In this document: in pieces, positions 1 through 22,891 of the stretch | Layout: each line of letters starts with the position of its first letter | How positions within the stretch are numbered: the stretch's first letter is position 1 | IMG/VR virus record: IMGVR_UViG_2713896907_000001 | Coordinates: 1 to 22,891 of that record | Reading direction: 5' to 3' (one strand) | DNA from: a virus | Lineage: Duplodnaviria > Heunggongvirae > Uroviricota > Caudoviricetes | Length of the DNA: 22,891 nt | The notes under the pieces: generated by a model | The model's database searches: none | Seen by the model: only the letters and a program-made list of their open reading frames with translations | Told to the model about the DNA's origin: nothing | Program-made: the position numbers and the translations under genes

Positions 1-502
1 TCATCACAGCCCAGTCAGTTTCTCCTGGATGATTTGCATAGAATTGCTCAGGTGTAACAAATTGAGATTTGTCTGTTAAATCATGCAATACCTCATGAAG
101 ATTCATACCAAGATCTGTTCCAACAAGTTCAGAACCAGAGTTAGAGGATAGTTCTTGTTTGAATCTGTCAGGCTCATACTTCAACACATTAGGAAAATAA
201 AACTGCCGCGCTCCATATGCATCATAAACGGCCATAGAATGGCCTTGCACAGTTACGAATTTGGCAATCTGTCCGTTATATACCGGGTAACCAGCAGCGT
301 TAATGATGATTGGTTGCGAAACAGGAACGTGAGAGCCGTCTTCGTTCTCCACATAAACCTGAATCTGGTTTTCAGGATTTACCGGGTCAGTGTCAATTTT
401 ACCGATATAAATTTTGCCATTAGCTACGGCTTTAAAAGAACGAGCCATAGTGAAGAGTTGCGAAGGCATCGATACGATCACATTGGCTGTAATGTCTGTC
501 AT
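1..502 (-). CDS. Tailspike protein, N-terminal head-binding domain (partial; gene continues past the left edge of the window)
   Basis: Not in the ORF track because no stop lies in the window. Manual minus-strand translation from ATG at 502..500 gives [97 protein letters not shown]..., closely matching the remembered P22 tailspike N-terminus ([11 protein letters not shown]...[22 protein letters not shown]...[10 protein letters not shown]...[15 protein letters not shown]). GGAG Shine-Dalgarno upstream. Confidence 0.85.
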
Positions 503-634
503 TTAATTTGCTCCAGATACAAGGAATCGCCGCAGCATGGCTACGGTTGATGTTTGTTGCATACCGAAATGGTACGATTGTTGATTTGTACAGTAGGTTT
601 TACGATGCCATTCCACCCATTTGGTGAGGCATTG

Positions 635-892
635 ATGATGTACAGCAAATACGATGAGGCGCAGTTCCACTTGAGGCTTACGCACGAGTTGCACGCTAAG
701 ATTAAGCAGCGTGCAAAAATGAATAACAGGTCTATCAATTCCGAAATTGTGGCTACGATGGAAGAATCACTCTCCAAACCATCACCTGTAAGCGGGTATC
801 GTGATGAAGAAGAGAGGTTGGCCTCATTAATCTCGGAGCGAGTAAAAGAAGTTGCGGCTGATATCCTTAGAAAAGAAAAAACCCGCGATTAA
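635..892 (+). CDS. Mnt-like ribbon-helix-helix repressor (paralog A)
   Basis: From ATGATG at 635 (GGTGAGG Shine-Dalgarno upstream): MMYSKYDEAQFHLRLTHELHAKIKQRAKMNNRSINSEIVATMEESLSKPSPVSGYRDEEERLASL.... The NGRS-type RHH core and the C-terminal SKPSPV(S/T)GYR..ERLA segment match remembered P22 Mnt; the N-terminal beta-strand residues differ. Upstream part of the track ORF 554..892 is probably not translated. Confidence 0.7.
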   Translation: MMYSKYDEAQFHLRLTHELHAKIKQRAKMNNRSINSEIVATMEESLSKPSPVSGYRDEEERLASLISERVKEVAADILRKEKTRD

Positions 893-900
893 GCGGGTTT
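875..900 (-). terminator. Intrinsic terminator for the minus-strand arc-ant operon (hairpin also overlaps the 3' end of the plus-strand mnt-like gene)
   Basis: Stem ACCCGC (881-886), 6-nt loop, GCGGGT (893-898); on the minus strand it is followed by a TTTTTTCTTTT run. Lies directly after the stop of ORF 907..1128. Confidence 0.6.
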
Positions 901-906
901 AGCTGG

Positions 907-1128
907 TTAGTTATCAAAAAGTCCGTACGTTTCTTCTTCTTCAGGTGTAAGGGGAAGAATCTCTACTCTATCTATAGATACCTTTTCAATGTACCCATGA
1001 GGTCTACTTAAAATTAAAGCTCTCTCATGCCACAGAACTCCAAGAATGTGATACCTTCCAGCATCGCCTTTTACCCTGGCTCTTCCTTTGATTCTTGGCG
1101 GCATAATGCCATATTTTTTCTTTGCCAT
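907..1128 (-). CDS. Hypothetical 73-aa protein, translationally coupled to the upstream antirepressor-like gene
   Basis: ORF MAKKKYGIMPPRIKGRARVKGDAGRYHILGVLWHERALILSRPHGYIEKVSIDRVEILPLTPEEEETYGLFDN; its ATG overlaps the stop of the preceding gene (TAATG at 1126-1130). No family recognised. Confidence 0.45.
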   Translation of the reverse strand: MAKKKYGIMPPRIKGRARVKGDAGRYHILGVLWHERALILSRPHGYIEKVSIDRVEILPLTPEEEETYGLFDN

Positions 1129-1853
1129 TATGCAACATTACTCCCATGAATCAGGTGTTGTAGTGCTTTAACACCTTCCTCATTGTAGCGGAACGCTTCC
1201 ACCTGTTTGCTGGAATGCGCAGATTTATCCAGGAAGAACTTCCCGTACTGCTCAGTTTTGAGGTTGTTTGCGTTAGCAATGCGACCAATCTTGTTGGCCG
1301 TTACTCCAAGCTGCTCTGCAACCTCCCCTGCTGAGTAGTAATGCTCTTCTATTGCCGGAAGAGGTATTGCATTAAAACCAACGAGCGGGTTGATTATACT
1401 TGCTGCCGCTGTCTGCTTTGCCTCCGGCGCAAGATTTGGCATCAGATCGAACAGATTGGTAACAGCTTCAACCGTCATTTTCAATGTTCGCGCTTGACGA
1501 TACTCAACAAGTCCACTCGCTGATTTACCGCTTTTAATGTGCGCTTCCTGCATACTTTCAAGTTTGTCTACAAGTGTTCGGCGAACTGCTTTAGATTCGC
1601 GAGCAGCAACACGAAGCGCCTGCTTGATAGTCATGGAGATAACATCAATGTCAGCCCCGTTTTTCCGACCTACACTTTTTGTGTAGGTCTCGCCTTCCAA
1701 TTCATCCTCAATTTTCTCGATGAATTTGTTGTTACGTACTGATGGCTCTCCACATAACTTGCGAGCTTCATTAACCATCATCAGAAGACTTTGGCTGTCA
1801 ATGGTTTTATCCGTGACAACGGATCCGATGTTTGCTACATTCTTAAAAGTCAT
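1128..1853 (-). CDS. Antirepressor-like protein with C-terminal ANT/KilAC-type DNA-binding region (ant2)
   Basis: Track ORF 1128..1940 begins at a non-ATG codon; the likely start is ATG at 1853 (MTFKNVANIGSV...) preceded by an AAGGAA Shine-Dalgarno. C-terminal segment YYSAGEVAEQLGVTANKIGRIANANNLKTEQYGKFFLDKSAHSSKQVEAFRYNEEGVKAL looks like the helix-turn-helix part of phage antirepressor C-terminal domains. Confidence 0.55.
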   Translation of the reverse strand: MTFKNVANIGSVVTDKTIDSQSLLMMVNEARKLCGEPSVRNNKFIEKIEDELEGETYTKSVGRKNGADIDVISMTIKQALRVAARESKAVRRTLVDKLESMQEAHIKSGKSASGLVEYRQARTLKMTVEAVTNLFDLMPNLAPEAKQTAAASIINPLVGFNAIPLPAIEEHYYSAGEVAEQLGVTANKIGRIANANNLKTEQYGKFFLDKSAHSSKQVEAFRYNEEGVKALQHLIHGSNVA

Positions 1854-1891
1854 TAGGCATTCCTTATGTGGTAGTAAGTGTGTGACATAGG

Positions 1892-1922
1892 CCGCCAGCA
1901 GCACACTGGCGGTTTTCTTTTG
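1892..1922 (+). terminator. Plus-strand intrinsic terminator antisense to the ant1-ant2 junction (candidate end of a sar-like antisense RNA)
   Basis: Perfect 7-bp stem CCGCCAG (1892-1898), 7-nt loop, CTGGCGG (1906-1912), followed on the plus strand by TTTTCTTTTG. No credible plus-strand protein gene ends here. Confidence 0.55.
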
Positions 1923-1940
1923 CGCCGTCCTGTGCACCAA

Positions 1941-2567
1941 TCAATGAATCCATTCCTCGCCGCGAAGTTTTGCCAGCATTGGCTGAGCGTTCTTTACGAC
2001 AAAATTGTTGGTATCAAGATTCTTCATTTCACGAAGAAGTGATTTCTTGGTTTCTTCTGACATGTAGCGAGTCTCATATGCAATATCGTAAATCCTTCCT
2101 GAAAGCTCAGAACCAATTTGCTTCATTCCTGGGTAGATGTGTTTGCACATTTGTTGACTCTTCTCCATCCACAATTGTAAGTAGCAGAGATTAACCAGCT
2201 CTTCGTCAGTGAACTGTTTTGCAATCGGTGAGCATTCTGTCTGCCGATCCAAAATATCCAGCACCCAGCGGCGGAACTCTTTGGCTACCGGAGTGCGAGC
2301 AAACATCGCGATTAGGTGGGCACCGCGTAGTGAGAAAACTCGCACTTTTTTGCGATAATTTCCTGAGGTACTCACTTCGAGTACCTGAGTCATTCCGGCG
2401 CTAAACTCATCGCTATACTTGTTATAAATCATTGTTACTGCACGACTATTTGCGTATTTAAGTGCAGATGCAATATTAGATGATGTAAACCAAACACCAT
2501 GCATATCACGGGTGGGCACCAACTCAACTCCGTGGAAGTTGTAATCTGATTTTGCTACAATATTCAT
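1941..2567 (-). CDS. Antirepressor-like protein, N-terminal (BRO-N/Ant-N type) domain (ant1)
   Basis: Track ORF 1941..2651 would overlap arc; the likely start is ATG at 2567 (MNIVAKSDYNFHGVELVPTRDMHGVWFTSSNIASALKYANSRAVTMIYNKYSDEF...) with an AAGGAAA Shine-Dalgarno. It sits directly downstream of the Arc-like gene, as ant does in the P22 immI region. Confidence 0.55.
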   Translation of the reverse strand: MNIVAKSDYNFHGVELVPTRDMHGVWFTSSNIASALKYANSRAVTMIYNKYSDEFSAGMTQVLEVSTSGNYRKKVRVFSLRGAHLIAMFARTPVAKEFRRWVLDILDRQTECSPIAKQFTDEELVNLCYLQLWMEKSQQMCKHIYPGMKQIGSELSGRIYDIAYETRYMSEETKKSLLREMKNLDTNNFVVKNAQPMLAKLRGEEWIH

Positions 2568-2601
2568 GTTAGTTTCCTTGCATACGGTTACTGACATAGA
2601 G

Positions 2602-2645
2602 GCCCGGTTTGTGTTCGCGCACTGCCGGGCTTCACTATTTTTATT
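2602..2645 (+). terminator. Plus-strand hairpin plus U-rich tract in the arc-ant1 intergenic region (candidate sar-like terminator)
   Basis: GCCCGG (2602-2607) pairs with CCGGGC (2625-2630), with an inner GTG/CAC stem; followed by TTCACTATTTTTATT. Position matches where P22 sar RNA terminates, at the 3' end of arc. Confidence 0.4.
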
Positions 2646-2814
2646 GGGCATTATCTCTTTCCTCTCTCAGGCTTTTAGCCAGTCGCTGCACAATCGCAGA
2701 GTTGATAGAAATTCCATCCATTTCAGCAACACGTCTAATCTCCTCCTTCATTCGCGCTGGCAAACGAAGCTGGAAACTTTGACTTTTACGACCTGTGTAA
2801 AGCACATCTTTCAT
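2641..2814 (-). CDS. arc: Arc-like ribbon-helix-helix repressor
   Basis: From ATG at 2814 (GGGAGG Shine-Dalgarno 7 nt upstream): MKDVLYTGRKSQSFQLRLPARMKEEIRRVAEMDGISINSAIVQRLAKSLREERDNAQ. RHH pattern resembles remembered P22 Arc (PQFNLRWPREVLDLVRKVAEENGRSVNSEIYQRV); divergent from an Mnt-like gene and upstream of ant-like genes. Confidence 0.7.
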   Translation of the reverse strand: MKDVLYTGRKSQSFQLRLPARMKEEIRRVAEMDGISINSAIVQRLAKSLREERDNAQ

Positions 2815-2841
2815 AAGTAATCCTCCCACAATGATACCAAC

Positions 2842-2857
2842 TTGGTTCTAGAACCAA
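2842..2857. promoter_or_regulatory. Perfect 16-bp palindrome TTGGTTCTAGAACCAA in the divergent arc/mnt control region (candidate operator)
   Basis: The sequence at 2842-2857 equals its own reverse complement. It lies in the 96-bp intergenic region between the divergently transcribed Arc-like and Mnt-like genes. A related half-site AAGTTGGT occurs at 2883-2890. Confidence 0.6.
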
Positions 2858-2925
2858 TTTAACACCATTTATTTTGATGTCAAGTTGGTGCTATTGTTTA
2901 GCGAACATCTTTACGTTGAGGTCAT

Positions 2926-3246
2926 ATGAGCAAGTTCCCTAGTCATGAAATGGATAGGTTCAATATCAGGCTTCCTGCAGGAATGCGGGATGCTATAGCT
3001 GAACGAGCAAAACGTAACGGCAGATCAATGAACTCAGAGATTGTTCAGATACTGGAAGATGCCTTGAATGCAGAAAATACACTCGGGGAAATAGCAGATA
3101 AAATCAACAGCGTCTCGGTTCCGCTAAATGTTGATGCGCTAGTTCAACTTCAAGCCCAGGTTATCGCCATGCAAAAAGAAATACAGGAAAAGTTCAGAGA
3201 GCAGAACGAAAAGTTGAGAGAACTGCTAAACAAAAAACCCACCTGA
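2926..3246 (+). CDS. Mnt/Arc-family ribbon-helix-helix repressor (paralog B, in the canonical mnt position)
   Basis: MSKFPSHEMDRFNIRLPAGMRDAIAERAKRNGRSMNSEIVQILEDALNAENTLGEIADKINSV... has the RHH core (FNIRLP ... NGRSMNSEIVQ) followed by a coiled-coil-like C-terminus. Divergent from arc, as mnt is in P22 immI. Confidence 0.7.
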   Translation: MSKFPSHEMDRFNIRLPAGMRDAIAERAKRNGRSMNSEIVQILEDALNAENTLGEIADKINSVSVPLNVDALVQLQAQVIAMQKEIQEKFREQNEKLRELLNKKPT

Positions 3247-3271
3247 AGGTGGGTTAATTTTTGCCTTTTTT
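3231..3271. terminator. Bidirectional intrinsic terminator
   Basis: Stem AACCCACC (3236-3243), loop TGAA, GGTGGGTT (3248-3255). Flanked by an A-run upstream and TTTTTGCCTTTTTT downstream, so a U-tract follows the hairpin on either strand. Separates the immI genes from the upstream moron cluster and late operon. Confidence 0.65.
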
Positions 3272-3345
3272 GGACCATATTGACTACTTATAAAATGAGA
3301 TCAATATTTAATCGCCCAATAACGGGTATATGTTGAGGTATATCA

Positions 3346-3524
3346 TGGCGAAAAAACCAGGTGAAAACACAGGAAAAAACGGCGGAATATACCAAGAAGT
3401 TGGCCCACGCGGCGGTAAGAAAGACAATTTTGCAACCGTCAAGGACAACGAAAGGCTTCCACCAACAACAAAGCCAGGTCATGGCTGGGTATTGGATAAG
3501 CGAACTCCAGACAGCAAAAAGTAA
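3346..3524 (+). CDS. YjzC-like small protein
   Basis: From ATG at 3346 (GAGGT Shine-Dalgarno): MAKKPGENTGKNGGIYQEVGPRGGKKDNFATVKDNERLPPTTKPGHGWVLDKRTPDSKK. The KPGE..G.Y.EVG..G and P.T...H.W pattern resembles the YjzC-like family as I remember it. Has its own upstream region after the bidirectional terminator. Confidence 0.55.
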
Positions 3525-3537
3525 TAATCAAGCCGGG

Positions 3538-3903
3538 TCACTCCGGCTTTTTGATATGTCGCTCGCAGAACTCAACAAGCCTGCTCATTAAGTAGCAGTA
3601 AGTCTCGTTGGCTCTTCCTGGTTCAACATCAACACCTACCCTTGAGCAGATATCGAATGCCATGTGAGCGCACTCATGGGCAATAGTAGATAGTTTGCCA
3701 TTGAACACGCCTATCACATGCAAAACACCATTCTCGCTACTCATTGTATGAGACGCTCCGTTGGCGTCCGAGTCATGCACGTCAACGCCAAGTTTTTGAT
3801 GCAGGCGTTGCCATTCTGGAAAGTCTCTACAAAACACAATTGTACCGCTCTCAAAGAGCGGAACGAGCATCTTTGGTACGTTTCCAATGTTAACTTTTTT
3901 CAT
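3538..3903 (-). CDS. Small HExxH zincin-like protein (possible minimal ImmA/IrrE- or SprT-like metallopeptidase fold)
   Basis: From ATG at 3903: MKKVNIGNVPKMLVPLFESGTIVFCRDFPEWQRLHQKLGVDVHDSDANGASHTMSSENGVLHVIGVFNGKLSTIAHECAHMAFDICSRVGVDVEPGRANETYCYLMSRLVEFCERHIKKPE. HECAH motif, with a Glu 17 residues downstream and an ANETYCYLM segment reminiscent of the ImmA/IrrE E..AN.FA..LL motif. Confidence 0.5.
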   Translation of the reverse strand: MKKVNIGNVPKMLVPLFESGTIVFCRDFPEWQRLHQKLGVDVHDSDANGASHTMSSENGVLHVIGVFNGKLSTIAHECAHMAFDICSRVGVDVEPGRANETYCYLMSRLVEFCERHIKKPE

Positions 3904-3933
3904 GGTATCCTGCACAAAACTAAGGAGGTTGGT

Positions 3934-4323
3934 GTGAAGCGATTTCTTGCTGCTATGTTCTTATTCATATCTTTTGAGGCTACAGCAGAGTGCTGGGTCG
4001 TTGGAGATATGCGCGGAATAAGCTATTCAGAACGAAATAATTTCCATCCGGAAGAAGATGGTTTTAGTGGAACATTCATCATTAAGACAAGCGGTGAAGA
4101 TGCCAGCATCACATATTCTGGGACAGATGCGGGCGGCATGGCTTACAAAGCATTGTCTAAAAACTCCATCATAGGAATCGGCGCGAATGGCGAAACTCAA
4201 CGCGTTATCGACTCATGGGTAATACATCCTACTGGAACAGTTTTAATGTCAAAAACCATTTCCGGTTATGGAAATATGGATTCAACCAAAGCTTTTGTTG
4301 GAAAAGTAAAAAGAAAATGTTAG
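3934..4323 (+). CDS. Hypothetical exported protein with N-terminal signal peptide
   Basis: The track ORF 3718..4323 is antisense to the HExxH gene over its 5' half. The likely start is GTG at 3934, 5 nt after an AAGGAGG Shine-Dalgarno (3922-3928). Product MKRFLAAMFLFISFEATAECWVVGDMRG... has a basic n-region, hydrophobic core and ATA-E cleavage-like site; no lipobox. Confidence 0.5.
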   Translation: MKRFLAAMFLFISFEATAECWVVGDMRGISYSERNNFHPEEDGFSGTFIIKTSGEDASITYSGTDAGGMAYKALSKNSIIGIGANGETQRVIDSWVIHPTGTVLMSKTISGYGNMDSTKAFVGKVKRKC

Positions 4324-4347
4324 CGATTGAATCCAATTTCCCATACG

Positions 4348-6222
4348 TTACTGCTGTGTTGCCTCAGTAGCAAACAGCGGTCTGATGGCATTCGCAGCGT
4401 TATTTAGCGCTCTTTCATAGGCTGGTGTTCCTGCTTTGGTGTTTGCCAAACGAAGAAGCATATTCCTTGCGGCTTTGGACTCATACAAACGCATCATTGC
4501 ACCAAAGCCAGCCTCAAGCCCCATTGATACTCCAAGAGTCGCAGTTGCGCCAATCGTCCTTATCCTGTTGGCTTGTGATTGCCCCGTCTGAGTTACTACA
4601 TTTGCGGTGTCTGACCTTGCTGTTTGCTGTAGAACTTCATGAAGAGCATCAAGCTCTTTCATGTGCTTTCCAGAAAAAATAGTGTTGTAAATTTCACCGC
4701 CTGACTGAGATTTAAGCTTATTAACTTCAGTGATGAACTTGGCTGGAGAGTCACCGGCCTTTTCCGCTATTTTGCTGACGTAAGCTGCACGCATAGCATC
4801 TTTCCCTTTATCATCCAATGCGCTCCAGATTCGTTTCACGTCAGATGGCTTTCTGCTTAATACAACGGTATTTATAAGTTCAGGACTGGCTTCACTGCTT
4901 GCCTTGTTGAGCTTGTTAGCAATGTTTTTATTAAGCACCTTATTATAAACGTTTGCATAATCGGAGTTTGCTTTAAGGTATTTTGCTGCGTCTGATGCAC
5001 CGAGGTTTTTTGCAACTGCGCTACGAAGATCTTTTGACATTGCATTCTCTACCATATTGGTAGCTGCTTTTGCCTGGTTGGGGAAGACCATAGCATCTCC
5101 CTGAACATTGGATCTAAATGCTGTTCTGTGCTGACGCAAGAGATCAAACGTAACATCCAAATCAGTTGCAGGGTTTGCTAATTCTTCACGTAGGTTACGC
5201 AAGGATGTAAGCAGGCTTTGATTGGCAGACGTCCCAAGCCGTTCCTGTCTTGCGATCGCTGTATTCAGAGCATTCATGGTATTTGTGGTATCAACTGCGG
5301 CATTACCCATTTTATTGGTGACGTCATTGATAACAGCGCCAGCGGCATCCTTCCGTCCCCTTAACGTGGTGGTCAGAGATTTCACCACATCATCAGGGTT
5401 GTACTCACCAAAACGGTCAAAATAATTGCTTACCAGCTTACTACGCGTTGCATATTGCTCCGCTCGCTTTGAGCCTGTCCCGAGCAAAGCCCCCTCAGCA
5501 TCCTGAGTAAGTCCGCGAGTGAAAGCATTTTTCGGCGGGATAACATCAGATGTCATTGGTGTCACGCCCATCGATTCTGATGTGGCAATTTTCTTCGCCA
5601 CTTCTGGCGCAATATCACCTTTTATAGCCGTTATTCCACGCCCTATTCCCTTTGCTGCTGCGGAAAGAACACCCTGAGCGGCAAGGTTAACTCCGGCATT
5701 TTTAGCTGCATTTTGTGCGAAATCACCTTTCTGATTTGCGGCCTCTGCCAGTGATCCAATAGCCATGCTTCCTGCCGTTCCAACTCCTGGAACTAAATAC
5801 CCGCCAATTGTTTCTCCAGCTTGAGCGTAGGGGTCTGTCGGTCTGTCTACTGGACGATAGACATCATCCAATACTTTTGGCCCACCAAGCCCCTGACTGA
5901 TTGCATTAATCAGACTTGCGCCACCCTGCAATACGTCAAATGGTATGTTTACCAGACCACGACCAGCCTGTTCTGCAATTTGCCCTGCACTTTGACCACC
6001 AGTGAGCCAATCGCCAGCTTGTTGCATCAATGATGGTTCTTCTTTCTGCTGCTGAGGCGGAGGGTATGCTGCATAAAACTGATCTCTTGCTTCAGCCCAT
6101 TTGTCACCAGCCTTAGGGGCAACAACCTCATCAAAATATTGCGCTTGAGCCTGTGCTTTCTGTTCTTCAGTTAACGCCTGATACTGTGGAGAAGCGATAA
6201 CATCTTTCCATGCTTTAGCCAT
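4348..6222 (-). CDS. Ejection (injection) protein, P22 gp16-like
   Basis: 624-aa ORF in the gp16 position, last of the 14-7-20-16 ejection block; size close to P22 gp16; Ala/Gly-rich low-complexity internal region typical of these proteins. Confidence 0.75.
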
Positions 6223-7571
6223 TAATCACCCCATAAAGACGAGAAACCGGACTTATTGCTGTCGCTTCCTGATTTTCGCTCACTAACATATGTGTCATAA
6301 CCTGATGAACTATATCCCATTGATTCAGCCTCCCTTGCTGCAACCTTTTGAAATACAGAATATTGCGATCGGATTTCAGATAACTGTTTTCTGACGACCT
6401 CTTCAGGCTGTGTTATATCGAGTTTCGCGATCAGGTTTTCCAGTTTTTGGCCTTCAGCATTGGAGAGGCTACCCATACCTCGCATAGTCTGCACGTTCTG
6501 GACAAACGCCCCCGACTTTAATTCTTCTATCGCATTACGGTTTGCAAGCCCTTCAGCACTTGTGAAGCCATCTATATTTCTTCCTTCGAAGCGACCAATA
6601 CCTTCAAGCTCCTTCTTACCAAGCAAAGAATCAATTTTCTCTATCCCTCGCTCACCAGTAATTAACGCATTGTTGTAATTATTGTTGCCATCAAGCCATC
6701 TCTTAGCCTGAGACATTCTGGCTGACGTTGCAGCTTTACCGGTTAGCGGATCAATTCCCGTCGCTGCTATCTGTGAGTTAAGAGACAAAACATCCATATC
6801 CTGAAGTTGTCCTGCTCTTTCAAGGGCCGCCTGTGACTGCTTAAACACATACTTGTCGTGATTCAGTCTTGCCATTTGAGCCTTATAGGAAAGATCCTGA
6901 CCCCTAATAGCCCTCGCATTCGTCATGTCATTATTGCGAATGGTTTCTTTAATTCTTTGCTGCTCCTGCTGGCGACCAACCATCTTATCCTGAACAGCAA
7001 ACGCCTTTTCTGGTCCAAGCGCACCGAGAGACATAGTAGTCAGCATGTGTGATAGCTGCTCTGGATTCTGGATACCTGTCTGAATCATCCAGTCAGCATT
7101 AGCGCCAACGCGATTTAACCTGTCCTTGTTGTCAGTAATGAATTTACTGTAGGCTTCCGGTCCCTGAGAAAGAGCGACGTTAGCTCTCATGGCTAAATCG
7201 CCCATATCGTTGCGTTGCTGCTCATTAAGACCGGAAAACGCCTGTTGTGCCTGCGCAACAAACGCTGGATTTTCCTTGGCAAACTTAAATAGTCCCGATG
7301 GATCACCAGAAGCCCATGCATCAGCATGAACCTTATTGAACGCATTAATCGCTTTCTGTTGCTGTTCCTGCTTATAAATATCAGCAACTCCAGCCAGACC
7401 ACGTAACGCGGTCAGACCAACGTTATTTGCACCTGAGCGAGCCAACTCATTGTTTTCGCGGATCAGACCAAGCGTTGCGTTAATGTCGCTTGCCTTTGGC
7501 GCATTCTCATTTTGCGTACCGATGCCAGCCAGAAAACCACCAGAATTAATACCCTGTTGCCACGTAGCCAT
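6222..7571 (-). CDS. Ejection protein, P22 gp20-like
   Basis: 449-aa ORF between gp7-like and gp16-like genes; stop overlaps the start of the next gene; size and position match P22 gp20. Confidence 0.75.
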
Positions 7572-7581
7572 TGATTACCCC

Positions 7582-8274
7582 TTAAAACAACGAGCCAAGC
7601 AGACCAAGACCAGCACCGATACCAGCACCCCACGGAGTTGATAGCTCGAGAGCACTGGCTATGCCACCACCCAAAAGCGCACCGGATGCAGCACCACTAA
7701 CCCCCTGCTGCAATGCTGACGGTCGGTTGGCGTTTGCCGCAGCCAGCGCCGCGCTTTGCTGTGAAATCTGACTCATGTTGTTGGCATATGTTTGCCCGGC
7801 GTTTGCCTGCCCCTGAAGAGCGCCAAGACCGATATTTGCCAGGTTGTTGTAATTGTTCATTTGTCCAGATAGCCATTGCTGACCAAGCGTTGGTGCGATT
7901 GTTGCTAACTGATTACTGGTTGCGGTGGAACCCAATCCACCTGTTGCTTCCGCTGCAGCCAGACTCTGATAGCGAGCCTGACCAGCAAGATCTTTGTACT
8001 GCTGAGAGTTGTAATACTGGTTAAGTGCCTGACCTTGCCCTTCCAGAGACGATAAGTTCTCGAGGCTGCCGAGATACTTATCAGCCAGAGGAGTAAACGG
8101 CTTCAGGTTGTTCATGATGGTGTTGAACTGCTTATTTTGCAGGTCTGCGGCATACTTCTGAGCTTCTGCGGCATACTTTGCACTTTTATCAGAACTGCCA
8201 CCTTTCCCGCCTTTTTCAGGGCAATAAGGTTCCTCGCCGCGCAGTTTTCTGCCCAGTTTAAATGCATATAACAT
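7582..8274 (-). CDS. Ejection protein, P22 gp7-like
   Basis: 230-aa ORF (MLYAFKLGRKLRGEEPYCPEKGGKGG...) with an Ala/Gly/Gln-rich C-terminal region; position after the gp14-like gene. Confidence 0.7.
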   Translation of the reverse strand: MLYAFKLGRKLRGEEPYCPEKGGKGGSSDKSAKYAAEAQKYAADLQNKQFNTIMNNLKPFTPLADKYLGSLENLSSLEGQGQALNQYYNSQQYKDLAGQARYQSLAAAEATGGLGSTATSNQLATIAPTLGQQWLSGQMNNYNNLANIGLGALQGQANAGQTYANNMSQISQQSAALAAANANRPSALQQGVSGAASGALLGGGIASALELSTPWGAGIGAGLGLLGSLF

Positions 8275-8276
8275 GG

Positions 8277-8732
8277 CTATCTCCCGTGATTCAGGAAGTC
8301 GATTAGTTCTTCGCGTGTGGCGCTGTAAAAAGTCACGTCATCCACGCCTTTAAAGTATTTCTTGATGGTTCCGACACGCTTAAGGCCAATCATTGCGCAG
8401 TAAATCTGCCCGTGGCGGAATTTGCGTGCGGCGAATGATGTGACGCACTGAACGGTGGTGTTAGTCAGAATGTATCGCCAGAACGCCAGCCCGATTTCCT
8501 TGCTGAAGCCGCGAATCTCTGGCAGGTACATGGCGTGGCAATCGAATGTCAGCGGCTGAATCTCCTGATAGTAAACAATGCCGCCGAACTGCCCGTGCAC
8601 GTTCACCTCAAAGTAACGGCAATCAGGTTTGTAGTCGTATCCATCACCGTTGTTGCTCCCGGCGATAATGTCAGGGTGATTTCCGACTGCTTCTATCAGG
8701 TCGATGTTTCGCGTTGGTTTGAATGTAATCAT
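8277..8732 (-). CDS. Head assembly / ejection-associated protein, P22 gp14-like (by synteny)
   Basis: 151-aa ORF immediately downstream of the tail-needle gene with a 4-nt start/stop overlap; called by position in the conserved P22 order 26-14-7-20-16. Confidence 0.55.
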   Translation of the reverse strand: MITFKPTRNIDLIEAVGNHPDIIAGSNNGDGYDYKPDCRYFEVNVHGQFGGIVYYQEIQPLTFDCHAMYLPEIRGFSKEIGLAFWRYILTNTTVQCVTSFAARKFRHGQIYCAMIGLKRVGTIKKYFKGVDDVTFYSATREELIDFLNHGR

Positions 8733-9433
8733 CAGTCAATCAGCCCATGTAATCTAAGTGCCGTTTCAAGCGCCAGAATACGCTGCCGCGCCTGCTGCAA
8801 ACCTGTAGCGAGAGCTGCGACTTCGGATTGTGTGTACGTAGTGCCGACAGTGTATGACTGGTTAGCGTTGAATGAGCCAAGAAGTGGCGTACCTGTGGCT
8901 GCAGTCCATCCGGTATTTCTTGCTCCAACAACCTGAATTCCATCAACTGAATATGATGTTTTTACATTCAGTGGTGACGCAAGAGACTGCGATTCGGTTA
9001 CGGTTTTCGATACGTAATCACTCTTAATGTCAGATACATCGCTTTCTACGCCCTCCAGTCTTTTGTCAACAGTGACAAGATGCGCCTGAATATCGATAAC
9101 CTCATCCAGCAAGTAATCAACATCGCTACGCAGTACGACTATCTTCCCTTCGGCGGTTGTTAACCTGACCTCAAGGAGATTTATCGCTTTTGTGTTTGCG
9201 GTGATTCTTGCATCGTGGTCATCGAGAATCACATCCTGCTCATCGTTTCTGACTTGTGCGTCATAAGCGCCCTGTCCGGCCTCGTTGGCCTTGTTAGCCA
9301 CATTACCAACATCAGTACCCTGTGCGATAACGTAAAGCAGATATGACTGCGAGAAGATATTGCGTGGAAGGACTGATGTATCGAGACGCGTCGCCTGAAC
9401 AATAACCGGTGTGTTGAGATTCGAATCAGCCAT
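8732..9433 (-). CDS. Tail needle protein, P22 gp26-like
   Basis: 233 aa, [43 protein letters not shown]...[60 protein letters not shown]; near-identical to remembered P22 gp26 N- and C-termini. Confidence 0.9.
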
Positions 9434-10851
9434 TACTCAATCCTTATCTGAGCGCCAGACAGAGTGACAGGTGACTTCGTGATAACGCGCAATTTGAAGC
9501 CGACATTTTTCCTGATGCGCCCTACTCGCTTCCACAGAACACGCTTGTCGTAAACGAACGGTTCATTCTGCTCAATCATCTGCTCACGACCGTAATTGAT
9601 GCCGTCAGTGGTTGCAGAGAGAAAAAGGCGATCAGCATACTGCGCAACGCCAGTTGACGACTCAACCTCAAGGTCGAACACTCTGGCGTTATCCGCTTTG
9701 AACAACGGAGTAAACAGCAGGTGTTCCTGTTGAAGACCATACTGACTGCTGATATCGAACTGCAATTTCCCGGTCATGGATTCCAGCTTATCGCCGCACG
9801 TTATCTGATTTCCTTCGTAAATGAAGTCGATAGCGCGGTACACATCGTCATACAAGCCTGTTTTCAGTACACACCATTGCGGACCATTGGCGCTTGAAGA
9901 TGCGTCGTACACGAGAACATGGCGAGGAAGGTGGATAATCAGCAACTCATGAGCATCAAAGCGCAGAGACTCCATCACGCCATCAGCCAGTTCATCAGCA
10001 GTGTAGGAGCGGAGGATTTTCTCAACGCTCGCGCTGGCGATTGGTGATACCTGACCAGAGCCGATGATATACACAGACGGCGCACCTGTTGCCGGATTGC
10101 TGATGAACGCATACGAATCAGCAAACGGCGTTTTGCAGTAAGTTCCGGCAATGCCTTTCTGCACCATCAGCGATGGCTGTGCGACATACAAAGCGGCACC
10201 AACGGTGGTTGCACCTGTCAGGGAAAAATATTCAATAGTCGATGAACCAAAGCAGACGATGAAGTCTCGCCATGTCCCGATACCGATGATGCCGTCCGGC
10301 TGCGATTCTGCGCGATATTGTGCGCTGTAGCGGTCAGGATGCGATTCGTCTTCAAGGTCAGTGATAAACCATGAATCAGTGCCGTCTTTTGACCACGCAT
10401 AACGCCCACGTAAGCGCGTAATGTCGCGAACTGAACCTAACTCGTACTGTGTGAATCCGCTGTCAGTAGGCCAGTTTGAGACGGTTTTAACCGTGCCATC
10501 ATAGCGGTATTCGACCAGTTGACCATTAACACCTATCGCCTGTGATGTCCGACCATGCGCCATTGATACACGATCACTTCCGGCGACGTCACCGACTTCA
10601 CTTTCCCCTTTGTAGAGCTTGCCACCACACACGCGATAAACAGCATTCTGCGCCATGTTGTACTCGACGCCGCGCGATACACCATTCACATCAGAACGTT
10701 TGGCAATGCCCGGGAATGAGCGAAGATATCCGCTGCTGTTGAGGATTTCTTTGGGTGTAGCCAGCATATTCACTGGCAGATAGTCGATATAGTCGGCGTT
10801 TCGGAAGTCTTTGCCGACACCTTTCATAAGTGGAAGTTGCTGAATCGGCAT
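9433..10851 (-). CDS. Tail accessory / head completion protein, P22 gp10-like
   Basis: 472-aa ORF between gp4-like and gp26 genes; same length as P22 gp10; overlapping start/stop with gp26. Confidence 0.8.
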
Positions 10852-10860
10852 TTATTCACC

Positions 10861-11322
10861 TCACGTACTCGGATCATCTTTCTCGATGTAAAACCGATTC
10901 CACGTATACGCGCTTTTGTTACCACTACCGCGAGGCATGTCATTTCGCCGCTCAAGTGGTGGTATTTTGGTTAAAGCGATACAGATTGTTTGATATGCAC
11001 TGTCAGCAGCGGTAAGGAGAGCGTCTGACGGCTGAATGACGTTATCCATGCACACTTGCACAGCGAGTTTCAAAGCGACGCCATCATTTGCCCATGCAGG
11101 GATGCCTGAATCATCGTCAGGTAACGGCATGATGCCGTTTTCTGTATCAGCAAACTGATACCCAAGCTCGATACCTTTCGCCTGCCATGATGCCATCATG
11201 TCTTCGAGGTCATTAATGGCATCTTCAATTGCCTGAGGGTCAGCATCTGTCAACGTGGCATTGGAATACAGCCCGGCTTTTCGTAAAGCCTTTAGAACGA
11301 GGTCACCCTTCGTTTTCGCCAT
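10861..11322 (-). CDS. Head-to-tail adaptor protein, P22 gp4-like
   Basis: 153-aa ORF (MAKTKGDLVLKALRKAGLYSNATLTDADPQAIEDAINDLEDMMASWQAKGIELGY...) directly upstream of gp10 in the conserved order. Confidence 0.75.
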   Translation of the reverse strand: MAKTKGDLVLKALRKAGLYSNATLTDADPQAIEDAINDLEDMMASWQAKGIELGYQFADTENGIMPLPDDDSGIPAWANDGVALKLAVQVCMDNVIQPSDALLTAADSAYQTICIALTKIPPLERRNDMPRGSGNKSAYTWNRFYIEKDDPST

Positions 11323-11491
11323 CTTCTTCCGCCTTAGCCACTTTTTGCTTCGTTGCGGTTTCTTCAGGAGTTTTTACCCAGCCTTTTTTCAGGTGAGATT
11401 TAACTTCTTCGTCATCAACAATGATGTAATCGACAGCAAACTGACCACAGGTGATCATGTTGCCCGGCTTATAGAGCATTGTTCGTGCCAT
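11303..11491 (-). CDS. Small hypothetical protein between coat and gp4 genes
   Basis: From ATG at 11491 (GGGAGAAG Shine-Dalgarno): MARTMLYKPGNMITCGQFAVDYIIVDDEEVKSHLKKGWVKTPEETATKQKVAKAEEDGENEG; Sf6-type genomes carry a small gene here. Overlaps the gp4 start by 20 nt. Confidence 0.45.
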   Translation of the reverse strand: MARTMLYKPGNMITCGQFAVDYIIVDDEEVKSHLKKGWVKTPEETATKQKVAKAEEDGENEG

Positions 11492-11532
11492 TGTCTTCTC
11501 CCAATAAAAATGGGGCCGAAGCCCCACCCAAA

Positions 11533-12786
11533 TTACTGCCCGGCAATAACGATGCCCGTATATTCAGGAACAAGTACAGAGCAACCGTACAGAGTGGTGA
11601 AACGAGCAGTGGTTACGCCTTTGATGTGGTCGAAGGCGTAAGACATGATCAGCGTAGCGCCCTGCTCGGTGGTTGCTGTCATTACCTGTGGACCCTGACC
11701 AGTCGGGAACGCCAGTTTGCCGTACATCAGTTCAACAGAGCCATCAGCCCAGAACAGGTTAGCCGGTGCGGCATTCTTGTTGAGAATGGTGATTGCTGCG
11801 CTATTTGCCGCGTTAGCATCAACGTTTGCATATGGTCGGCTGGCGACATCCGCGTTGTCAGGCGGCAGAATTTTCGGGGAGATAGTTACTGTCGTTCCGC
11901 TTACTGCCAGAACGCGGAATACCTGCGGCTGCCCGGTGGTATCTTTGGTGATCTGGTGTACAGAATTCACCCCTGCAATGGTAAACGCATCGCCAACCTG
12001 CAAACCTTCAGCAGATACCGTAATGGTCCCCTGTCGGTTATCCACTGGCATATCGTTAGCATCTTTCGCTTCAACCTTGTGTGCAGGTGCTGCTGCCAGC
12101 GTAATGGAAGTTGCTGTACCCTTCGGAACACGACCAGAAATATCGGTCTTGTAGCTATCGAAGGACGCAACCGGAGGGATCTGCGCTTTTTCGTATGCTG
12201 TCAGGGTTGCGCCCTGAGCATAGGCACGGTGACCAAGCTCGCCAGCAAGGTCTTTGTAGTTGAAGGGGTTCCAGAAAGAGCGACGGTTGATACCCTGAGG
12301 TACACCAATCGCCGTCATGGTGGCATCAATACCTGCCGCACAGCTCCACAAATCACGGCCCTGTGAACCTGTGGTTGAGTCAGCCATCGTGATCACGTTA
12401 GTAGCACGCTGCGTGACCATGGAAATCAGGTCAGAGTCAATCTGTGCAGCAAGGCGCATACCTGCGGCTCGACCAGCTTCAGTTTTATGTTCCGGGTCAC
12501 GCATTTCACGCGCATCCAGAGTGTACAGAATGTTTTTCGGCTCCTTGAACACAGAAGGAACAAGGCGCTGAACCAGTGCTGTAGGCGTTTTGCCGCTGAG
12601 ATCGAGGCCTTCTTCAATGTTCATGTGGTAATGCTGCGGACGATACAGAACATCACCTGCTCGCTGCATTGCGGTATCACCGGGACGGAATTTTTTAGCG
12701 TTACGGGAAACTACGCAGGCGGCCTCAAAGCCTTCAACGTAGTTTTCGAACATGATTTCAAGGTCTTTTGCTAATTGGTTAGCCAT
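11533..12786 (-). CDS. Major capsid (coat) protein, P22/Sf6 gp5-like
   Basis: 417-aa ORF downstream of the scaffold gene. C-terminal half (ANVDANAANSAAITILNKNAAPANLFWADGSVELMYGK...) resembles P22 coat ([39 protein letters not shown]). Confidence 0.9.
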   Translation of the reverse strand: MANQLAKDLEIMFENYVEGFEAACVVSRNAKKFRPGDTAMQRAGDVLYRPQHYHMNIEEGLDLSGKTPTALVQRLVPSVFKEPKNILYTLDAREMRDPEHKTEAGRAAGMRLAAQIDSDLISMVTQRATNVITMADSTTGSQGRDLWSCAAGIDATMTAIGVPQGINRRSFWNPFNYKDLAGELGHRAYAQGATLTAYEKAQIPPVASFDSYKTDISGRVPKGTATSITLAAAPAHKVEAKDANDMPVDNRQGTITVSAEGLQVGDAFTIAGVNSVHQITKDTTGQPQVFRVLAVSGTTVTISPKILPPDNADVASRPYANVDANAANSAAITILNKNAAPANLFWADGSVELMYGKLAFPTGQGPQVMTATTEQGATLIMSYAFDHIKGVTTARFTTLYGCSVLVPEYTGIVIAGQ

Positions 12787-12804
12787 GCTTAATGCTCCGA
12801 TAGG

Positions 12805-13698
12805 TTATTTTTTTGCCTTTTTAGCGGCGAAATACGGCGTCCAGTCACCAGTTTCCAGCGCCTTGGCTTTCAGTTTGTCGAGGTTATTGATTACTGCGCC
12901 GTTGCTCCCCTTAACTGTCGGGGTTGTGGCTGCCGTGGTTTTTGCTTTTGGCATGATTCTGGCCTTCGATTCGATACGTTCCAGCAGACGACCAATTGCT
13001 ACGGGGTTGGTAGCTTCTGCCAGTTGCTTGCGCAGTTCAGCGTTGCGACCGAGCGCCAGAACAACGATTTCCGGCTTCTCTGACTCAAACAGGATCGCGT
13101 TTTGTGTCTCGATGGGAATTTCCTCGAGTACGGCCTGCTCAGCTTCCTGATAGCCAGGAACTTTGAGAGCCTTAACACGTTGCTGATATTTGGATAATCG
13201 CTCTTGATAGGCAGCCTGAAGCTCCTGCTCCTTCTGCTTGCGAGCCATCTCCTGTTGCTGGTACTTGCCGTTATCCTCTGCCCACTTAGCCATGCGTTGC
13301 TGGTAGATTTCTTCATCGAAACCGATGTCCTCATCATCCAGTTTTGGCATTCGCGGTGGGTGAGTGATTACCGGCTGCTGCTCGACGGGTTTCTGAGACT
13401 GACGCATCAGCTCTTTCAGCTCGCGGTCTTTCTCTTTAATCGTCTTGCGCAGGTGTTTTACCAGTCCATGCTCAGCGCCATCTTCGCTGGTTGGCGAATC
13501 CAGCTTTTCGTCACCAAAGTAGAATTCCTGTTCTGATTCGTCGTCATCAGTTTCAGTAGCTTCCTCTGCATCATTGCCGGAGGACTCACTGCCATCTTCT
13601 GTTTCGACTTCTTCAGCCAGTTCGACATCATCAGGAATCTGCTCTGACGCGTCGGTTTCGATTTCAACTTCTGGTGTGTTTTCTGCCATCTGGTCCAT
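12805..13698 (-). CDS. Scaffolding protein
   Basis: 297-aa ORF with a very acidic N-terminus, a charged Gln/Glu/Lys/Arg-rich helical middle and a basic C-terminal tail (DKLKAKALETGDWTPYFAAKKAKK); sits between portal and coat. Confidence 0.8.
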   Translation of the reverse strand: MDQMAENTPEVEIETDASEQIPDDVELAEEVETEDGSESSGNDAEEATETDDDESEQEFYFGDEKLDSPTSEDGAEHGLVKHLRKTIKEKDRELKELMRQSQKPVEQQPVITHPPRMPKLDDEDIGFDEEIYQQRMAKWAEDNGKYQQQEMARKQKEQELQAAYQERLSKYQQRVKALKVPGYQEAEQAVLEEIPIETQNAILFESEKPEIVVLALGRNAELRKQLAEATNPVAIGRLLERIESKARIMPKAKTTAATTPTVKGSNGAVINNLDKLKAKALETGDWTPYFAAKKAKK

Positions 13699-13788
13699 TT
13701 GTTACCCCTGTTTACTCGATGTTCAGCCCATCGGAAGGCAATAGGGTGCAAGGCCTCATAAAGACAGCCATTGCACGTTATGGGTTAA

Positions 13789-15987
13789 TTACTGCTGTGG
13801 TTGTTGCTGGGTTGATTTTTGCAGGATGCTGCTGATGTCCATTCGTTGTGCATGGCCCTGTGCCTGACTTTTCAGGACAAGCTCTGCATCAGCACGGGCA
13901 TTGTCTCCTTGCTGTTGCTGGAACTGTCCGAGCAGTTTCAGCGCCTCACGGATATCAGATTTTTGCTGGCTATCGGCAGATGCGAGGATTTTCACAACAT
14001 TTGCCGCAGCAACCTGAGCATCCGTCTGTGCCTGGAATGCTTTAACCTGAATGGCTGCCTGTTCGTTCTGCGCTTTCTGCAATTCAGCCTGACCAGCAAG
14101 AAGCTGACCTTGCGCTGCAACCATAGCCGGATCTGGCTGACTGGCCTGTTGTTGTTTCGCCTGTTCAACCATCTGCTGTTCTTCAGGCGTTCTCGGCTTG
14201 ATAACGCCAGACAGAAGCAACTGATTGCGGTTGTATTCTTTAAGGTCGTCCATCCCTTCGCCGTCCATATTGTCGAGAATCATCGACGATACAAGGTCGT
14301 GCTTCGGCGTTCCTGGTGGGATAAGTGCCAGCATGGAAAGTAACGACTTAACCGTTGCATCACGGCGAGTAGCGAACGACTGACCGACATCGACAGTCAC
14401 TTCATAGTTACCCTGCGAAAGGTCGTTAAGCGCGATAACCTGCCCTGTCTGACGGTCAACCACTTCACCAGTCATCAGCGCCACGTCATCGCTGCCATCC
14501 TCATTAACGATGCGCATTGGCGTATCGCTGCCATAGACTTCACGAGCCATAGAAAGCCACACGACGCCAGCACGGCGCATGGATTTAGCCATGTTGTCCA
14601 TGTAGATATAGGACTGCGTGTCCATCCGATTAAAGATGCTATCAACGGTATCGGTAGCGACGTTGCTCGGCATGTTCTCAAGCTGCGACGCACCTGTAAT
14701 TTGCTGAATAGCCGTTCCGGTGTACTGCAATAGCCCGGCAAGAGCAGGAGGCATTTGTGTCGGAGGTGTCCAGCCAGCAACCTGAGCCTCTGAAATGACC
14801 GTTCCGTTTTTGTCCTTCTTGCTGGTCATGGGAAGAACTGCAGGTCTTTTCTTATTCCTCTCTGCCCAGTGATTCATTAATGGACCGGGAATGAAATCAA
14901 CATCCACGATAGGAATGCCATCACCGCCAGCCTGAGTAGCGTTATCTGCAATCATGGAAACCATCAGGTTCTCAAGACGCTGTGCATCCATCGCTTTTGC
15001 TGCGTGGCCTTCGATTCGCTCCTGATTATCAACAAATGAGCGACGCCCATATACCGGGATGAGAGGAATATGTTCGCCAGGAATACGCTTCGGTTCTTCC
15101 AGCCATTCAGCGCCAGAAAGAAGACCGCAATAAACTCGGCGTTTCTTCACCGTTCTCTCGCCAATCAGTTCGAATGCACCATCGGTCAGCTCGTCGACAA
15201 TATCTTTGATTTGCTCTTCATCATAGATTGCCGTTTCTCCGCTAACAGGGTTGCGCCACGCCGTGAGCTTCACCTTCTCTATGCGAACTTCGTAGTAACG
15301 TCCAACATAGATGGCGTCAGGCGTTGACCAGTCATACTGAGTACCAGTGTCATCCCGAGAAAGGCTTGCCGCAATGGAATCAGGGTATTCAGCCTCGAAC
15401 GCTTTAGGCGTCATGGAGAACATTTCCATAGCCCACATAGCATCAGAGCGGTCATATTGTTTGCTGTCCTGATCGAAGAAGACGCATGTCGCCGGGTCGT
15501 AAACAGGAAGAATGCTGATGCGTCGCTGCTCGTTACTTGGGTCCATTTCATCTTCGTAATCGGCACACATGCGGAAACAACCGAATCCGCCCGTTACAGC
15601 ATCATCAAATGCGTTATCACACGCTTCGCCACCTGATGTTTCCTGATAGTCAGCGCGGAATTTGCCGTTCATCTTTTCGGCTAACGCTTCCGATGCCTTG
15701 TCATCCTTCGGCCTGAATTTAACGCTGATGCGATTCTGTCGATACTCGCCAATGATGCGATCACATTCACGGGCAATCTTATTCAGTTCAAAGCGCGGGT
15801 AATGCTCAAACCTGCCTTCATCAAATGAGTAACCAGCGTTTGTGCTGCCTTCCCACTGTGCGCCGGATACCCGGACGAAACGTTGAGCCTCAATAATCTG
15901 CTCACGCATATCCTGCGTTGCTGACCAGGCATTATCAAAGTTGCACAGCACCTTGCGATGCCAGTCAGTCATCTTTTTTTCTGCCAT
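13789..15987 (-). CDS. Portal protein, P22 gp1-like
   Basis: 732-aa ORF. Segments such as KRRRVYCGLLSGAEWLEEPKRIPGEHIPLIPVYG and the C-terminal Gln-rich helical region ending DISSILQKSTQQQPQQ align with remembered P22 portal (KRRRVYKSIITCT...AGEHIPIVPVFG; long C-terminal barrel). Confidence 0.9.
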   Translation of the reverse strand: MAEKKMTDWHRKVLCNFDNAWSATQDMREQIIEAQRFVRVSGAQWEGSTNAGYSFDEGRFEHYPRFELNKIARECDRIIGEYRQNRISVKFRPKDDKASEALAEKMNGKFRADYQETSGGEACDNAFDDAVTGGFGCFRMCADYEDEMDPSNEQRRISILPVYDPATCVFFDQDSKQYDRSDAMWAMEMFSMTPKAFEAEYPDSIAASLSRDDTGTQYDWSTPDAIYVGRYYEVRIEKVKLTAWRNPVSGETAIYDEEQIKDIVDELTDGAFELIGERTVKKRRVYCGLLSGAEWLEEPKRIPGEHIPLIPVYGRRSFVDNQERIEGHAAKAMDAQRLENLMVSMIADNATQAGGDGIPIVDVDFIPGPLMNHWAERNKKRPAVLPMTSKKDKNGTVISEAQVAGWTPPTQMPPALAGLLQYTGTAIQQITGASQLENMPSNVATDTVDSIFNRMDTQSYIYMDNMAKSMRRAGVVWLSMAREVYGSDTPMRIVNEDGSDDVALMTGEVVDRQTGQVIALNDLSQGNYEVTVDVGQSFATRRDATVKSLLSMLALIPPGTPKHDLVSSMILDNMDGEGMDDLKEYNRNQLLLSGVIKPRTPEEQQMVEQAKQQQASQPDPAMVAAQGQLLAGQAELQKAQNEQAAIQVKAFQAQTDAQVAAANVVKILASADSQQKSDIREALKLLGQFQQQQGDNARADAELVLKSQAQGHAQRMDISSILQKSTQQQPQQ

Positions 15988-15988
15988 A

Positions 15989-17404
15989 TCAACCTACACC
16001 ACAAGGAATTGAGTAACTGGAATAGTCGGGTTGCGCAGCCGACTCCGGGCAATGCATACACATCATCAGCGCATCAGCCAGGTTAGGAGATGGAATACCG
16101 AGCTTCTGCTTCATTTCGACCTTAGTCATAAGCTCCAGCTTCCCGTTGTTATTGAATTTGCGCTGAATCTGCGTAAGTTCTGCAAACAGCTTCTCCAGCA
16201 TCTTCTCGCCTATCGCTTCTTTGTCGAAACTCAGCATGTCGTCTGGGTCTGCATACTCACCGTGAACAACCGCCCGATATGTCAGATACAGCCTGTCAGC
16301 CAGCGCGTAATAGAATTGCGCTCGCTTATTGCGGAAAACATCGCCAATAGTGCGGACGTTGTCTCCCTGCACGACTTCATCAGCCCATGCTCCGGCCTGA
16401 TAAGGCGCATCTTCATCGAATGGCGATTCGCTGCCCTTGAACATCGTGGCGGTAATTTTCTTGCCGGAGAATGCTTCCGTTGTCTGTCTGCGTAGCCCTG
16501 CACCGACACCATCACCATCCCACAGGTAATGGTCAGCGCCGTCTTCAATTGCCAGCGAAGTAGCCCAGTCAGCACCCTCGTTGATGTCCATCAGCAGACC
16601 TTCGGCAATGCGCTTAACTACCGAACCGTGACGCGATGCATAACCTTTAGCATCTGGCCCTGTATCTGATGGGTCATGCGCAGAGACAACAGCGCCTTTC
16701 GCTTTCCATCCGAGTTTCTTGTGCGCATCGGTTGCGGCTTCAAGCCATTCACGTTTGATGATTGCCATATCACTTGCGCTTACTGGCTCACCAAGCCAGA
16801 TGTGACGATACAGTGTCGGGTTTCTGCGTTTACACTCTTCCATCTCCAGACGGAGAACTTCAGGAAAGTGCGGGTTGTCGGTGTAGTTCACCGTCAGCAG
16901 ACAAATATCATCGGGAGGGTTTACTACGAATCGCTGATAGGTATCGTCGAGGATGTTTTTCGGGTTAAAGCTCACCCATATTTCGGAAAACGGCTTGCGG
17001 ATGGTTGGTATCAGGATATCCCATGATTCCTTCGTTACCGCTTCCGCTTCTTCCACCCAGCAGATATCAATGCCTTCGAGCGATTTAATCTTCGTCGGGT
17101 TGTTTTTGATGCCGTAGAACATGAATTCAGCATTCGTTCCGAGATGACGAATCATTGAACGCTGAATTTCAAACTCAGCCGAATACCCTTCCCGCTCTAT
17201 GGTGTCTTCAAGCAACCGGATTACCGAATCGCTGATACTGTTTTGCAGTTCACGAGCGCAGAGAATACGCACAGGCTGCCGACGCGCCGCTTCAACAAGC
17301 AGCCTCGCAATTGCCCATGATTTACCGCTACCTCGACCGCCTTTGGCGACTTTGTAGCGATGCGCCTCAATAAACGGTTCAAAGATAGGATTAATCGAGG
17401 TCAT
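15989..17404 (-). CDS. Terminase large subunit
   Basis: 471 aa, MTSINPIFEPFIEAHRYKVAKGGRGSGKSWAIARLLVEAARRQPVRILCARE... with a Walker A ATPase motif and a C-terminal nuclease region; matches the Sf6-type large terminase as I remember it. Start overlaps the terS stop (ATGA). Confidence 0.95.
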   Translation of the reverse strand: MTSINPIFEPFIEAHRYKVAKGGRGSGKSWAIARLLVEAARRQPVRILCARELQNSISDSVIRLLEDTIEREGYSAEFEIQRSMIRHLGTNAEFMFYGIKNNPTKIKSLEGIDICWVEEAEAVTKESWDILIPTIRKPFSEIWVSFNPKNILDDTYQRFVVNPPDDICLLTVNYTDNPHFPEVLRLEMEECKRRNPTLYRHIWLGEPVSASDMAIIKREWLEAATDAHKKLGWKAKGAVVSAHDPSDTGPDAKGYASRHGSVVKRIAEGLLMDINEGADWATSLAIEDGADHYLWDGDGVGAGLRRQTTEAFSGKKITATMFKGSESPFDEDAPYQAGAWADEVVQGDNVRTIGDVFRNKRAQFYYALADRLYLTYRAVVHGEYADPDDMLSFDKEAIGEKMLEKLFAELTQIQRKFNNNGKLELMTKVEMKQKLGIPSPNLADALMMCMHCPESAAQPDYSSYSIPCGVG

Positions 17405-17841
17405 TTTCCGAATAGAGTGCTCATCGGTGATGTTTCAATCTGAATTGCGCCGCCGTCTTTGCCTGTTAGCTCGTGATCAACCTTGTCGCGCCATTTATCC
17501 TTCTGTCGGTTCTTAAGCCAGAAGATGGCGGCGGTTGTATCAGGCGGGTAATACTTCTCAAGCGGAGTTTCGACAATTCTGTTTTCAATAACACGAATAT
17601 CGATGTCTGGAGCCACGAAGCCCATAGCGCGTTGATAAAGACGGTCACTAACTTCTGCATCAGCGACGGCCTTACCCTTTTTTATGGACTCCGAAAACTT
17701 AGGATAATCAAGCTTCCACTTGTTAATAGTTGACTCACTGACTTCAAAGAAATCAGCAAGTTCTGCATCGGTGTAGCCCAGCAAGCACAGTTTGCGTGCC
17801 TGTTCGGCATACGCCTCTTGATACTTTGTTGGGCGCGCCAT
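17401..17841 (-). CDS. Terminase small subunit
   Basis: 146 aa with an N-terminal helix-turn-helix region and C-terminus ...TGKDGGAIQIETSPMSTLFGK, matching the Sf6 small-terminase C-terminus from memory; directly upstream of terL. Confidence 0.85.
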   Translation of the reverse strand: MARPTKYQEAYAEQARKLCLLGYTDAELADFFEVSESTINKWKLDYPKFSESIKKGKAVADAEVSDRLYQRAMGFVAPDIDIRVIENRIVETPLEKYYPPDTTAAIFWLKNRQKDKWRDKVDHELTGKDGGAIQIETSPMSTLFGK

Positions 17842-17843
17842 GT

Positions 17844-18086
17844 TTATGCTCCGGTAGTGAACAGGTCTAACGCTTCCTTCGATTTACGCACCGCTTCGAT
17901 AGTTCGGGTCGTGATATCTGAATTAGCGCCACCTGACTGGAAGTGAATTTTGAATAGCTCAAGCTTCAGTTCGTCAGTGCCAATGAATTGAAATGCTTCC
18001 TCCGCGGATGCGTTCTGGTTCATGACCAGCTTGTAAATCTCTAACTGGAATTTCTGTTCTTCAGTCATGGGAATAATCTCTGCCAT
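17844..18086 (-). CDS. Hypothetical 80-aa protein immediately upstream of terS
   Basis: ORF MAEIIPMTEEQKFQLEIYKLVMNQNASAEEAFQFIGTDELKLELFKIHFQSGGANSDITTRTIEAVRKSKEALDLFTTGA; GGAG-like ribosome-binding site; no family recognised. Confidence 0.45.
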   Translation of the reverse strand: MAEIIPMTEEQKFQLEIYKLVMNQNASAEEAFQFIGTDELKLELFKIHFQSGGANSDITTRTIEAVRKSKEALDLFTTGA

Positions 18087-18189
18087 TGTTGGCTCCGTTT
18101 ATCCGTTAAAAGGGATATCAGTTAAGTTATCCCGTGTAGGGTATAAGCCATTATCAAAGCCACTCTGTAGGGAATGGCTTTTGTAATAA

Positions 18190-18570
18190 CTACTGTTCGC
18201 TTAGCTTCTGCTTCAGCAAGTAACCTTCGAGCATCCAGATTTTGTTTACAGCATTTTGCCGGGCAATCTTCCGACCAATTTCTGCATCAAAGTTTTCCGG
18301 GCTTGCACAGGCACTCTCTCCGGTGACGGTGAAGCCATTCTTCAGCACCAGTACGCAGAAAGTGAGCAACTTCAATGGTGATAAATCACGATCGCCTTCT
18401 TCTGGTTTTTCCCTGCCACAATATTCGTTGCTGGAAATGGCACCATTTCGTCCATCATAAGCAGTAAAGTAATGCTCGCTTTTAATCACGTCTTCGATGT
18501 GCTGCGGGGTGATTCGCGGTGCCGTTTTGCCTTTCTCAACGATTTCTTTTTCGATTTGCTGGTCGTTCAT
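18190..18570 (-). CDS. Gp49 / Sf6 gene-66 family-like protein
   Basis: 126 aa; core LKLLTFCVLVLKNGFTVTGESACASPENFDAEIGRKIARQNAVNKIWMLEGYLL resembles the Phage_gp49_66 family as I recall it; located between the lysis and packaging modules as in Sf6-type genomes. Confidence 0.5.
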   Translation of the reverse strand: MNDQQIEKEIVEKGKTAPRITPQHIEDVIKSEHYFTAYDGRNGAISSNEYCGREKPEEGDRDLSPLKLLTFCVLVLKNGFTVTGESACASPENFDAEIGRKIARQNAVNKIWMLEGYLLKQKLSEQ

Positions 18571-18886
18571 AATTATGACCCTGTAGAGTAGTTGCTTGAT
18601 TAGGATGTCTTTCCATCAGTCCGCCACCACAAAGAATCTTTTTTGCCATAAGGCTGGAGGTTCATCTTTCAGTGGCTGCCAGTGTTACTTCCCCACTTAC
18701 TGGCTTGGGTTGTTTCGTGGTACTGCCGTTAACTGGTGGCGCACAGATTTAGTTAAATCCGTTCTCGCCTGAACTATCTTTTACATACCCGGATTGTGGG
18801 GATGTAAATCACGGTTTCATTATCAAGCCCACCAGTAGATGGGCTTTGTAATGAAGAGTTGTTATGAAAATTGCTCTAAACAAGCA

Positions 18887-19375
18887 TTAATAGCCATCAG
18901 AAGTAATCGCTACAGATTTCAATCCCTCAATGTCATCCTTGGACAGGGCGAACCATTCACCGTGCTTTCTCTTTGCGGCAAATTTGCGATGAAGCATGTT
19001 TTCAGTTTCTCTTCCACCAGGGATCAGGCACTCAAGCTTCAAGCAGTCTGGTCCAGAGTTGCCAAGCGATTTGATGCGTTGTGGAATGTTGGATGAATAC
19101 CCAATTTTGGTTAGCCCAGTTTTCTTCGATGACAAAACGTATACCTGAGGAGGTTCTTTTCTCTGGTCTTCCATTACACGTCTCATTGTTGCCATAAGTC
19201 CGCCGTGCATCAGCATTTCAACAAAGAACGCTGACCGAACACCTGACGACTTAAGCATGCCAGAAAATTCACTTGCCAATTCCATTAACTCTGCGATGTT
19301 TTCAGGAACTTTTTGGCAGTTATCTTCCTTGTATAAGGAAATCATTCTTTGAAGCTTTTCTTCTAATTGGTTCAT
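18887..19375 (-). CDS. T5orf172 (GIY-YIG-like) domain protein with short helical N-terminal region
   Basis: From ATG at 19375: MNQLEEKLQRM... The C-terminal part VYVLSSKKTGLTKIGYSSNIPQRIKSLGNSGPDCLKLECLIPGGRETENMLHRKFAAKRKHGEWFALSKDDIEGLK fits the T5orf172 pattern (hydrophobic-Y start, KIG, R..SL, GG.E.E..LH..F, GEWF). Confidence 0.6.
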   Translation of the reverse strand: MNQLEEKLQRMISLYKEDNCQKVPENIAELMELASEFSGMLKSSGVRSAFFVEMLMHGGLMATMRRVMEDQRKEPPQVYVLSSKKTGLTKIGYSSNIPQRIKSLGNSGPDCLKLECLIPGGRETENMLHRKFAAKRKHGEWFALSKDDIEGLKSVAITSDGY

Positions 19376-19524
19376 AGCGTCTTTACCTTTTAGAAAGTGA
19401 GCCTGTCTCACAGAAAAGCCGCCCCGAGATGGTCGCCACCATATACGGCAGTTCTCAGGCTCAACTTTCTGAAAGGCTCGGGTGATGTAATATGCGCGTG
19501 AGATGCGCTGTGAAATTCAGATGT

Positions 19525-19548
19525 AAAAAAAGCCCCGCATCGCGAGGC
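19525..19548 (-). terminator. Intrinsic terminator downstream of the lysis cassette
   Basis: Minus strand reads GCCTCGC-GAT-GCGGGGC followed by TTTTTTT (plus-strand A-run at 19525-19531); 34 nt after the Rz stop. Confidence 0.7.
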
Positions 19549-19581
19549 TCATTAAATTGACTTTGTGATTTGCAAAAAAAA

Positions 19582-20019
19582 TTATTTCAGGCATTGCGTC
19601 CTGATGTACTCCTGCAGGTAGTTAACCTGCGCGGTTATCCTGTCGATTCCACTTCGGAGACGGTAATAATTGAGTTCAGCATCTGCTGTAAGTCTTGGGC
19701 TTTCTCCATTGCCCATGCTGCTGGCTCCGGTCGTTGACTTTGCACAGGTGGCGGCGACTTGCAGGCGCTTACGACCAGCAGAAACATCAGCACGGAGACT
19801 TTCGATAGTCGCGTTAGCATCAGCAAGCTCCTTTGTGTATCTGGCGTCGAGTTCAGCTACATCACGTTGACGCTTCTGCATATCAGAGATGATAGATGTG
19901 GCTTTATCGCGCTGGTCTTTGTAGGCGATGGCGTTATCACGGTAATGATTAACAGCCCATGACAGGCAGACGATGATGCAGATAACCAGAGCGGAGATAA
20001 TCGCGGTTACTCTGTTCAT
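19582..20019 (-). CDS. Rz-like i-spanin
   Basis: From ATG at 20019, overlapping the endolysin stop (ATGA): [79 protein letters not shown]...; N-terminal transmembrane segment plus coiled-coil periplasmic domain; last gene of the lysis cassette. Confidence 0.8.
19635..19826 (-). CDS. Rz1-like o-spanin lipoprotein, embedded in Rz in another frame
   Basis: [42 protein letters not shown]...: signal peptide with lipobox VSAC and a proline-rich mature region, fully nested in the Rz gene; exact start uncertain. Confidence 0.6.
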
Positions 20020-20513
20020 TGCTGACCCCACAAACAGATTTCACGCTCAATCTCACGACGAGTCATGAGACCTTTCCATTGCTTACCGCCAGCGTATGTC
20101 CAGCGACGTAGCTGATCACATGCGCCTTTGATATCGCCCTGGTTTATTTTGCGAAGAAGCGTCGATGTTCTGAAATTGCCAGCGCCCACGTTGTAAACGA
20201 ACGAGTAAAGAGCGCCGCGCGTTGTTTCCGGTATATCAACTTTTATGTACGGGTTAATTTGTCTGGCGGCCGTGGCAAGGTCTTTATTCAGGAGGGCTTT
20301 GCATTCTGCTTCGGTATACGTTTTACCGGGAATGATGTCTTTTCCTGTATGCCCGTAACATACCGTCCATACACCAACTATGTCTTTGTAAGGATTATGT
20401 CTCACACCTTCCAGACCATCGTTACCACTTGGGCCAGTGATTAACACAGATGCTATGGCAATAGCCCCGCCACCAATAGCAGCAGCAACGGCTTTTCGTA
20501 ATGATGGAGGCAT
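20016..20513 (-). CDS. SAR endolysin (phage-21 R-type lysozyme)
   Basis: 165 aa; N-terminal weakly hydrophobic Gly/Ala-rich signal-anchor-release segment ([20 protein letters not shown]), then [23 protein letters not shown] with an E-8-D-5-T catalytic spacing; directly after the pinholin. Confidence 0.85.
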
Positions 20514-20728
20514 TATTCACCTCTCGCAGCCTTTCGTCTGTCTTCTCTGATTTTGAAATACAGATTTGTCAGATAAGTGAGAAAACCCAAGACAAGGCTT
20601 CCAAGCACTCCAATCGCAGCCCACTGTGACGGACTGACCTGATCCAACCACTGCAAAAACCAGTATCCCGCACTACCAGCAGATGTTCCGTAGGCAATGC
20701 CAGTTGAGATTTTGTCCATTGATTTCAT
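20513..20728 (-). CDS. Pinholin, phage-21 S21-type, with dual-start motif
   Basis: [71 protein letters not shown] matches remembered phage 21 S21; two in-frame Met codons (MKSM) consistent with antiholin/holin starts; strong GGAGG ribosome-binding site. Confidence 0.85.
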
Positions 20729-20779
20729 AGCAACGCCTCCGCCAGTAACGGATTGCGTAGTTCTTATATTGGGAAGGGG

Positions 20780-20839
20780 AAAAAAGAAGGCCGCAGCGTA
20801 ACTATCACTGATGAATTCAGGATAGCCAGTGGCTACGGC
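20780..20839 (-). terminator. Structured hairpin followed by a U-tract between the tRNA genes and the holin (candidate terminator or tRNA-like remnant)
   Basis: Minus strand GCCGTAGC ... GCTGCGGC forms an 8-bp closing stem (one G-U) around an internal CTATC/GATAG and CTGA/TCAG hairpin, followed by CTTCTTTTTT. Too short (about 54 nt) for a tRNA. Confidence 0.4.
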
Positions 20840-20846
20840 TCAGTTA

Positions 20847-20922
20847 TGGTGCTGGTTAACGGACTTGAACCGCTACCCATTCGCTTACAAGGCGACTGCT
20901 CTACCATTGGAGCTAAACCAGC
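20847..20922 (-). tRNA. tRNA-Thr (anticodon UGU)
   Basis: Minus strand GCTGGTTTAGCTCCAATGGTAGAGCAGTCGCCTTGTAAGCGAATGGGTAGCGGTTCAAGTCCGTTAACCAGCACCA folds as a 76-nt cloverleaf: perfect 7-bp acceptor and 4-bp D stem, anticodon loop CTTGTAA, T-loop TTCAAGT, encoded CCA. One G-A at the base of the anticodon stem. Confidence 0.75.
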
Positions 20923-20927
20923 ATATT

Positions 20928-21002
20928 TGGCGGGACAGCGTGGACTCGAACCACGATAAGAAGGTTAACAGCCTTCCGTAATGACCTTTATACGACTGAC
21001 CC
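20928..21002 (-). tRNA. tRNA-Asn-like (anticodon GUU), possibly slightly degenerate
   Basis: Minus strand GGGTCAGTCGTATAAAGGTCATTACGGAAGGCTGTTAACCTTCTTATCGTGGTTCGAGTCCACGCTGTCCCGCCA: perfect anticodon stem GAAGG/CCTTC, loop CTGTTAA, T-arm CGTGG-TTCGAGT-CCACG, encoded CCA. One U-U mismatch in the acceptor stem and a 3-bp D stem. Only 5 nt from tRNA-Thr. Confidence 0.55.
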
Positions 21003-21006
21003 AAAT

Positions 21007-21090
21007 AAAAAAAGCCACCGTTGCAACTTAAGAGTCACTAACGGCAGCTTATGCCAATAGTGTTGCTCATTTGCTCAATGATGTCAACAC
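21007..21090 (-). promoter_or_regulatory. Candidate Q-dependent late promoter region (pR'-like -35 TTGACA and a short hairpin plus U-tract leader) between Q and the tRNAs
   Basis: On the minus strand a perfect TTGACA (21087..21082) lies 7 nt after the Q stop. Downstream, CTGCCGTT...AACGGTGGC can pair and is followed by TTTTTTT (21013..21007), right before tRNA-Asn. No convincing -10 hexamer at 17-bp spacing, so the call is weak. Confidence 0.3.
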
Positions 21091-21093
21091 GTT

Positions 21094-21582
21094 CTATGCT
21101 ACATGTTTAATTTTCTCTACACGTTTCCGATTTTTAAACGCACTATCCAGAACCGGGTAAATCATAAACAACGAGGCATTAAGGATTTCGTCAACTTCCC
21201 GTCGACAGGTTGCGAGCGATGGTTTTTGAATGCGCCCGCCGCCACGGCATAACATCTTGCGAGGTCTTGCGACGCGATGATAGTAAGATGCAATGGCGTG
21301 CCTGGAAGAGCCATGAGCGTAGTAGCTGAGGAGGATTCCAAAGGCTTTTTTGTCAATGTACATGACGGAATCGACGACCTGAGAAATCAACATTCCATCA
21401 TCATCATTACACATTGGCCTTGTCATAACTCTTCCCGGCTCTACGCTCTCCATGAACTTCGCTATTACGCTGCTCATGCGCTTTTCCAGACGACCTGAAT
21501 AAACCCATGCGCCCCACAGTTCAAGCCAGCCATTCAGCCACTCGTGCTGTTCTTTGGTGAGGTTTAGTTCTCTTATGCTCAT
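21094..21582 (-). CDS. Putative late-gene antiterminator Q (phage 21/82 type), by position
   Basis: 162-aa ORF MSIRELNLTKEQHEWLNGWLELWGAWVYSGRLEKRM... between ninH and the late leader/lysis cassette, the invariant position of Q in lambdoid phages; start overlaps the ninH stop. Called by synteny, not by recognised sequence. Confidence 0.55.
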   Translation of the reverse strand: MSIRELNLTKEQHEWLNGWLELWGAWVYSGRLEKRMSSVIAKFMESVEPGRVMTRPMCNDDDGMLISQVVDSVMYIDKKAFGILLSYYAHGSSRHAIASYYHRVARPRKMLCRGGGRIQKPSLATCRREVDEILNASLFMIYPVLDSAFKNRKRVEKIKHVA

Positions 21583-21767
21583 CGTCTTCCTCTCTTGCCC
21601 TGTTTGACCATCAGGACGCCGTTAACTATTACGTGACGTTCGCCTTTGCTGTCTCGGTTGTACTTGAGCACTGTTCCTCTTGCACAGGAAAGCATCCTCG
21701 CCACTTCGGTCTGATTGCCTCGTGTCTGGATAAGAAGCTCTGGTATCGTTTGAATTGTGGCGTTCAT
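21579..21767 (-). CDS. ninH: NinH-like DNA-binding protein
   Basis: MNATIQTIPELLIQTRGNQTEVARMLSCARGTVLKYNRDSKGERHVIVNGVLMV... resembles remembered lambda NinH (MTFSVKTIPDMLVEAYGNQTEVARRLKCSRGTVRKYVDDKDGKMHAIVNDVLMV). Confidence 0.85.
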   Translation of the reverse strand: MNATIQTIPELLIQTRGNQTEVARMLSCARGTVLKYNRDSKGERHVIVNGVLMVKQGKRGRR

Positions 21768-22126
21768 ACGTTCTCCAGTTCGGTGATTTTTATTCCAAGC
21801 CGTCCGCCTGGCACTTTCACACCACGAATTACGCGAATGTCATCGAATTGCTCGTCGTCTTCCGCAAATCCGGCGTGGATAAGGGAGTCGAGTAAACCTT
21901 TCAGGATGTTGTCGAGGTCGCGGCGGCGGGAGTCTGGAACGTCTGCGATGACTTTGATGCGGAGTCGTGATTTGGTGAAAATGTCTAACTTAAGTTGGCG
22001 GATGATTTGCTGAACGTCTTTTCGGTATTTCTGGCCTTTATCGCTGATGTAGTATTGGCTTCCCCGTCTTCGCCAGTAGGTATTCACCGACGGCGGGTAT
22101 GGAAGCACAAACTGATATTCGTTCAT
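21764..22126 (-). CDS. rusA: RusA-family Holliday junction resolvase
   Basis: 120 aa with LPYPPSVNTYW and DSRRRDLDN motifs, matching RusA (LPWPPSNNRYY ... DRRRRDLDN). Confidence 0.9.
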   Translation of the reverse strand: MNEYQFVLPYPPSVNTYWRRRGSQYYISDKGQKYRKDVQQIIRQLKLDIFTKSRLRIKVIADVPDSRRRDLDNILKGLLDSLIHAGFAEDDEQFDDIRVIRGVKVPGGRLGIKITELENV

Positions 22127-22413
22127 GACTTAATCTTCCCCTCCTTCAGCAGTATCGCCTGCGTCCTGATCACGCCTTCGAGGTGGTAAAGTCTGGCGTC
22201 TTTGTTGTCGAGAATCCGGGTGCGTCGGTCGATCTCCGCGTGGCAGTCACTACAAGCCCATGCGCCGATCAGGTCGTCAGGCTTCATTCCCGTTCCGCAA
22301 ATTCCAGCCATCCGGTAATGTGCCAGAACTGTAGTTTCAGGATTACCATTGCATATTCCGTAAATACGTACCTGGCATTCTCTGCCGCGTGCTTCTTTGC
22401 GTAGGTTAGCCAT
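22123..22413 (-). CDS. YbcO-like (DUF1364) nin-region protein
   Basis: MANLRKEARGRECQVRIYGICNGNPETTVLAHYRMAGICGTGMKPDDLIGAWACSDCHAEIDRRT... closely resembles remembered E. coli DLP12 YbcO (MADLRKAARGRECQVRIPGVCNGNPETSVLAH...CSACHDEIDRRT). Confidence 0.7.
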   Translation of the reverse strand: MANLRKEARGRECQVRIYGICNGNPETTVLAHYRMAGICGTGMKPDDLIGAWACSDCHAEIDRRTRILDNKDARLYHLEGVIRTQAILLKEGKIKS

Positions 22414-22682
22414 TATGGTTCACTCCAGTAATTCTCAATTGCAGCAGCCATTCTCTGCATCCACTCAGCCAGCTTTAACGCGGCTTCTCTTTCAGAACCA
22501 CATTTAGGGAAATCCTTCATTTCCATGCTGGCCTTATATGTTCTGAATGCCTGGTCTCCGGTAATAACCAACTCCTGATCAAGCACCGAGCGTTTATTCC
22601 GGTGTTGAACGTAATAGACAGATTCAGTCCGCATTTCTTCTCTGTCTTTTTTGAAGGAAATAAGCTCAGAGAAATCACTCAT
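22413..22682 (-). CDS. Hypothetical nin-region protein (89 aa)
   Basis: ORF MSDFSELISFKKDREEMRTESVYYVQHRNKRSVLDQELVITGDQAFRTYKASMEMKDFPKCGSEREAALKLAEWMQRMAAAIENYWSEP; start overlaps the stop of the upstream small gene; no family recognised. Confidence 0.5.
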   Translation of the reverse strand: MSDFSELISFKKDREEMRTESVYYVQHRNKRSVLDQELVITGDQAFRTYKASMEMKDFPKCGSEREAALKLAEWMQRMAAAIENYWSEP

Positions 22683-22845
22683 CGTCTTCTTCCTCGTGCA
22701 TCGAGCTATTCGGATCGCTCATCAGTTCTGCGCAGCAGTGCTCACACACGTGAACTTCCAGCACATGCAGCTTCTGACCGCAGTTAGCGCACGTTAAAGC
22801 TCGCTCGACACTTCCTTGTTCGTAACTTCGATTTTGGTCAATCAC
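22675..22845 (-). CDS. NinF-like small cysteine-rich protein
   Basis: Not in the ORF track (under 60 aa). Manual translation from GTG at 22845 (GAGGAAAA upstream): (M)IDQNRSYEQGSVERALTCANCGQKLHVLEVHVCEHCCAELMSDPNSSMHEEEDDE; CxxC...CxxCC pattern and position typical of lambda-type NinF. Confidence 0.5.
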   Translation of the reverse strand: MIDQNRSYEQGSVERALTCANCGQKLHVLEVHVCEHCCAELMSDPNSSMHEEEDDE

Positions 22846-22891
22846 CTTGTTTTCCTCGCACGTTCTCTAAGCCACCGGATATCCCACAGGT
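22841..22891 (-). CDS. 3' end of an upstream nin-region gene (partial, runs off the right edge)
   Basis: Open minus-strand frame ...TCGISGGLENVRGKQGD ending at a TGA that overlaps the NinF-like start; only 16 codons in the window. Confidence 0.3.

Follow-up and report, generated by a model that had tools for sequence, protein, structure and literature searches.

A probable stand-alone P22-type mnt repressor gene beside a phage tailspike gene, and its predicted operator

Introduction

The virus record IMGVR_UViG_2713896907_000001 of IMG/VR (Caudoviricetes), whose positions 1 to 22,891 make up the window analysed here (22,891 nucleotides), carries a small gene at 635-892 that resembles the repressor gene mnt and reads away from the tailspike gene. 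What is this gene, and what could its product control from such a place? Beta-sheet DNA recognition has its textbook models in P22 Mnt and Arc, and the Mnt of a P22 prophage represses ant on superinfecting genomes. The original prediction treated the gene, which we call mnt2, as a second Mnt paralog, additional to a Mnt-like gene at 2926-3246 (mnt1), and proposed that from an unfamiliar layout it might control either tailspike expression or convergent transcription into the ant operon.

The layout itself, however, had been described before, in phages L, ST64T and ST104 and in the HS-1 prophage (PMC2629481, PMC8022706). The region called the "ant moron" is highly variable, and ST64T and ST104 carry mnt alone (PMC2629481). 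For P22, it has already been suggested that Mnt and Arc influence the late transcription that reaches the tailspike gene (PMC2629481), and the lone mnt of phage L "could have acquired another function" according to the authors of its genome (PMC8022706).

Results

The open reading frame at 635-892 (plus strand, translation MMYSKYDEAQFHLRLTHELHAKIKQRAKMNNRSINSEIVATMEESLSKPSPVSGYRDEEERLASLISERVKEVAADILRKEKTRD) encodes 85 amino acids, or 84 from the ATG at 638. The protein matches the Arc family of Pfam (PF03869) with an E-value of 4e-15 and 55.8 bits, the cut-off being 20.4, and it was aligned with P22 Mnt by BLASTP at 47% identity over 73 aa, ungapped, from residue 7 to residue 79. By phmmer the same residues were aligned to positions 3-75 of PDB 1mnt_A (3e-16). 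In both comparisons Mnt2 is colinear with P22 Mnt past the DNA-binding domain, through the linker SKPSPVxGYR and the C-terminal region. An N-terminal ribbon-helix-helix DNA-binding domain is present by the Pfam match and by the AlphaFold2 model (mean pLDDT 79; helices 17-29, 34-47, and 58-83), the best fold matches of which were Arc and AmrZ, with target-normalised TM values of 0.72-0.81 and weak E-values. The C-terminal helical tetramerisation domain of Pfam (Repressor_Mnt, PF11423) gave no match for Mnt2, even at E 10; the same profile scored 1.6e-20 with P22 Mnt, 3.3e-14 with the Sf101 allele, whose N-domain is the same as that of Mnt2, and 0.034 with the phage L protein. The pairwise alignment with P22 Mnt continues through this region, which is modelled as a single long helix (58-83) with pLDDT 88-92.

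By its dN/dS of 0.01-0.06, with synonymous sites near saturation, the DNA-binding domain of Mnt2 is under strong purifying selection, and by its conservation mnt2 can be taken as a real gene, far beyond a chance open reading frame. The copy in JEP4 is 98.8% identical and is annotated as "regulatory protein mnt." With respect to the start codon, both NCBI PGAP and the Sf101 record place it at ATG605. This codon falls within the conserved -10 element described below, and in relatives a stop codon or a frameshift comes after it, which supports a start at 635 or 638. A Shine-Dalgarno sequence GAGG (626-629) lies 5 nt 5' of ATG635 and 8 nt 5' of ATG638, and GAGGCAT is kept in relatives; ATG638 is the start that all of them retain. 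The PGAP start is probably wrong.

The comparison of both repressors with P22 Mnt reverses the relationship that the expression "second Mnt paralog" conveyed. The product of mnt1 (2926-3246, plus strand) belongs to the Arc family (Pfam Arc, 1.6e-20) and its gene occupies the position of P22 mnt, the genes downstream of it being 93-99% identical to the orf59a and sieA region of P22; but it was aligned with P22 Mnt over only 37 aa of the ribbon-helix-helix domain, is not colinear beyond, and has a longer C-terminus unrelated to Mnt. That the C-terminus of Mnt2 is the Mnt-like one, as had been predicted, is borne out by the same alignments (73 aa versus 37 aa), and the gene itself, its divergent orientation, and the 132-bp region shared with the tailspike gene (503-634) were likewise recovered. 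Judging from these alignments, the true mnt homologue is the gene at 635-892, which is full-length and stands in a widespread position, and not the one at 2926-3246.

On the 3' side of mnt2 there is an antirepressor cassette (907-2814, minus strand), recognised by Pfam matches and annotated in JEP4 and E. coli SBF22, with orf73 (907-1128), a KilA-annotated gene of 241 aa (1128-1853), ant (1941-2567; Bro-N and P22_AR_C domains), and an arc-like gene (2641-2814). Its control region (2828-2897) contains a promoter on the minus strand, TTGACA-16-TAAATT (2883 to 2856), a 16-bp palindrome TTGGTTCTAGAACCAA (2842-2857), and a 17-nt inverted repeat (2828-2844 and 2881-2897). Taken together with mnt1 (907-3246), the cassette is equipped with a strong promoter, palindromes, and two Arc-family repressors, all of its own, and it varies among prophages with identical Mnt2. 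Neither arc nor ant is found between mnt2 and the tailspike gene. By gene content, a lone-mnt module and a separate ant cassette are combined in this region, a combination found again in 19 of 5,426 complete E. coli genomes. The two parts are separated by a two-way terminator hairpin, AAACCCGC-N6-GCGGGTTT (879-900), which overlaps the mnt2 stop codon. It is strong leftward, where it ends the ant operon (8 pairs and then TTTTCTTTTCT in the terminator scan of the minus strand), and weak rightward, the U-tract on the plus strand being UUU only. The hairpin folds with -13.8 and -14.1 kcal/mol (z of -2.7 and -2.4), and in phage L terminators are annotated on both strands at this place.

The position of mnt2 next to the tailspike gene is widespread. 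The gene recurs in more than 80 viral contigs and in 64 of the 5,426 complete E. coli genomes, and each of the 80 viral loci retrieved with Mnt2 had, by tblastn, a P22-type tailspike N-terminus upstream on the opposite strand, at about 130 bp in most, or reached the end of the contig. The same placement of mnt was observed in phages L, ST64T, ST160, Gally, Sf101, JEP4, and VSe13, in Proteus phage Brookers, and in E. coli HS, 55989, and SBF22. An antirepressor cassette was found in most of the loci bearing near-identical mnt2; Sf101, IME10, the loci L081-L087, and phage L have none. A search of proteins with the N-domain returned only close Enterobacterales relatives ("Arc family DNA-binding protein"), none in a new context, and the corresponding search of genome contigs returned three loci only, namely, Serratia, Buttiauxella, and a spurious one. 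In Klebsiella phage phiKp_30 only a truncated copy is present.

Within the spacer, a 17-bp palindrome, CATACCGAAATGGTACG (560-576, core TACC-N5-GGTA at 562-574), is the predicted operator of Mnt2, which we call O1. It ends one base, and its core three bases, 5' of the -35 element of the promoter proposed for the gene, and this position relative to a -35 ATTG(T/A)G matches that of Omnt in P22, the register being also that of phage L. The promoter, Pmnt2 (578-606, plus strand), consists of -35 TTGTTG (578-583), a 17-nt spacer, and -10 TACGAT (601-606), with a predicted transcription start at about 613, and is homologous to P22 Pmnt (TTGAGA-17-TATCAT). Although a rough weight matrix ranked it first among the plus-strand sites of 495-660 (with 8.4, at about the 91st percentile of background), it agrees with the consensus at 7 of 12 hexamer positions and is weak by that measure, and its assignment stands on conservation rather than on consensus strength: TTTACGATGC is invariant across 48 unique relatives. 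O1 is kept in 48 unique upstream sequences, Serratia and Buttiauxella among them; these two loci share the mnt2 promoter as well, and operator, -35, and -10 are retained from Escherichia to the Serratia, Buttiauxella, and Proteus phages. Considering also that the distance from operator to ATG is 66 nt in mnt2 and 67 nt in P22 mnt, the P22 geometry of operator and promoter has been retained.

At up to 3 mismatches, the window contains the full O1 17-mer only once. One other exact core was found, at 5049-5063 inside gene 16, where it is compatible with chance or coding constraint, and one-mismatch cores number 8, where chance would give 3.2. Scanned for exact matches to CATACCNAAAYGGTAC, IMG/VR yielded at least 120 stretches, with at least 52 matches at mnt2 genes and at least 74 in unrelated phages of varied G+C. 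Among the matches listed, those outside mnt2 loci belonged to unrelated phages, were about as frequent as expected by chance, and had no arc or ant homologue near them; one family (G+C about 0.54) that repeats the motif behind TATATA was judged unrelated. The inverted repeat CACC-CATTT-GGTG (614-626) in the leader of mnt2 was considered as a second operator or an RNA hairpin and rejected, its fold having a z of 0.26 versus shuffles and RNAalifold retaining three outer pairs only; leaders related to that of mnt2 carry differing inverted repeats at this spot. Rfam over 1-6000 gave nothing but one sub-threshold terminator-like match, and no sar homologue.

The recognition strand of Mnt2 is QFHLRL and that of P22 Mnt is HFNFRM. 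Three of the four positions that we take to be base-contacting in P22 Mnt (Arg2, His6, Asn8, and Arg10) are changed in Mnt2; the contacts of His6, Asn8, and Arg10 reportedly go back to the work of Youderian and coworkers in 1983 and of Knight and Sauer in 1989. When the Mnt proteins are classed by this strand, each class has an operator of its own: AGGTCCAC.GTGGACCT for HFNFRM (P22-type), AGACCAC.GTGGTCT for QFNLRL (phage-L-type), and CATACC.AAAYGGTAC for QFHLRL (Mnt2), and in all three the operator sits one or two bases 5' of -35 ATTG(T/A)G. There are, moreover, natural chimeras that combine an L-type strand with Mnt2-type helices, and they have the L-type operator. In these comparisons, operator sequence tracks the N-terminal arm and the beta-strand and not the remainder of the protein. 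The expectation that a changed recognition strand implies a different operator found support in this covariation and in the presence of CATACC-N5-GGTAC at the place of Omnt, and O1 is very probably the binding site of Mnt2.

The classes also differ in genomic context. HFNFRM copies were arc-adjacent in 76 cases and tailspike-adjacent in 0, QFHLRL copies 0 and 76, and QFNLRL copies 0 and 9; these counts overstate independence, since the sets consist mostly of near-identical sequences, with 30, 40, and 7 unique upstream regions. In the sampled loci, tailspike-adjacent copies made up 76 of 83 of the QFHLRL type and 9 of 9 of the phage-L-type.

On the other side of the spacer, the tailspike gene begins with an ATG at the complement of 500-502 (1-502 of the window, minus strand), and its N-terminus, MTDITANV..., is a P22-type head-binding domain. 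Identity of this N-terminus to the related loci ranges from 48 to 100% (tblastn), being 72% with P22 gp9, and the DNA of the gene start is 94-98% identical to epsilon34, CUS-3, and N7. The tailspike leader (503-559, minus strand) has a Shine-Dalgarno sequence GGAG (complement of 511-514) and a stem-loop at 530-546, which lacks a U-tract and is labelled "terminator" in the records of epsilon34, HK620, and Emek; the fold is -18.8 kcal/mol (z -2.35). This part of the spacer, from 503 to about 563, is a common tailspike leader, present also in phages without mnt; it is located after the ant terminator in P22-type loci and after O1 in mnt2-type loci. The proximity of mnt to the tailspike gene may merely reflect recombination at this conserved leader, a "boundary sequence," and not a function. 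Since many P22-like phages, such as Sf6, HK620, CUS-3, and BTP1, have the tailspike without any mnt, the mnt module is accessory.

Discussion

Our reading of 635-892 is that it is probably a stand-alone ("orphan") P22-type mnt arranged as in phages L, ST64T, and ST160 but with another DNA specificity, and that it would form a self-contained module expressed from the prophage. The lone mnt of the Salmonella phages L, ST64T, ST104, ST160, and SE1 (the "mnt-only ant moron") has the same order and orientation, with the tailspike reading leftward, mnt reading rightward, and a two-way terminator after it. Those of the phage L type likewise have a palindrome one or two bases 5' of -35 ATTGTG, a -10 TATGAT, and no arc or ant between mnt and tailspike; they differ in pairing QFNLRL with AGACCAC-N-GTGGTCT, whereas mnt2 pairs QFHLRL with CATACC-N5-GGTAC. 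Unlike the mnt-only phages, the window has a complete antirepressor cassette past the terminator, so "mnt-only" does not describe it. With the immI region of P22 and epsilon34, mnt2 shares the full-length Mnt alignment, the operator, -35, -10, and the start spacing, and both P22 mnt and mnt2 are transcribed against the late operon. Omnt of P22, however, overlaps the start of the promoter for arc-ant, Pant, which is located between mnt and gene 9; the mnt2 spacer is without Pant and arc-ant, the ant genes of the window lie at the 3' side of mnt2 under other repressors, and the Pant-overlapping, maintenance-repressor arrangement of P22 Mnt is absent. The HS-1 prophage of E. coli HS (Villafane et al. 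2008) and JEP4 share with the window the tailspike, mnt2 (with 96-99% identity), a kilA-like gene, and a P22AR-type ant on the opposite strand, but in place of the pair of arc-like gene and mnt1, a helix-turn-helix (C2-like) repressor gene stands at the head of their ant operon; HS-1 also has an IS3 insertion.

Two alternatives would give Mnt2 a target at its own locus. If the spacer held a divergent promoter pair, Mnt2 could directly repress a dedicated tailspike promoter, as P22 Mnt does Pant; the geometry inherited from P22, with Omnt overlapping the leftward Pant start, would be in agreement with this, and phage L keeps a less decayed Pant-equivalent (TCGGCA-17-TATATC), while several secondary transcription starts lie in the tailspike gene of BTP1 (PMC7067206). 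Nevertheless, a consensus scan of the minus strand of 503-634 found no promoter toward the tailspike. With the rough weight matrix the best site there scored 5.3, equal to the background median, against 14.4 for the ant promoter at 2883 and 16.3 for P22 Pant. The counterpart of the P22 Pant hexamers, TTGACA-17-TATATT, has decayed to ATGGCA-17-CAAATC and varies among mnt2 relatives, and the nearest 60 or so nucleotides are the leader common to phages without mnt; control of the tailspike from a promoter in the spacer, as the original prediction had it, is hardly credible. Mnt2 might otherwise be a second regulator of the resident ant operon, through a weak O1-like core, TACCAACTTGGTT (2835-2847), or through convergent, antisense transcription from Pmnt2 past the weak rightward terminator. 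That core, with one mismatch, covers +2 to +14 of the ant promoter, as Omnt is placed relative to P22 Pant, the rightward U-tract is short, and a kilA-ant cassette usually follows near-identical mnt2. One-mismatch cores, however, are not scarce in the window, and the 17-mer has no second match there. Loci with 100% identical Mnt2 carry three unrelated, wholly different ant control regions, among them motif-free ones of the 'ATGACATCA' type and of the helix-turn-helix repressor type (JEP4, HS); TACC has become TGCC in L020 and L024, many relatives have no ant cassette, and a conserved matching O1 at the antirepressor promoter was found neither in the window nor in the related loci. Convergent transcription into the ant operon would be limited by the 879-900 hairpin, weak as its plus-strand U-tract is. 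We regard regulation of the resident ant operon by Mnt2 as very unlikely.

The target could instead be on other genomes, or there could be none. A lone prophage Mnt might silence an O1-type ant promoter of incoming phages, shielding the resident repressor from foreign Ant, and two Mnt specificities would then give immunity to two immI types (PMC2629481 and PMC8022706 give a summary of immI). A repressor under strong purifying selection but with no local target should have its target elsewhere, and the repression of ant on superinfecting genomes is a property of Mnt in the P22 prophage. Against this, no arc-ant module with a QFHLRL or QFNLRL Mnt, or with its operator, was found: 85 of 85 such copies with a recognised neighbour adjoin the tailspike, 76 of 76 arc-adjacent copies are P22-type, and, among the matches listed, the O1 patterns outside mnt2 loci occur at about the chance rate without ant or arc homologues. 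Immunity in trans is an unlikely proposal. A decaying immI relic without present function is a possibility raised for the lone mnt of L by the authors of that genome (PMC8022706), and the decay of Pant and the truncated phiKp_30 copy would be in line with it. The low dN/dS at near-saturated synonymous sites, the retention of operator, -35, and -10 across host genera, and the fact that the strand types next to the tailspike never overlap with the arc-adjacent type, as would fit a lineage that is old and stable better than a series of recent deletions, make a relic highly improbable.

Returning to the stand-alone module, Mnt2 would be made from the prophage, bind O1, probably as a tetramer like Mnt, and regulate its own promoter. 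Such autoregulation is probable, but its sign is uncertain, because P22 Mnt bound at the equivalent position is said, from the work of Vershon and coworkers in 1987, not to repress Pmnt. O1 was the only good site found and is located between the last terminator (900-879) and the ribosome-binding site of the tailspike; the likeliest output beyond autoregulation would therefore be an effect on leftward transcription entering the tailspike gene. Mnt2 at O1 could serve as a protein roadblock which, together with the head-on firing of Pmnt2, would act on transcription about to enter that gene and leave the tailspike dependent on antiterminated late transcription, either on the resident genome or on an incoming relative with the same O1. 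We propose an effect of Mnt2 on this transcription only tentatively. It is more speculative still, and on balance doubtful, that the tailspike-adjacent Mnt proteins (QFNLRL and QFHLRL) form an old selected lineage, not immI relics, in which O1-bound repressor and head-on transcription gate the tailspike and provide late-stage superinfection exclusion of O1-bearing relatives.

In the P22-like BTP1 prophage an antisense RNA, STnc6030, is transcribed against the late operon at the junction of gene 16 and the tailspike gene and excludes superinfecting BTP1 (PMC7067206). It has the spot and direction of the mnt2 transcript, but it is non-coding and starts inside the tailspike gene, whereas the transcript of mnt2 would carry an 85-codon reading frame under purifying selection. 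BTP1 is without mnt, and the similarity of the window to it ends at the tailspike start. If the gating proposal were true, a tailspike-gating Mnt would be the protein counterpart of STnc6030.

Conclusions

With mnt2, a known arrangement gains an allele of new specificity; it is not a new kind of system. For annotation, the mnt label belongs to 635-892 and not to 2926-3246, and ATG605, as given by PGAP, is probably the wrong start. The pairing of QFHLRL with CATACC-N5-GGTAC is newly predicted. The natural series of three recognition strands, three operators sharing one register, and chimeras whose operator goes with roughly the first 20 residues of the protein could serve as a specificity set for work on beta-sheet recognition. 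The lone mnt is found widely beside the tailspike gene, with strong conservation, and for it the analysis offers a precise predicted site, at 560-576.

Locus Organization and Identity of the mnt2 Product

The window, from a P22-like (Lederbergvirus) prophage, comprises its late and immI region; the late genes are read from the minus strand. From the left, it carries the tailspike N-terminus (1-502, minus), the 85-codon ORF mnt2 (635-892, plus), orf73 (907-1128, minus), a KilA-annotated gene (1128-1853, minus), an antirepressor with Bro-N and P22_AR_C domains (1941-2567, minus), an arc-like gene (2641-2814, minus), and the Arc-family gene mnt1 (2926-3246, plus). To the right of mnt1 there are genes 93-99% identical to the P22 orf59a and sieA region, and then gene 16 and the remaining virion genes. 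These coordinates and the 132-bp spacer (503-634) agree with the original prediction, whose observation is confirmed while its interpretation is only partly supported.

The product of 635-892 is Mnt-like, as proposed: it was matched by Pfam Arc at 4e-15, and residues 4-76 of P22 Mnt were aligned to it without gaps at 47% identity, with both the SKPSPVxGYR linker and the C-terminal region inside the alignment. The closest solved structure was 1mnt (3e-16). The AlphaFold2 model consisted of two ribbon-helix-helix helices and a single long C-terminal helix (58-83), and its top fold matches were Arc and AmrZ. The proposed likeness to P22 Mnt thus holds for Mnt2, including its C-terminal region, whereas the match of Mnt1 was confined to 37 residues of the DNA-binding domain. 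Judged by sequence, 635-892 is the Mnt gene; the gene at the "canonical" place is less Mnt-like. Since the C-terminal helix of Mnt2 falls short of the Pfam Repressor_Mnt model, which the Sf101 allele with the same N-domain reaches, its oligomerization can only be presumed. The dN/dS of the N-domain was 0.01-0.06 with synonymous sites almost saturated, and therefore the DNA-binding function has been maintained.

The start codon is supported as ATG635 or ATG638. In the PGAP annotation of E. coli SBF22 and in the Sf101 record, the gene begins instead at ATG605 and its product is 95-97 aa long. This N-terminal extension (605-637 in the window) is probably wrong, because ATG605 falls within the conserved -10 (TACGATG) and relatives have a stop codon (L060 type) or a frameshift (L054) after it.

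Spacer Anatomy

By alignment, the spacer keeps the plan of the P22 mnt-arc spacer. The predicted Mnt2 operator O1, the palindrome CATACCGAAATGGTACG (560-576), is in the register of Omnt, the Mnt operator of P22. One base beyond it begins the -35 TTGTTG (578-583) of Pmnt2, the predicted mnt2 promoter, with the -10 TACGAT (601-606) 17 nt later and then about 28 nt of leader, GAGG within, before the ATG. In 48 unique upstream sequences, among them those of Serratia and Buttiauxella prophages, little or no variation was found in the arms (TACC/GGTA) and A-rich centre of O1, in ATTG, or in TTTACGATGC. The consensus match of Pmnt2 was weak (8.4 by a rough matrix, at about the 91st percentile of background), and it is conservation, not consensus strength, that supports the assignment of this putative promoter.

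From 503 to about 563 the spacer is an ordinary tailspike leader, the same that follows the ant terminator in P22-type phages. A stem-loop of the minus-strand RNA (530-546, CCGUAGC-CAU-GCUGCGG) lies just upstream of the tailspike ribosome-binding site; it is common to phages without mnt here and is called "terminator" in the epsilon34 and HK620 records despite its lack of a U-tract, and another hairpin takes its place in Sf101-type leaders. A P22-type tailspike-start stub of about 11 nt (ATGTCTGTCAT / ATCTGTCAT) adjoins the leader upstream of mnt2 in L010, L016, and L019 and at 3990-4010 in JEP4 (L001). In these four loci it is followed by a different tailspike, and in the first three also by an ORF that is HNH/AP2-like as judged by eye from sequence. 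The stubs are traces of tailspike replacement at boundary sequence.

Distribution of the Arrangement

By megablast and tblastn against GenBank phages, mnt2 divergent from the tailspike was also found in JEP4 (98.8% identical and labelled "regulatory protein mnt"), VSe13, Gally, Sf101, and IME10, and phages L, ST64T, ST104, ST160, and SE1 and Proteus phage Brookers have more distant alleles at this position. A P22-type tailspike N-terminus on the opposite strand, or the contig end, was located upstream of mnt in 80 of 80 IMG/VR loci retrieved with the Mnt2 protein (tblastn), in most of them at about 130 bp. The 3′ side of mnt2 is variable: in some loci nothing intervenes before gene 16, and in others there is a kilA-ant cassette, with any of three unrelated control modules at its head. 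Among 5,426 complete E. coli genomes, mnt2 was present in 64 and the whole three-repressor arrangement in 19, strain 55989 among them.

The layout is common and was described before. Villafane et al. (PMC2629481) named the gene 16-tailspike interval the "ant moron," reported mnt alone in it in ST64T and ST104, and drew the HS-1 prophage; the latter carries this mnt2. For the lone mnt of phage L, Zaworski et al. (PMC8022706) considered both a relic and a newly gained function. We conclude that mnt2 adds a new specificity allele to an arrangement that is known and widespread but functionally unexplained, and that in the window it is joined to a separately regulated antirepressor cassette.

In Klebsiella phage phiKp_30 (L003, 3956-4198) mnt2 is reduced to its C-terminal 65 codons (98.5% identical), fused to an unrelated N-terminus; the genomic context differs, with a kilA-like gene alongside. 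In Proteus phage Brookers (L215, 2492-3237) and L300 (1501-2348), a lone mnt is followed on its own strand by small genes (a lipoprotein; ORFs of 146 and 41 aa), so that Pmnt, the mnt promoter, may also be a prophage-expressed promoter for accessory genes in some phages. Unlike these loci, the window has no accessory cargo behind mnt2.

Operator Specificity

It had been predicted that the changed recognition strand of Mnt2 implies a different operator, and this was supported by the covariation of three strand classes with three palindromes, all in one register. HFNFRM (P22, epsilon34) pairs with AGGTCCAC.GTGGACCT, QFNLRL (L, ST160, Gally) with AGACCAC.GTGGTCT, and QFHLRL (this window) with CATACC.AAAYGGTAC. 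Operator and C-terminal domain assort independently; L073 and L076-L079 combine a window-type C-terminus with the L-type strand and operator. Two natural chimeric Mnt proteins, P0042 (L299, 1420-1500) and P0044 (L300, 1420-1500), have a phage-L-type arm and beta-strand with window-type helices, and the operator in front of them is L-type, AGGACCACGGTGGTCT. This natural domain swap shows that specificity goes with roughly the first 20 residues. Such behavior is what one would expect from the classic swap experiments reported for Arc and Mnt.

Candidate Targets of Mnt2

Repression of a dedicated tailspike promoter by Mnt2 is unlikely. This part of the original prediction was not supported: in the promoter scan no promoter-like site was found on the minus strand of the spacer (top matrix score equal to the background median), and the hexamers homologous to Pant, the P22 arc-ant promoter, are decayed and variable among relatives.

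Control of the resident ant operon is also improbable. There was no second match to the full O1 operator in the window. The O1-like core at 2835-2847 (one mismatch) is one of 8 such matches in the window, with 3.2 expected by chance; it is polymorphic in L020 and L024, and neither of the two other ant control regions, which accompany an identical Mnt2, has it. In many relatives the ant gene is missing altogether. A strong leftward terminator, overlapping the mnt2 stop codon, closes the ant operon; read on the mnt2 strand, its hairpin is followed by no more than UUU, and a degree of rightward read-through is therefore possible. The sole further exact O1 core in the window is a TACC-N5-GGTA palindrome, CTACCATATTGGTAG (5049-5063), within gene 16; it is kept in several gp16 alleles and is probably due to chance or coding constraint.

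The ant promoter itself, TTGACA-16-TAAATT within 2828-2897, is the strongest promoter-like site of the window, where no other site scored as high by the matrix. Its -10/+1 is covered by a palindrome, TTGGTTCTAGAACCAA (2842-2857), that is perfect over 16 bp and is flanked by a 17-nt inverted repeat. The candidate binders of these elements are the arc-like protein and Mnt1, which has an Arc-type N-domain and a longer C-terminus (residues 50-106) dissimilar to Mnt. In related loci mnt1 has at least 2 N-terminal variants, each with a different intergenic palindrome (L010 type versus window type). Between the arc-like gene and ant (2568-2640), Rfam detected no homologue of sar, the antisense RNA of P22; this spacer contains, on the plus strand, a GCCCGG...CCGGGC inverted repeat and then a T-rich run.

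Proposed Role of Mnt2

All functional statements on Mnt2 are ones that we infer. It is well supported by analogy and covariation that Mnt2 would bind O1 and somehow autoregulate. O1 is the only good site, and its place, after the last terminator and before the tailspike ribosome-binding site, puts it in the way of all transcription entering the tailspike gene; we therefore favor, tentatively and with considerable doubt, an effect on that transcription. Mnt2 at O1 would be a roadblock, to which head-on firing of the mnt2 promoter would add, and the tailspike would be left dependent on antiterminated late transcription. A similar idea was raised for P22 by Villafane et al. (PMC2629481).

It is possible instead that Mnt2 confers immunity in trans, acting against foreign antirepressor promoters. 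For such a role no target is known, since Mnt of the Q-type classes was never seen adjoining arc: HFNFRM adjoined arc in 76 cases and the tailspike in 0, QFHLRL the tailspike in 76 and arc in 0, and QFNLRL the tailspike in 9 and arc in 0, counts biased to near-identical sequences, with 30, 40, and 7 unique upstream regions behind them. Among the matches listed, those to the O1 pattern elsewhere look like chance. That mnt2 is a mere relic is argued against by the purifying selection on it and by this clean partition of recognition-strand types by context.

In an unrelated phage family (G+C about 0.54), a promoter-like TATATA-CATACCGAAACGGTAC, identical to the O1 core, is repeated before two or three small genes just ahead of the terminase gene, with no Mnt-like gene nearby (L100, two copies 515 bp apart near 7579-8109; L105, L131, L142, L166, and L182).

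In BTP1 (L298, LT714109; 14023-14177, complement) mnt is absent between gene 16 and the tailspike; the mnt strand there has, in order, a perfect TATAAT, GGAGGG, and a hydrophobic ORF of 23 codons (MERDLLNFVFLIFGLVVGKLLFA). The antisense RNA STnc6030 of BTP1 is transcribed at this same junction, with the same orientation (PMC7067206). If Mnt2 acted on an incoming relative as proposed for its own tailspike gene, this would resemble the exclusion exerted by STnc6030.

Follow-up and report, generated by a model that had tools for sequence, protein, structure and literature searches.

A probable pair of antirepressor-family genes, each with a predicted antisense RNA, in an immunity-I-like region of a P22-like prophage

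Results

Genes and signals of the ant region

The window, by which we mean the whole stretch of 22,891 nucleotides that was analysed, carries on its minus strand four genes in the order arc, ant1, ant2 and ORF73. The original prediction of four co-directional genes is confirmed by the gene calls and by the PGAP annotation of a relative, an E. coli genome with 99.4% identity in which the identical set is called. ant1, ant2 and ORF73 are not chance ORFs, because each has a strong match to a PHROG family (E 2e-53, 2e-102 and 5e-54, respectively). The genes and signals of the region are as follows.

2926..3246, plus strand: gene for a 106-aa Arc/Mnt-family ribbon-helix-helix protein (PF03869, E 1.6e-20; phrog_1287)
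2856..2883, minus strand: predicted Pant-like sigma-70 promoter, TTGACA-16-TAAATT preceded by TG (promoter scan, 10/12 matches)
2828..2897, unstranded: candidate operators (inverted-repeat search and sequence inspection)
2641..2814, minus strand: arc-like repressor gene, 57 aa (PF03869, E 1e-11; also annotated by PGAP)
2533..2645, plus strand: predicted sar-like antisense RNA unit (P22 spacer alignment; fold)
1941..2567, minus strand: ant1, 208 aa, two-domain antirepressor-family protein (Pfam; PHROG; BLASTP)
1813..1925, plus strand: predicted antisense RNA unit over the ant2 start (promoter and terminator scans; covariance model)
1128..1853, minus strand: ant2, 241 aa, with P1-Ant-type N domain, central helices and winged-helix C domain
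907..1128, minus strand: ORF73, 73 aa, putative SH3-like, with basic N-terminus, overlapping the ant2 stop
879..900, minus strand: intrinsic terminator (terminator scan), AAACCCGC-TTAATC-GCGGGTTT then TTTCTTTTCT
635..892, plus strand: gene for an 85-aa P22 Mnt homologue (47% identity to P22 Mnt residues 4-76)

The window also holds the P22 tailspike head-binding domain, a DNA-transfer protein gene and Arc/Mnt genes, and its DNA is 98% identical to that of Lederbergvirus JEP4; the phage's own immC repressor gene is absent from the window. We consider it probable, jointly with the operon model presented below, that the window comes from a P22-like (Lederbergvirus) E. coli prophage, of which this region is immunity I, the 'ant moron'.

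The Pant-like promoter lies in the position before arc that Pant occupies in P22, and would drive arc-ant1-ant2-ORF73. It can be seen that a palindrome centred on 2849/2850, with core TTGGTTCTAGAACCAA at 2842-2857, overlaps the -10 element and start site, and that 17-nt inverted arms at 2828-2844 and 2881-2897 flank the promoter. By analogy with P22 Oarc and Omnt, we infer that these candidate operators are bound by Arc or by the 106-aa ribbon-helix-helix protein. The arc product is 42% identical to P22 Arc, and the gene for the 106-aa protein is divergent from arc, in the place held by mnt in P22. The Mnt homologue is encoded instead at the other end of the region, convergent with the ant operon. 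At this same place the relatives L015, L017 and L050 carry a complete P22-type mnt-arc-ant set, and we conclude that the gene is a remnant of a second, P22-type immI set.

ant1 is a complete two-domain antirepressor-family gene

The end originally reported for the region, 2651, is where the ant1 open frame has its first ATG, overlapping the arc stop. PGAP instead starts the gene at 2567, at an ATG preceded by an AAGGA ribosome site, and this is the likely start. Bro-N (PF02498) was found in residues 23-105 of the product (E 1.9e-10; 41.6 bits against a cut-off of 25.6), in agreement with the N-terminal antirepressor-type domain that had been claimed for it. What had been overlooked is that P22_AR_C (PF10548) follows in residues 117-184, above its curated cut-off (E 2.7e-14). 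Likewise, BLASTP aligned Ant1 to residues 206-274 of P22 Ant, which form the C-terminal domain there, with E 1e-9, and its PHROG match is to phrog_245, 'anti-repressor Ant'. The alternative that neither protein of the pair carries an antirepressor domain does not hold. P22_AR_N (PF10547), one of the domains suggested for the pair, was detected by Pfam scan neither in Ant1 nor in Ant2, the E value for P22 Ant itself being 5e-44.

ant2 encodes a P1-Ant-type N domain fused to a winged helix

Ant2 is a full-length match to phrog_1726, with 2045 homologues. Its N domain (about residues 14-105) is 73% identical to residues 112-206 of P1 Ant1 over residues 14-105 (E 2e-43), hhalign pairing it with the P1 Ant domain at a probability of 99.9%, and it is followed at about residues 170-237 by a MerR/Xis-like winged-helix C domain. 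The two halves of the protein shuffle independently of one another. P1 Ant shares this N domain, yet its target, the C1 repressor of P1, has no relationship to the lambdoid repressors; recognition of a specific repressor is therefore unlikely to lie in this domain.

The ANT/KilAC-type C-terminal region that had been predicted for Ant2 had to be rejected. PF03374 gave no match to Ant2 at E<=0.1, and none to Ant2 plus 24 homologues at E<=1, with the same Pfam library detecting it in P1 Ant1 (E 1e-30) and P1 KilA (E 2e-32); scans of these 25 family members returned merely weak HTH_17 matches. P22_AR_C was not found in Ant2 by Pfam scan either, and searches of NCBIfam, PADLOC and PDB sequences gave nothing useful for Ant2 or ORF73. 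No counterpart of icd or c4 was found upstream of ant2. The public JEP4 record labels these genes 'Rha protein' and 'KilA protein', neither of which is backed by the domain scans.

Both ant genes are overlain by predicted antisense RNAs

The spacer between arc and ant1 aligns with the P22 arc-sar-ant spacer, with the hairpin and -10 element equally distant from the ATG. On the plus strand a promoter TGGAAG-17-(TGc)TACAAT at 2533-2561, with a start near 2568, is followed by a terminator hairpin at 2599-2633 and a U-rich tail to about 2645. The fold of this unit has -33.3 kcal/mol (z -5.7) and contains a G.U pair that is valid on the plus strand only. The predicted RNA is complementary to the ant1 ribosome site and, judged from this alignment, is the positional homologue of P22 sar. 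The Rfam sar model (RF00262) gave no match at E<=1 across positions 1-4500 of the window (97.8 bits on P22). A weak match to SymR (RF01809) at 2565-2636, whose 21.8 bits fall below the gathering score of 61, was discarded; two antisense RNAs with two hairpins each resemble one another here by chance.

The 87-nt spacer between ant1 and ant2 has conserved elements of its own. A plus-strand promoter GTGACA-17-(TGc)TACATT at 1813-1841 would start a transcript of about 75 nt near 1847, which spans the ant2 ATG (1851-1853) and ribosome site (1861-1865) and ends in a terminator hairpin at 1890-1914 followed by a U run. The promoter stands at the same offset in all 20 of 20 loci, and the hairpin with its U run is kept in 19 of 19. 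Since MAFFT displaced the Morganella hairpin by one column, covariation was counted on a hairpin-only alignment; five of the eight terminator-stem pairs covaried there, a level that 0/500 shuffles reached. Most single-sequence folds also contain a 5' stem-loop presenting the anti-ribosome-site bases, but RNAalifold did not recover it, and we leave it out of the predicted structure. A covariance model of the RNA matches the window at 1847-1925 with 64 bits and the spacer of phage SPN3UB with E 7e-6; it finds no match in P1, and no Rfam family was found for the RNA. The sequence comparisons define a distinct predicted RNA family, which is absent from Rfam. Both spacers fit the sar-type layout, in which a promoter within the first target codons directs a transcript over the ribosome site to a terminator upstream, so that both ant genes are predicted to share the regulatory layout of the true P22 ant gene.

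ORF73 and the end of the operon

The coupling of a 73-aa ORF with a basic N-terminus to ant2 was borne out: the ant2 stop overlaps the ORF73 start as TAATG at 1128, and the N-terminus reads MAKKKYGIMPPRIKGRARVK. The same overlap is present in 39/41 IMG/VR P22-like loci. The linkage of ORF73 to ant2 is restricted to P22-like phages. The proposal that the set ends at one terminator also stands, the hairpin at 900-879, directly after ORF73, being the sole strong intrinsic terminator on the minus strand. The convergent mnt-like gene has its stop codon within this hairpin.

ant2 follows a variable first ant gene in relatives

In every immI-type locus read, from more than 12 genera, a variable first ant gene is followed by ant2. 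The distance is 72-130 nt in all 14 species-level loci, all 18 look-up places and 39 of the 41 IMG/VR loci. The upstream partner has at least three architectures: Bro-N only, Bro-N with P22_AR_C, and P22_AR_N with P22_AR_C. The last is the architecture of full-length P22-type Ant, which precedes ant2 in L009, L041 and L078 and in 4/41 IMG/VR loci; the intact Ant of these other prophages has 296-300 aa. Comparison of the first-ant proteins revealed no C-terminal motif common to all. phiKp_30 and Stx2a phages have relatives of ant2 but no first ant; in one Stx2a phage, PA2, the ant2-like gene is frameshifted. Conversely, SPN3UB has ant1 without ant2. The phi24B Ant (Fogg 2011) was considered as a relative of Ant2, but is of the P22_AR_C type and hence bears on Ant1 instead.

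Discussion

A model for the operon, and the readings weighed against it

We regard it as probable that ant1 and ant2 are two complete antirepressor-type genes from different families, held in one operon. Transcription would start at the Pant-like promoter and stop at the terminator after ORF73. In the lysogen the divergently encoded ribbon-helix-helix protein would hold the promoter shut, and after infection Arc would shut it again, as in P22. Each ant cistron may additionally be blocked by its own short cis-antisense RNA, whose promoter would lie in the first codons of its target and which would cover the start codon and ribosome site and end in the upstream spacer; the elements can be seen, and their function is deduced from them. 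By comparison with P22 Ant, P1 Ant and the Gifsy antirepressors, Ant1 and Ant2 would each bind and inactivate prophage repressors, and together would cover more repressor types than one protein could, whether those of their own or of co-resident prophages. ORF73 may be an SH3-like accessory protein whose synthesis is tied to that of Ant2 by translational coupling, and was probably acquired separately as an add-on.

The locus had originally been described as possibly a split ant, two antirepressors of different specificity, or an antirepressor with a partner. That ant1 and ant2 are halves of one P22-type ant, parted by a frameshift or stop and acting jointly or not at all, could be suggested by their adjacency and common direction, and by the presence of a Pfam antirepressor N domain in Ant1 only. 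We find this hardly credible. Ant1 already contains the P22 Ant C-terminal domain behind an N domain of its own, and Ant2 aligns to no part of P22 Ant, so the two do not reconstitute that protein; the genes are separated by a spacer with conserved elements, each is a full-length match to a separate PHROG family, and in other prophages an intact P22-type Ant gene precedes ant2. These domain maps and loci rule the split out. Two antirepressors of different specificity is the option that fits the sequences best, and is favoured because each gene is complete in its own family and the Ant2 N domain is so close to that of P1 Ant. As to a partner, Ant2 is kept in play because it is strictly adjacent to a first ant gene. 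A hetero-complex of a variable first Ant with a conserved Ant2, like P1 Ant1/Ant2, in which repressor specificity would reside in one subunit and a common function in the other, is possible but doubtful. The P1 record, in which Ant1 and Ant2 act in a complex with C1, and the sharing of the P1 Ant N domain argue for it, and the adjacency pattern fits dependence as well as independence. That adjacency may equally stem, however, from a conserved junction module serving as a recombination site; with at least three upstream architectures, one specific interface is unlikely to serve them all, no C-terminal motif recurs throughout the partners, and each gene occurs without the other.

We think it unlikely that Ant2 is not an antirepressor but a DNA-binding or host-directed regulator (an AriS-like SOS modulator or a transcription factor) riding in the ant operon: P1 Ant, with the same N domain, is a documented antirepressor, the ANT/KilAC domain that is the seat of AriS activity is missing, and the predicted sar-type antisense control is what would be expected where leakage would endanger lysogeny. 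That ORF73 serves Ant2 as a dedicated partner, whether chaperone, inhibitor or specificity factor, and is no independent add-on, is likewise improbable. The conserved TAATG coupling speaks for such a role, as does the tendency of SH3-like folds to mediate protein or nucleic-acid binding; however, ant2 has its 2045 homologues against 42 for ORF73, siphovirus-type loci and phiKp_30 have ant2 without ORF73, and distant ORF73 relatives have tail, lysis, toxin-antitoxin or defence genes as neighbours but no ant2 close by. Because ORF73 relatives occur without ant genes, ORF73 is also unlikely to be the partner in an antirepressor-plus-partner arrangement. Returning to the paired genes, we would offer only tentatively the broader idea that any first ant, an antisense-RNA spacer and a second regulator form a functional two-part switch, in which the second protein works with the first antirepressor in the manner of P1 Ant1/Ant2, the antisense RNA family sets the ratio of both proteins, and the spacer with the first ~15 codons of the second gene is a junction for antirepressor swaps.

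We conclude that the locus is a variant of the ordinary 'ant moron' kind, and that its single, moderately new regulatory feature is the predicted antisense RNA family guarding the second gene, which is well supported by covariation. Antirepressors decide whether prophages stay silent and so shape induction, prophage cross-talk and toxin release in pathogens. The analysis removes the lead of a broken ant, corrects the misleading JEP4 gene names, and indicates that in many enterobacterial prophages the two come as a fixed pair, in which the first antirepressor varies and the second protein behind it, related to P1 Ant, is conserved.

Comparison with known systems

The region resembles P22 immI in its site between the ejection-protein genes and the tailspike gene, in its Arc-family first gene with a divergent Arc/Mnt-family repressor and an ant directly after arc, in its sar-spacer homologue, in the terminator before the tailspike side and in the homology of the Ant1 and P22 Ant C domains. 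It differs in that the Ant1 N domain is Bro-N whereas that of P22 Ant is P22_AR_N; ant2, ORF73 and the second predicted antisense RNA are additions; the mnt position holds a different ribbon-helix-helix protein, with the true Mnt homologue downstream and convergent; and the Rfam sar model, which recognises P22, fails on the spacer here.

In P1, Ant1 and Ant2 are recorded as antagonising C1 repression in an Ant1/Ant2/C1 complex. Ant2 of the window shares the P1 Ant N domain, and both are antirepressor-operon genes under antisense-RNA control, here a predicted one. The P1 Ant C-terminus is ANT/KilAC, in contrast to the unrelated winged helix of Ant2, and P1 makes two products from one frame, with a trans-acting C4 RNA and icd coupling.

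The arc-ant-gp22-gp23 module of SPN3UB has arc, ant1 (76% identity) and the same spacer, whose predicted antisense RNA belongs to the same family; after ant1 there likewise come a second regulator gene and a small ORF coupled to it. Neither of these is related to its counterpart here, Ant2 or ORF73: the second gene encodes a protein with an ORF6N domain, and the coupled ORF has 90 aa; gp22 and gp23, tried as relatives of Ant2 and ORF73, showed no similarity to them. The SPN3UB module, unlike the present one, sits among siphovirus tail genes.

The Listeria phage AriS and the two-domain Bro-N/AntA/Rha plus KilAC regulators also combine a variable N domain with an exchangeable C domain in prophage regulatory regions, but AriS activity maps to ANT/KilAC, which both Ant1 and Ant2 lack, and there is no sequence similarity. 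According to the account of Lemire et al. (2011) given in PMC8044961, antirepressors inactivate the repressors of several co-resident prophages, which gives a precedent for multiple antirepressors that act on multiple prophage repressors. These Gifsy-type antirepressors are set apart by their description as small and LexA-controlled, neither Arc- nor antisense-controlled and not two-domain, unlike the pair described here.

Organisation of the ant operon

The window covers, in reverse orientation, the late region of an E. coli prophage of P22-like (Lederbergvirus) type, and a variable 'ant moron' (immunity I, or immI; mnt, arc, sar and ant in P22) lies between its tailspike and DNA-transfer genes. 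The main features are as follows.

1-512, minus strand: P22-type tailspike head-binding domain
900-879, minus strand: single strong intrinsic terminator (predicted)
907-1128, minus strand: ORF73, the 73-aa ORF
1128-1853, minus strand: ant2
1941-2567, minus strand: ant1
2641-2814, minus strand: arc (PF03869)
2883-2856, minus strand: Pant-like promoter (predicted by scan)
4348-6222, minus strand: DNA-transfer (ejection) protein

The start codon of ORF73 overlaps the stop codon of ant2 (TAATG), PGAP called all four genes in a genome of 99.4% identity, and the ant1, ant2 and ORF73 proteins all gave strong PHROG family matches. Taken with the terminator, these results indicate that the gene layout is real. 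The original prediction of arc, ant1, ant2 and a translationally coupled 73-aa ORF, all ending at one terminator, therefore stands, except that ant1 had been extended to 2651 and its likely start is 2567.

The DNA of this ant moron is already in public genomes. Positions 800-3300 are 98% identical to phage JEP4 across two thirds of their length, match at least eight E. coli genomes at ≥95% identity over the full length among the matches listed, and are at least 80% covered in 22 genomes. In JEP4 (MT740315) the ant1 homologue (5142-5780) is named 'Rha protein' and ant2 (4329-5054) 'KilA protein'; Pfam scans gave no support for either name.

ant1 and ant2 encode proteins of different build

It can be seen that ant1 carries not only the N-terminal antirepressor-type domain originally proposed, which is Bro-N (residues 23-105, E 1.9e-10), but also a C-terminal domain of the P22 Ant type, P22_AR_C (residues 117-184, E 2.7e-14). 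Residues 119-187 align with residues 206-274 of P22 Ant (BLASTP, E 1e-9). On its domain content ant1 alone is a complete two-domain antirepressor-family protein, and Salmonella phage SPN3UB has a 76% identical copy without ant2. No part of ant2 showed similarity to P22 Ant. Moreover, ant2 lies behind intact P22-type Ant genes (296-300 aa; P22_AR_N plus P22_AR_C) at the related loci L009, L041 and L078, and at four of 41 IMG/VR loci. The suggestion that ant1 and ant2 are halves of one split ant is ruled out by these intact genes and by the P22 C-terminal domain of ant1, and we give it almost no weight.

There was no sequence match to ant2 in Pfam, NCBIfam or PDB. The whole protein falls in phrog_1726 'anti-repressor' (E 2e-102), and nearly all of its 2045 homologues are labelled hypothetical. 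In a tblastn search against phages, ant2 residues 14-105 were 73% identical to residues 112-206 of P1 Ant1 (hhalign 99.9%), equivalent to Ant2 residues 29-123; the P1 record annotates Ant1/Ant2 as antagonising C1 repression through an Ant1/Ant2/C1 complex. We found no earlier description of this link between ant2 and P1 Ant in the literature searched. A species-level scan identified KilA-N fused to an ant2-type C half in Xenorhabdus and Photorhabdus, and ANT/KilAC fused to an ant2-type N domain in P1 and Pantoea, showing that the two halves of ant2 shuffle independently. Because they shuffle, and with no Pfam match, the 'ANT/KilAC-type' C-terminus assigned to ant2 is wrong as a family label; the C half does occupy the architectural slot held by KilAC in other proteins. 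The C1 repressor of P1 is not known to be related to the lambdoid repressors and, given the 73% identity to P1 Ant, the N domain of ant2 is probably not the specificity determinant, a point of caution for the two-antirepressor reading below.

Predicted antisense RNAs over both ant genes

The spacer between arc and ant1 can be aligned with the arc-sar-ant spacer of P22, which encodes the antisense RNA sar. The hairpin is kept, and ACATGAATAnTnTA, holding the Psar -10, has the same spacing from the ATG as in P22. The unit in the ant1-ant2 spacer is analogous to sar, not homologous. The predicted elements are:

2533-2561, plus strand: ant1 antisense promoter, TGGAAG-17-TGcTACAAT
near 2568, plus strand: ant1 antisense RNA start
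1813-1841, plus strand: ant2 antisense promoter, GTGACA-17-TGcTACATT
1890-1914, plus strand: ant2 antisense terminator, a stem followed by UUUUCUUUU

The ant1 unit is predicted to fold stably into two hairpins (-33.3 kcal/mol, z -5.7); the Rfam sar model, which scores 97.8 bits on P22, did not reach E ≤ 1 in positions 1-4500. For ant2, promoter and terminator together imply a predicted RNA of about 75 nt with complementarity to both the ribosome site and the start codon. In all 20 loci, among which ant2 identity falls as low as 42%, a GTGACA-N17-(TGn)TA...T promoter pattern was at a constant offset from the ATG. Its conservation extended to synonymous positions: Val13 is encoded by GTC in every case, the Ala/Ser/Thr residue by xCA and the Leu/Val residue by xTA. 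Residues 1-12 of ant2 are variable, and the predicted model shows disorder across residues 1-14. The invariant Val13-Thr14 and the fixed synonymous positions (1813-1853, codons 1-14) coincide with the antisense -35, TG and -10. The constraint on these codons appears to act on DNA, not protein.

The terminator was present in 19 of 19 loci. In a hairpin-only alignment, compensatory changes were seen in five of the eight stem pairs and 99% of cells were paired, values reached by none of 500 shuffles (slid controls, at most 51%), and the G.U pairs are valid on the antisense strand only. A covariance model located the element at 1847-1925 (64 bits), and nothing in P1; the element has no Rfam family match. 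The model also matched upstream of second genes other than ant2, namely the SPN3UB ORF6N gene, ant2-C-half-only genes and ant2-N plus ANT genes; these matches, at the 5' ends of the second genes, are in L004 (3965-4034), L089-L092, L094, L095, L099, L104-L106 and L114. We conclude that both ant genes are under predicted sar-type translational control, and that the second gene's first ~15 codons (consensus ..NVA..GSVVT.) form, together with the spacer, a conserved junction between exchangeable genes. This second antisense RNA family has no earlier description in the literature searched.

The ant-ant2 pair in other prophages

In every immI-type locus read, ant2 lay 72-130 nt downstream of another ant gene. 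The adjacency held for 14 of 14 full-length homologues, each from a different species, for 39 of 41 P22-like IMG/VR loci, and at all 18 places looked up (Enterobacteriaceae metagenome contigs, Morganella, Serratia and Klebsiella), the majority of which are flanked by siphovirus tail genes. The first ant gene is variable (Bro-N only, Bro-N plus P22_AR_C, or P22_AR_N plus P22_AR_C), and L057 has three ant-type genes in a row, an extra P1-Ant-like gene, Bro-N and ant2. The preceding regulator is not constant either: some loci have Arc-type proteins, and in the Morganella prophages L055-L057 a CI/LexA-like HTH plus peptidase S24 repressor lies opposite the ant/ant2 operon in place of an Arc/Mnt-type protein. 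The exceptions to pairing were phiKp_30, where ant1 is reduced to its last eight codons before ant2, and the Stx2a phages, where a 62% identical ant2 homologue follows a DUF551 gene in the early-left region, outside an immI-type operon. In PA2 (NC_028449, 3492-4230) the homologue is frameshifted into two annotated ORFs. The literature searched holds no earlier description of a recurrent variable ant-antisense RNA-ant2 unit.

Neighbouring genes and candidate operators

Convergent with the ant operon is an 85-aa protein (635-892, plus strand), 47% identical to P22 Mnt with the C-terminal part included, which is the true Mnt homologue. At this position, before the tailspike gene, L015, L017 and L050 carry a complete second P22-type mnt-arc-ant set; the window therefore has a 'double immI' with the second copy reduced to mnt. 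The promoter region of that copy (513-634) directly faces the tailspike gene.

A palindrome with core TTGGTTCTAGAACCAA overlaps both the start site and the -10 of the Pant-like promoter, which is flanked by a second pair of inverted arms of 17 nt (2828-2897). Both elements probably serve as operators, for Arc and for the 106-aa repressor, the product of an Arc/Mnt-family gene (2926-3246, plus strand) in the mnt position. Many Stx1/Stx2 phages (2851, YYZ-2008, Stx2a_WGPS and others) have stretches 95% DNA-identical to the 106-aa gene, especially to 2972-3253, left unannotated in several records. Where the window has this ribbon-helix-helix gene, the JEP4 ant moron has an annotated 'repressor protein C2' (6199-6768). 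Three further ant-moron ORFs were noted:

3345-3524, plus strand: 59-aa protein, P22 orf59a-like/YjzC-like (phrog_3202)
3538-3903, minus strand: 121-aa protein (phrog_1365)
about 3976-4323, plus strand: ~115-aa protein with a hydrophobic, signal-peptide-like N-terminus (phrog_2651)

Interpretation of the operon

Gene structures, domain maps, adjacency, and promoter and terminator elements with covariation are all evident here. The reading we favour, with some confidence, is an Arc-controlled operon for two antirepressor-type proteins that are built differently and act independently, with one antisense RNA apiece and a wider repressor range as the outcome. Ribbon-helix-helix proteins would repress the operon, each antisense RNA would add to the repression of its ant gene, and Ant1 and Ant2 would each bind repressors, together widening the set open to inactivation. 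A P1-like Ant1/Ant2 hetero-complex is favoured by the strict adjacency of the pair, but the variety of first-ant partners counts against it and we consider it doubtful. It is also rather unlikely that ant2 is an AriS-like regulator that binds DNA or targets the SOS response (PMC9043618).

ORF73 has been considered as a dedicated Ant2 partner, which seems improbable to us. It is coupled to ant2 in P22-like phages, and in siphovirus-type loci and phiKp_30 ant2 has no ORF73 behind it. The family is real but narrow: there were eight close clusters, ten matches among 1.8 billion representative proteins and 42 proteins in a profile search, with the common motif KYGxMPP..KGDAG.Y.v.G.DW..vl..R.G...i..V and no Pfam family match. 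Distant relatives are found at unrelated accessory positions, with tail-fibre, lysis, toxin-antitoxin or defence genes nearby, and one of them is near an ORF6N regulator (Serratia). We read ORF73 as an accessory gene that was acquired separately and is co-expressed with ant2.

The ant moron is described as changing rapidly, sixteen genomes having ten types of it (Villafane et al., 2008; PMC2629481), and the region described here is a further type of this known, highly variable moron.

Follow-up and report, generated by a model that had tools for sequence, protein, structure and literature searches.

Among textbook examples of regulatory circuits is the immI region of Salmonella phage P22, in which sar forms the only antisense layer. 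The sar RNA of immI (Liao et al. 1987; Wu et al. 1987; Schaefer and McClure 1997; all cited in PMC2629481) acts on ant, with functions as given in PMC2629481 and PMC13397905, and the comparative sections of PMC2629481 drawn on here mention a single sar for P22-like phages. In the P22 RefSeq record, sar occupies positions 15090..15021, its promoter lying inside the 5'-most ant codons and its terminator between arc and ant. The promoter, Psar, reads GTGTTA-17-TGcTATACT-ATTCAT|G. The structural details of P22 sar used for comparison below were taken from the P22 annotation and from our own folds.

Here we describe a 22,891-nt stretch of viral DNA (the window, meaning the whole stretch analyzed) in which a positional homologue of sar (unit 1) is accompanied by a second candidate antisense unit (unit 2), located opposite the start of a second antirepressor-like gene, ant2. 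Our analysis of the second unit suggests that it encodes a small RNA, which we have named sar2.

Results

Organization of the ant region

The window derives from a P22-like (Lederbergvirus-type) phage or prophage, of which it is the late region. Its late genes all lie on the minus strand, the last of them being the N-terminal part of the tailspike gene (503..1), and the ant genes share this strand with the late genes, the tailspike gene included. Placed between a gene-16-like DNA-transfer gene (4348-6222) and the tailspike gene is an immI-type "ant moron", which on the minus strand reads Pant, arc, ant1, ant2, orf73, and a minus-strand terminator, with the tailspike gene next. Among isolated phages, Escherichia phage JEP4 comes closest: 65% of window positions 900-3300 align, at 98% identity, and the aligned stretch covers orf73, ant2, ant1, and part of arc.

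A Pant-like promoter (TTGACA-16-TAAATT, 2883..2856, minus strand), a 10/12 match with a TG, is predicted to drive arc-ant1-ant2-orf73, and P22 Pant is found at the matching position. The first gene of the operon, arc (2814..2641), encodes an Arc-like repressor (Pfam Arc, E = 9e-12). It is followed by ant1 (2567..1941, stop codon at 1941-1943), encoding a 208-aa antirepressor with Bro-N and P22_AR_C domains, and by ant2 (1853..1128), encoding a protein of 241 aa. The latter is an antirepressor by annotation only: it falls in phrog_1726 ("anti-repressor"), its homologue in JEP4 is annotated "KilA protein", and a Pfam search with ant2 gave no match. The ant2 start codon, ATG, is at 1853..1851, with its Shine-Dalgarno sequence, AAGGAA, at 1865..1860. 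The start of orf73 (1128..907; phrog_4977, unknown function) overlaps the ant2 stop, and translational coupling of orf73 to ant2 is therefore probable. All four genes are on the minus strand, as is the Pant operon terminator detected by a terminator scan at 900..879. To either side of the operon are an Arc-family gene (2926-3246), which diverges from Pant, and a Mnt-like gene on the plus strand (635-892), the closer Mnt homologue, which is convergent with the Pant operon.

A positional homologue of sar at the arc-ant1 junction

The arc-ant1 junction carries on its plus strand a unit (unit 1, 2553..2646) laid out like the annotated P22 sar. The sequence TGcTACAAT (2553-2561) continues as TGcTACAAT-ATTCAT|G (2553-2568) and is followed by a 5' stem, by GAGGCCCGG...CCGGGCTTC, and by a U-tract; the predicted RNA spans 2568-2646, with a terminator stem at 2599-2607/2625-2633. 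Eight further loci share this layout of unit 1 and P22 sar, with covarying stems. Unit 1 is thus the positional counterpart of sar in the window, and unit 2 is a second unit.

The two units were compared using covariance models. For model R1, 10 diverse units from arc-ant junctions, that of P22 among them, were used; in the window this model found unit 1 only (2568-2646, 78.3 bits), missing unit 2. Model R2, built for unit 2, matches 1848-1921 at 67.7 bits and aligns unit 1 collinearly (CAU, UUCCU, UGACAUAG, hairpin, and U-tract), with a score of 13.3 bits and E ~0.9. Because R1 misses unit 2 and the reciprocal match of R2 to unit 1 is at this level, we do not claim that unit 2 arose from sar by duplication, and the "duplication" of the antisense layer that had been proposed is not demonstrated.

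The Rfam sar family (RF00262) gave no match in the whole window at its gathering threshold (43 bits), nor any in 1700-2950 at E<=10; P22 sar, used as a control against RF00262, scored 97.8 bits. The Rfam model is narrow, since the positional homologue at 2568-2646 also fails it. The Rfam scans of the window returned only tRNAs and chance-level matches to SymR, ctRNA_p42d, and Hrs13, among them ctRNA_p42d at unit 2 (14.9 bits) and SymR at unit 1 (21.8 bits), both far below threshold.

An intrinsic terminator between ant1 and ant2

The gap between ant1 and ant2 contains a plus-strand intrinsic terminator at 1889..1921, consisting of a 10-pair stem (1889-1898/1906-1915), a loop (1899-1905), and a U-tract (1913-1921), with TTTTCTTTTG at 1913-1922 directly 3' of the hairpin. 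Six of the 10 pairs are G-C, and the core of the stem is formed by CCGCCAG (1892-1898) and CTGGCGG (1906-1912) on either side of the 7-nt loop. As is typical of intrinsic terminators, a G+C-rich stem-loop is followed on the transcribed strand by TTTTCTTTT. Positions 1-6000 hold 18 terminator-like sites, compared to 5.1 +/- 2.3 in shuffles, and the unit 2 hairpin is the strongest of them. Read on the minus strand, the sequence after the hairpin is CCTATGTCAC, which is no U-tract, and the terminator is thus unidirectional, serving the plus strand only. The P22 ant terminator (16012-35) was compared as a possible relative of the hairpin and found to be unrelated.

The original prediction had described a strong plus-strand terminator at 1892-1922, in an 88-bp gap in which no plus-strand gene ends. 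The terminator is as described, with a stem that extends to 10 pairs, and it does lie in the gap between ant1 and ant2, which measures 87 bp. The remark on plus-strand genes needs qualification, as a mechanical ORF (1720-1890, 56 aa) stops just before the hairpin. This ORF begins upstream of the promoter described below and is antisense to ant2, and the predicted RNA has no usable start codon.

Such a hairpin might be only a plus-strand terminator that guards against antisense read-through, for example from the Mnt-like gene at 635-892, without a dedicated promoter or small RNA. That gene is followed by the hairpin at 879-900, which has a U-tract on the minus strand only; since this hairpin lacks a plus-strand U-tract, read-through towards 1889-1915 is plausible. 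The properties of the promoter and the inheritance of the unit, presented below, nonetheless make this explanation unlikely as a full account of the hairpin, and it is possible for a role as a read-through barrier to coexist with a small RNA.

A promoter-like sequence within the first codons of ant2

A sigma-70-like pair, GTGACA-17-TGcTACATT, spans 1813-1841 on the plus strand within the first ant2 codons. In this predicted promoter, Psar2, the -35 element GTGACA (1813..1818) is a 5/6 match to TTGACA and encodes Val-Thr of ant2, and the extended -10 element, TGc plus TACATT (1833..1841; TG at 1833-1834, hexamer at 1836-1841), corresponds to the ant2 codons Asn-Val-Ala. A GTGACA-18-TACATT pair had been predicted at 1814-1843; the pair is indeed present, with a spacer of 17 and coordinates that differ by 1-2 nt. 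Predicted Psar2 has the sequence features of sigma-70 extended -10 promoters, namely TGn, T1/A2/T6, and a -35 at 17 bp, and these elements are conserved. The bare motif was not above chance, with 6 promoter-like sites in 6 kb against 10.2 expected, a result that by itself would suit a hairpin acting only against read-through. Psar2 owes its significance to cross-species conservation only.

Two collections of homologues were assembled, neither of which depended on the promoter. An exact search of IMG/VR with the hairpin returned 82 loci; three additional loci and the window itself brought the set to 86 hairpin-bearing sequences. A protein-based search for relatives of ant2, in which each species was represented by one genome, yielded 44 loci, belonging to Serratia, Pantoea, Citrobacter, Proteus, Erwinia, Kluyvera, Buttiauxella, Yersinia, Providencia, Photorhabdus, Xenorhabdus, and other genera. 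Counts of unit 2 copies are not counts of independent events, because many copies are related by recent horizontal exchange.

The motif [GT][TC]GACA-N17-TGnTAnAnT was present in every distinct left-flank variant of the 86-sequence hairpin set that had enough flank, and in 16 of the 21 protein-ascertained loci whose match reached the N-terminus, the 16 coming from Serratia, Pantoea, Citrobacter, Proteus, Erwinia, Kluyvera, Buttiauxella, and other genera. The five loci lacking it are degenerate copies from the insect symbionts Arsenophonus and Sodalis. Among hairpin- or protein-ascertained loci, the fixed -35, TG, and -10 bases were seen across >15 genera. Motif-bearing loci have A-GTCAT (or a close variant) 6 nt after the motif and the terminator 40-55 nt further. 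The promoter elements keep a fixed distance of ~48-55 nt upstream of the hairpin, a spacing that argues against a terminator lacking its own promoter. Variants from Providencia, Proteus, Photorhabdus, and Erwinia were found only when the search used an RNA model without the promoter, and at the same place they have another promoter-like element (TTGACT-N16-18 plus a -10-like hexamer); judged by sequence, these variants look like an independent solution to the same promoter requirement.

We then examined the ant2 codons in which Psar2 is embedded. The -35 sequence GTGACA is invariant in 17/17 alignable type-A homologues, and [GT][TC]GACA is found in every variant. The TG and the T1, A2, A4, and T6 bases of the -10 region are likewise invariant, although the residues encoded vary (N/T, V/I/L, and A/T/S), and the spacer varies freely. 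In the 17 alignable type-A sequences, promoter-critical third-codon positions were invariant in 5/5 cases, compared to 2/19 of the others (Fisher p = 5e-4), and when all codon positions were considered, 11/11 promoter-critical positions were invariant, compared to 18/63 others (p = 8e-6). The sequences used in this test were anchored by a regular expression for the promoter motif, with an ascertainment bias that is limited, because all alignable homologues passed, but not zero. This conservation at synonymous sites across genera again speaks against a read-through terminator without a dedicated promoter.

Covariation of the terminator helix

A further alternative is that the hairpin acts on the minus-strand mRNA, in processing, stability, or decoupling of ant1 and ant2, and that the 5' codons of ant2 are under protein or initiation constraint. 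The complementary hairpin would also form in the ant1-ant2 mRNA, within the 87-nt gap. In a model-based alignment (A5) of 24 cross-genus matches, 97% of the cells of the 9-bp terminator helix were paired, and 5/9 pairs showed compensatory change, as in GCCGATAG/CTATCGGC, CCGCCAA/TTGGCGG, and CCAGCAG/CTGCTGG. The covariation score and paired fraction of the helix were reached by 0/500 shuffles, and slid registers collapsed. Read on the plus (sRNA) strand, the helix has 21 G·U cells and 1 A·C cell, and as these G·U pairs are mismatches on the mRNA strand, the ratio indicates that the helix is selected on the sRNA strand and not on the mRNA strand. Restriction of the U-tract to the plus strand argues in the same direction. 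A protein constraint on the ant2 leader fits poorly with encoded residues that change as the promoter bases are kept, and with the position of the promoter-bearing leader outside Pfam domains in homologues of other types, the Rha domain beginning at residue 15 and the ORF6N domain at residue 24-25. We consider an element acting solely at the mRNA level to be very unlikely.

The predicted sar2 RNA

With a start placed ~7 nt after the -10 element, unit 2 would give an antisense RNA of ~74 nt, sar2 (1848..1921, plus strand). The predicted RNA begins AGUCAU and is complementary to ant2 codons 1-2, the Shine-Dalgarno sequence, and the ant1-ant2 spacer. Its anti-Shine-Dalgarno sequence, UUCCUU (1860..1865), the complement of the ant2 AAGGAA, lies in the 5' stem-loop. 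An RNA of roughly 70 nt complementary to the ant2 ribosome-binding site and start codon had been foreseen, and the conserved promoter, the covarying terminator, and the P22 sar-like architecture all favor that forecast.

Folds were predicted for individual sequences, as the MAFFT/RNAalifold alignment of the 5' domain did not have the stability needed for a formal covariation test of stem-loop I. Two stem-loops, the 5' hairpin and the terminator, were predicted in most variants. In most homologues, stem-loop I has the anti-Shine-Dalgarno bases UCCU in its apical loop, with an unpaired probability of 0.8-1.0, and in the predicted fold of the window copy the unpaired probability of the anti-Shine-Dalgarno sequence is only 0.39.

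The possibility of a small plus-strand ORF or micropeptide was considered and rejected, as start codons inside the RNA give no more than 2-5 codons. Most unit 2 variants have a stop codon (TAG, TAA, or TGA) before the hairpin, and UA[AG] at this place more likely reflects A/G bases pairing with the U-tract. Unit 2 was absent from the annotation of all records inspected. Our literature search found no paper containing the hairpin sequence, and a search on Psar or sar-like elements returned only unrelated papers.

Distribution and inheritance of unit 2

A BLAST search of 5,426 complete E. coli genomes found the region in 89 (about 1.6%). Recurrent similarity breakpoints occurred at window positions ~1792 and ~1920, indicating that the promoter-to-terminator block is inherited as a unit, and such a cassette moving as one block is a further argument against a simple read-through terminator. 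E. coli strain 980-2 matches window positions 1700-2000 at 99.7% identity, and in strain A10, the unit 2 block is found behind an ant of the P22_AR_N type. The gene upstream of unit 2 can be any of at least seven Ant types, including a true homologue of P22 Ant (locus L013), and the gene downstream is of the ant2 type (some with a KilAC C-terminus), the ORF6N type (gp22 of SPN3UB), or the Rha type. For ~2.9 kb upstream of unit 2 in SPN3UB, annotated genes occur on the opposite strand only; the unit 2 terminator of this phage thus serves no plus-strand gene, which is not what protection from read-through would lead one to expect. Only 11 records of isolated phage genomes carry unit 2, and the unit is mostly a prophage feature.

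The least probable reading takes unit 2 for a conserved mosaic linker without a regulatory function, its sequence identity being maintained because lambdoid and P22-like phages often recombine here by homology. This reading can draw on the 82 IMG/VR loci, which share a 100% identical hairpin between flanks that differ greatly, and on similarity to other phages that begins or ends at the hairpin, but cross-genus hairpins have diverged with compensatory changes, and spacers have diverged with promoter bases kept, which points to purifying selection on function rather than recent exchange. A role as a recombination joint is possible and would be compatible with a functional module.

Unit 2 is commonly accompanied by a sar-type unit. 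In 79/87 hairpin-bearing loci, an R1 match lay on the same strand as unit 2, at a distance of ~650-1000 nt, and R1 matches were also present in most cross-genus loci; in some Xenorhabdus loci, R1-type units are found both before and after the ant2-like gene. The layout anticipated in the original prediction, with two sar-like units, one per antirepressor-like gene, is therefore retained, but its description as unusual is not, since the two-unit layout is widespread and found in many genera of Enterobacterales.

Discussion

From the sequence elements, their pattern of conservation, the covariation, and the modular inheritance observed here, we infer that positions 1813-1921 would form a self-contained gene for a small cis-antisense RNA, and we consider it likely that sar2 exists and represses ant2. 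Psar2, written into ant2 codons 5-14, would fire against the direction of ant2, and transcription would start at ~1848 and stop at the hairpin and U-tract at 1889-1921. The resulting RNA would pair perfectly with the ant1-ant2 mRNA at ant2 codon 2, the AUG, and the Shine-Dalgarno sequence, and into the intercistronic spacer. By analogy with the action of P22 sar on ant, the duplex would be expected to keep ribosomes off ant2 and, by way of translational coupling, off orf73 too; it would probably also be exposed to RNase III. With sar2 beside unit 1 (2568-2646), each antirepressor-like cistron would have its own silencer.

An active Pant probably interferes with Psar-type promoters, such that the antisense RNAs would accumulate only once Arc or Mnt had shut Pant, and interference between the convergent Pant and Psar2 may occur here. 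Arc and Mnt would shut Pant but could not stop late read-through transcripts. The ant moron is part of the late operon, ahead of the tailspike gene, and late transcription through it is noted in the epsilon34 paper (PMC2629481). Because late read-through would carry every ant-like cistron despite repression of Pant, the provision of one silencer per cistron has a likely rationale. If sar2 is real, this would point to a reason for the use of antisense control at the locus, as the Pant repressors cannot silence cistrons that are transcribed by late-operon read-through.

The inheritance of unit 2 led us to a further proposal, which we offer tentatively and with slightly more doubt than conviction. 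A portable "self-silencing start module" of ~130 bp (~1792-1920), comprising the terminator, the Shine-Dalgarno sequence, the start codon, and a 10-20-codon leader with the embedded antisense promoter, may have been grafted by recombination onto unrelated regulators of the ant2/KilAC, ORF6N, and Rha types. On this proposal, each moron cistron would arrive with its own silencer, allowing chains of two or three units, and the conserved N-terminal peptide would be determined by the promoter and not by the function of the protein.

Should sar2 prove real, many P22-like and lambdoid prophages of Enterobacterales would control their multi-gene antirepressor operons by an antisense layer acting on each cistron. 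It would also represent a second sequence-distinct family of small RNAs that is missing from Rfam and from the genome annotations inspected, and a natural example of a coding-embedded promoter that constrains the N-terminus of several unrelated proteins. In practical terms, these considerations bear on the annotation of prophages and on the engineering of antirepressor-based induction switches.

Among described systems, the plasmid ctRNAs of the CopA type resemble predicted sar2 in having a hairpin loop complementary to the initiation region of the target and a terminator end, but their targets are replication genes, and we claim no homology; the chance-level Rfam matches at units 1 and 2 fell in families of this kind. 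OOP RNA acts via RNase III-dependent decay and not by covering a ribosome-binding site. Like predicted sar2, the OOP RNA of lambda and P22 (antisense to cII/c1) is a short cis-antisense transcript of phages, expressed from a promoter of its own and ended by an intrinsic terminator; it differs in overlapping the 3' end of its target and has no sequence relationship to sar2. The OOP promoter is constitutive, and the RNA acts post-transcriptionally on a regulator of the lysis-lysogeny decision (PMC7067206; P22 annotation).

The closest counterpart is P22 sar. Both it and predicted sar2 are cis-antisense RNAs of ~70 nt, opposed to Pant, that cover the ribosome-binding site of an antirepressor or antirepressor-like gene inside the Pant/arc operon. 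In each, the extended -10 promoter lies in the first codons of the target, and two stem-loops are predicted, a 5' stem-loop and an intrinsic terminator located in the intercistronic gap. Models R1 and R2 gave no support for homology of sequence and structure between unit 2 and the arc-ant junction units. Its terminator sequence differs from that of P22 sar, its -35 is good (GTGACA, compared to GTGTTA), and its -10 lies 6 nt deeper in the gene, such that the RNA would also cover the AUG and codon 2. The target differs as well, being a second antirepressor-like cistron of the ant2, ORF6N, or Rha type instead of ant. On sequence grounds, sar2 thus probably represents a distinct family of sar-like cis-antisense RNAs that brings a known control mechanism to a new class of targets.

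Predicted antisense units at the arc-ant1 and ant2 junctions

The positional homologue of the P22 antisense RNA sar (unit 1) lies on the plus strand at 2553-2646, at the arc-ant1 junction of the window. It carries the elements TGcTACAAT-ATTCAT|G, a 5' stem of GUUAGU/ACUGAC, a terminator stem in which 2599-2607 is paired with 2625-2633, and a U-tract. The Rfam sar model (RF00262) gave no match to unit 1, whereas a model derived from a diverse set of arc-ant junctions scored it at 78 bits. In most variants of unit 2, the predicted antisense RNA opposite the ant2 start, TAG, TAA or TGA is found immediately 5' of the hairpin, and a mechanically called plus-strand ORF of 56 aa in the window (1720-1890), antisense to the ant2 5' end, has its stop directly at the hairpin. 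The pairing of A and G bases with the U-tract, rather than coding, best explains this pattern.

Sar-type units, recognized by the arc-ant junction covariance model R1, were present in the Xenorhabdus genomes L105, L108, L109, and L122. In L105, L108, and L122 they were located on both sides of an ant2-like gene, which suggests chains of at least three antisense units. In L105, L108, and L109, the -10 element (TTTGCTA[CT]ATT) was displaced by approximately 28 nt in the upstream direction relative to the R1 match, implying a longer 5' end for these predicted RNAs. The unit-2-type RNAs of L101-L104 and L115 (Providencia, Proteus, Photorhabdus, and Erwinia) were detected by the RNA model only. Ahead of these RNAs, in place of GTGACA-17-TGnTAnAnT, lies a different promoter-like element consisting of TTGACT-N16-18 followed by AATACT or GATAAT.

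Possible deletion and exchange around ant2

Examination of P22 (NC_002371) revealed a relic of approximately 50 nt of the ant2 interior at about 16060-16115, corresponding to 1660-1712 of the window, within the spacer separating the ant terminator from gene 9. Mean column identity was 78% over an alignment of about 95 columns, peaking in the central 50 nt or so. P22 itself may therefore be a deletion descendant of an ant-ant2 arrangement. In some prophages (L013), unit 2 and ant2 lie downstream of a gene for a true P22 Ant.

In Klebsiella phage phiKp_30 (3780-3920), unit 2 and ant2 were retained and the upstream ant1 was swapped out. Only the final ~7 codons of ant1 (…GEEWIH*) remain, joined to a truncated NinX-like start (MDYSKLSDFEINRRV…), and this fusion marks a recombination joint immediately past the unit 2 terminator.

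tRNA and Arc/Mnt-family genes

The window bears adjacent phage-borne genes for tRNA-Thr (tgt) and tRNA-Asn (gtt) on the minus strand (20847-21002), and two plus-strand Arc/Mnt-family genes (635-892 and 2926-3246). Two hairpins received terminator-like scores on the plus and the minus strand alike and are possible bidirectional terminators: one (3236-3255) at the end of the Mnt-like gene 2926-3246, the other (3530-3549) where a small ORF on the plus strand (3330-3524) ends. The hairpin following the 635-892 gene (879-900) lacks a plus-strand U-tract. This gene, situated between orf73 and the tailspike gene, encodes the closer Mnt homologue of the two (…SKPSPVSGYRDEEERLA…). Whereas mnt of P22 is divergent from Pant, the closer homologue in the window is instead convergent with the ant operon, and the place divergent from Pant is occupied by a different RHH protein of 106 aa (2926-3246).

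Follow-up and report, generated by a model that had tools for sequence, protein, structure and literature searches.

In phages P1 and P7, a small antisense RNA, c4, prevents synthesis of the antirepressor (ant). It arises by processing of a longer same-strand transcript and has its target upstream, acting there in trans through the coupling of icd and ant; it has no known relationship in sequence or position to the element described here. The closest described system is sar of phage P22, an antisense RNA that represses ant and regularly forms part of immI in P22-like phages, where the late promoter, too, drives transcription of arc and ant (PMC2629481, PMC12111858, PMC3134472, PMC13397905). 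The genes arc, ant and sar have been regarded as a common set in these phages (PMC2629481, PMC12111858). For the mode of action of P22 sar we relied on its GenBank annotation and on the four secondary citations above. In the P22 record (BK000583), sar occupies positions 15021-15090 and is annotated as a discrete RNA of about 70 nt. Its promoter is placed within ant, at 15097-15125, and its terminator at 15021-15058, directly next to the arc stop codon. The sar RNAs annotated in other P22-like phages, for example epsilon34 and UAB_Phi20, lie in the same immI context as the element studied here, the "ant moron" of a P22-like genome.

The stretch of DNA that we analysed, called the window below, is 22,891 nucleotides long, and its left 6 kb form an immI ("ant moron") region of a P22-like prophage. 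This region is bounded by a P22 gp16-like DNA-transfer gene (4348-6222, minus strand) and by the end of the tailspike gene. The ORF listing and family scans give an operon on the minus strand in the order arc, ant1, ant2 and a 73-aa ORF, with the following genes and control elements:

1128-1853, minus strand: ant2, encoding a second antirepressor of 241 aa (PHROG phrog_1726 anti-repressor, 2.2e-102)
1941-2567, minus strand: ant1, encoding an antirepressor of 208 aa (Pfam Bro-N, 1.9e-10, and P22AR_C, 2.7e-14; PHROG anti-repressor Ant, 1.9e-53)
2641-2814, minus strand: arc homologue of 57 aa, the first gene of the operon (Pfam Arc, 9.3e-12)
2856-2883, minus strand: Pant-like promoter, TTGACA-16-TAAATT, found by a promoter scan and assigned its putative function from the P22 layout
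2926-3246, plus strand: divergent gene for an Arc/Mnt-family repressor in the mnt position (Pfam Arc, 1.6e-20; P22 mnt has the same position)

The operon differs from that of P22 in having a second antirepressor gene, whose product gave no match in the Pfam scan, and in the type of the first, a 208-aa Bro-N/P22AR_C protein compared with the 300-aa Ant of P22. Among isolated phages, Escherichia phage JEP4 (Lederbergvirus) is closest, with 98% identity over 1100-2647, and the closest complete E. coli genomes are 95-97% identical. Several further features of the region were seen in passing. An inverted repeat at 2830-2869 (20-nt arms, 75% complementary, core TTGGTTCTAGAACCAA) overlaps the -10 element of the Pant-like promoter and may be an Arc/Mnt operator. 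Three genes of the Arc/Mnt ribbon-helix-helix family share this one immunity region (554-892, plus; 2641-2814, minus; 2926-3246, plus); the one at 554-892 is convergent with the ant operon at its far end, beside the tailspike gene, and is by eye nearest in sequence to P22 Mnt. At the end of the mnt-like gene, the symmetric hairpin AACCCACC-TGAA-GGTGGGTT at 3236-3255 is accompanied by a T run on either strand and resembles a terminator that works in both directions. Adjacent genes for tRNA-Thr(TGT) and tRNA-Asn(GTT) lie at 20847-21002 on the minus strand, distant from the element described next.

Between arc and ant1, and reaching into the first codons of ant1, the plus strand carries the parts of a predicted sar-like transcription unit:

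2532-2537, plus strand: weak -35-like GTGGAA with an 18-bp spacer, read from the sequence; the alternative TGGAAG at 2533-2538 has a spacer of 17 bp
2553-2561, plus strand: Psar-like extended -10 element TGcTACAAT (TG at 2553-2554, TACAAT at 2556-2561) inside ant1 codons 3-5, aligning with the annotated P22 Psar TGcTATACT
2565-2567, plus strand: CAT, the complement of the ant1 start codon, read from the sequence
2565-2579, minus strand: the predicted target, that is the ant1 Shine-Dalgarno sequence AAGGAAA (2573-2579) and, 5 nt after it, the AUG (2565-2567), read from the sequence
2568-2642, plus strand: predicted sar-like antisense RNA (about 71-76 nt) that perfectly complements the entire arc-ant1 spacer, its start placed from the P22 sar annotation
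2568-2595, plus strand: 5' stem-loop of the minimum-free-energy fold, in which GUUAGU (2568-2573) pairs with ACUGAC (2590-2595)
2599-2633, plus strand: GC-rich 3' hairpin (terminator stem) with 10 outer pairs and a 4-bp inner stem, from the fold and from covariation
2638-2642, plus strand: U tract (T5), the predicted end of the RNA, read from the sequence

A sequence-only reading of this DNA had proposed a sar-like RNA at this site on the basis of a TACAAT hexamer just inside ant1, a weak -35 element, and a hairpin with a U-rich tract at the 3' end of arc. All of these are present, and that reading had overlooked the TG at 2553-2554. Because this dinucleotide makes the -10 element extended, the poor -35 element is tolerable; the -35 element of P22 Psar is equally poor (GTGTTA at 17 bp). 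GTGGAA recurs at the -35 position in several divergent relatives, which says little about promoter function because the same motif also encodes conserved Ant residues. The arc-ant1 spacer is 73 nt long and is filled on the plus strand by the predicted RNA. The further claim, that the transcript would be fully complementary to both the ant1 Shine-Dalgarno sequence and the start codon, held for the former, which is covered completely; the start codon is abutted and not included if transcription begins at G2568, as the analogy to P22 suggests. In the fold, the anti-Shine-Dalgarno UUUCCUU (2573-2579) is situated at the 3' edge of the 5' stem and within the loop. At the other end, the T run starts 4 nt past the stem, as it does in nearly all relatives, and runs into the complement of the arc stop codon (2641-2643); P22 sar ends at the equivalent point.

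Taken by itself, the motif TGnTAnnnT-N3-CAT has no significance, as it matched once in the window and at least once in 57 of 100 shuffled sequences. A generic promoter and terminator scan of the window called neither the ant1 antisense promoter nor its terminator; the same scan of the P22 record also missed the annotated Psar promoter and the sar terminator, and the negative result therefore carries no weight. A plus-strand ORF at 2566-2820 (84 aa), antisense to arc and with its ATG overlapping the ant1 start codon, was considered and rejected as most probably not a gene, because the ATG is absent in many relatives (those of the CATTGTT type) and because the predicted RNA starts after the AU.

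We then compared the element with P22 sar directly. On the sar strand, P22 reads ...TGCTATACTATTCAT/GTTGGTTTTTCTCCAAGGATTTACTGACAACCGAAGCCC...GGGGCTTCAACTTT and the window reads ...TGCTACAATATTCAT/GTTAGTTTCCTTGCATACGGTTACTGACATAGAGGCCC...CCGGGCTTCACTATTTTT. In a global alignment, 50 of 68 positions were identical (73.5%, z = 7.8), a score reached by none of 1000 shuffles, and inclusion of the -10/promoter part raised the values to 74.4% identity and z = 11.2. The register of the promoter is also that of P22, since in both the extended -10 element is followed after 3 nt by CAT and after 6 nt by the first base of the RNA, which for the window is a predicted one. Like P22 sar (RF00262), the window element is antisense to the arc-ant spacer over the ribosome-binding site of ant, has its promoter within the first ant codons, convergent with Pant and with a TGn-extended -10 element, and would yield a transcript running from the base beside the AUG to the arc stop codon. 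Both RNAs have a 5' stem-loop holding the anti-Shine-Dalgarno sequence and a GC-rich 3' hairpin, the 5' stem consisting of 6 bp (GUUAGU in the window or GUUGGU, with ACUGAC) and being followed by a short spacer and the long GC-rich hairpin. They differ in the 3' stem, which in P22 is a continuous helix of 14 bp and in the window is interrupted by an internal loop and continued by the inner 4-bp stem, and in the U tract, where the UUUUU of the window is better than the CUUU of P22, whose weak T tract (AACTTT) follows the stem. The likeness to P22 sar, argued from the sequence alone by placement and size (a predicted 71-76 nt compared with about 68-70 nt), is further supported by identity, promoter register and fold, and also by the conservation described below.

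The curated Rfam model for sar, RF00262, gave no match on the window at its gathering threshold (43 bits), and none at E <= 10 on positions 1700-3400; P22 sar itself, used as a positive control, scored 97.8 bits. When the model was applied to 20 relatives fetched through their Arc protein, it matched the element in eight of them at the same position, two of these above 43 bits (L069 with 53.4 and L074 with 44.6 bits) and the other six at 28-38 bits. The matched loci, at about 1672-1747 on the minus strand of the respective sequences, are L069, L074, L079, L043, L034, L049, L040 and L041. Because RF00262 scores relatives from the same alignment above its threshold, the window element is tied to sar through these intermediates. 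The curated model thus appears too narrow, recognising part of an Arc-linked continuum of sar sequences on which the window copy lies beyond its reach. Judged at the level of sequence, the window element falls outside formal RF00262 membership, but has detectable homology to sar and its architecture. A covariance model of our own, built from 37 relatives together with the window sequence, scored the window at 76.7 bits, a value that is circular; it found no second copy of the ant1 element in the window. The antitoxin RNA SymR (RF01809), which is also a cis-antisense RNA across a ribosome-binding site, gave the only overlapping Rfam match, at 2565-2636 on the plus strand; its 21.8 bits (E = 0.3) are far below the threshold of 61 and the context differs, and we regard it as a chance structural resemblance.

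Conservation was assessed in 80 loci from viral contigs that were fetched with the Arc protein alone and not with the RNA (81-100% amino-acid identity). Downstream of the arc stop codon these loci gave 54 distinct sequences, of which 53 carry the module: a -10-like hexamer is separated, usually by 3 nt, from CAT, after which come a 5' stem-loop holding the anti-Shine-Dalgarno sequence, a GC-rich hairpin, 4 nt and TTTTTA. The TTA of this last motif is the complement of the arc stop codon, and xxxxTTTTTA is near-invariant among the relatives. The sole locus of the 54 that does not carry the module, L038, has unrelated sequence after arc. All 51 aligned sequences fold into the two-hairpin shape. 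The hexamer occurs in eight forms (TACAAT in 19, TATACT in 13, TACACT in 10 and TAAACT in 5 sequences, and four singletons), and throughout these variants the pattern TAnnnT (T1, A2 and T6) is invariant in 51/51; TGn precedes the hexamer in 33 of the 51.

Since the hexamer lies within ant codons, we considered whether the protein could account for its conservation. A-11 and T-7, the two most critical bases of the -10 element, both fall on non-synonymous codon positions, and protein constraint could thus contribute to their invariance. T-12, in turn, corresponds to the third position of a Val, Ile or Leu codon, for which only GTA, ATA and TTA occur; the Ser codon overlapping the -10 element is always AGY and never TCN. 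A fixed A at a synonymous third position together with the exclusive use of AGY suggests constraint at the DNA level. In two loci (L065 and L070) the ATG lies 3 nt nearer to the -10 element, and the distance from the -10 element to the RNA body is unchanged (6 nt to the first base). Outside the viral contigs, 77 of 5,426 complete E. coli genomes contain the window's variant of the ant1 element at 90% identity or more. In those of these genomes that were inspected, annotation around the element is confined to the flanking CDSs, and the records of JEP4, KP12 and Oslo contain no annotated RNA feature at it.

The predicted RNA 2568-2645 folds into two hairpins with -33.3 kcal/mol (z = -6.2), and none of 200 shuffled sequences was as stable. 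Across the relatives, the consensus 9-bp terminator stem obtained with RNAalifold had no unpaired cell among the 333 of 37 distinct sequences, a count that overstates the number of independent events because many of the comparison sequences are closely related prophages. Compensatory double changes were found at 5 of its 9 pairs, one of which occurs as six pair types. The whole two-helix structure was 93.8% paired, compared with 33-54% when the partners were slid by 1-3 columns, and its observed pairing or covariation score was reached by none of 500 shuffles. RNAalifold on the MAFFT alignment recovered the 3' stem only and not the 5' stem, whose column-wise covariation is weak (84% paired). 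Every one of the 51 relatives is nevertheless predicted to form this stem, in two or more registers that are not homologous (GUUAGU/ACUGAC and GUCGA/UCGAU), which explains why it appears in the folds of single sequences and not in column covariation.

A hairpin on one strand is mirrored on the other, and the same structures could instead act in the arc-ant1 mRNA on the minus strand, as a processing or stability site or in translational coupling, with no antisense RNA being made. Indeed, the complementary strand of 2568-2645 also forms both hairpins (-19.5 kcal/mol, z = -1.95). The target in P22 ant mRNA is likewise described as structured, as far as the title of a 1997 paper cited in PMC2629481 conveys, and the two roles are not mutually exclusive. 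However, in every one of 37 variants the antisense strand folded more stably than the mRNA strand (mean -29.5 versus -19.3 kcal/mol, z -4.5 versus -2.5), and the 5' domain alone showed the same preference (mean z of -1.9 versus -0.5). Of 842 predicted pairs, 151 (18%) are G-U pairs and would turn into A-C mismatches in the mRNA, and on the plus strand every cell of the terminator stem is paired. The better fold of the antisense strand and the G-U pairs indicate that a plus-strand RNA, and not solely the arc-ant1 mRNA, is under selection. Only on the plus strand, moreover, do the T run and the conserved -10 element make sense, so that a role confined to the mRNA strikes us as improbable.

The hairpin and T run might also do no more than terminate longer plus-strand transcripts arriving from the left, TACAAT then being a by-product of ant1 codons. 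Possible sources of such transcripts exist in the promoter inside ant2 (1813-1841, described below) and the Arc-family gene at 554-892, and the shuffles gave the bare -10 motif no significance of its own. Against this, a canonical plus-strand terminator at 1889-1915 already stands between these sources and the site, TAnnnT and its 6-nt distance persist despite the shifted ATG of L065 and L070 and despite differing Ant N-termini, and the P22 homologue is annotated as a discrete RNA; we therefore give this explanation little credence. That the site is an ordinary intergenic hairpin which happens to lie beside an AT-rich hexamer is the least probable reading. The frequency of the motif in shuffled sequences and the missing Rfam sar match on the window speak for it, but the significant homology to sar, the conservation and covariation over dozens of divergent loci and the Rfam matches on relatives speak against it, and chance is effectively refuted.

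We are thus led to the reading that positions 2568 to about 2642 on the plus strand very probably encode a divergent homologue of P22 sar, set in an immI-type region (mnt-like/Pant/arc/ant1/ant2) of a P22-like prophage. From the features described we infer transcription, termination, pairing and repression of ant1 in the following way. A sigma-70 promoter with an extended -10 element (2553-2561) in the first ant1 codons would fire against the arc-ant operon, either constitutively or in a manner sensitive to Pant. By analogy to P22, transcription would start at about G2568, and it would terminate at the hairpin 2599-2633 and the U tract 2638-2642, at the arc stop codon; the product would be about 71-76 nt long and have two stem-loops. 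This RNA would pair with the ant1 leader, occlude the Shine-Dalgarno sequence and so prevent the synthesis of Ant1. The block would extend to ant1 on read-through transcripts that are beyond the reach of protein repressors acting at Pant; since late read-through on the minus strand carries ant1 and could not be stopped by such repressors, a block at the level of RNA would be needed.

The spacer between ant1 and ant2 (87 nt) has the same plus-strand layout as the ant1 module, with the following parts:

1813-1841, plus strand: predicted antisense promoter inside ant2 codons, with GTGACA (1813-1818), a 17-bp spacer ending in TGc, and TACATT (1836-1841); the scan gave 9/12 matches with TG present
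1848-1920, plus strand: predicted antisense RNA (about 73 nt) spanning the start codon and the Shine-Dalgarno sequence of ant2, from the layout of promoter and terminator
1851-1853 and 1860-1865, plus strand: CAT of ant2 and the anti-Shine-Dalgarno TTCCTT, read from the sequence
1889-1915, plus strand: hairpin followed by TTTTCTTTT, together a canonical terminator in the promoter and terminator scan

In the loci analysed, the strict promoter pattern had 97 occurrences (40 distinct), every one of which was followed by CAT, an anti-Shine-Dalgarno sequence and a GC hairpin with a T run. When an unbiased set of upstream regions was instead collected through Ant2 homologues, fetched by protein at 69-100% identity, 37 of 40 distinct regions contained the pattern, and the three exceptions have a replaced N-terminus. 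The hairpin of this module was 99.5% paired over 27 variants, with compensatory changes at 4 of 8 pairs, for example GCCGCCAG/CTGGCGG versus GCCAATAG/CTATTGGC.

We asked whether this second module is a paralogue of sar, and rejected the idea: a global alignment gave z = -0.5, and our own sar covariance model did not match it even with filters off. As neither alignment nor model matches, the module constitutes a separate family with the same layout. It gave no Rfam match at E <= 10 (window 1700-3400) and has no annotation in three isolated phages that carry it, and its varying upstream flanks indicate that it travels with ant2. The ant2 antisense module thus appears to be conserved and undescribed. 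Taking both modules together, we consider it somewhat probable that the operon has two separate cis-antisense RNAs, one per antirepressor gene: the divergent sar over ant1 and a second RNA (about 1848-1920, plus strand) from a family that Rfam does not match and that is unannotated in the records examined, with a canonical terminator and a GTGACA-17-TGnTAnnnT promoter that is strongly conserved, a portable cassette that accompanies ant2-type genes in enterobacterial prophages. Both RNAs would silence antirepressor translation on late-operon read-through that Arc and Mnt cannot block.

Control of the antirepressor decides whether a P22-like prophage remains silent or is induced, including by a superinfecting relative. 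The sar switch itself is already known, and the ant1 element is very probably a divergent, unannotated member of this known family, which annotation pipelines that rely on RF00262 leave unannotated. Our comparison implies that the sar mechanism reaches well beyond the near-P22 sequences recognised by the Rfam model, with sar-type elements covering Arc-Ant modules that contain different types of antirepressor in phages of E. coli, Salmonella and Klebsiella. Since a cis-antisense RNA depends on exact complementarity to its target, each of the sequence classes seen here may correspond to an immI specificity of its own. The ant2 module, if confirmed, would add a new family of phage small RNAs.

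Follow-up and report, generated by a model that had tools for sequence, protein, structure and literature searches.

The window analyzed here, the whole stretch of 22,891 nucleotides, contains two divergently orientated genes encoding ribbon–helix–helix (RHH) proteins, and a 16-bp palindrome is located in the 111-bp intergenic space that separates them. Which of the two proteins, if either, uses this palindrome as an operator is the question raised by the locus. An operator of the Arc/Mnt family of RHH proteins consists of a pair of inverted boxes separated by about one helical turn, and the specificity of the repressors resides in the N-terminal arm and the β-strand. The answer was sought in the genes surrounding the palindrome, in its position relative to the predicted promoters, and in its occurrence among related loci.

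The RHH genes and their immI setting

The first gene of the arc-ant operon (2641–2814, minus strand) encodes an Arc-like RHH protein of 57 amino acids with the β-strand SFQLRL. It matches the Pfam Arc family with 9e-12 and the Arc entry of the PDB with 2e-5 and is 42% identical to P22 Arc. The divergent gene (2926–3246, plus strand) encodes an RHH repressor of 106 amino acids (Pfam Arc, 1.6e-20) with the β-strand RFNIRL and the triad R-N-R, whose matches in the PDB are AmrZ (1e-8), Mnt (7e-8), and Arc (4e-5). With 45.1 and 73.1 bits, respectively, at a cut-off of 20.4, the Arc-like and the Mnt-like protein both belong to the Pfam family PF03869. In a BLASTP comparison, the 106-amino-acid protein was 54% identical to P22 Mnt over 37 amino acids (residues 12–48), which comprise the RHH domain only; its C-terminal half is unrelated to the tetramerization domain of P22 Mnt. 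The divergent repressor is, hence, not a full-length Mnt homologue, and the label "Mnt-like", under which it had been introduced in the original prediction, is justified by the common RHH domain but not by the C-terminal half. For the same reason, a tetramer of this protein has the status of an assumption. The stop codon of the gene falls within a bidirectional terminator-like hairpin, AACCCACCTGAAGGTGGGTT (3236–3255), which has a T-run on either strand.

A third RHH gene (638–892, plus strand) is orientated divergently to the tailspike gene and convergently to the arc-ant operon; it encodes a protein of 84 amino acids with the β-strand QFHLRL. This protein is a full-length homologue of P22 Mnt, with 47% identity over 73 amino acids including the C-terminal domain. 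Neither a palindrome nor an operator-like repeat nor a promoter was found upstream of the gene. Irrespective of the type of immI control, it accompanies the tailspike-proximal genes.

A prophage of E. coli 55989 is 99% identical to the window. Its annotated gene order comprises the P22 capsid, gp4, gp10, the needle, the DNA transfer protein, the locus described here, the tailspike, the integrase, and tRNA-Arg, and this P22-type arrangement around the locus identifies the window as a P22-like prophage. The locus is situated between the gene-16-like (DNA transfer) and tailspike genes of a P22-like genome, and according to the open reading frames and the Pfam matches, an RHH repressor gene is divergent from the arc-ant operon. 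On the basis of these sequence features, the locus is the immI region ("ant moron"), and the P22-like prophage context together with the ant moron slot bears out the immI-type control region that had been proposed. Two adjoining tRNA genes are located within the prophage at 20850–21002 on the minus strand (Rfam tRNA, 61.5 and 55.3 bits). A region of 701 bp around the palindrome is 98% to 100% identical in 13 complete E. coli genomes, 55989 included; of the 5,426 complete E. coli genomes, these 13 carry the immI variant as a whole, and 348 carry it partially. Related loci were also found in phages and prophages of Klebsiella, Salmonella, Erwinia, Yersinia, and other genera.

A mosaic ant moron slot with variable mnt, arc, and ant content has been described for P22-like phages of Salmonella and E. 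coli (Villafane et al., 2008; PMC2629481), and the mosaicism of the present relatives agrees with what the text of that paper states on ant moron diversity. A term search of the same text yielded no discussion of the operators of non-P22 ant moron versions. In some relatives, the Mnt-like/Arc-like pair is replaced at the control position. An example is the IMG/VR contig 3300045988_145383 (L185:6005-6919), in which a 213-amino-acid repressor of the LexA/CI type (HTH and S24 peptidase) is divergent from a different RHH protein of 57 amino acids, upstream of the same antirepressor.

The antirepressor gene (1941–2567, minus strand) encodes 208 amino acids from the ATG at 2567 with the Pfam domains Bro-N and P22_AR_C. 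The same 627-nt coding sequence is annotated by RefSeq in E. coli 55989, and its start aligns with the start of P22 ant. The conserved internal methionine at 2567 has the ribosome-binding site AAGGAAAC. A longer open reading frame from the ATG at 2651, which overlaps arc, was rejected in favor of the ATG at 2567, because the additional part coincides with sar, as it does in P22, and the RefSeq annotation has the short version. The long frame (1941–2651, minus strand) probably mis-extends ant through the sar region; it is labeled Ant by GenBank in SPN3UB, Oslo, KP12, and WGPS8.

The arc–ant junction is homologous to the annotated sar region of P22. From this homology, the fold, and compensatory changes in the stem, a putative sar-like antisense RNA (2568–2643, plus strand) was predicted. 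The feature as a whole spans approximately 2553–2645 (plus strand) and includes a putative Psar extended −10 element, TGCTACAAT, at 2553–2561. The predicted RNA comprises two hairpins, with a terminator at 2599–2633 plus a T-run, and is complementary to the ribosome-binding site and the start codon of ant. The plus strand from 2566 to 2646 folds with −35 kcal/mol (z = −5.85), and five of the nine pairs of the terminator stem display compensatory changes among 34 sequences, P22 included. Sequence and fold, hence, point to a sar antisense RNA at the arc–ant junction, as in immI. A sar family match in Rfam was obtained neither for the whole window at the gathering threshold nor for 2450–2950 with E up to 10, where only a weak match to SymR (E 0.09) and spurious miRNA matches on the palindrome appeared; the homology to sar was therefore established through the alignment with P22. 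Two more genes follow ant in the same orientation (907–1856, minus strand; approximately 242–270 and 73 amino acids, the terminator being located at 900–879 on the minus strand). In a Pfam scan of the larger one, its 270-amino-acid reading had no match, and it may represent a second antirepressor-like cargo of the operon.

The palindrome and the promoter layout of the intergenic region

The sequence TTGGTTCTAGAACCAA (P1, 2842–2857, no strand) was confirmed as a perfect 16-bp palindrome between the Arc-like and the Mnt-like gene. It is not placed exactly between them, as had been stated, but off-centre, with 27 bp to the ATG of arc and 68 bp to the ATG of mnt. P1 is the sole perfect 16-bp palindrome of the 22.9-kb window. 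According to a first-order Markov model, 0.44 such palindromes are expected per window (at least one in 36% of the simulations), so that a perfect palindrome alone is not rare; the expectation for the 111-bp intergenic space is 0.0018. The outer boxes of P1, TTGG (2842–2845) and CCAA (2854–2857), have centers 12 bp apart, a spacing that would be close to the one-turn geometry of the Arc and Mnt operators. Among relatives of the R-N-R class, the two outer boxes show no variation and the inner positions drift, for example, to TTGGTTGTAGCACCAA and TTGGCACTAGAACCAA. The central T-A/G-G of P1 is also kept in the relatives and coincides with the predicted +1; the conservation of this central TAG may stem from the transcription start and not from repressor contacts. 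Perfect symmetry over 16 bp was observed in 11 of 45 non-redundant relatives bearing the motif. A full-text literature search for the exact palindrome string retrieved no paper.

The consensus scan gave one strong sigma-70 match in the region, which is located on the arc strand and represents the predicted Pant-like arc-ant promoter (2856–2883, minus strand; 10 of 12 matches plus TG). It consists of the −35 box TTGACA (2883–2878), a 16-nt spacer, and the extended −10 box TG-n-TAAATT, whose hexamer covers 2861–2856. Both TTGACA and TAAATTGG are kept without change in 46 non-redundant relatives. Transcription of arc-ant is predicted to start at approximately 2849, which is the A in the conserved TAG at the center of P1. 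P1 includes the final 2 bp of the −10 hexamer of Pant as well as the predicted start point. Its position, together with the covariation described below, suggests a symmetric Mnt operator at the start of Pant, as expected for an immI region.

The related half-site that had been noticed about 40 bp away from P1, AAGTTGGT (2882–2889), is real and conserved. Its TTGGT lies 43 bp from the left TTGGT of P1, and it is part of one arm of a 17-nt inverted repeat (I2, 2828–2844/2881–2897) with 82% complementarity. The odd palindrome ACCAA-c-TTGGT (P2, 2836–2846, no strand), which has the TTGGT in common with P1, is placed at about +4 to +14 of the predicted arc-ant transcript. This third box is moderately conserved in the relatives and reads TTGGT, TTGAC, or TAGGT. 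The sequence GTCAA-g-TTGGTGC (O2, 2879–2891, no strand) contains AAGTTGGT and is an imperfect copy of P2. O2 overlaps the −35 box of Pant and the spacer of the putative mnt promoter; within the R-N-R class, its sequence GCACC.ACTTGACA is invariant, and in other Mnt classes, the box beside the −35 of Pant is CATCATA, TATCACA, or GGCCAAC. Because these boxes change with the Mnt class, P2 and O2 look like auxiliary sites of the same Mnt-like repressor. Since P1 and P2 are overlapping dyads made up of three alternating boxes, either of them could be the functional unit.

A putative mnt promoter (Pmnt) with the extended −10 box TG-c-TATTGT (2889–2897, plus strand) was assigned from its conservation in relatives alone, since it was not called by the consensus promoter scan. 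At this place, TG-n-TA-n-n-n-T is kept in variable surroundings, with the hexamers TATTGT, TACTAT, TACCAT, TATCAT, TATTAT, and CATAAT. The start of transcription is predicted near 2904, and a ribosome-binding site, GAGG, is located at 2918–2921.

Covariation of P1 with the Mnt-like but not the Arc-like protein

With the Arc-like and the Mnt-like protein as queries, approximately 250 related loci were collected from IMG/VR, GTDB genomes, and GenBank phages, and 80 non-redundant control regions were compared. The repressor class was defined by the three DNA-facing positions of the β-strand (triad). TTGG-N8-CCAA was found in 45 of the 46 regions with an R-N-R Mnt-like protein (RFN[IVL]R) and in none of the 34 regions with other triads (Fisher 8e-22, calculated from counts that are not phylogenetically independent). 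Sorted by the Arc class, the same motif occurred in 33 of 53 regions with the triad S-Q-R and in 12 of 27 with other triads (p = 0.16). Just after the −10 box of Pant, the other Mnt classes have palindromes of their own: ATGGTGTCAnGACATCAT in the R-T-R class, GTCACnGTGAC in two copies in the K-M-R class, TCACCGTGA in the P-G-R class, ACCCCACCGTGGGGT, also given as CCCCACCGTGGGG, in the V-N-R class, and GGTCCACGGTGGACC in the H-N-R class of P22. Judged from these sequences, the recombinants may serve as a natural lookup table, in which R-N-R corresponds to TTGG, R-T-R to TGATGTC, and both K-M-R and P-G-R to CACnGTG types.

The mosaic structure of the relatives separates the two proteins. R-N-R Mnt-like proteins together with P1 were found beside seven Arc triads, and the S-Q-R Arc (arc approximately 97% identical) occurs with three unrelated operator sets. 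In L026, the Arc of the window (arc approximately 97% identical from codon 5 on) faces an R-T-R Mnt across an intergenic region that has been replaced entirely. Conversely, L096 and L070 have the Arc triads K-M-R and S-Q-R, respectively, on practically identical intergenic DNA. A natural chimera is present in the Stx-phage WGPS8, in which the DNA from codon 12 to the stop codon is approximately 94% identical to the Mnt-like gene of the window. The WGPS8 protein differs in residues 1–18, and the operators differ, too. This chimera agrees with the observation, reportedly made by Knight and Sauer in 1989, that N-terminal residues set the specificity of Arc and Mnt. SPN3UB (L003) and the Stx2a phage WGPS8 (L004) have a near-identical Arc-like protein and the same Mnt-like β-strand, KFNLRF, and differ in the N-terminal arm of Mnt (residues 1–10) and in the operator boxes, which suggests that the arm also contributes to specificity.

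A reverse search of IMG/VR for TAAATTGGNNNTAGNNCCAA gave 119 matches, 49 of which are located beside an RFNxRx Mnt-like gene. Three further matches have the promoter context, but their Mnt gene was not picked up by the motif scan; two of them are on contigs for which an RFNVRL gene had been found earlier, and the third is L268. Every match with promoter context other than L268, hence, adjoins an RFNxRx gene, 49 of them directly. The other 67 matches have neither a recognizable Mnt-like neighbor nor the conserved TTGAC promoter context and were therefore regarded as chance matches.

The covariation, the independence of Arc, the chimera, and the reverse search taken together indicate that P1 is best read as the operator of the Mnt-like protein. 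It is probably the main operator of the 106-amino-acid repressor, that is, an analogue of Omnt with a new specificity. This assignment draws directly on the sequence of P1, its position relative to the conserved promoter hexamers, its conservation, and its covariation with the N-terminus of the Mnt-like protein. Against it stands that promoters and starts were predicted from consensus sequences and that the operator physically adjoins the 5′ end of mnt, so that some co-inheritance is to be expected in counts that are not phylogenetically independent. However, the 5′ end of arc is equally adjacent to the operator, and yet arc does not covary with it. The different immI specificity suggested in the original prediction is in line with P1 acting as the specificity-bearing operator that tracks the β-strand of the Mnt-like protein. 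Overlapping operators for both RHH proteins had also been proposed; here, the comparisons assign P1 to the Mnt-like protein only, as it varies independently of the Arc-like one.

An alternative role of P1, as operator for the Arc-like protein or as a site shared by overlapping operators of both proteins, would fit with the location of arc directly downstream and with P22, in which, according to the annotation, Arc autoregulates Pant; moreover, no other Arc operator was found in the region. We consider this unlikely, because a single S-Q-R Arc is combined with three operator sets, seven Arc triads occur with P1, the pair L096/L070 differs in the Arc triad but hardly in the intergenic DNA, and the Arc class is not associated with the palindrome at the p-value given above. 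An operator of the Arc-like protein was sought by comparing regions with the same Mnt and different Arc classes and vice versa, and by inspecting the 5′ UTR and the arc–ant junction. In the intergenic region, the 5′ UTR, and the arc–ant junction, no element tracks the Arc class except for the single base that follows the −35 hexamer. With an S-Q-R Arc, this position is T in 51 of 53 regions; with a V-N-R Arc, it is C in 7 of 8. In several V-N-R Arc regions, a perfect CACCAT-N5-ATGGTG is present within the spacer of Pant, where Oarc is located in P22, which is a lead and no more. Because at least seven triads are found beside one operator set and one Arc beside three sets, it is conceivable, if rather doubtful, that the Arc-like proteins have no class-specific operator and act via a conserved core-promoter element or via the Mnt-like protein.

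The palindrome might also be devoid of any repressor function and owe its symmetry to chance or to a feature of the promoter, the start, or the 5′ leader. The number of palindromes expected per window, the coincidence of the central TAG with the predicted +1, and the perfect symmetry in a minority of the motif-bearing relatives (11 of 45) would be compatible with this. The low expectation for the intergenic space, in contrast, and the invariance of the outer boxes across hosts and recombinant backgrounds make it very improbable, all the more since the boxes are replaced wholesale with a change of the Mnt N-terminus, whereas TTGACA and the −10 box stay. Binding of P1 by the RHH protein encoded at 638–892 has the lowest probability and was rejected by co-occurrence: although this protein is the closer relative of Mnt and includes its C-terminal domain, it is 98% to 100% identical on contigs with R-N-R, R-T-R, other RHH, or even LexA/CI-type immI repressors without P1 and, being unchanged across control types, does not track P1, and its β-strand is unlike the class that does.

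Proposed regulation and comparison with known systems

Binding, stoichiometry, transcription starts, and regulatory outcome are given in the following as they would be expected from the sequence if P1 is the operator of the Mnt-like protein. In the lysogenic state, the extended −10 promoter of mnt, TGcTATTGT (2889–2897), would drive expression of the Mnt-like protein. Two dimers, one on each outer box (TTGG and CCAA) and about one helical turn apart, would occupy P1 by analogy with Arc and Mnt. As P1 overlaps the −10 box and the start of Pant, binding would exclude the RNA polymerase and keep the antirepressor silent, so that the main repressor of the prophage would stay active. The boxes at 2836–2846 and 2879–2891 would probably bind further repressor, and O2, which covers the −35 box of Pant and the spacer of Pmnt, could mediate autoregulation of mnt. 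In an infected cell without this repressor, Pant would fire and lead to the production of Arc and Ant, and Ant would then be limited by Arc together with the sar-like antisense RNA (2568–2643, plus strand).

With these results, a concrete predicted operator and promoter layout is assigned to an unstudied immI variant. Antirepressor switches decide on prophage induction and on the cross-talk of co-resident prophages, and the pairing of repressor and promoter is therefore predictive of immunity groups. The mosaic relatives pair repressor β-strands with DNA boxes, which is useful for deriving recognition rules of RHH proteins and for the design of orthogonal repressors; the compilation of β-strands and operator boxes is the most useful by-product of the analysis.

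The similarity to P22 immI extends to the slot, the RHH repressor gene divergent from arc-ant, the P22_AR_C antirepressor, and the homologous hairpin of the sar terminator. A symmetric operator is located just downstream of the −10 box of Pant in both cases; in P22, it lies between the −10 box and arc. The operators of P22, assumed to overlap in the original prediction, are adjacent in the P22 record and do not overlap (Oarc, ATGATAGAAGCACTCTACTAT, 14798–14818; Omnt, AGGTCCACGGTGGACCT, 14822–14844). P1 differs from both, in agreement with the original prediction. In place of the Omnt sequence, TTGG-N8-CCAA is found here, and it is centered at about +1 of the predicted start, whereas Omnt is centered at about +8. 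The β-strand is RFNIRL instead of HFNFRM in P22 Mnt, and the C-terminal domains are unrelated. Pmnt and Pant of P22 overlap fully; here, the putative Pmnt appears to be arranged back-to-back with Pant, with O2 over the −35 box of Pant. The related boxes P2 and O2 are additional to the P22 arrangement, and a site resembling Oarc was not identified in the region. Inverted boxes are likewise present in the Arc–operator complex (1PAR) and in AmrZ (3QOQ), from which P1 differs in its box sequences, the spacing here being 12 bp. The known picture of how immI works is unchanged by these findings: the locus is a copy of the well-known P22 immI switch with a new specificity and not a new kind of system.

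Follow-up and report, generated by a model that had tools for sequence, protein, structure and literature searches.

A Hex homologue on sieA expression signals in the ant moron of a P22-like phage

The interval between the Mnt-like repressor gene and the gp16-like DNA-ejection gene of the 22,891-nucleotide viral DNA analysed here (the window) is best explained as a part of the ant moron made of two independent modules: the convergent gene pair hkcC/orf59a, and a Hex-family gene that stands on the promoter and translation signals of sieA and would provide superinfection exclusion from the periplasm. We give this reading, taken as a whole, a probability of roughly 55%. The independent assortment of the two modules is a direct observation from genome comparisons, and periplasmic superinfection exclusion is the most likely role predicted for the Hex-like gene. 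While it was already known that the region is a moron hotspot, the literature searched yielded no mention of a Hex homologue in the sieA slot, of a swap at the start codon that draws on an envelope repertoire, or of a mobile hkcC/orf59a pair.

The interval and its convergent gene pair

The features on which the analysis rests are the following, in coordinates of the window:

2926-3246, + strand: Mnt-like Arc-family repressor gene, 106 aa, the left border (Pfam Arc, E 1.6e-20; PHROG Arc-like/Mnt families).
3236-3255, both strands: plausible bidirectional intrinsic-terminator hairpin 3' of the Mnt-like gene, with U-runs on both strands.
3280-3308, + strand: sigma-70-like promoter TTGACT-17-AATATT for the 59-aa gene, from a promoter scan.
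3345-3524, + strand: orf59a/hkcD homologue, 59 aa, YjzC-like (phrog_3202, E 7e-31).
3530-3549, + strand: intrinsic terminator between the convergent genes, with a U-tract on the + strand only, overlapping the last hkcC codons.
3538-3903, - strand: hkcC homologue with an HExxH motif, 121 aa, ATG start (phrog_1365, E 1.7e-39).
3849-3933, + strand: 85-bp block holding the putative P_sieA promoter and an AAGGAGG ribosome-binding site (3922-3928).
3934-4323, + strand: Hex-family gene in the sieA slot, 129 aa, GTG start.
4348-6222, - strand: gp16-like DNA-ejection protein gene, the right border (phrog_770 'DNA transfer protein', E 1.8e-276).

A preliminary description of this DNA had reported three small genes of mixed orientation between the Mnt-like and gp16-like genes, each with a ribosome-binding site and bounded on the left by a bidirectional terminator. 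These observations hold: the three open reading frames are real and under purifying selection as judged by dN/dS, Shine-Dalgarno sequences can be read in front of each of them (GAGG for the 59-aa gene, AGGA for hkcC and, for the Hex-like gene, AAGGAGG ending 5 nt before the GTG), and the hairpin at 3236-3255, which a terminator scan detects on both strands, has folding energies of -15.7 and -17.4 kcal/mol (z -2.7 and -3.3) and is conserved in P22, the block of P22 homology beginning at this point. The order in which the genes had been given is that of the late operon and not that of the + strand. Terminator insulation, also proposed, would apply at 3236-3255 and at 3530-3549, the second of which corresponds to the annotated P22 feature t_mnt, but it does not extend to the right-hand side, where a scan and folding found no terminator between the Hex-like gene and gene 16. 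Rfam detected no RNA family in the interval; for the three proteins, Pfam, NCBIfam and PADLOC returned nothing significant except a sub-threshold YjzC match, and searches of PDB sequences with the family profiles gave no significant match. Beyond the right border, the product of the gp16-like gene contains long stretches identical to P22 gp16, and ORFs resembling gp20, gp7, gp14 and gp26 come after it.

Megablast aligns positions 3230-3936 of the window with P22 at 97.2% identity, the exact block being 3233-3936, and the HExxH and 59-aa genes are thus the hkcC and orf59a/hkcD genes of P22/HK620. Villafane et al. (2008) named the gene 16-gene 9 interval the 'ant moron' and described it as variable and rapidly changing (PMC2629481); hkcC and orf59a have been listed since then as genes of unknown function within it (PMC2629481). 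The window presents the same gene 16-gene 9 interval with the same kind of variable content, the P22 version carrying sieA, hkcC and 59a. The premise that P22 has sieA between gene 16 and mnt was thus correct but incomplete, since hkcC and orf59a are found there too (PMC2629481), and the placement of the whole trio in the sieA position is right for the third gene, which replaces sieA, but not for the other two, which stand beside sieA in P22. That the region is moron-like is borne out by an interval content that differs among relatives and by expression signals belonging to individual genes, namely a promoter-like site and a terminator for orf59a, and the P_sieA block, without a downstream terminator, for the Hex-like gene. 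The shared start-codon swap point, the Hex homologue and the envelope bias of the slot genes are not part of the published account of the ant moron (PMC2629481).

The first module (Module A, 3280-3903) would be a convergent pair in which orf59a has its own promoter and terminator while hkcC runs along the late operon. The hkcC reading frame is annotated under this name in HK620 and is intact in P22, although the P22 reference records carry no annotation for it; the window copy differs from that of P22 by 5 synonymous changes and 1 nonsynonymous change, hence by 1 aa. Its relatives form a large family of proteins of 110-140 aa (517 representative clusters at E <= 1e-3). In an alignment of 66 diverse members, which share 23-44% identity with the window protein, the sole invariant columns are H76, E77, H80 and E100, so that an HExxH motif and a Glu of the third-ligand type, 20 residues past the second His, are conserved throughout the family. 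A Glu 20 residues beyond the second His of HExxH is the spacing found in thermolysin. In an AlphaFold2 model (pLDDT 89) a beta-hairpin leads into a helix that bears HExxH, with E100 opening the helix after it, and this predicted arrangement of a strand, the active-site helix and a further helix, like the HExxH and Glu themselves, is shared with gluzincin/SprT-like minimal zinc metallopeptidases. Structure and profile searches, however, gave no significant zincin match for hkcC. We call hkcC metallopeptidase-like, outside the named families.

The 59-aa protein, orf59a in P22 and HkcD in the HK620 annotation, is rich in Gly, Lys and Pro and 98% identical to P22 orf59a; dN in this gene is 0.12-0.19, with dS saturated. 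Its description as YjzC-like is accurate with respect to the extent of the alignment, which covers nearly the whole profile, but not with respect to the score: the window protein reaches 19.4 bits against Pfam YjzC (PF14168), whose gathering threshold is 25 bits, and six of seven 59-aa homologues likewise stay below it at 17.1-23.6 bits, while the seventh (L104) has no YjzC match at E <= 0.01. Weak tblastn matches of the 59-aa protein were also obtained to YjzC proteins of Firmicute phages. A TTGAC(T/C)-17-AATATT promoter-like site is located 34-38 nt 5' of the 59-aa start codon in six of eight independent contexts. A short GC hairpin within the leader of orf59a, which had seemed conserved, was dropped because it comprises only 4 base pairs and shows no more than one compensatory change.

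The pairing of the two genes is strict: in 7 independent contexts, across which hkcC identity ranges from 43 to 100%, hkcC is followed by a convergent 59-aa gene, with 4-30 nt separating the stop codons. The pair occurs in P22-like ant morons, in four siphovirus tail operons, where it has the tail-tube/YdaY genes on one side and the tape-measure gene on the other, and in one contig beside a PF18894 phage metallopeptidase gene. Without exception, hkcC is oriented along the late or tail genes and its 59-aa neighbour runs against them. It is conceivable, if rather doubtful, that hkcC and orf59a encode a protease and its partner, related either as enzyme and inhibitor/antitoxin-like protein or as enzyme and substrate, the small protein being expressed, also in the prophage, from a promoter of its own and the peptidase late in the lytic cycle. 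We offer this relation as a best guess, held with low confidence. Strict pairing over such a range of hkcC identity, fixed orientation, the recurrent promoter-like site of the 59-aa gene and the invariant HExxH and Glu all point in this direction, but structural matches to zincins are below significance and more distant hkcC paralogues do without a 59-aa partner in late operons, as in phage L (Orf129), in epsilon34 (gene 70, directly 5' of dec) and in the mEp phages. P22 itself carries this unstudied pair.

Gene exchange at the sieA start codon

Over the 85 bp 5' of the Hex-like gene and its GTG, the window matches the region in front of P22 sieA at 100% identity; similarity to P22 ends right after this GTG, with none downstream. 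In the work of Leavitt et al. (2024), an insert in single copy with only 85 bp upstream of sieA was enough for full SieA exclusion (PMC10883804), and the same expression signals thus precede the Hex-like gene of the window. The P_sieA promoter, which is termed 'putative', was not flagged by a consensus promoter scan. We propose that in the second module (Module B, 3849-4323) the P_sieA promoter, ribosome-binding site and GTG of P22 would drive a Hex-family sequence instead of sieA, the 85-bp block serving as a conserved platform for expression.

The same junction recurs among relatives. In 80 IMG/VR contigs that carry a near-identical, P22-like hkcC, the sequence GGTATCCTGC.CAAAACTAAGGAG is common to all 80 loci and divergence is seen only afterwards; GTTGGTGTG or a close variant comes next in 62 of them, followed by variable coding sequence. 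The slot up to gene 16 contains a single gene in nearly all of these loci (two have a second short ORF), and at least 12 unrelated families are represented, among them a 161-aa lipoprotein (18 loci), SieA (13 loci), Hex-like proteins (11 loci) and several other proteins of 62-149 aa. One further slot type was found in an E. coli prophage. By inspection, nearly all slot proteins have a signal peptide, a lipobox or an N-terminal transmembrane segment, and those tested against PHROGs all belong to families of unknown function. The swap point thereby marks about a dozen uncharacterised envelope proteins as candidates for exclusion assays.

By position, between gene 16 and mnt and under P_sieA, the Hex-like gene is a counterpart of sieA: it has the promoter block, ribosome-binding site, GTG and place beside gene 16 of P22 SieA (types A-C), both products are envelope-located, the Hex-like one by prediction, and both are probably expressed from the prophage. 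The proteins themselves are of different kinds. SieA is a multi-pass inner-membrane protein with three TM segments and the motif FxRYPxEAxxFNK, whereas the Hex-like protein lacks this motif, gives an E value of 1.1 in BLASTP against P22 SieA, has one N-terminal hydrophobic segment with an AXA site, is modelled as an all-beta barrel and is predicted to be secreted and soluble.

The Hex-like protein and its predicted role

None of the three proteins had initially been recognised as a known exclusion protein, which must be revised for the exported one: it is a homologue of 434 Hex. Searches of phage genomes with tblastn gave full-length matches, at 28% identity, to the 434 'repressor protection protein' and to Sf6 gene 38, with more full-length homologues in HK446, HK633 and Sf101. 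Pairwise BLASTP against Hex gives E 7e-13, profile-profile comparison of the two Hex subfamilies gives an hhalign probability of 99.6% (E 1.9e-23, 128 columns), and phrog_2651 is matched by both the window protein and 434 Hex. The name of the 434 protein stands for 'heterologous exclusion' (PMC3564112): according to the account of Susskind and Botstein (1980) that is given in PMC3564112, Salmonella lysogenic for lambda imm434 excludes P22, an effect that is lost in hex- lysogens. Within the family, such exclusion by a prophage is documented for 434 Hex alone, and the literature searched did not state at what stage it takes effect.

434 Hex and Sf6 gp38 share with the window protein a signal peptide followed by an invariant CW and a C-terminus of the form TK(A/S)FVG..C; Hex has 134 aa against 129 for the window protein, and both genes are at prophage-expressed genomic positions. 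These positions are not the same. The 434, Sf6, HK446 and Sf101 homologues adjoin the cI repressor gene in the inspected or annotated records, and in imm434-type phages hex belongs to the P_RM operon, just 3' of cI, whereas the window gene is found between hkcC and gene 16, under P_sieA. As identity to Hex is only about 28%, the target specificity of the window protein may also differ.

Codons 1-18 (3934-3987) encode a predicted Sec signal peptide, MKRFLAAMFLFISFEATA, cleaved before ECW. The N-termini of both subfamilies are variable but follow a single plan of basic residues, 10-14 hydrophobic residues, small-x-small, one residue and then the invariant Cys-Trp; a second Cys, near the C-terminus, is also invariant in both, and the pair corresponds to Cys20 and Cys129 in the window. 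The mature part is conserved, with a dN/dS of 0.12-0.15, in contrast to the signal region, which has diverged or been exchanged. AlphaFold2 (pLDDT 86) predicts an up-and-down 8-stranded beta-barrel from residue 19 onwards, residues 1-18 being of low confidence. From these sequence features and this model we infer that the Hex-like protein is a Sec-exported periplasmic barrel that a disulfide between its N- and C-termini would close. An outer-membrane barrel was also considered and rejected from the sequence: the mature protein, at about 111 aa, is short, ends in KRKC and has no aromatic beta-signal, and it is therefore probably not an outer-membrane protein.

Exclusion is well supported for the Hex-like gene because its product is homologous to that of a genetically defined exclusion gene and because it replaces sieA exactly. 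The earlier suggestion of superinfection exclusion is thus supported for the gene next to gene 16, a Hex homologue on sieA signals, which is a good candidate for that function. We envisage that the prophage makes the Hex-like protein and secretes it to the periplasm, where the disulfide would close the barrel, and that the protein may block superinfecting P22-like phages at or after the release of their ejection proteins, with gp20, gp7, gp26 or a partner in the host envelope as possible binding targets. It would in this way be functionally analogous to the inner-membrane SieA while acting in a different compartment. If true, a second, unrelated and soluble periplasmic protein on the sieA signals would offer an independent handle on the assembly of the P22 ejection-protein conduit.

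Two other roles must be weighed. The Hex-like protein might serve as a lysogenic-conversion factor against threats other than phages, for example as a periplasmic inhibitor of lysozyme, of T6SS amidases or of colicins, and the occurrence elsewhere of Rap1a-like proteins (PF18602, the T6SS amidase immunity fold) in the same slot or beside the Hex-like gene is in keeping with such a role. We regard it as unlikely, since the genetics as relayed in PMC3564112 links Hex to P22 exclusion, the Hex-like gene and sieA are exchanged for one another behind one promoter and start codon, and the fold matches are generic, at 4-14% sequence identity.

The other role is the one published for Hex. The sole biochemical study assigned the protein a cytoplasmic function, the protection of repressor from RecA: deletion of hex raised spontaneous induction about 30-fold in recA+ cells, and a Hex fragment stopped the RecA-stimulated cleavage of the 434 and P22 repressors in vitro (PMC3564112). 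By analogy, the window protein would be cytoplasmic and would guard the prophage repressor from such cleavage, stabilising lysogeny rather than excluding phages. The ORF used in that study had 158 aa, with 24 extra N-terminal residues, and the active fragment, sHex, spanned E43-N103 (PMC3564112). In the 134-aa numbering this is E19-N79: the first residue coincides with the predicted signal-peptidase site and the last lies midway along the predicted barrel, and these boundaries lead us to give less weight to the published cytoplasmic role for the window protein, although they do not disprove it. The Hex family as a whole moreover has a canonical Sec signal and the invariant pair of Cys residues, and the window gene is unlinked from the repressor gene and stands in the sieA slot beside the ejection genes. 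Repressor protection thus appears quite improbable for the window protein, and less probable than a conversion factor.

Superinfection exclusion from the periplasm being our preferred role for the window gene, it is tempting to extend it, with odds that we place somewhat below even, to a more general proposal: that the Hex family consists of Sec-exported, disulfide-closed periplasmic barrels that block DNA delivery by P22-like phages and are not repressor protectors, and that P_sieA, the ribosome-binding site and the GTG form a fixed dock for at least 12 unrelated envelope-protein genes, exchanged among P22-like prophages precisely at that GTG. Should this be so, the dock genes (SieA, Hex-like, lipoprotein, Rap1a-like and others) would constitute a natural library of exclusion and envelope-defence functions directed at the gp7/gp20/gp16 conduit, and the published cytoplasmic role of 434 Hex would merit re-examination.

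Genomic company of the three genes

The surroundings of the Hex-like gene were compared in 80 IMG/VR loci. It adjoins gene 16 in 79 of them, and its neighbour on the other side changes: in the commonest layout (about 38-44 loci) it is directly 3' of the Mnt-like gene, mnt being prophage-expressed; in 13 loci, with a different signal peptide, it comes after the gene of an exported Rap1a-like protein; in about 9 loci, for example in phage Emek, it follows a SocA/Panacea-type pair. The arrangement of the window, after hkcC/orf59a, is seen in 13 loci, and the remaining 67 have the Hex-like gene without these two genes. Some or all of the interval is matched in 295 of 5426 complete E. coli genomes, those inspected carrying the hkcC/orf59a part, and all three genes occur together in only 21. 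The preliminary description had called for a check on whether the cluster travels as a unit, and these counts (13/80 Hex-like loci, 11/80 hkcC loci and 21/5426 E. coli genomes) show that it does not: the interval consists of two independently assorting modules.

A single defence or exclusion system formed by the three genes is thus very hard to sustain, compact and adjacent as they are and together as they also are in Salmonella phage ST-35 and 13 IMG/VR contigs, because the slot beside hkcC and orf59a is filled by SieA or by one of at least 10 other genes and the two also lie in siphovirus tail operons that have no Hex-like gene in the vicinity, because most Hex-like loci (after mnt, a Rap1a-like gene or a SocA-type toxin-antitoxin pair) dispense with them, and because SieA functions without hkcC/orf59a (PMC10883804). 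In some Salmonella prophages the Hex-like gene has as its flanking genes one for a lipoprotein and one for a further exported protein.

Export of the Hex family and the published 434 fragment

The active fragment published for the 434 Hex protein, sHex, spans E43-N103 of a 158-aa ORF (PMC3564112). It begins exactly where signal peptidase is predicted to cut the 134-aa Hex protein (ANS|ECW), and its C-terminal end falls halfway along the predicted beta-barrel.

L003 (phage 434) 2429-2905: hex region

Judging from the protein alignments A1 and A4, Sec export together with a conserved Cys pair looks like the pattern of the entire Hex family, a poor match for the cytoplasmic RecA/repressor role that has been proposed.

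Cassettes of the sieA slot

The IMG/VR loci with a near-identical copy of the HExxH gene hkcC carry a conserved block just ahead of the position that holds the Hex-like gene here.

L019-L098, equivalent to window 3904-4347: conserved block and cassette slot

The block, GGTATCCTGC.CAAAACTAAGGAG followed by GTTGGTGTG, lies upstream of at least 12 unrelated single-gene cassettes in these loci. Almost all of the slot-cassette proteins have a signal peptide, a lipobox or a transmembrane segment, and all those tested match PHROGs of unknown function. Other P22-like prophages have, in the sieA slot or beside the Hex-like gene, a gene for an exported protein that is Rap1a-like; PF18602 is the fold seen in immunity proteins against T6SS amidases.

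L007-L010 4650-4985; L101 209-562: Rap1a-like gene (PF18602)

hkcC and its 59-aa partner

L-type phages carry an hkcC paralog, 38-40% identical, directly upstream of the head decoration gene dec, and in Phi75, UAB_Phi20, ST160 and SE1 the hkcC query matches two places.

epsilon34 gene 70 (L099 2501-2890); phage L Orf129; ST64T orf-129: hkcC paralog

hkcC and its convergent 59-aa gene are also inserted as a pair inside the tail operons of siphovirus prophages (L014, L016, L017, L103), with tail-tube/YdaY genes on one side and the tape-measure gene on the other; on one contig (L104), the pair adjoins a PF18894 "putative phage metallopeptidase" gene. The leader of the window's 59-aa gene, orf59a, has a small GC-rich hairpin (3309-3330) just downstream of a promoter-like -10 element. 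This hairpin recurs, with differing sequences, upstream of other 59-aa genes, and its four base pairs and one compensatory change lend it weak support.

immI-like region and tRNA genes

The immI-like region (554-2829) looks expanded.

2641-2829, minus: Arc-like gene
1941-2651, minus: Ant-like gene
1128-1940, minus: second antirepressor-family gene (phrog_1726)
907-1128, minus: 73-aa ORF
554-892, plus: second Mnt-like ORF, C-terminus resembling P22 Mnt
20847-21002, minus, elsewhere in the window: tRNA genes for Thr(tgt) and Asn(gtt), side by side

The same tRNA pair is present in the P22-like prophage Scho1, according to the epsilon34 paper.

Follow-up and report, generated by a model that had tools for sequence, protein, structure and literature searches.

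On the minus strand of the window (the whole 22,891-nucleotide stretch of viral DNA analysed here), at positions 3538–3903, is hkcC, a known gene of phages P22 and HK620 whose function is unknown. The family to which its product belongs is best read, from conserved residues and a predicted fold, as a minimal zincin-type zinc metallopeptidase, and HkcC itself is most likely a late-expressed accessory mini zinc-peptidase. The explanation that we tentatively favour, at a probability of about 0.4, is that hkcC is an accessory late gene for a zincin-type peptidase, which most likely clears or processes a protein that hinders packaging or virion production.

The coding sequence, taken from the open reading frame list and the sequence itself, comprises 121 codons and a stop and runs from an ATG at 3903–3901 to a TGA at 3540–3538, with a Shine–Dalgarno sequence, AGGA, at 3908–3911 of the same strand, 4 nt 5′ of the ATG. 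The original prediction had the span exactly and overstated the length as 122 residues, a figure that is the codon count including the stop; the strand was left unstated there. The product is a member of PHROG 1365 (phrog_1365, E = 1.7e-39 over residues 1–121) and shares 99% amino acid identity with HK620 hkcC (AAK28904) and likewise 99% with a P22 ORF, the CDS of which is unannotated in the reference P22 records NC_002371.2 and BK000583. Both hkcC and 59a were counted by Villafane et al. (2008) among the P22 genes of unknown function. In comparisons of hkcC with its homologs, pS is 0.74–0.94 (saturated) and pN is 0.13–0.30; hkcC is a real gene under protein-level selection, and its product, HkcC, is soluble, with a mass of about 13.6 kDa. 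Family-wide conservation of the protein and the pN/pS pattern exclude the possibility that the ORF is an artefact lying antisense to the region of the PsieA promoter and the t_mnt terminator. No functional study emerged from literature searches on hkcC or on SprT-like proteins of phages in connection with anti-defence or the terminase. Scans of HkcC against Pfam, NCBIfam and PADLOC gave no meaningful match and no curated model reaching threshold; in PADLOC-DB, no match at E ≤ 1 was found for HkcC, Orf59a or the 129-residue neighbour described below. The sole curated-profile matches to HkcC were to lantibiotic models and are spurious, arising because of a Cys/His-rich stretch in the protein.

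PHROG 1365 is a large, phage-only family of proteins of about 120 residues. About 517 clusters at the 50% identity level match the HkcC family profile at E ≤ 1e-3, nearly all of them 100–140 residues long, and phrog_1365 is matched by every one of 115 diverse relatives. Across these 115 members (23–78% identity) the only invariant residues are G49, H76, E77, H80 and E100, with N99 kept in at least 90% of the sequences. Three of the five belong to the HECAH motif described in the original prediction, which is present as residues 76–80 (codons at 3664–3678, minus strand) on a predicted helix spanning residues 71–88. That prediction had staked itself on the conservation of HExxH among homologs, and the motif is found in 170 of the 177 relatives retrieved; of the remaining seven, one (P0138) has HKAAH and the others carry truncations, frameshifts or fusions. 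The occurrence of HExxH in HkcC is not due to chance. The Glu that had been singled out 17 residues downstream exists, as E94 (17 residues after E77), but homologs have Q, R or A in its place; an acidic residue is conserved instead at E100, within an ANE motif 20 residues after H80 (N99–E100 codons at 3604–3609, minus strand). Searches with the family consensus against Pfam and NCBIfam gave no match, the broad profile (A2) run against a set of 5.8 billion proteins retrieved no relative with any Pfam domain, and tblastn with the consensus recovered P22-like phages only. Truncated and fused alleles of the family occur in prophages and many P22-like phages do not carry the gene, so hkcC can be regarded as dispensable.

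The AF2 model of HkcC (pLDDT 89.3, pTM 0.83) has the element order β, β, α, β, β, α (bearing HExxH) and α (bearing E100), which is the zincin order of elements. E100 is the first residue of its predicted helix (residues 100–116), and H76 and H80 lie 8–12 residues from the end of theirs; we assume that H76, H80 and E100 are near one another in the fold. In agreement with clan MA zincins, the invariant HExxH is on a predicted helix and an invariant Glu, with a putative ligand role, is on the predicted helix that follows. On the helix after a small β-sheet, H76 and H80 would bind the metal and E77 would serve as the catalytic base; a third ligand would be supplied by E100 from the helix that follows. 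Such a site would be of the gluzincin type, and its scaffold is most like those of phage SprT-like proteins.

A structure search of BFVD returned 26 matches at E ≤ 1e-3 (TM of 0.5–0.8), every one a small protein from a phage; those that carry a name are ‘SprT-like’ (2.5e-5 and 4.5e-4, TM of 0.50–0.65), and ‘Metalloprotease’ falls narrowly outside the cut-off (2.4e-3). In the PDB, Foldseek placed SPRTN (6mdx) on top, with no significant match to any solved peptidase. At the level of sequence, the SprT-like profile PF10263 is touched by 31 of the 115 relatives (best E = 1e-4), none of which reaches the Pfam gathering threshold of 25.6 bits, and HkcC of the window has no match to it at E ≤ 10; in one relative (P0066, 15.7 bits) the HExxH region falls on profile positions 63–96. 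Against PDB sequences, neither the close-homolog profile (A1) nor the C-terminal half of HkcC as a single sequence found a match, profile A2 gave only non-significant matches (E of 0.05–1.3), nearly all to HExxH peptidases (myroilysin, astacins and thermolysin), and a profile of the C-terminal half (A3) showed a non-significant, HExxH-level likeness to HtpX, neurolysin and BoNT. Taken with the conservation of HExxH and the AF2 element order, the SprT-like and metalloprotease structural neighbours lend support to the minimal HExxH zincin-like protein originally proposed.

Surrounding hkcC is a block (3230–3936, both strands) with about 97% DNA identity to P22 and relatives (megablast against phages, query 631–1337), which consists of the orf59a promoter region, orf59a, a terminator and hkcC and has swapped cassettes on both flanks. 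The orf59a homolog (3345–3524, plus strand; 59 residues; phrog_3202, E = 7e-31; Pfam YjzC, E = 1.3e-3, below cut-off) is preceded at 3280–3308 of the plus strand by a candidate sigma-70-like promoter, recognized by consensus match only (TTGACT, 17-nt spacer, AATATT). Common to the convergent hkcC and orf59a is a GC-rich hairpin at 3530–3549 (no strand assigned; from a terminator scan and the P22 and HK620 annotations), which overlaps the last hkcC codons, has a good T-run on the plus strand only, and corresponds to t_mnt in P22 and to the ‘bidirectional terminator tORF59A’ in HK620. On the other side, starting 31 bp from the hkcC ATG, is a divergent gene for a 129-residue protein with a signal-peptide-like N-terminus (3934–4323, plus strand; phrog_2651). 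It holds the slot of P22 sieA, which is variable, with sieA, hkcB, a Rap1a-like gene and a ClpP-like gene as alternatives at the same −31 bp junction. No Orf129-type paralog was found between the lysis and terminase genes of the window.

The minus strand carries every late gene of the window, and hkcC points the same way as the late operon (7-20-16 ... 9); a published account places this ‘ant moron’ inside that operon (PMC2629481). The promoter scan found no promoter-like site for hkcC. Judging from this orientation, its transcript would arise, through antitermination by gp23, from the late transcription that proceeds from gene 16 in the direction of gene 9, and not from the prophage. HkcC made at that stage would act on a protein substrate in the cytoplasm of the cell that is producing virus.

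Relatives of HkcC are encoded mostly just upstream of the terminase and portal genes, some of them in virulent phages. In ST64T, phage L and epsilon34 they are between the lysis genes and terS, in L128 the relative is 4 bp upstream of terS, and further relatives are next to, or between, TerL and portal. The hkcC clade itself is elsewhere in the late operon, not at the terminase slot, and the region upstream of the terminase is a general dumping ground for accessory genes. Because most relatives are immediately upstream of terS/terL and portal, and some have basic C-terminal tails, HkcC may, by analogy with SprT and Spartan, remove or process a protein, perhaps one bound to DNA, that would obstruct the packaging of the genome or the production of virions. 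On the basis of this synteny, a packaging-linked role is the most likely one.

The same zincin evidence would also fit a different target. By analogy with the action proposed for the ArdC-like and SprT-like MPTases of mobile elements, HkcC could be a late counter-defence or host-takeover protease directed against an immune protein of the host or of a resident prophage, such as a sensor triggered by terminase, portal or capsid, which we consider somewhat unlikely. The patchy, accessory distribution of the family, its hypervariable ‘moron’ slots between swapped cassettes and its presence in virulent as well as temperate phages are consistent with that role, co-expression with terminase and portal would suit the neutralization of their sensors, and Iyer et al. 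(2021, PMC7824862) have argued that the SprT-like and ArdC-like MPTases of phages probably target host proteins. Most known anti-defence genes are early, however, whereas the HkcC family is mainly in late or packaging modules, and the hkcC clade is 97–100% conserved across many P22-like prophages, unlike fast-evolving arms-race genes. The lack of any matching PADLOC model also weighs against it, although that library covers defence and not anti-defence proteins.

It is doubtful that PHROG 1365 is an unrecognised, phage-specific family of minimal SprT-like gluzincins belonging to a DNA-packaging toolkit. These would be late-expressed proteases, typically encoded just upstream of terS/terL, that strip bound proteins from replicated DNA for the terminase motor; the proteins removed, covalently or tightly bound, might include trapped topoisomerases, nucleoid proteins and defence effectors, and hkcC of P22 would be a displaced copy.

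That the zincin-like scaffold serves a role other than peptidase, as a metal-dependent hydrolase (of nucleic acid or another substrate) or as a non-catalytic, terminase-associated binder, strikes us as improbable. A nuclease, YbeY, carries a metalloprotease-like motif, the recurrent slot adjoining terS/terL is held by HNH nucleases in other phages (there is an HNH gene in it in L109), and the basic C-terminal tails of some members, together with the lack of a significant match to any solved peptidase, point in the same direction. The invariant H-E-x-x-H...E, with its general-base Glu, is nevertheless a peptidase signature, and all the weak sequence and structure matches are to peptidases (SprT-like, astacins, thermolysin, M3, M9 and HtpX).

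Similarly low odds attach to HkcC and Orf59a forming a two-gene cassette, in which a protease would be paired with its substrate, inhibitor or antitoxin and which would move as a unit, as a toxin–antitoxin-like, exclusion or lysogenic-conversion module. In 78 of 91 loci (69 of the 80 from IMG/VR), hkcC has a convergent orf59a about 20 bp downstream, and the two genes have a hairpin terminator in common. The pair also occurs in siphovirus-type prophages of six other genera, with 46–63% identity for HkcC and 64–81% for Orf59a in those of Rosenbergiella, Klebsiella, Xenorhabdus, Proteus and a Pasteurellaceae, and in metagenomic contigs within the same identity ranges. Against a cassette, 11 of 80 near-identical hkcC loci carry, from a junction immediately past the terminator, an unrelated gene for a 74-residue membrane protein in place of orf59a, which rules out Orf59a as an obligatory antitoxin; orf59a is also missing beside the Arsenophonus and Moraxella homologs and throughout the Orf129 clade. 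The opposite orientation of orf59a and its own candidate promoter suggest different expression times (prophage versus late), and the linkage could merely reflect the 20-bp distance.

The gene had originally been interpreted as an antirepressor or exclusion effector with a likeness to ImmA/IrrE (M78). HkcC has no M78 match at E ≤ 10, M78 is not among the 25 families most often matched (E ≤ 1) by the 115 relatives, and IrrE-labelled viral models match only at E ≥ 0.036 and TM ≤ 0.42. The segment ANETYCYLM (residues 98–106), in which an echo of ‘E..AN.FA’ had been seen, is out of register with that signature, the conserved Glu coming after AN and the preceding E94 being variable. Correctly described were the position beside an Arc/Mnt-type region (Mnt-like gene at 2926–3246, plus strand; Arc-like gene at 2641–2829, minus strand; both RHH) and the absence of an adjacent XRE-type repressor, the neighbours being the RHH Mnt-like gene, orf59a and the secreted-protein gene. 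Close homologs are found in tail-gene clusters of siphovirus-type prophages with no Arc/Mnt nearby, distant relatives adjoin terminase and portal genes and are also present in virulent N4-like and T7-like phages, and sieA alone is enough for SieA exclusion (PMC10883804); hkcC, on the late-operon strand and convergent to mnt and orf59a, is not part of the Arc/Mnt/Ant immunity switch. An M78-type protease cleaving Mnt, Arc or C2, or an exclusion effector in the immI region, is suggested by HExxH with a downstream Glu, as in IrrE and ImmA, and by the physical closeness of mnt, arc and ant, but is very improbable and already largely refuted by context, given the lack of a Peptidase_M78 match and of an XRE/HTH partner, the late strand, the homologs with no Arc/Mnt/Ant neighbour and the retention of hkcC in HK620, where mnt and ant are remnants.

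In a family of more than 500 sequence clusters, the only invariant residues apart from one Gly form a metalloprotease-type site, which makes the proposed peptidase a concrete hypothesis that is cheap to test in the genetically tractable P22. P22 is among the best-studied phages, yet its reference annotation lacks this conserved late-operon ORF, to which no function has been assigned. The outcome would bear on a family whose members occur in temperate as well as virulent phages and are usually encoded beside packaging genes. Should HkcC turn out to act on a defence protein of the host or on a roadblock bound to DNA, it would represent a new class of phage late function; should the family strip DNA for the terminase, it would be the first viral counterpart of Spartan/Wss1-type DNA–protein-crosslink repair tied to genome packaging. 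If no function emerges, hkcC would be an ordinary accessory gene, and the gain would lie in correcting the annotation and discarding an ImmA/antirepressor label that misleads.

Among known systems, the SprT-like, Spartan and Wss1 zincins (PF10263), termed ‘minigluzincins’ (PMC4559962), resemble HkcC in having a small HExxH catalytic module in which a β-sheet is followed by the active-site helix. HkcC has neither a Zn-ribbon nor a dedicated DNA-binding domain. The third zinc ligand of SprT-like proteins is a His downstream of HExxH (H130 in SPRTN), which has no counterpart in the HkcC family, where E100 is the only invariant residue after H80. In a gapless alignment to thermolysin 134–180, itself non-significant (E of about 1), H76, E77, H80 and E100 fall on H142, E143, H146 and E166, respectively. 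ImmA/IrrE proteins (M78, PF06114) have in common with HkcC the HExxH and downstream Glu, the small size and the occurrence on mobile elements and phages, and differ from it in that hkcC has the late-operon orientation and its family is also present in virulent phages. The MPTases of ArdC-type and polyvalent proteins, found on plasmids and in phages, form part of larger multi-domain proteins; HkcC stands alone and is likened to them only as a functional analogy for the counter-defence role. With hkcC of HK620 and the ORF of P22, the gene of the window agrees in sequence (99% amino acid identity), in its slot between gene 16 and the mnt/tailspike side, in its late-gene strand and terminator and in having orf59a as a neighbour; what distinguishes the three is the flanking cassette, which carries the gene for the 129-residue secreted protein in the window, sieA in P22 and hkcB in HK620.

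Encoded on the minus strand at positions 3538–3903 is a 121-residue protein (ATG at 3903, TGA stop at 3540–3538, with an AGGA Shine–Dalgarno sequence 4 nt 5′ of the ATG); the original prediction placed this frame correctly, and its length of 122 residues counts the stop codon among the 122 codons. The computed mass is 13.6 kDa and the pI 6.4, with five cysteines, and neither a signal peptide nor a membrane segment was found in the sequence. The protein is 99% identical to the product of HK620 hkcC, a gene annotated as 'unknown' that terminates in an annotated 'bidirectional terminator tORF59A', and also 99% identical to the product of an intact ORF of P22 itself (3310–3675, minus strand, of the retrieved P22 locus). 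The P22 records AF527608, NC_002371.2 and BK000583 carry no CDS annotation for this ORF, and the sole features overlapping it there are the PsieA promoter and the terminator t_mnt; hkcC is listed in other P22-like records and in the literature, where Villafane et al. (2008) include it and 59a among the P22 genes whose function is unknown. The segment spanning 3230–3936 has about 97% DNA identity to P22 and many relatives, and the hkcC block is present in 218 of 5426 complete E. coli RefSeq genomes, labelled 'hypothetical protein'. Against homologs at 57–78% identity, pS is 0.74–0.94 (synonymous sites being saturated) and pN 0.13–0.30. hkcC is a real gene. Already known are the ORF, as hkcC, and the family, as PHROG 1365; the resources queried hold neither a function nor a zincin annotation for either, and a literature search found no functional study of hkcC.

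A single-sequence search retrieved 32 relatives. When 1.84 billion representative proteins were searched with a profile, 517 clusters matched at E ≤ 1e-3 (143 of them at E ≤ 1e-10), nearly all being stand-alone proteins of 100–140 residues. HExxH is present in 170 of the 177 retrieved relatives; of the seven without it, six are alleles altered by truncation, frameshift or fusion and one reads HKAAH. In an alignment of 115 members (23–78% identical to HkcC), all belonging to PHROG 1365 ('unknown function'), only G49, H76, E77, H80 and E100 are invariant, with G90 and Y104 in at least 90% of sequences and N99 more than 90% conserved in the C-terminal sub-alignment. The predicted HECAH motif (residues 76–80; 3664–3678, minus strand) and ANETYCYLM segment (residues 98–106, minus strand) are both found, and the expected conservation of HExxH among homologs holds, although the Cys of HECAH is not conserved family-wide, HELAH and HEAAH being frequent. 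The glutamate singled out in the original prediction, 17 residues downstream, is E94, which varies in homologs; the conserved one is E100. At the level of sequence, the invariant set is as one would expect for a gluzincin-type site, in which two His ligands and the catalytic Glu would be joined by a Glu ligand on the next helix.

Scans with Pfam and NCBIfam return no model for HkcC or for the family consensus, and none of 62 relatives from a set of 5.8 billion proteins carries a Pfam domain. Scanned singly, 31 of the 115 relatives give below-threshold matches to Pfam SprT-like (best E = 1e-4), and DUF5700, DA1-like, M50B, M48, reprolysin and DUF4344, mostly metallopeptidase families, each match one to three members; Peptidase_M78, the family suggested earlier, is outside the 25 most frequent. 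The HExxH region of one distant relative (P0066) aligns to positions 63–96 of the SprT-like profile, scoring 15.7 bits where the cut-off is 25.6. Compared with PDB sequences, the family profile matches myroilysin, the astacins BMP1 and tolloid, thermolysin, peptidyl-Lys metalloendopeptidase and one unrelated lipid-binding protein at E of 0.05–1.3. The thermolysin alignment (HkcC 71–117 with 134–180), not significant but in register, is gapless and places four invariant HkcC residues on H142, E143, H146 and E166.

Minimal zincin catalytic domains consist of a sheet with a backing helix, followed by the active-site helix and then the 'glutamate' helix. The AlphaFold2 model of HkcC (20 homologs; pLDDT 89.3, pTM 0.83) comprises strands 11–13 and 21–25, helix 28–37, strands 49–56 and 59–66, helix 71–88 bearing HExxH, and helix 100–116 starting from E100. 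As modelled, this order of elements is canonical for a minimal zincin catalytic domain, as had been anticipated. Foldseek finds no significant match among solved structures in the PDB, the best being the SprT domain of SPRTN (6mdx, E = 0.2, probability 0.47). Among the predicted viral structures of BFVD there are 26 matches at E ≤ 1e-3 (TM 0.5–0.8), all small phage proteins; the few named matches are 'SprT-like' (E of 2.5e-5 and 4.5e-4) and, just outside this cut-off, 'Metalloprotease' (2.4e-3). No model labelled IrrE does better than E = 0.036 or TM 0.42.

The window comes from a phage or prophage of P22-like, Lederbergvirus type whose host is probably E. coli, with late genes exclusively on the minus strand: a Q-like gene (21094–21582), lysis genes (19582–20728), TerS (17401–17841), TerL (15989–17404), portal (13789–15987), gp7 (7582–8274), gp20 (6222–7571) and gp16 (4348–6222). 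Also on this strand, between the lysis genes and the terminase region, is a 174-residue ORF (18887–19411). Between gene 16 and hkcC lies a plus-strand, 129-residue phrog_2651 gene with a signal-peptide-like N-terminus (3934–4323). Beyond hkcC are a GC-rich hairpin (3530–3549) and orf59a (3345–3524, plus), encoding a 59-residue YjzC-like protein. By strand and gene order, hkcC is thus co-oriented with the late operon, convergent to mnt and orf59a, and it is divergent from the gene in the sieA position across a gap of only 31 bp. The adjoining immI-like region is expanded: its RHH genes are two of Mnt/Arc type (plus strand) and one Arc-like (minus strand), and its antirepressor-type genes are of two kinds, Bro-N + P22_AR_C and phrog_1726. 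The region comprises an Mnt-like RHH gene (2926–3246, plus), the Arc-like gene (2641–2829, minus), the antirepressor genes (1941–2651 and 1128–1940, minus), a 73-residue phrog_4977 gene (907–1128, minus) and 554–892 (plus).

Across 80 IMG/VR loci, HkcC is 98–100% identical, yet the flanks are swapped on both sides. Starting 31 bp from the hkcC ATG (junction 3904–3934) is a divergent gene that is interchangeable among prophages: sieA in P22, hkcB in HK620, the phrog_2651 gene in the window, and elsewhere Rap1a-like or ClpP-like genes. As P22 PsieA is annotated within the first hkcC codons, the conserved 5′ end of hkcC may act as promoter for whichever cassette occupies this slot. The convergent gene downstream is orf59a in 78 of 91 loci (69 of the 80 from IMG/VR), about 20 bp away with the hairpin in common; in the other 11 of 80 it is an unrelated 74-residue membrane-protein gene, with the junction directly after the hairpin. 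Besides P22-like podoviruses, the pair occurs in siphovirus-type prophages of Rosenbergiella, Klebsiella oxytoca, Xenorhabdus, Proteus and a Pasteurellaceae, and in metagenomic contigs (pair loci L086 6001–6556, L087 6001–6563, L089 6001–6526, L094–L096 and L107). In these siphovirus-type tail-gene clusters it lies between tube/YdaY-like genes and the tape-measure gene (HkcC 46–63% and Orf59a 64–81% identical), with hkcC on the structural-gene strand in every case. Functional pairing of HkcC with Orf59a is possible, not obligatory. Some prophages carry frameshifted or fused, decayed alleles (P0007, P0012, P0015, P0027 and P0028); in P0027 the fusion partner is the C-terminal domain of an antirepressor, and in P0007 HkcC residues 1–98 run into the last 56 residues of the 73-residue ORF (907–1128), implying loss of the entire intervening immI region. 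Such alleles, and the many P22-like phages without hkcC, indicate that the gene is dispensable.

More distant relatives include the Orf129 clade (ST64T orf-129, phage L Orf129, epsilon34 gp70 and ST104 orf47; 38–42% identity), located between the lysis genes and terS, often behind a DUF2560 gene. This gene (orf-118) usually precedes the paralog (ST64T locus L004 3141–3890, orf-118/orf-129; L098, L101, L104). SE1, ST160, Phi75, UAB_Phi20 and ST-35 have both Orf129 and hkcC; the window has hkcC only, with no Orf129-type copy. Among other relatives, P0066 (L128 6001–6522) follows the lysis cassette and precedes an Sf6-type terS by 4 bp. In L108 and L114 the relative is located upstream of both TerL and a P22-type portal, in L109 it separates TerL from portal, and in L110 it comes just before a presumed TerL (472-residue ORF, no Pfam match) and portal. 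In L111 it directly follows an SPP1-type portal, in L113 and L122 a Terminase_3 gene and portal lie 2 kb downstream of it, and in mEp044 it sits between the lysis genes and terminase. Virulent phages carry members too: Lolek and Kurepalu-1, both Autographiviridae, and the N4-like phCDa. Taken as a whole, members are overwhelmingly accessory genes of late or morphogenesis modules, with a modal site immediately upstream of the terminase genes; exceptions lie near a VapE-like gene (L112), near ParB (L129) and, in a phiKMV-like phage, between the ligase and RNA polymerase genes. Several distant members (P0066, P0073, P0136 and P0158) have long Lys/Arg/Pro-rich C-terminal tails, a composition that suggests nucleic-acid or capsid-interior binding.

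No sigma-70-like promoter for hkcC is present in 3904–4500 on its strand, and the hairpin 3′ of the gene has a T-run only for the opposite strand. The 'ant moron' region has been placed within the late operon (PMC2629481), and sieA deletion is said to secure robust tailspike synthesis. hkcC would be transcribed on the antiterminated late transcript running from gene 16 through the 'ant moron' to the tailspike gene; from this we infer that HkcC is a predicted cytoplasmic zinc peptidase, active late in the virus-producing cell. Owing to the SprT-like affinity, the terminase/portal synteny and the Lys/Arg-rich tails of some members, a role linked to packaging or virion production, such as clearing DNA-bound proteins, is ranked first. 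Ranked second is a late counter-defence or host-targeting protease, as Iyer et al. suggested for the SprT-like and ArdC-like MPTases of phages (PMC7824862). Profile, structure, orientation and distribution all conflict with the ImmA-type antirepressor of the original prediction.

The proposed zinc-peptidase activity offers a catalytic hypothesis that can be tested, both for a model-phage gene that has been overlooked and across a large phage family; the chemistry predicted would be ordinary. HkcC fails curated thresholds as a member of PF10263 or M78. Because it misses the thresholds of the established families it resembles, we class the HkcC family as a new family-level form of zincin metallopeptidases. 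On profile and model evidence, its members are zincin-like metalloenzymes nearest to phage SprT-like proteins, from which they would differ in having Glu as the third ligand.

Follow-up and report, generated by a model that had tools for sequence, protein, structure and literature searches.

The window, by which we mean the whole stretch of 22,891 nucleotides that was analyzed (IMG/VR record IMGVR_UViG_2713896907_000001), is a segment of a P22-like (Lederbergvirus) genome. Its minus strand carries a gp14-like DUF2824 gene, gp7 (PF25688), gp20 (PF16928), and a DNA transfer protein gene of the gp16 type (PHROG 770), and next to these late genes lies an immI-type region with Arc/Mnt-like repressors and an antirepressor. 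A short plus-strand gene, referred to here as Hex-like, diverges from a minus-strand ORF with an HExxH motif and converges on the gp16-type gene. The features of the locus are as follows.

3538 to 3903, minus strand: HExxH (HECAH) ORF of 121 aa, a homolog of P22 hkcC, starting at ATG 3903 and co-oriented with the late operon (PHROG 1365, E=1.7e-39).
3873 to 3903, plus strand: stretch corresponding to PsieA, mapped from the annotation of AF527608 and 100% identical to P22.
3903 to 3933, plus strand: conserved 31-nt leader, TGGTATCCTGCACAAAACTAAGGAGGTTGGT, with the Shine-Dalgarno sequence of the Hex-like gene, AAGGAGG, at 3922 to 3928 and a possible extended -10 element, TGgTATCCT, at 3903 to 3911.
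3934 to 4323, plus strand: Hex-like CDS of 129 aa, with GTG at 3934 to 3936 and TAG at 4321 to 4323, recognized from the ORF and from homology.
3934 to 3987, plus strand: putative signal peptide, codons 1 to 18, MKRFLAAMFLFISFEATA, recognized from sequence features, with a predicted signal peptidase I cut between A18 and E19.
3988 to 4320, plus strand: mature domain of 111 residues, a predicted antiparallel beta-barrel, with Cys20 at 3991 to 3993 and the C-terminal Cys129 at 4318 to 4320.
4348 to 6222, minus strand: gene for a gp16-type ejection (DNA transfer) protein, convergent with the Hex-like gene (PHROG 770, E=1.8e-276).

The 129-aa translation of the Hex-like gene reads MKRFLAAMFLFISFEATA/ECWVVGDMRG...KVKRKC, and a sequence-only reading of this DNA had taken it for a real gene encoding an exported, beta-rich protein with a Cys near each end. 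That description held up, with export as a prediction from sequence features: a set of 85 copies was drawn from 80 IMG/VR contigs, E. coli chromosomes, phages ST-35 and Emek, and the window itself, and 84 of them are intact, representing 39 alleles; dN/dS (Nei-Gojobori) is 0.255 over the whole gene and 0.13 in the mature part; and the layout of the locus and the predicted fold point in the same direction. The signal-peptide part, with a dN/dS of 0.51, is under relaxed selection. A longer antisense ORF as the conserved unit, the scenario that had been set against a real plus-strand gene, is excluded by the presence of at least five stops in each of the five other frames. The distance between the Hex-like start and the start of the HExxH ORF, earlier put at about 30 bp, is exactly 30 nt (3904 to 3933, with the complement CAT of the divergent start at 3901 to 3903). 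An in-frame start at ATG 3718, which would give a 201-aa ORF, was dropped in favor of GTG 3934 on the grounds of homology to P22 and the collapse of upstream conservation at -32. RefSeq models of Hex-family genes often begin at an internal Met, so that the signal peptide is missing and the export signal is hidden from automated annotation.

The genes of this region are named sieA, hkcC, and 59a in P22 (PMC2629481), and comparison with that phage places the Hex-like gene exactly. A megablast search of phage records matched window positions 3300 to 3936 to P22 and about 60 relatives at 98% identity, with the match ending at 3936; the matching stretch of P22-pbi (AF527608) holds orf59a, the t-mnt terminator, the annotated PsieA, and the first codon of sieA. 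When the window, P22, and ST-35 were aligned, all three were identical from 3850 through the sieA GTG at 3934 to 3936, the annotated start of P22 sieA occupying the same position as the Hex-like GTG; right after this codon, the window and P22 are unrelated, and weak similarity resumes at the 3' end of gene 16. Identity through the GTG followed by divergence from the very next base marks the Hex-like ORF as an exact replacement of sieA that keeps the upstream signals and the start codon, and the stop of the gp16-type gene, 24 nt past that of the Hex-like gene, forms the right boundary of the slot. A tblastn search with P22 SieA (type A) at E values of up to 10 gave no match in the window, and no type A SieA homolog was found in the 80 loci; compared with type A, the window protein is not a SieA homolog, though it probably works in SieA's place.

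Across the IMG/VR collection, the Hex-like gene converges in about 73 of the 80 loci on a gp16 homolog whose end always falls at +417, counted from the Hex-like start. Within this constant frame, the gp16 homologs vary between 51 and 100% identity and those of gp20 between 27 and 99%, and the fact that such different gp16 and gp20 types travel with the Hex-like gene makes a poor fit to a highly specific ejection-protein target. The upstream neighbor varies among loci, being hkcC with orf59a in 17 and other genes elsewhere, and the HExxH ORF of the window has copies of 98 to 100% identity in 17 related loci. The Hex-like gene is carried, always on the chromosome, by 147 of 5,426 complete E. coli genomes; gp7 DNA is detectable in 1,176 of the 5,426, and about 1 in 8 E. 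coli genomes with a P22-like prophage therefore has the gene. For sieA itself, only about a third of sequenced P22-like phages are carriers (PMC10883804).

The leader that precedes both genes is sharply delimited: positions -31 to -1 are 85 to 100% conserved among 46 distinct upstream contexts, conservation is at background level at -32, and the leader upstream of P22 sieA is identical to that of the window. Its complement, AGGATACCATG, supplies the Shine-Dalgarno sequence and the ATG of the divergent ORF, so that the ORFs on both sides abut the same 31- to 33-nt linker. For P22 sieA, a single copy inserted at galK together with 85 bp of upstream DNA is enough for full exclusion (PMC10883804), and the window is identical to P22 over that 85-bp stretch. 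A simple scan for the sigma-70 consensus found no site in this region. Two candidate -10 elements were considered, namely, T(T/A)TCAT at -39 to -34, which is that of the P22 annotation and overlaps the divergent start codon, and TGgTATCCT at -31 to -23, the only one of the two that is conserved in all contexts; we infer that the 31-nt leader has a promoter role. The sequence-only reading had located each promoter inside the other gene. This stands for the plus strand, where the PsieA stretch falls within the 5' end of the divergent HExxH ORF, but not for the minus strand. The late operon of P22 reads on through immI to gene 9, and the HExxH ORF, being oriented like the late operon (gp7-gp20-gp16), would be served by this read-through and needs no promoter within the Hex-like gene. 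With the same leader, Shine-Dalgarno sequence, and GTG as P22 sieA, the Hex-like protein is most likely produced in the lysogen at a low, constitutive level.

The N terminus of the product consists of an n-region, MKR, an 11-residue hydrophobic core, FLAAMFLFISF, and Ala at -3 and -1 before E19. A lipoprotein reading of the window protein was dropped, as E at -1 of Cys20 leaves no lipobox; lipobox-like sites occur in 7 of 109 full-length Hex-family relatives. In all but one of these family members (108 of 109), a charged n-region and a hydrophobic core lead up to a small-x-small site and then to x-C-[WYF], and 104 of the 109 have a Cys within the last 10 residues. The family architecture drawn from the alignment (a signal peptide, a Cys at mature position 1 or 2 with an aromatic residue, a beta domain of about 110 residues, and a C-terminal Cys) is present in its entirety in the window protein, whose export is a strong prediction from these features. 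AlphaFold2, run on a 79-sequence alignment, returned a model with a pLDDT of 93.1 and a pTM of 0.81, in which an N-terminal helix (the signal peptide) is followed by an all-beta antiparallel barrel of about 8 strands (8 to 9). The first and last strands pair, so that Cys20 and Cys129 should be adjacent, and the topology of the model together with the conservation of both residues suggests that a Cys20-Cys129 disulfide closes the barrel. Structure prediction and comparison with lysozyme inhibitors had been named beforehand as informative checks: the former gave a confident beta-barrel and the latter gave no specific match. Searches of Pfam, PADLOC, and PDB sequences with the window protein produced no match.

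A soluble barrel of this kind could bind a ligand or interact with the host (in the manner of lipocalins, avidin, or NHBA) or inhibit lysozyme, and the gene would then serve the lysogenic conversion of host physiology or virulence. We regard this as improbable, given that all matches lie at 5 to 19% identity, the level expected for any 8-stranded meander barrel, that no Pfam match was obtained for the MliC/PliC profiles or any other, with PliC scoring below generic barrels, and that the genomic contexts are phage or mobile-element slots of the defense type. Less probable still is a small outer-membrane barrel (OmpX/OmpW/NspA/PagL-like) that changes the cell surface or hides a secondary receptor. 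A 434-type homolog is labeled "PagP" in one phage record, but several of the predicted strands, at 5 to 7 residues, look too short to span a membrane, the C terminus is KRKC rather than an aromatic beta-signal, and the conserved disulfide and the charged residues at alternate strand positions fit, as judged from sequence, a soluble barrel.

By sequence and architecture, the window protein is a member of the phage 434 Hex/Sf6 gp38 family. Both it and 434 Hex match PHROG 2651, which has no annotated function (E=1.6e-60 and E=1.4e-58, respectively), and BLASTP aligned the two at 28% identity over 133 columns (E=7e-13). A tblastn search of phage genomes matched the window protein, at 28% identity over 100% of its length, to the ORF just downstream of repressor cI in 434, lambda imm434, Sf6 (gene 38), HK446, HK633, Sf101, and others, and found near-identical copies among those genomes only in Salmonella phages Emek and ST-35. 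The Emek record itself already mentions similarity to Sf6 gene 38. A weak tblastn match of 434 Hex within an ORF of the endolysin region (window positions 20112 to 20225, E=0.028) was judged to be due to chance. Profile searching of 1.84 billion representative proteins returned 126 clusters, nearly all of 120 to 140 aa, and across these roughly 126 representative clusters the family looks secreted, with a predicted signal peptide followed by what would be a disulfide-stapled eight-stranded barrel. The Hex family is absent from PADLOC. The surroundings of its more distant members are those of mobile elements (a resolvase, zeta toxin, ParE/PaaA2, or BstA), and relatives at 22 to 24% identity adjoin large convergent ORFs, which share only a weak PHROG 21143 match and gave no significant pairwise BLASTP match to gp16.

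What the window gene lacks is the cI-adjacent, PRM-cotranscribed position; it lies between gp16 and immI, with no repressor gene adjacent to it. In all 80 loci of the canonical 434 type, hex and imm434 cI overlap by 4 nt, and one phage, IMGVR_UViG_648276644_000012, contains both clades (loci L067 and L155). Linkage to cI marks the 434-type clade rather than the whole protein family.

The name Hex stands for "heterologous exclusion" and derives from the exclusion of P22: according to PMC3564112, which cites Susskind and Botstein (1980), Salmonella lysogens of lambda-imm434 exclude P22, and hex- lysogens do not. Homology to 434 Hex, added to a place in the sieA slot behind the P22 sieA leader, makes a stronger case for the envelope-level exclusion that the sequence-only reading had put forward as a guess. 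A different role was assigned to the protein by Shkilnyj et al. (2013), who found that hex- lambda-imm434 lysogens release or induce about 30-fold more phage in a recA-dependent manner, that RecA-stimulated cleavage of both the 434 and the P22 repressor is inhibited in vitro by sHex, a fragment of 61 residues and 6 kDa, and that overproduced full-length Hex is lethal (PMC3564112). The ends of sHex were left without explanation by the authors, and the words signal, membrane, and periplasm are absent from the text (PMC3564112).

These results, and the cotranscription of canonical hex with the cI gene that it overlaps, favor a cytoplasmic stabilizer of lysogeny, which would protect the prophage C2/cI repressor from RecA-stimulated autocleavage and lower spontaneous induction. 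For the window protein, we consider such a role quite unlikely. A periplasmic location is indicated by the signal peptide and terminal Cys pair found throughout the family, and the window gene is free of repressor linkage and sits in an exclusion slot common to membrane proteins. The published fragment itself can be read in another way. It begins at E43 of the published 158-aa ORF, which is the residue after the predicted cut ANS/ECW (N103 also fits the published numbering), and it corresponds to residues 19 to 79 of a 134-aa protein, spanning only about the first five predicted strands. Because sHex is partial, was purified through GuHCl, and acted in micromolar excess, its effect in vitro may be nonspecific. 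The coincidence of its N terminus with the signal peptidase site suggests that Hex is exported and that signal peptidase generated this end, and predicted export argues against the physiological relevance of the inhibition of repressor cleavage. The N terminus of sHex at the signal peptidase site and the lethality of full-length Hex were both counted toward export. The export signal and the N terminus of sHex, with the signal peptide and putative disulfide found across the family, suggest that the published cytoplasmic mechanism deserves reexamination. A search for literature on Hex, or on Hex at the sieA locus, found nothing besides PMC3564112, and Hex goes unmentioned in a review of superinfection exclusion from 2024.

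One variant of the gene keeps different company. A copy with 89% identity lies 19 nt downstream of a periplasmic immunity gene of the Rap1a/Tai family (PF18602) in E. coli APEC20/16 and in 14 IMG/VR loci, and the same pair, at 67% and 47% identity, occupies a nonprophage island in the chromosome of Silvania confinis; the neighboring gene in other loci matches PF18602 at E=1e-14. The Rap1a-paired variant has an ATG start and a different signal peptide, and the search of genome contigs for related loci yielded a single locus. This pairing hints at defense against bacterial toxins rather than phages, and immunity proteins are typically small, periplasmic, and disulfide bonded. The gene could then be a prophage fitness gene that provides periplasmic immunity against an interbacterial or host-derived toxin acting on the envelope, such as a bacteriocin or a T6SS cell-wall effector. 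We think this rather unlikely, though less so than the other alternatives: no cognate toxin or T6SS gene was present in any context examined, 70 of 84 copies have the sieA-type leader without Rap1a, and the Silvania confinis pair adjoins EH_Signature and SNF2 genes that resemble those of the antiphage proteins ZorC and ZorD. Moreover, the one phenotype reported for the family is phage exclusion.

The leader is not confined to sieA and the Hex-like gene. Scanning IMG/VR for the exact leader, TGGTATCCTGNNNAAAACTAAGGAGGTTGGYGTG, gave at least 120 loci, and among the matches listed the ORFs that start at the leader GTG belong to at least 12 unrelated families. Hex-like cargo is the most frequent among the matches listed (at least 22 loci), followed by PHROG 5962 (at least 20), PHROG 8100 (at least 18), and SieA type A (at least 11), with eight smaller families accounting for at least 47 loci in total. 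Again among the matches listed, an N-terminal hydrophobic segment is present in 11 of the 12 cargo families, SieA is the only family with a known function, and in 111 of 119 cases a long convergent ORF occupies the gp16 position no more than 150 nt beyond the cargo ORF. The leader is thus a shared socket for mostly membrane or exported proteins from at least 12 ORF families.

We suggest that the Hex-like protein is expressed in the lysogen, is exported by Sec, and forms a disulfide-stapled barrel in the periplasm, where it excludes superinfecting P22-like phages at the stage of DNA delivery and functionally replaces SieA, and we give this reading a probability of roughly 0.55. The proposal starts from computational results on the reality of the gene, its slot, its family, its signal-peptide and disulfide architecture, and its barrel fold, and from these we infer expression in the lysogen, a periplasmic location, exclusion, and a target. 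The Hex-like gene has replaced sieA, ORF for ORF, between the last ejection gene, gp16, and the immI region and would be expressed constitutively at a low level in the lysogen. Its product, an antiparallel barrel of about 12 kDa, would be exported by Sec to the periplasm and probably stapled by Cys20-Cys129. There it may bind something that the incoming virion must deploy in the periplasm, so that the DNA is kept from the cytoplasm; candidate targets are the trans-envelope conduit of gp7, gp20, and gp16, the needle, a virion wall hydrolase, or a host envelope partner. The phages excluded would be P22-like and perhaps others. Counted against the periplasmic exclusion reading were the cytoplasmic role that the family's only biochemical paper gives to Hex (PMC3564112), the absence of the family from PADLOC, the Rap1a pairing, and the fact that 28% identity to Hex is no guarantee of the same target.

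The two lines of argument can be combined in a more ambitious and more tentative proposal, to which we would give somewhat less than an even chance. The sieA leader would be a standard socket at which the ORFs on both sides are exchanged with codon precision, serving a changing set of envelope-targeted proteins from at least 12 unrelated families that would represent a largely unexplored entry-blocking arsenal; Hex would be one periplasmic exclusion factor within it, and the published model of Hex as a RecA antagonist would be an artifact of an unfolded fragment generated by signal peptidase.

We know of no description of what P22-like phages without sieA use instead, and the Hex-like gene is a concrete candidate for exclusion in these phages; the exclusion of P22 by Hex and its exclusion by SieA may reflect one selective role. 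The shared leader also flags a dozen uncharacterized membrane or periplasmic proteins as likely entry-blocking factors, and factors of this kind would be of use in studies of phage host range and in phage therapy directed at E. coli, Salmonella, and Shigella. The Hex family is known but poorly understood; the more novel elements here are the socket and the apparently secreted nature of the family.

Several known systems offer points of comparison. Rap1a/Tai proteins are small and periplasmic, as the Hex-like protein is predicted to be, and in Silvania confinis and some of the prophages a Hex-like gene directly follows the gene for one of them, but the window protein has no PF18602 match and there is no Rap1a gene in the window. 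P1 Sim and T4 Spackle also come from phages and carry an export signal at the N terminus; working in the periplasm, they block incoming phage DNA or the tail lysozyme, and the likeness lies in the kind of mechanism proposed for the Hex-like protein. Their targets are P1 entry (Sim) and the T4 gp5 lysozyme (Spackle) rather than P22-like podophages, and to our knowledge neither is related to the Hex-like protein in sequence or fold.

The closest relatives by sequence, 434 Hex and Sf6 gp38, share with the window protein its size, the putative signal peptide followed by an xCW N terminus, and the C-terminal Cys, and 434 Hex is likewise encoded by a temperate lambdoid or P22-like phage at a prophage-expressed position. 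The 434-type and window-type clades are, however, only 28% identical, and whereas hex is fused to the imm434 cassette and transcribed from PRM, the window gene lies about 25 kb away, in the sieA slot and behind its own leader. In protein type, P22 SieA is the more distant: it is an inner-membrane protein with 3 to 4 transmembrane segments, no cleavable signal sequence, and a cytoplasmic FxRYPxEAxxFNK motif (PMC10883804). The window protein, in contrast, has one N-terminal hydrophobic segment with a cleavage site, the remainder being a predicted soluble-looking barrel, and lacks the FxRYPxEAxxFNK motif. Like sieA, the window gene lies between gene 16 and gene 9, converges on gp16, and starts with the same GTG behind the same Shine-Dalgarno sequence and 31-nt leader; the expression pattern and selective role are presumably shared as well.

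The amino terminus of sHex, the published active fragment of phage 434 Hex, is residue E43 of the 158-aa ORF (434 hex, locus L006, 2429-2908) and falls exactly at the predicted signal peptidase I site, ANS|ECW; export was not considered by the authors of that work (PMC3564112). In annotated Hex-like proteins the export signal can be invisible, because RefSeq/PGAP models place the start at an internal methionine, Met8 in WP_096246949.1 (L009, 6022-6390) and Met26 in WP_002432306.1 (L010, 6027-6341), so that the signal peptide is shortened or gone and, with the Met26 start, Cys20, the predicted disulfide partner of the conserved C-terminal Cys, is missing too. Among the 85 collected copies of the gene, the sole non-intact one is that of Salmonella phage ST-35 (L002, CP051279, around 3985-4000), in which one nucleotide is deleted from an A-run near the 3' end (aligned to window positions of about 4305-4315); the resulting frameshift alters the protein's final residues, and the conserved C-terminal Cys is lost.

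The Hex-like gene also occurs in a two-gene module, found in 14 P22-like IMG/VR contigs, in E. coli APEC20/16 and, in diverged form, in the Silvania confinis chromosome. Its first gene encodes a periplasmic immunity protein of the Rap1a/Tai family; the second, 19 nt further on, is Hex-like but starts with ATG and has a different signal peptide:
L010, 5601-5936 and about 5955-6341, Rap1a/Tai gene, then Hex-like gene
L079-L091, same order
L011, 5646-6387, same order

In Silvania confinis the module adjoins ZorC/ZorD-like genes (EH_Signature, SNF2). The exact 34-nt sieA leader with its GTG start stands upstream of at least 12 unrelated ORF families in IMG/VR (L178-L297); among the matches listed, 11 of 12 families carry an N-terminal hydrophobic segment and 10 are uncharacterised (PHROGs 5962, 8100, 7294, 21338, 10450, 19844 and 21022, and three without a PHROG). 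The region between gp16 and the tailspike appears to be a general site of moron accumulation. In the prophage of E. coli STEC383 (L009, 4975-8205) this region is enlarged by added cargo near the Hex-like gene, including a YafO-family toxin immediately upstream of it and a P63C-domain protein, among others.

A Hex-like gene in the sieA slot (L067) and a cI-linked, 434-type hex (L155), paralogs that are 28% identical, lie together on the 41-kb phage contig IMGVR_UViG_648276644_000012, which suggests that their specificities are non-redundant. Both types are present in two further host genomes, there on separate contigs.

The neighboring part of the window, including its immI region, contains the following:
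554-892, 2641-2829 and 2926-3246, three Arc/Mnt-type ribbon-helix-helix ORFs
1128-1940, 270-aa ORF with no assignment
1941-2651, Bro-N/P22_AR_C antirepressor
3530-3549, GC-rich hairpin AAGCCGGGTCACTCCGGCTT, counterpart of P22 t-mnt, lying between two convergent reading frames, the orf59a-like gene and the HExxH ORF
3538-3903, minus strand, HExxH ORF, homolog of P22 hkcC (PHROG 1365), divergent from the Hex-like gene

Since only the plus strand of the hairpin carries a T-run, the hairpin should, from its sequence, end rightward mnt/orf59a transcription and terminate leftward (late) transcription poorly. Judged by its motif, the HExxH ORF could encode a minimal metallopeptidase made from the late transcript: HECAH is followed by a Glu 20 residues past the second His, the spacing found in thermolysin-type gluzincins, and phmmer matches to the active-site regions of thermolysin and neutral protease were all nonsignificant (E values of 0.09 to 0.66). 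The immI region of P22 itself is smaller than that of the window and is otherwise organized.

What the first reader, a model, noticed from the sequence alone, without database searches (positions are those of the whole stretch)
18571..19581. Insulated T5orf172 (GIY-YIG-like) cassette between the lysis and packaging modules
A gene for a 163-aa protein with a C-terminal T5orf172-type domain and an unrecognised helical N-terminal region sits alone between a strong intrinsic terminator after Rz (19525-19548) and a 316-bp non-coding stretch with a perfect 7-bp inverted repeat (18825-18846). This module junction is a known site for accessory cargo in lambdoid and P22-like phages. T5orf172 domains are nuclease-related folds, so this could be a lysogen-expressed defence or anti-defence gene, though the domain is also common in phages with unknown roles.
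Basis: partly seen in the sequence, partly recalled or inferred. Interest (0 to 1): 0.6.

Follow-up and report, generated by a model that had tools for sequence, protein, structure and literature searches.

The report
Swappable nuclease gene behind conserved RNA leader
The gene is a real but ordinary accessory GIY-YIG-type nuclease gene, and the more interesting point is that it sits in a fixed slot at the end of the phage lysis genes whose folded RNA leader is kept in hundreds of related phages while the gene behind it is swapped.

Summary
A 162-aa ORF (19375-18887, minus strand) carries a C-terminal T5orf172/MUG113 domain. The fold is GIY-YIG and the motif residues are kept. A strong terminator follows Rz, and the 7-bp inverted repeat is at 18825-18846.

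The gene is accessory. Sf6 lacks it, HK620 has KilA-N there and P22 has Rha. About 80 of 5,426 complete E. coli genomes and phage HK106 carry it nearly unchanged. Epsilon34 gp68 is a distant relative.

"Insulated moron" is the wrong picture. The terminator, a 150-nt leader and the 3' hairpin belong to a conserved slot directly after the spanin genes, not to this gene. I recovered at least 360 loci, with every scan stopped at its limit. The slot holds Rha, KilA-N, T5orf172, HNH_3 or ANT genes.

The leader folds into a small hairpin and a long rod whose base pairs CCUUU with the AAAGG Shine-Dalgarno. Covariation supports this: 25 of 32 pairs show compensatory changes. It matches no Rfam family. 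I found no promoter.

Most likely the gene is transcribed only by Q-antiterminated late transcription and is translated weakly. It probably acts as a small nuclease in conflicts between phages or as a selfish gene. Lysogen-expressed defence is not supported.

The parts
19582..20031 (-). Rz-type spanin gene, the last gene of the lysis cassette and the upstream neighbour of the slot
   Evidence: Pfam Phage_lysis 2.9e-36. In 140 related loci the ORF upstream of the leader is Phage_lysis in 105, LysC in 10, DUF2514 in 2 and Rz1 in 1.
19523..19550 (-). Intrinsic terminator (stem 19550-19530, T7 tail 19529-19523). It is the first element of the conserved slot.
   Evidence: It is annotated as a rho-independent terminator in HK106 and epsilon34. 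A terminator-like hairpin plus T run lies within 160 nt upstream of hairpin H1 in 229 of 244 loci.
19494..19508 (-). Leader hairpin H1 (GCGC / GCGC stem with a 7-nt loop)
   Evidence: RNAalifold and pair counts. The stem covaries to GUGC/GCAC, ACGC/GCGU and UGCGU/ACGCA in other clades.
19386..19476 (-). Leader rod H2, a long imperfect hairpin. Its base pairs the anti-SD CCUUU (19476-19472) with AAAGG (19390-19386), which contains the Shine-Dalgarno AAGG 11-14 nt before the ATG.
   Evidence: On 26 sequences from two clades, 98.4% of cells are paired and 25 of 32 pairs show compensatory change. The SD is weak (-3.9 kcal/mol) with P(unpaired) 0.18.
18887..19375 (-). Cargo ORF of 162 aa. Residues 1-72 (19375-19160) form a three-helix bundle. 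Residues 73-155 (19159-18911) form the T5orf172/MUG113 GIY-YIG-fold domain.
18854..18886 (-). 3' untranslated bases specific to this cargo, between the stop codon and the conserved boundary
   Evidence: Homology to Sf6 and HK620 resumes at 18855/18853. In other loci homology to the window resumes 2-6 nt after the cargo stop codon.
18825..18846 (-). It has no U tract, so it is not a canonical terminator.
   Evidence: The region is conserved in 101 of 215 loci. The stem covaries (AAGCCCA/UGGGCUU versus GAGACCA/UGGUCUC) and has sense-strand U-G wobbles, always followed by GAUAAUG. It is 100% identical over 36 nt in Stx2 phage 1717.
18604..18853 (-). Conserved non-coding backbone block downstream of the slot. 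It is present in Sf6, HK620, P22, epsilon34 and HK106 whatever the cargo.
   Evidence: It folds better than shuffles (z = -3.69). It matches no Rfam family.

Best explanation
The ORF encodes a small stand-alone GIY-YIG-superfamily protein of the T5orf172/MUG113 type, with a family-specific N-terminal three-helix bundle. It is one of several interchangeable cargo genes in a conserved expression slot that lies directly after the spanin genes of lambdoid late operons.

The slot has a fixed order: intrinsic terminator, small hairpin H1, long rod H2 whose base pairs an anti-SD with the Shine-Dalgarno, start codon, exchangeable ORF, and a 3' hairpin.

Shown here:
- the anatomy of the slot;
- its conservation across at least 360 recovered loci;
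- the RNA structure, by covariation;
- the exchange of ORFs exactly at the ATG;
- the GIY-YIG fold and the conserved motif residues.

Inferred:
- The gene has no promoter of its own and is transcribed only when Q-modified RNA polymerase reads through the terminator during lytic growth.
- The terminator keeps the gene silent in the lysogen.
- The leader keeps translation low, as is usual for potentially harmful phage nuclease genes.
- The protein is an Mg-dependent DNA nickase or endonuclease. It either acts late in infection on competing DNA (co-infecting or resident relatives, or satellites) or acts selfishly in a homing-like manner.
For: Domain and fold:
- Pfam hits lie above their cut-offs.
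- phrog_4284 matches the full length at 9e-88.
- The AF2 models have pLDDT 87.
- The PDB profile search puts the UvrC GIY-YIG domain on top. It aligns VY with GVY, KIG with YIG, and R100 with the catalytic Arg.
- Y79, K90, I91, G92, R100, E125, H129 and E140-W-F are invariant down to 20% identity.

Accessory status:
- The boundaries against Sf6, HK620, P22, epsilon34 and HK106 are mapped.
- The full cassette is in 80 of 5,426 E. coli genomes, while 1,669 carry only parts of the query.
- The same cassette occurs in a DLP12-like cos prophage.
- A homologue with 49% identity sits after a different lysis module, behind the same terminator and leader.

The slot:
- Cargo is Phage_pRha in 70, KilA-N in 22, T5orf172 in 12, HNH_3 in 6 and ANT in 2 of 123 unique proteins.
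- The upstream gene is a spanin in about 84% of 140 loci.
- A terminator is present in 229 of 244 loci.
- The 3' boundary is shown.

Leader structure:
- The fold gives z = -3.05.
- On 51 sequences, 9 pairs show compensatory change against 3.2 +/- 1.2 in shuffles.
- On 26 sequences that include the independently found P22-type clade, 25 of 32 pairs do so against 14.9 +/- 1.7, and slid controls give at most 7.
- The sense strand scores 133 bits and the antisense strand 20 bits.
- G-U wobbles occur on the sense strand.

Expression:
- No promoter-like site lies on the minus strand between 19581 and 19375.

Precedents:
- T5orf172 proteins act as homing endonucleases and as the anti-satellite nuclease Odn, often near terminase genes (PMC10448857).
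- T4-type homing endonuclease genes combine terminators with hairpins that sequester the ribosome-binding site (PMC2988022).
Against: - No expression data of any kind were available.
- Occlusion of the SD predicted from thermodynamics alone is not exceptional. P(unpaired) is 0.18, against 0.17 for the holin gene and 0.18 for another late gene.
- In the P22-type clade the register of SD pairing is ambiguous.
- The second motif tyrosine (YIG) is a lysine in this family (KIG).
- No recognised DNA-binding module is present. The N-terminal bundle gives only generic helical matches.
- One abundant Salmonella allele (P0002) has Gly at the position of E140.
- Most occupants of the slot are DNA-binding regulators (Rha, KilA-N) rather than nucleases.
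- The pattern of near-identical ORFs behind diverged leaders holds for Rha ORFs as well, so it is not evidence of homing.
Confidence: 0.5

Rival explanations
1. A non-catalytic DNA-binding regulator. The T5orf172 domain serves only to bind DNA, and the protein does the same, still unknown, late job as the Rha and KilA-N proteins that usually fill the slot. PLE CapR is a precedent: a domesticated T5orf172-related repressor.
For: About 75% of the unique cargo proteins in the same slot are Rha or KilA-N proteins of the Bro network. CapR is a precedent for domestication (PMC10448857; PMC10111431). The motif reads KIG instead of YIG. The P0002 allele has Gly at the position of E140.
Against: Y79, R100, E125, H129 and E140 are invariant across the family down to 20% identity. 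That pattern is expected for an active site. HNH_3 nucleases also occupy the slot, so nuclease cargo is tolerated there.
Confidence: 0.2
2. A true free-standing homing endonuclease gene. The protein cuts slot alleles that lack it during mixed infection and is copied in by repair, dragging the flanking sequence along.
For: T5orf172 and HNH_3 are homing endonuclease families. Alleles of the site exist that lack the gene or carry another one. The ORF is 99.2-100% identical behind leaders that are only 81-86% identical. The position is next to the terminase genes, the commonest neighbourhood of T5orf172 homing genes.
Against: Rha ORFs show the same reshuffling, and one leader type carries 32 ORF types, so exchange is a property of the slot. 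The protein has no Zn-finger, AP2, NUMOD or HTH specificity module, whereas 87% of the T5orf172 homing genes surveyed have Zn fingers. At 162 aa it is small for a site-specific enzyme.
Confidence: 0.15
3. One reading: a moron expressed from the prophage that defends the lysogen, or counters defence, through nuclease activity.
Against: There is no promoter-like site. The terminator lies upstream, not downstream. The SD is sequestered. The whole control region is shared with late-operon Rha and KilA-N genes. The PADLOC hit covers only the shared domain, and NCBIfam gives nothing.
Confidence: 0.1

Closest known systems
HK106 gp64 and epsilon34 gp68 (annotated 'GIY-YIG nuclease family protein' or 'hypothetical')
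   Same: They belong to the same protein family and occupy the same position after Rz, with the same annotated rho-independent terminator. The HK106 ORF differs from the window's by 1 nt in 489.
   Different: The epsilon34 gp68 ORF is too diverged for blastn, although its leader is 86% identical. None of these genes has been studied. The epsilon34 genome paper does not discuss the gene or the slot.
ICP1 and T5 T5orf172 homing endonucleases, and the anti-satellite nuclease Odn (Barth, Dunham and Seed 2023, PMC10448857)
   Same: They share the T5orf172 subfamily of GIY-YIG, including the conserved Glu. They sit at boundaries between modules, often next to terminase genes.
   Different: Those proteins carry Zn-finger or RepA_N DNA-binding modules. 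This one has only a 72-residue three-helix bundle with no recognised family. It comes from a temperate lambdoid phage, not a lytic one.
Control of T4-type homing endonuclease genes (I-TevI, segB, Aeh1 mobE): terminators plus hairpins that sequester the ribosome-binding site (PMC2988022)
   Same: The logic is the same: a terminator and an SD-sequestering hairpin in front of a nuclease gene embedded in a long operon.
   Different: In T4 a late promoter inside the hairpin releases the ribosome-binding site. No internal promoter was found here. Here the leader is conserved while non-homologous ORFs are exchanged behind it.
P22 and phi80 Rha, and HK620 HkbK (KilA-N): the 'Bro network' of domain-swapping phage proteins (Iyer, Koonin and Aravind 2002, from my own knowledge; Tommasini 2023, PMC10111431)
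   Same: They occupy the same slot behind homologous leaders. From my own knowledge, T5orf172 was first described as part of this network.
   Different: They have different folds and no sequence similarity to this ORF.
RNA-controlled Bro-network genes: P1 c4/ant, P4 CI/seqA, and Gifsy-1 IsrK-AnrP
   Same: In each case a structured RNA lies just upstream of a Bro-network gene and limits its expression.
   Different: Those systems use trans-acting RNAs (Rfam C4 and isrK). The leader here matches neither family at E up to 5, and no trans partner is known.
Morons (the HK97-type definition: promoter, gene, terminator; from my own knowledge)
   Same: An extra gene lies between conserved late genes.
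   Different: The order is reversed: terminator, leader, gene. No promoter is present.

Membership tests
T5orf172 / MUG113 (Pfam PF10544 / PF13455; GIY-YIG clan, from my own knowledge) | Profile HMM score above the curated cut-off | tested here: met
   MUG113 scores 56 bits against a cut-off of 22.3. T5orf172 scores 41 bits against 20.
GIY-YIG superfamily | The GIY-YIG alpha/beta fold, a three-stranded sheet flanked by helices | tested here: met
GIY-YIG superfamily | Catalytic motif residues: first Tyr, second Tyr, Arg, metal-binding Glu | tested here: inconclusive
   Y79, R100 and E140 are present and invariant. The second Tyr is replaced by Lys (K90-I-G), as is usual in this subfamily. The equivalent of the conserved Asn was not identified. 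One allele (P0002) has Gly at position 140.
GIY-YIG superfamily | Nuclease activity | not testable with these tools
   This needs biochemistry.
Free-standing homing endonuclease gene | Presence and absence polymorphism at one site between otherwise similar genomes | tested here: met
   Sf6 lacks the unit. HK620 and P22 carry other ORFs at the same boundaries.
Free-standing homing endonuclease gene | A separate sequence-specific DNA-binding module | tested here: not met
   No Pfam, NCBIfam or structural match was found for residues 1-72. Typical T5orf172 homing genes carry Zn fingers.
Free-standing homing endonuclease gene | Spread specific to the gene, shown by an ORF far more similar than its flanks | tested here: inconclusive
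   This is true for the ORF. It is equally true for the Rha ORFs in the slot.
Moron (independently expressed insert) | Own promoter upstream and terminator downstream | tested here: not met
   No promoter-like site was found on the minus strand. The terminator is upstream. The downstream hairpin lacks a U tract.
Known anti-phage defence systems (PADLOC 2.0) | Match to a defence-system model beyond the shared domain | tested here: not met
   The only hit is PDC-S57 (a candidate system) at 7e-6 over residues 73-146.
SD-sequestering translational control leader | A conserved helix that pairs the SD, supported by compensatory changes | tested here: met
   Pairs 19476-19472 with 19386-19390 covary: C-G to U-A, U-A to C-G, and U-A to A-U.
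SD-sequestering translational control leader | Demonstrated repression of translation, and a release mechanism | not testable with these tools
   No internal promoter, conserved leader peptide or trans partner was found.
Rfam families (release 15) | Covariance-model match for the leader or the downstream block | tested here: not met
   Only tRNAs reach gathering score. At E up to 5 the only hits are weak, terminator-driven matches to Phe_leader and isrJ.

The most novel reading that the evidence does not exclude
The terminator-H1-H2 leader is an undescribed class of cis-regulatory RNA. It gates a hot-swappable arsenal of Bro-network and nuclease genes (Rha, KilA-N, T5orf172, HNH, ANT) at the end of the lysis cassette in lambdoid phages, including P22, HK620 and Stx2a phages. 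On this reading it is a switch rather than a passive throttle. It would be opened by a host or phage signal, for example RNase III cleavage of the rod, a host factor such as IHF (which would explain the old Rha phenotype in IHF mutants), or temperature. The cargo would then be produced only under particular conditions of infection, such as mixed infection or the presence of a satellite.
Probability: 0.25. Interest if true: 0.75.

Novelty: new variant of a known kind. Interest (0 to 1): 0.5.

Why it matters
The gene adds little on its own. It is already annotated in RefSeq as a GIY-YIG family protein and its function is unknown.

What matters is the setting. P22, HK620, Sf6-like and Shiga-toxin phages are among the best-studied viruses. 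Even so, a 150-nt RNA structure with strong covariation, sitting inside their late operons, seems to have gone unremarked. It is absent from Rfam, and I found no description of it in the literature I could search.

The structure defines a fixed regulatory platform behind which unrelated genes are exchanged exactly at the start codon. That gives a concrete, testable handle on three things: how lambdoid phages keep potentially harmful DNA-acting proteins in check, why Rha becomes harmful in host-factor mutants, and how cargo spreads between phages.

There are practical consequences too. The finding corrects gene starts such as that of P22 rha. It also warns against reading every accessory nuclease gene at a module junction as a lysogen defence gene.

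Tried and rejected
- The PDB sequence search with the full-length profile gave nothing.
- dN/dS could not be estimated. The recovered alleles are nearly identical, and the next relative is saturated.
- I considered a second intrinsic terminator at GCCG...CGGC-UUUUCU. In the consensus fold the U run pairs with AGAA inside the rod. A weak co-transcriptional terminator cannot be excluded.
- I considered a leader peptide (ATG at 19441 to TAA at 19382, 19 codons). The ATG is absent from the commonest leader type, so I rejected it.
- I looked for a promoter inside the hairpin, as in T4. No conserved -35 and -10 pair was found.
- I considered that 18604-18738 is a remnant of the rha 3' end. It lies downstream of rha in P22, so I rejected this.
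- The paper by Henthorn and Friedman (1995) on Rha and IHF could not be retrieved. It is cited from memory only.
- The epsilon34 and BTP1 papers say nothing about this slot.

Full report
**1. What is in the sequence**

All genes in this part of the window lie on the minus strand. They follow the order of a P22/Sf6-like late operon:
- a phage-21-type Q gene (21582-21094);
- two tRNAs (21002-20931 and 20922-20850);
- holin (20728-20513), lysozyme (20513-20016) and Rz (20031-19582);
- the finding;
- an Sf6 gp66-like gene (18570-18190) and a DUF2560 gene (18086-17844);
- the small and large terminase genes (17841-17401 and 17404-15989).

The ORF of the finding runs from 19375 to 18887 and encodes 162 aa. 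Between the Rz stop codon and its ATG lie a strong intrinsic terminator (stem 19550-19530, T7 tail) and about 150 nt of leader. After its stop codon come 316 non-coding bases, with the perfect 7-bp inverted repeat at 18825-18846.

**2. The protein**

Pfam places residues 78-151 in MUG113 (6e-15) and T5orf172 (2.8e-10). Residues 1-75 match nothing. PHROGs has a full-length family of unknown function (phrog_4284, 9e-88). NCBIfam gives nothing, and PADLOC gives only a weak domain-level hit to the candidate system PDC-S57.

An exhaustive profile search shows that the C-terminal domain is very widespread, with 38,349 representatives at E up to 0.001. The N-terminal region recurs only in a handful of proteins of about 160 aa.

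Across that family, down to 20% identity, these residues are invariant: Y79, K90-I91-G92, R100, E125, L128-H129 and E140-W141-F142.

AlphaFold (pLDDT 87) predicts an N-terminal three-helix bundle (3-16, 24-43, 49-71), followed by a beta-beta-alpha-beta-alpha-beta-alpha domain.

A profile search of PDB sequences puts the UvrC GIY-YIG domain on top, though it is not significant on its own (E 0.6). It aligns VY with GVY, KIG with YIG, and R100 with the catalytic arginine.

The domain assignment stands, and the active-site-like residues are under constraint. Two caveats apply. The second motif tyrosine is a lysine. One abundant Salmonella allele has glycine at position 140.

**3. The gene is accessory and already in the databases**

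The whole 1-kb region is 96% identical to phage HK106 (gp64, with an annotated terminator) and 99.6% identical to prophages in 80 of 5,426 complete E. coli genomes. A further 1,600 or so genomes, and about 290 phage records, match only the flanks.

Pairwise blastn defines the mosaic boundaries:
- Against Sf6, window 17846-18855 and 19589-20019 are 97% identical. The 733 bp in between (terminator, leader and ORF) replace 159 bp that carry Sf6 gene 65.
- Against HK620, the leader (19371-19549, 88%) and the downstream block (18604-18853, 97%) are conserved. HkbK (KilA-N) plus HkbL replace the ORF from the ATG to about 33 bp after the stop codon.
- P22 carries rha at this position.
- The epsilon34 gp68 ORF belongs to the same protein family but is too diverged for blastn, whereas its leader is 86% identical.

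The cassette also occurs in a DLP12-like cos prophage, between Rz and nohD. A homologue with 49% identity sits after an unrelated holin, CHAP endolysin and spanin module and before an unrelated terminase. It is preceded by the same terminator and leader.

**4. The flanks are a conserved slot, not part of the cassette**

I scanned public collections with patterns taken from the leader. All three scans stopped at their limit of 120 loci, so these numbers are lower bounds:
- viral contigs;
- metagenome contigs;
- a diverged P22-type version, again in viral contigs.

In 235 of 248 matches an ORF starts 31-36 nt after the pattern.

Among the 123 distinct cargo proteins, 70 are Phage_pRha, 22 are KilA-N (25 carry ORF11CD3), 12 are T5orf172/MUG113, 6 are HNH_3 and 2 are ANT with P63C. 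Apart from HNH_3, these families belong to the domain-swapping "Bro network". Iyer and colleagues described it in 2002 (my own knowledge), and it has since been noted in satellites (PMC10111431).

Other features of the slot:
- The ORF upstream of the leader is a spanin in about 84% of 140 loci.
- A terminator-like hairpin with a T run precedes the leader in 229 of 244 loci.
- Downstream, homology to the window resumes 2-6 nt after the cargo stop codon, at 18853/18852. The hairpin region is the best conserved part, seen in 101 of 215 loci.
- The hairpin stem covaries and shows sense-strand U-G wobbles.

ORFs and leaders reassort freely. The T5orf172 ORF is 99.2-100% identical behind leaders that are only 81-86% identical. 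All six abundant ORF types, Rha included, occur behind more than one leader type. One leader type carries 32 ORF types. Exchange at the ATG is therefore a property of the slot, not a signature of the nuclease.

**5. The leader is a structured RNA**

The window's leader folds better than shuffled sequence (z = -3.05). On 51 non-redundant leaders, RNAalifold predicts a small hairpin H1 (window 19508-19494) and a long rod H2 (19476-19386).

Pair counts on those 51 sequences give 99.3% paired cells. Nine pairs show compensatory changes, against 3.2 +/- 1.2 in shuffles (0 of 500 shuffles reach the observed value) and 0-3 in slid controls. One helix could not vary in this set, because the search pattern fixed its sequence.

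The P22-type clade was found with a different pattern, and it changes that helix in a compensatory way: AGAA/UUCU becomes AGGA/UCCU, and GCCG/CGGC becomes CCAG/CUGG. A covariance model built only on the first clade recovers the P22-type leaders at 57-71 bits.

On the joint alignment of 26 sequences, 98.4% of cells pair and 25 of 32 pairs show compensatory change. Shuffles give 14.9 +/- 1.7 and slid controls at most 7.

Three caveats apply:
- That alignment is fitted to the model.
- The counts are of sequences, not of independent events.
- The structure was derived from these sequences.

The antisense strand scores only 20-32 bits, and G-U pairs are frequent. The structure is therefore read on the mRNA strand.

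The base of the rod pairs CCUUU (19476-19472) with AAAGG (19390-19386). This contains the only Shine-Dalgarno-like element, AAGG at -14 to -11. It is weak (-3.9 kcal/mol against the 16S tail) and mostly paired in the ensemble, with P(unpaired) 0.18. That value alone is not exceptional among the window's genes. The covariation is what carries the argument.

The U run after CGGC pairs with AGAA inside the rod, so I do not call it a second terminator, although weak co-transcriptional termination is possible. There is no conserved leader peptide and no conserved promoter. Rfam 15 has no matching family. My literature searches found no description of the element.

**6. How it most likely works**

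Shown: the anatomy, its conservation, the RNA structure, the exchange at the ATG, and the GIY-YIG fold with its conserved motif residues.

Inferred:
- The slot lies inside the Q-dependent late operon, as shown by synteny with the Sf6, HK620 and epsilon34 annotations.
- From established lambda biology, Q-modified polymerase ignores intrinsic terminators. The terminator would therefore stop only unmodified polymerase and keep the cargo silent in the lysogen.
- Late in infection the gene would be transcribed but translated poorly, because its weak SD sits in the rod.
- T4-type phages treat their homing endonuclease genes in the same way, with terminators and hairpins that sequester the ribosome-binding site (PMC2988022).
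- For the protein I commit to an Mg-dependent DNA nickase or endonuclease that acts late on competing DNA or selfishly. This rests on analogy with the T5orf172 homing enzymes and the anti-satellite nuclease Odn (PMC10448857). My confidence in this step is moderate to low.

The rivals, with the evidence for and against each, are given in their own sections. They are a non-catalytic regulator that does the same job as Rha, a true homing endonuclease, and a lysogen defence gene.

**7. Comparison, novelty and verdict**

The gene is a member of the T5orf172/MUG113 branch of GIY-YIG. Profile and fold tests are met, the catalytic motif is partly met, and activity is untested. The gene is already annotated and unstudied.

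It does not meet the definition of a moron, because it has no promoter and its terminator is on the wrong side. It does not qualify as a member of a known defence system. It fails one defining feature of homing endonuclease genes, a recognisable specificity module.

The new part is the platform: a conserved terminator, a leader supported by covariation and a 3' hairpin, all shared by non-homologous and freely exchanged ORFs in very well-studied phages.

I rate the whole as a new variant of a known kind (translational control by SD sequestration, and mosaic exchange at boundary sequences). Interest is 0.5. The gene as first described is ordinary. The leader is more interesting and directly testable.

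Noticed in passing
window 18190-18604: The Sf6 gp66-like gene (PF13876) is itself a precise insertion or deletion. Epsilon34, HK106, HK620 and P22 join 18190 directly to 18604. This is a second exchangeable unit just downstream of the slot.
   Followed up: partly
L004 (P22, AB362338) 2079-2149: The annotated GTG start of P22 rha (201 aa) lies inside the leader rod. In 105 of 109 P22-type leaders with a cargo ORF, the ORF starts 36 nt after the pattern. This puts the likely true start at the ATG of MNELIANHDF, giving about 178 aa.
   Followed up: partly
L005 (Stx2a phage PV11-59) 4365-4502; L160 9718-9854: Some phages carry a second copy of the leader motif (68.6 and 51.3 bits) about 1 kb upstream of the first. 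This suggests tandem slots.
   Followed up: no
window 18820-18822 and related loci: The 3' hairpin is always followed by GAUAAUG. In many loci that ATG seems to open the next gene (GATAATGGCT...). In the window it opens only a 3-codon ORF (ATGAAACCGTGA), so a downstream gene seems to have been lost.
   Followed up: no
window 18536-18649 (minus strand): A 37-codon ORF (MAKKILCGGG...) overlaps the start of the gp66-like gene. The epsilon34 record marks the homologous stretch as similar to the N-terminus of ST64T orf118, so this is probably a remnant of a displaced gene.
   Followed up: no
protein P0002 (Salmonella cluster of 114 members, 98% identical): This allele has Gly in place of the invariant Glu140 (HGGWF) and Tyr in place of Asp110. 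It may be a catalytically dead variant.
   Followed up: no
window 20850-20922 and 20931-21002 (minus strand): Two tRNA genes lie between Q/tR' and the holin gene, as in Sf6 and phage 21.
   Followed up: no
window 19373-19512 compared with HK106 (L001): The T5orf172 ORF differs from that of HK106 by 1 nt in 489, whereas the surrounding 1.3 kb is only 96.4% identical. The ORF has therefore moved recently between backgrounds.
   Followed up: yes
window 19557-19585 (plus strand): A promoter-like site (TTGACT, 17 nt, AATTAT) points antisense into Rz. The number of such sites in the region is no higher than in shuffles.
   Followed up: no
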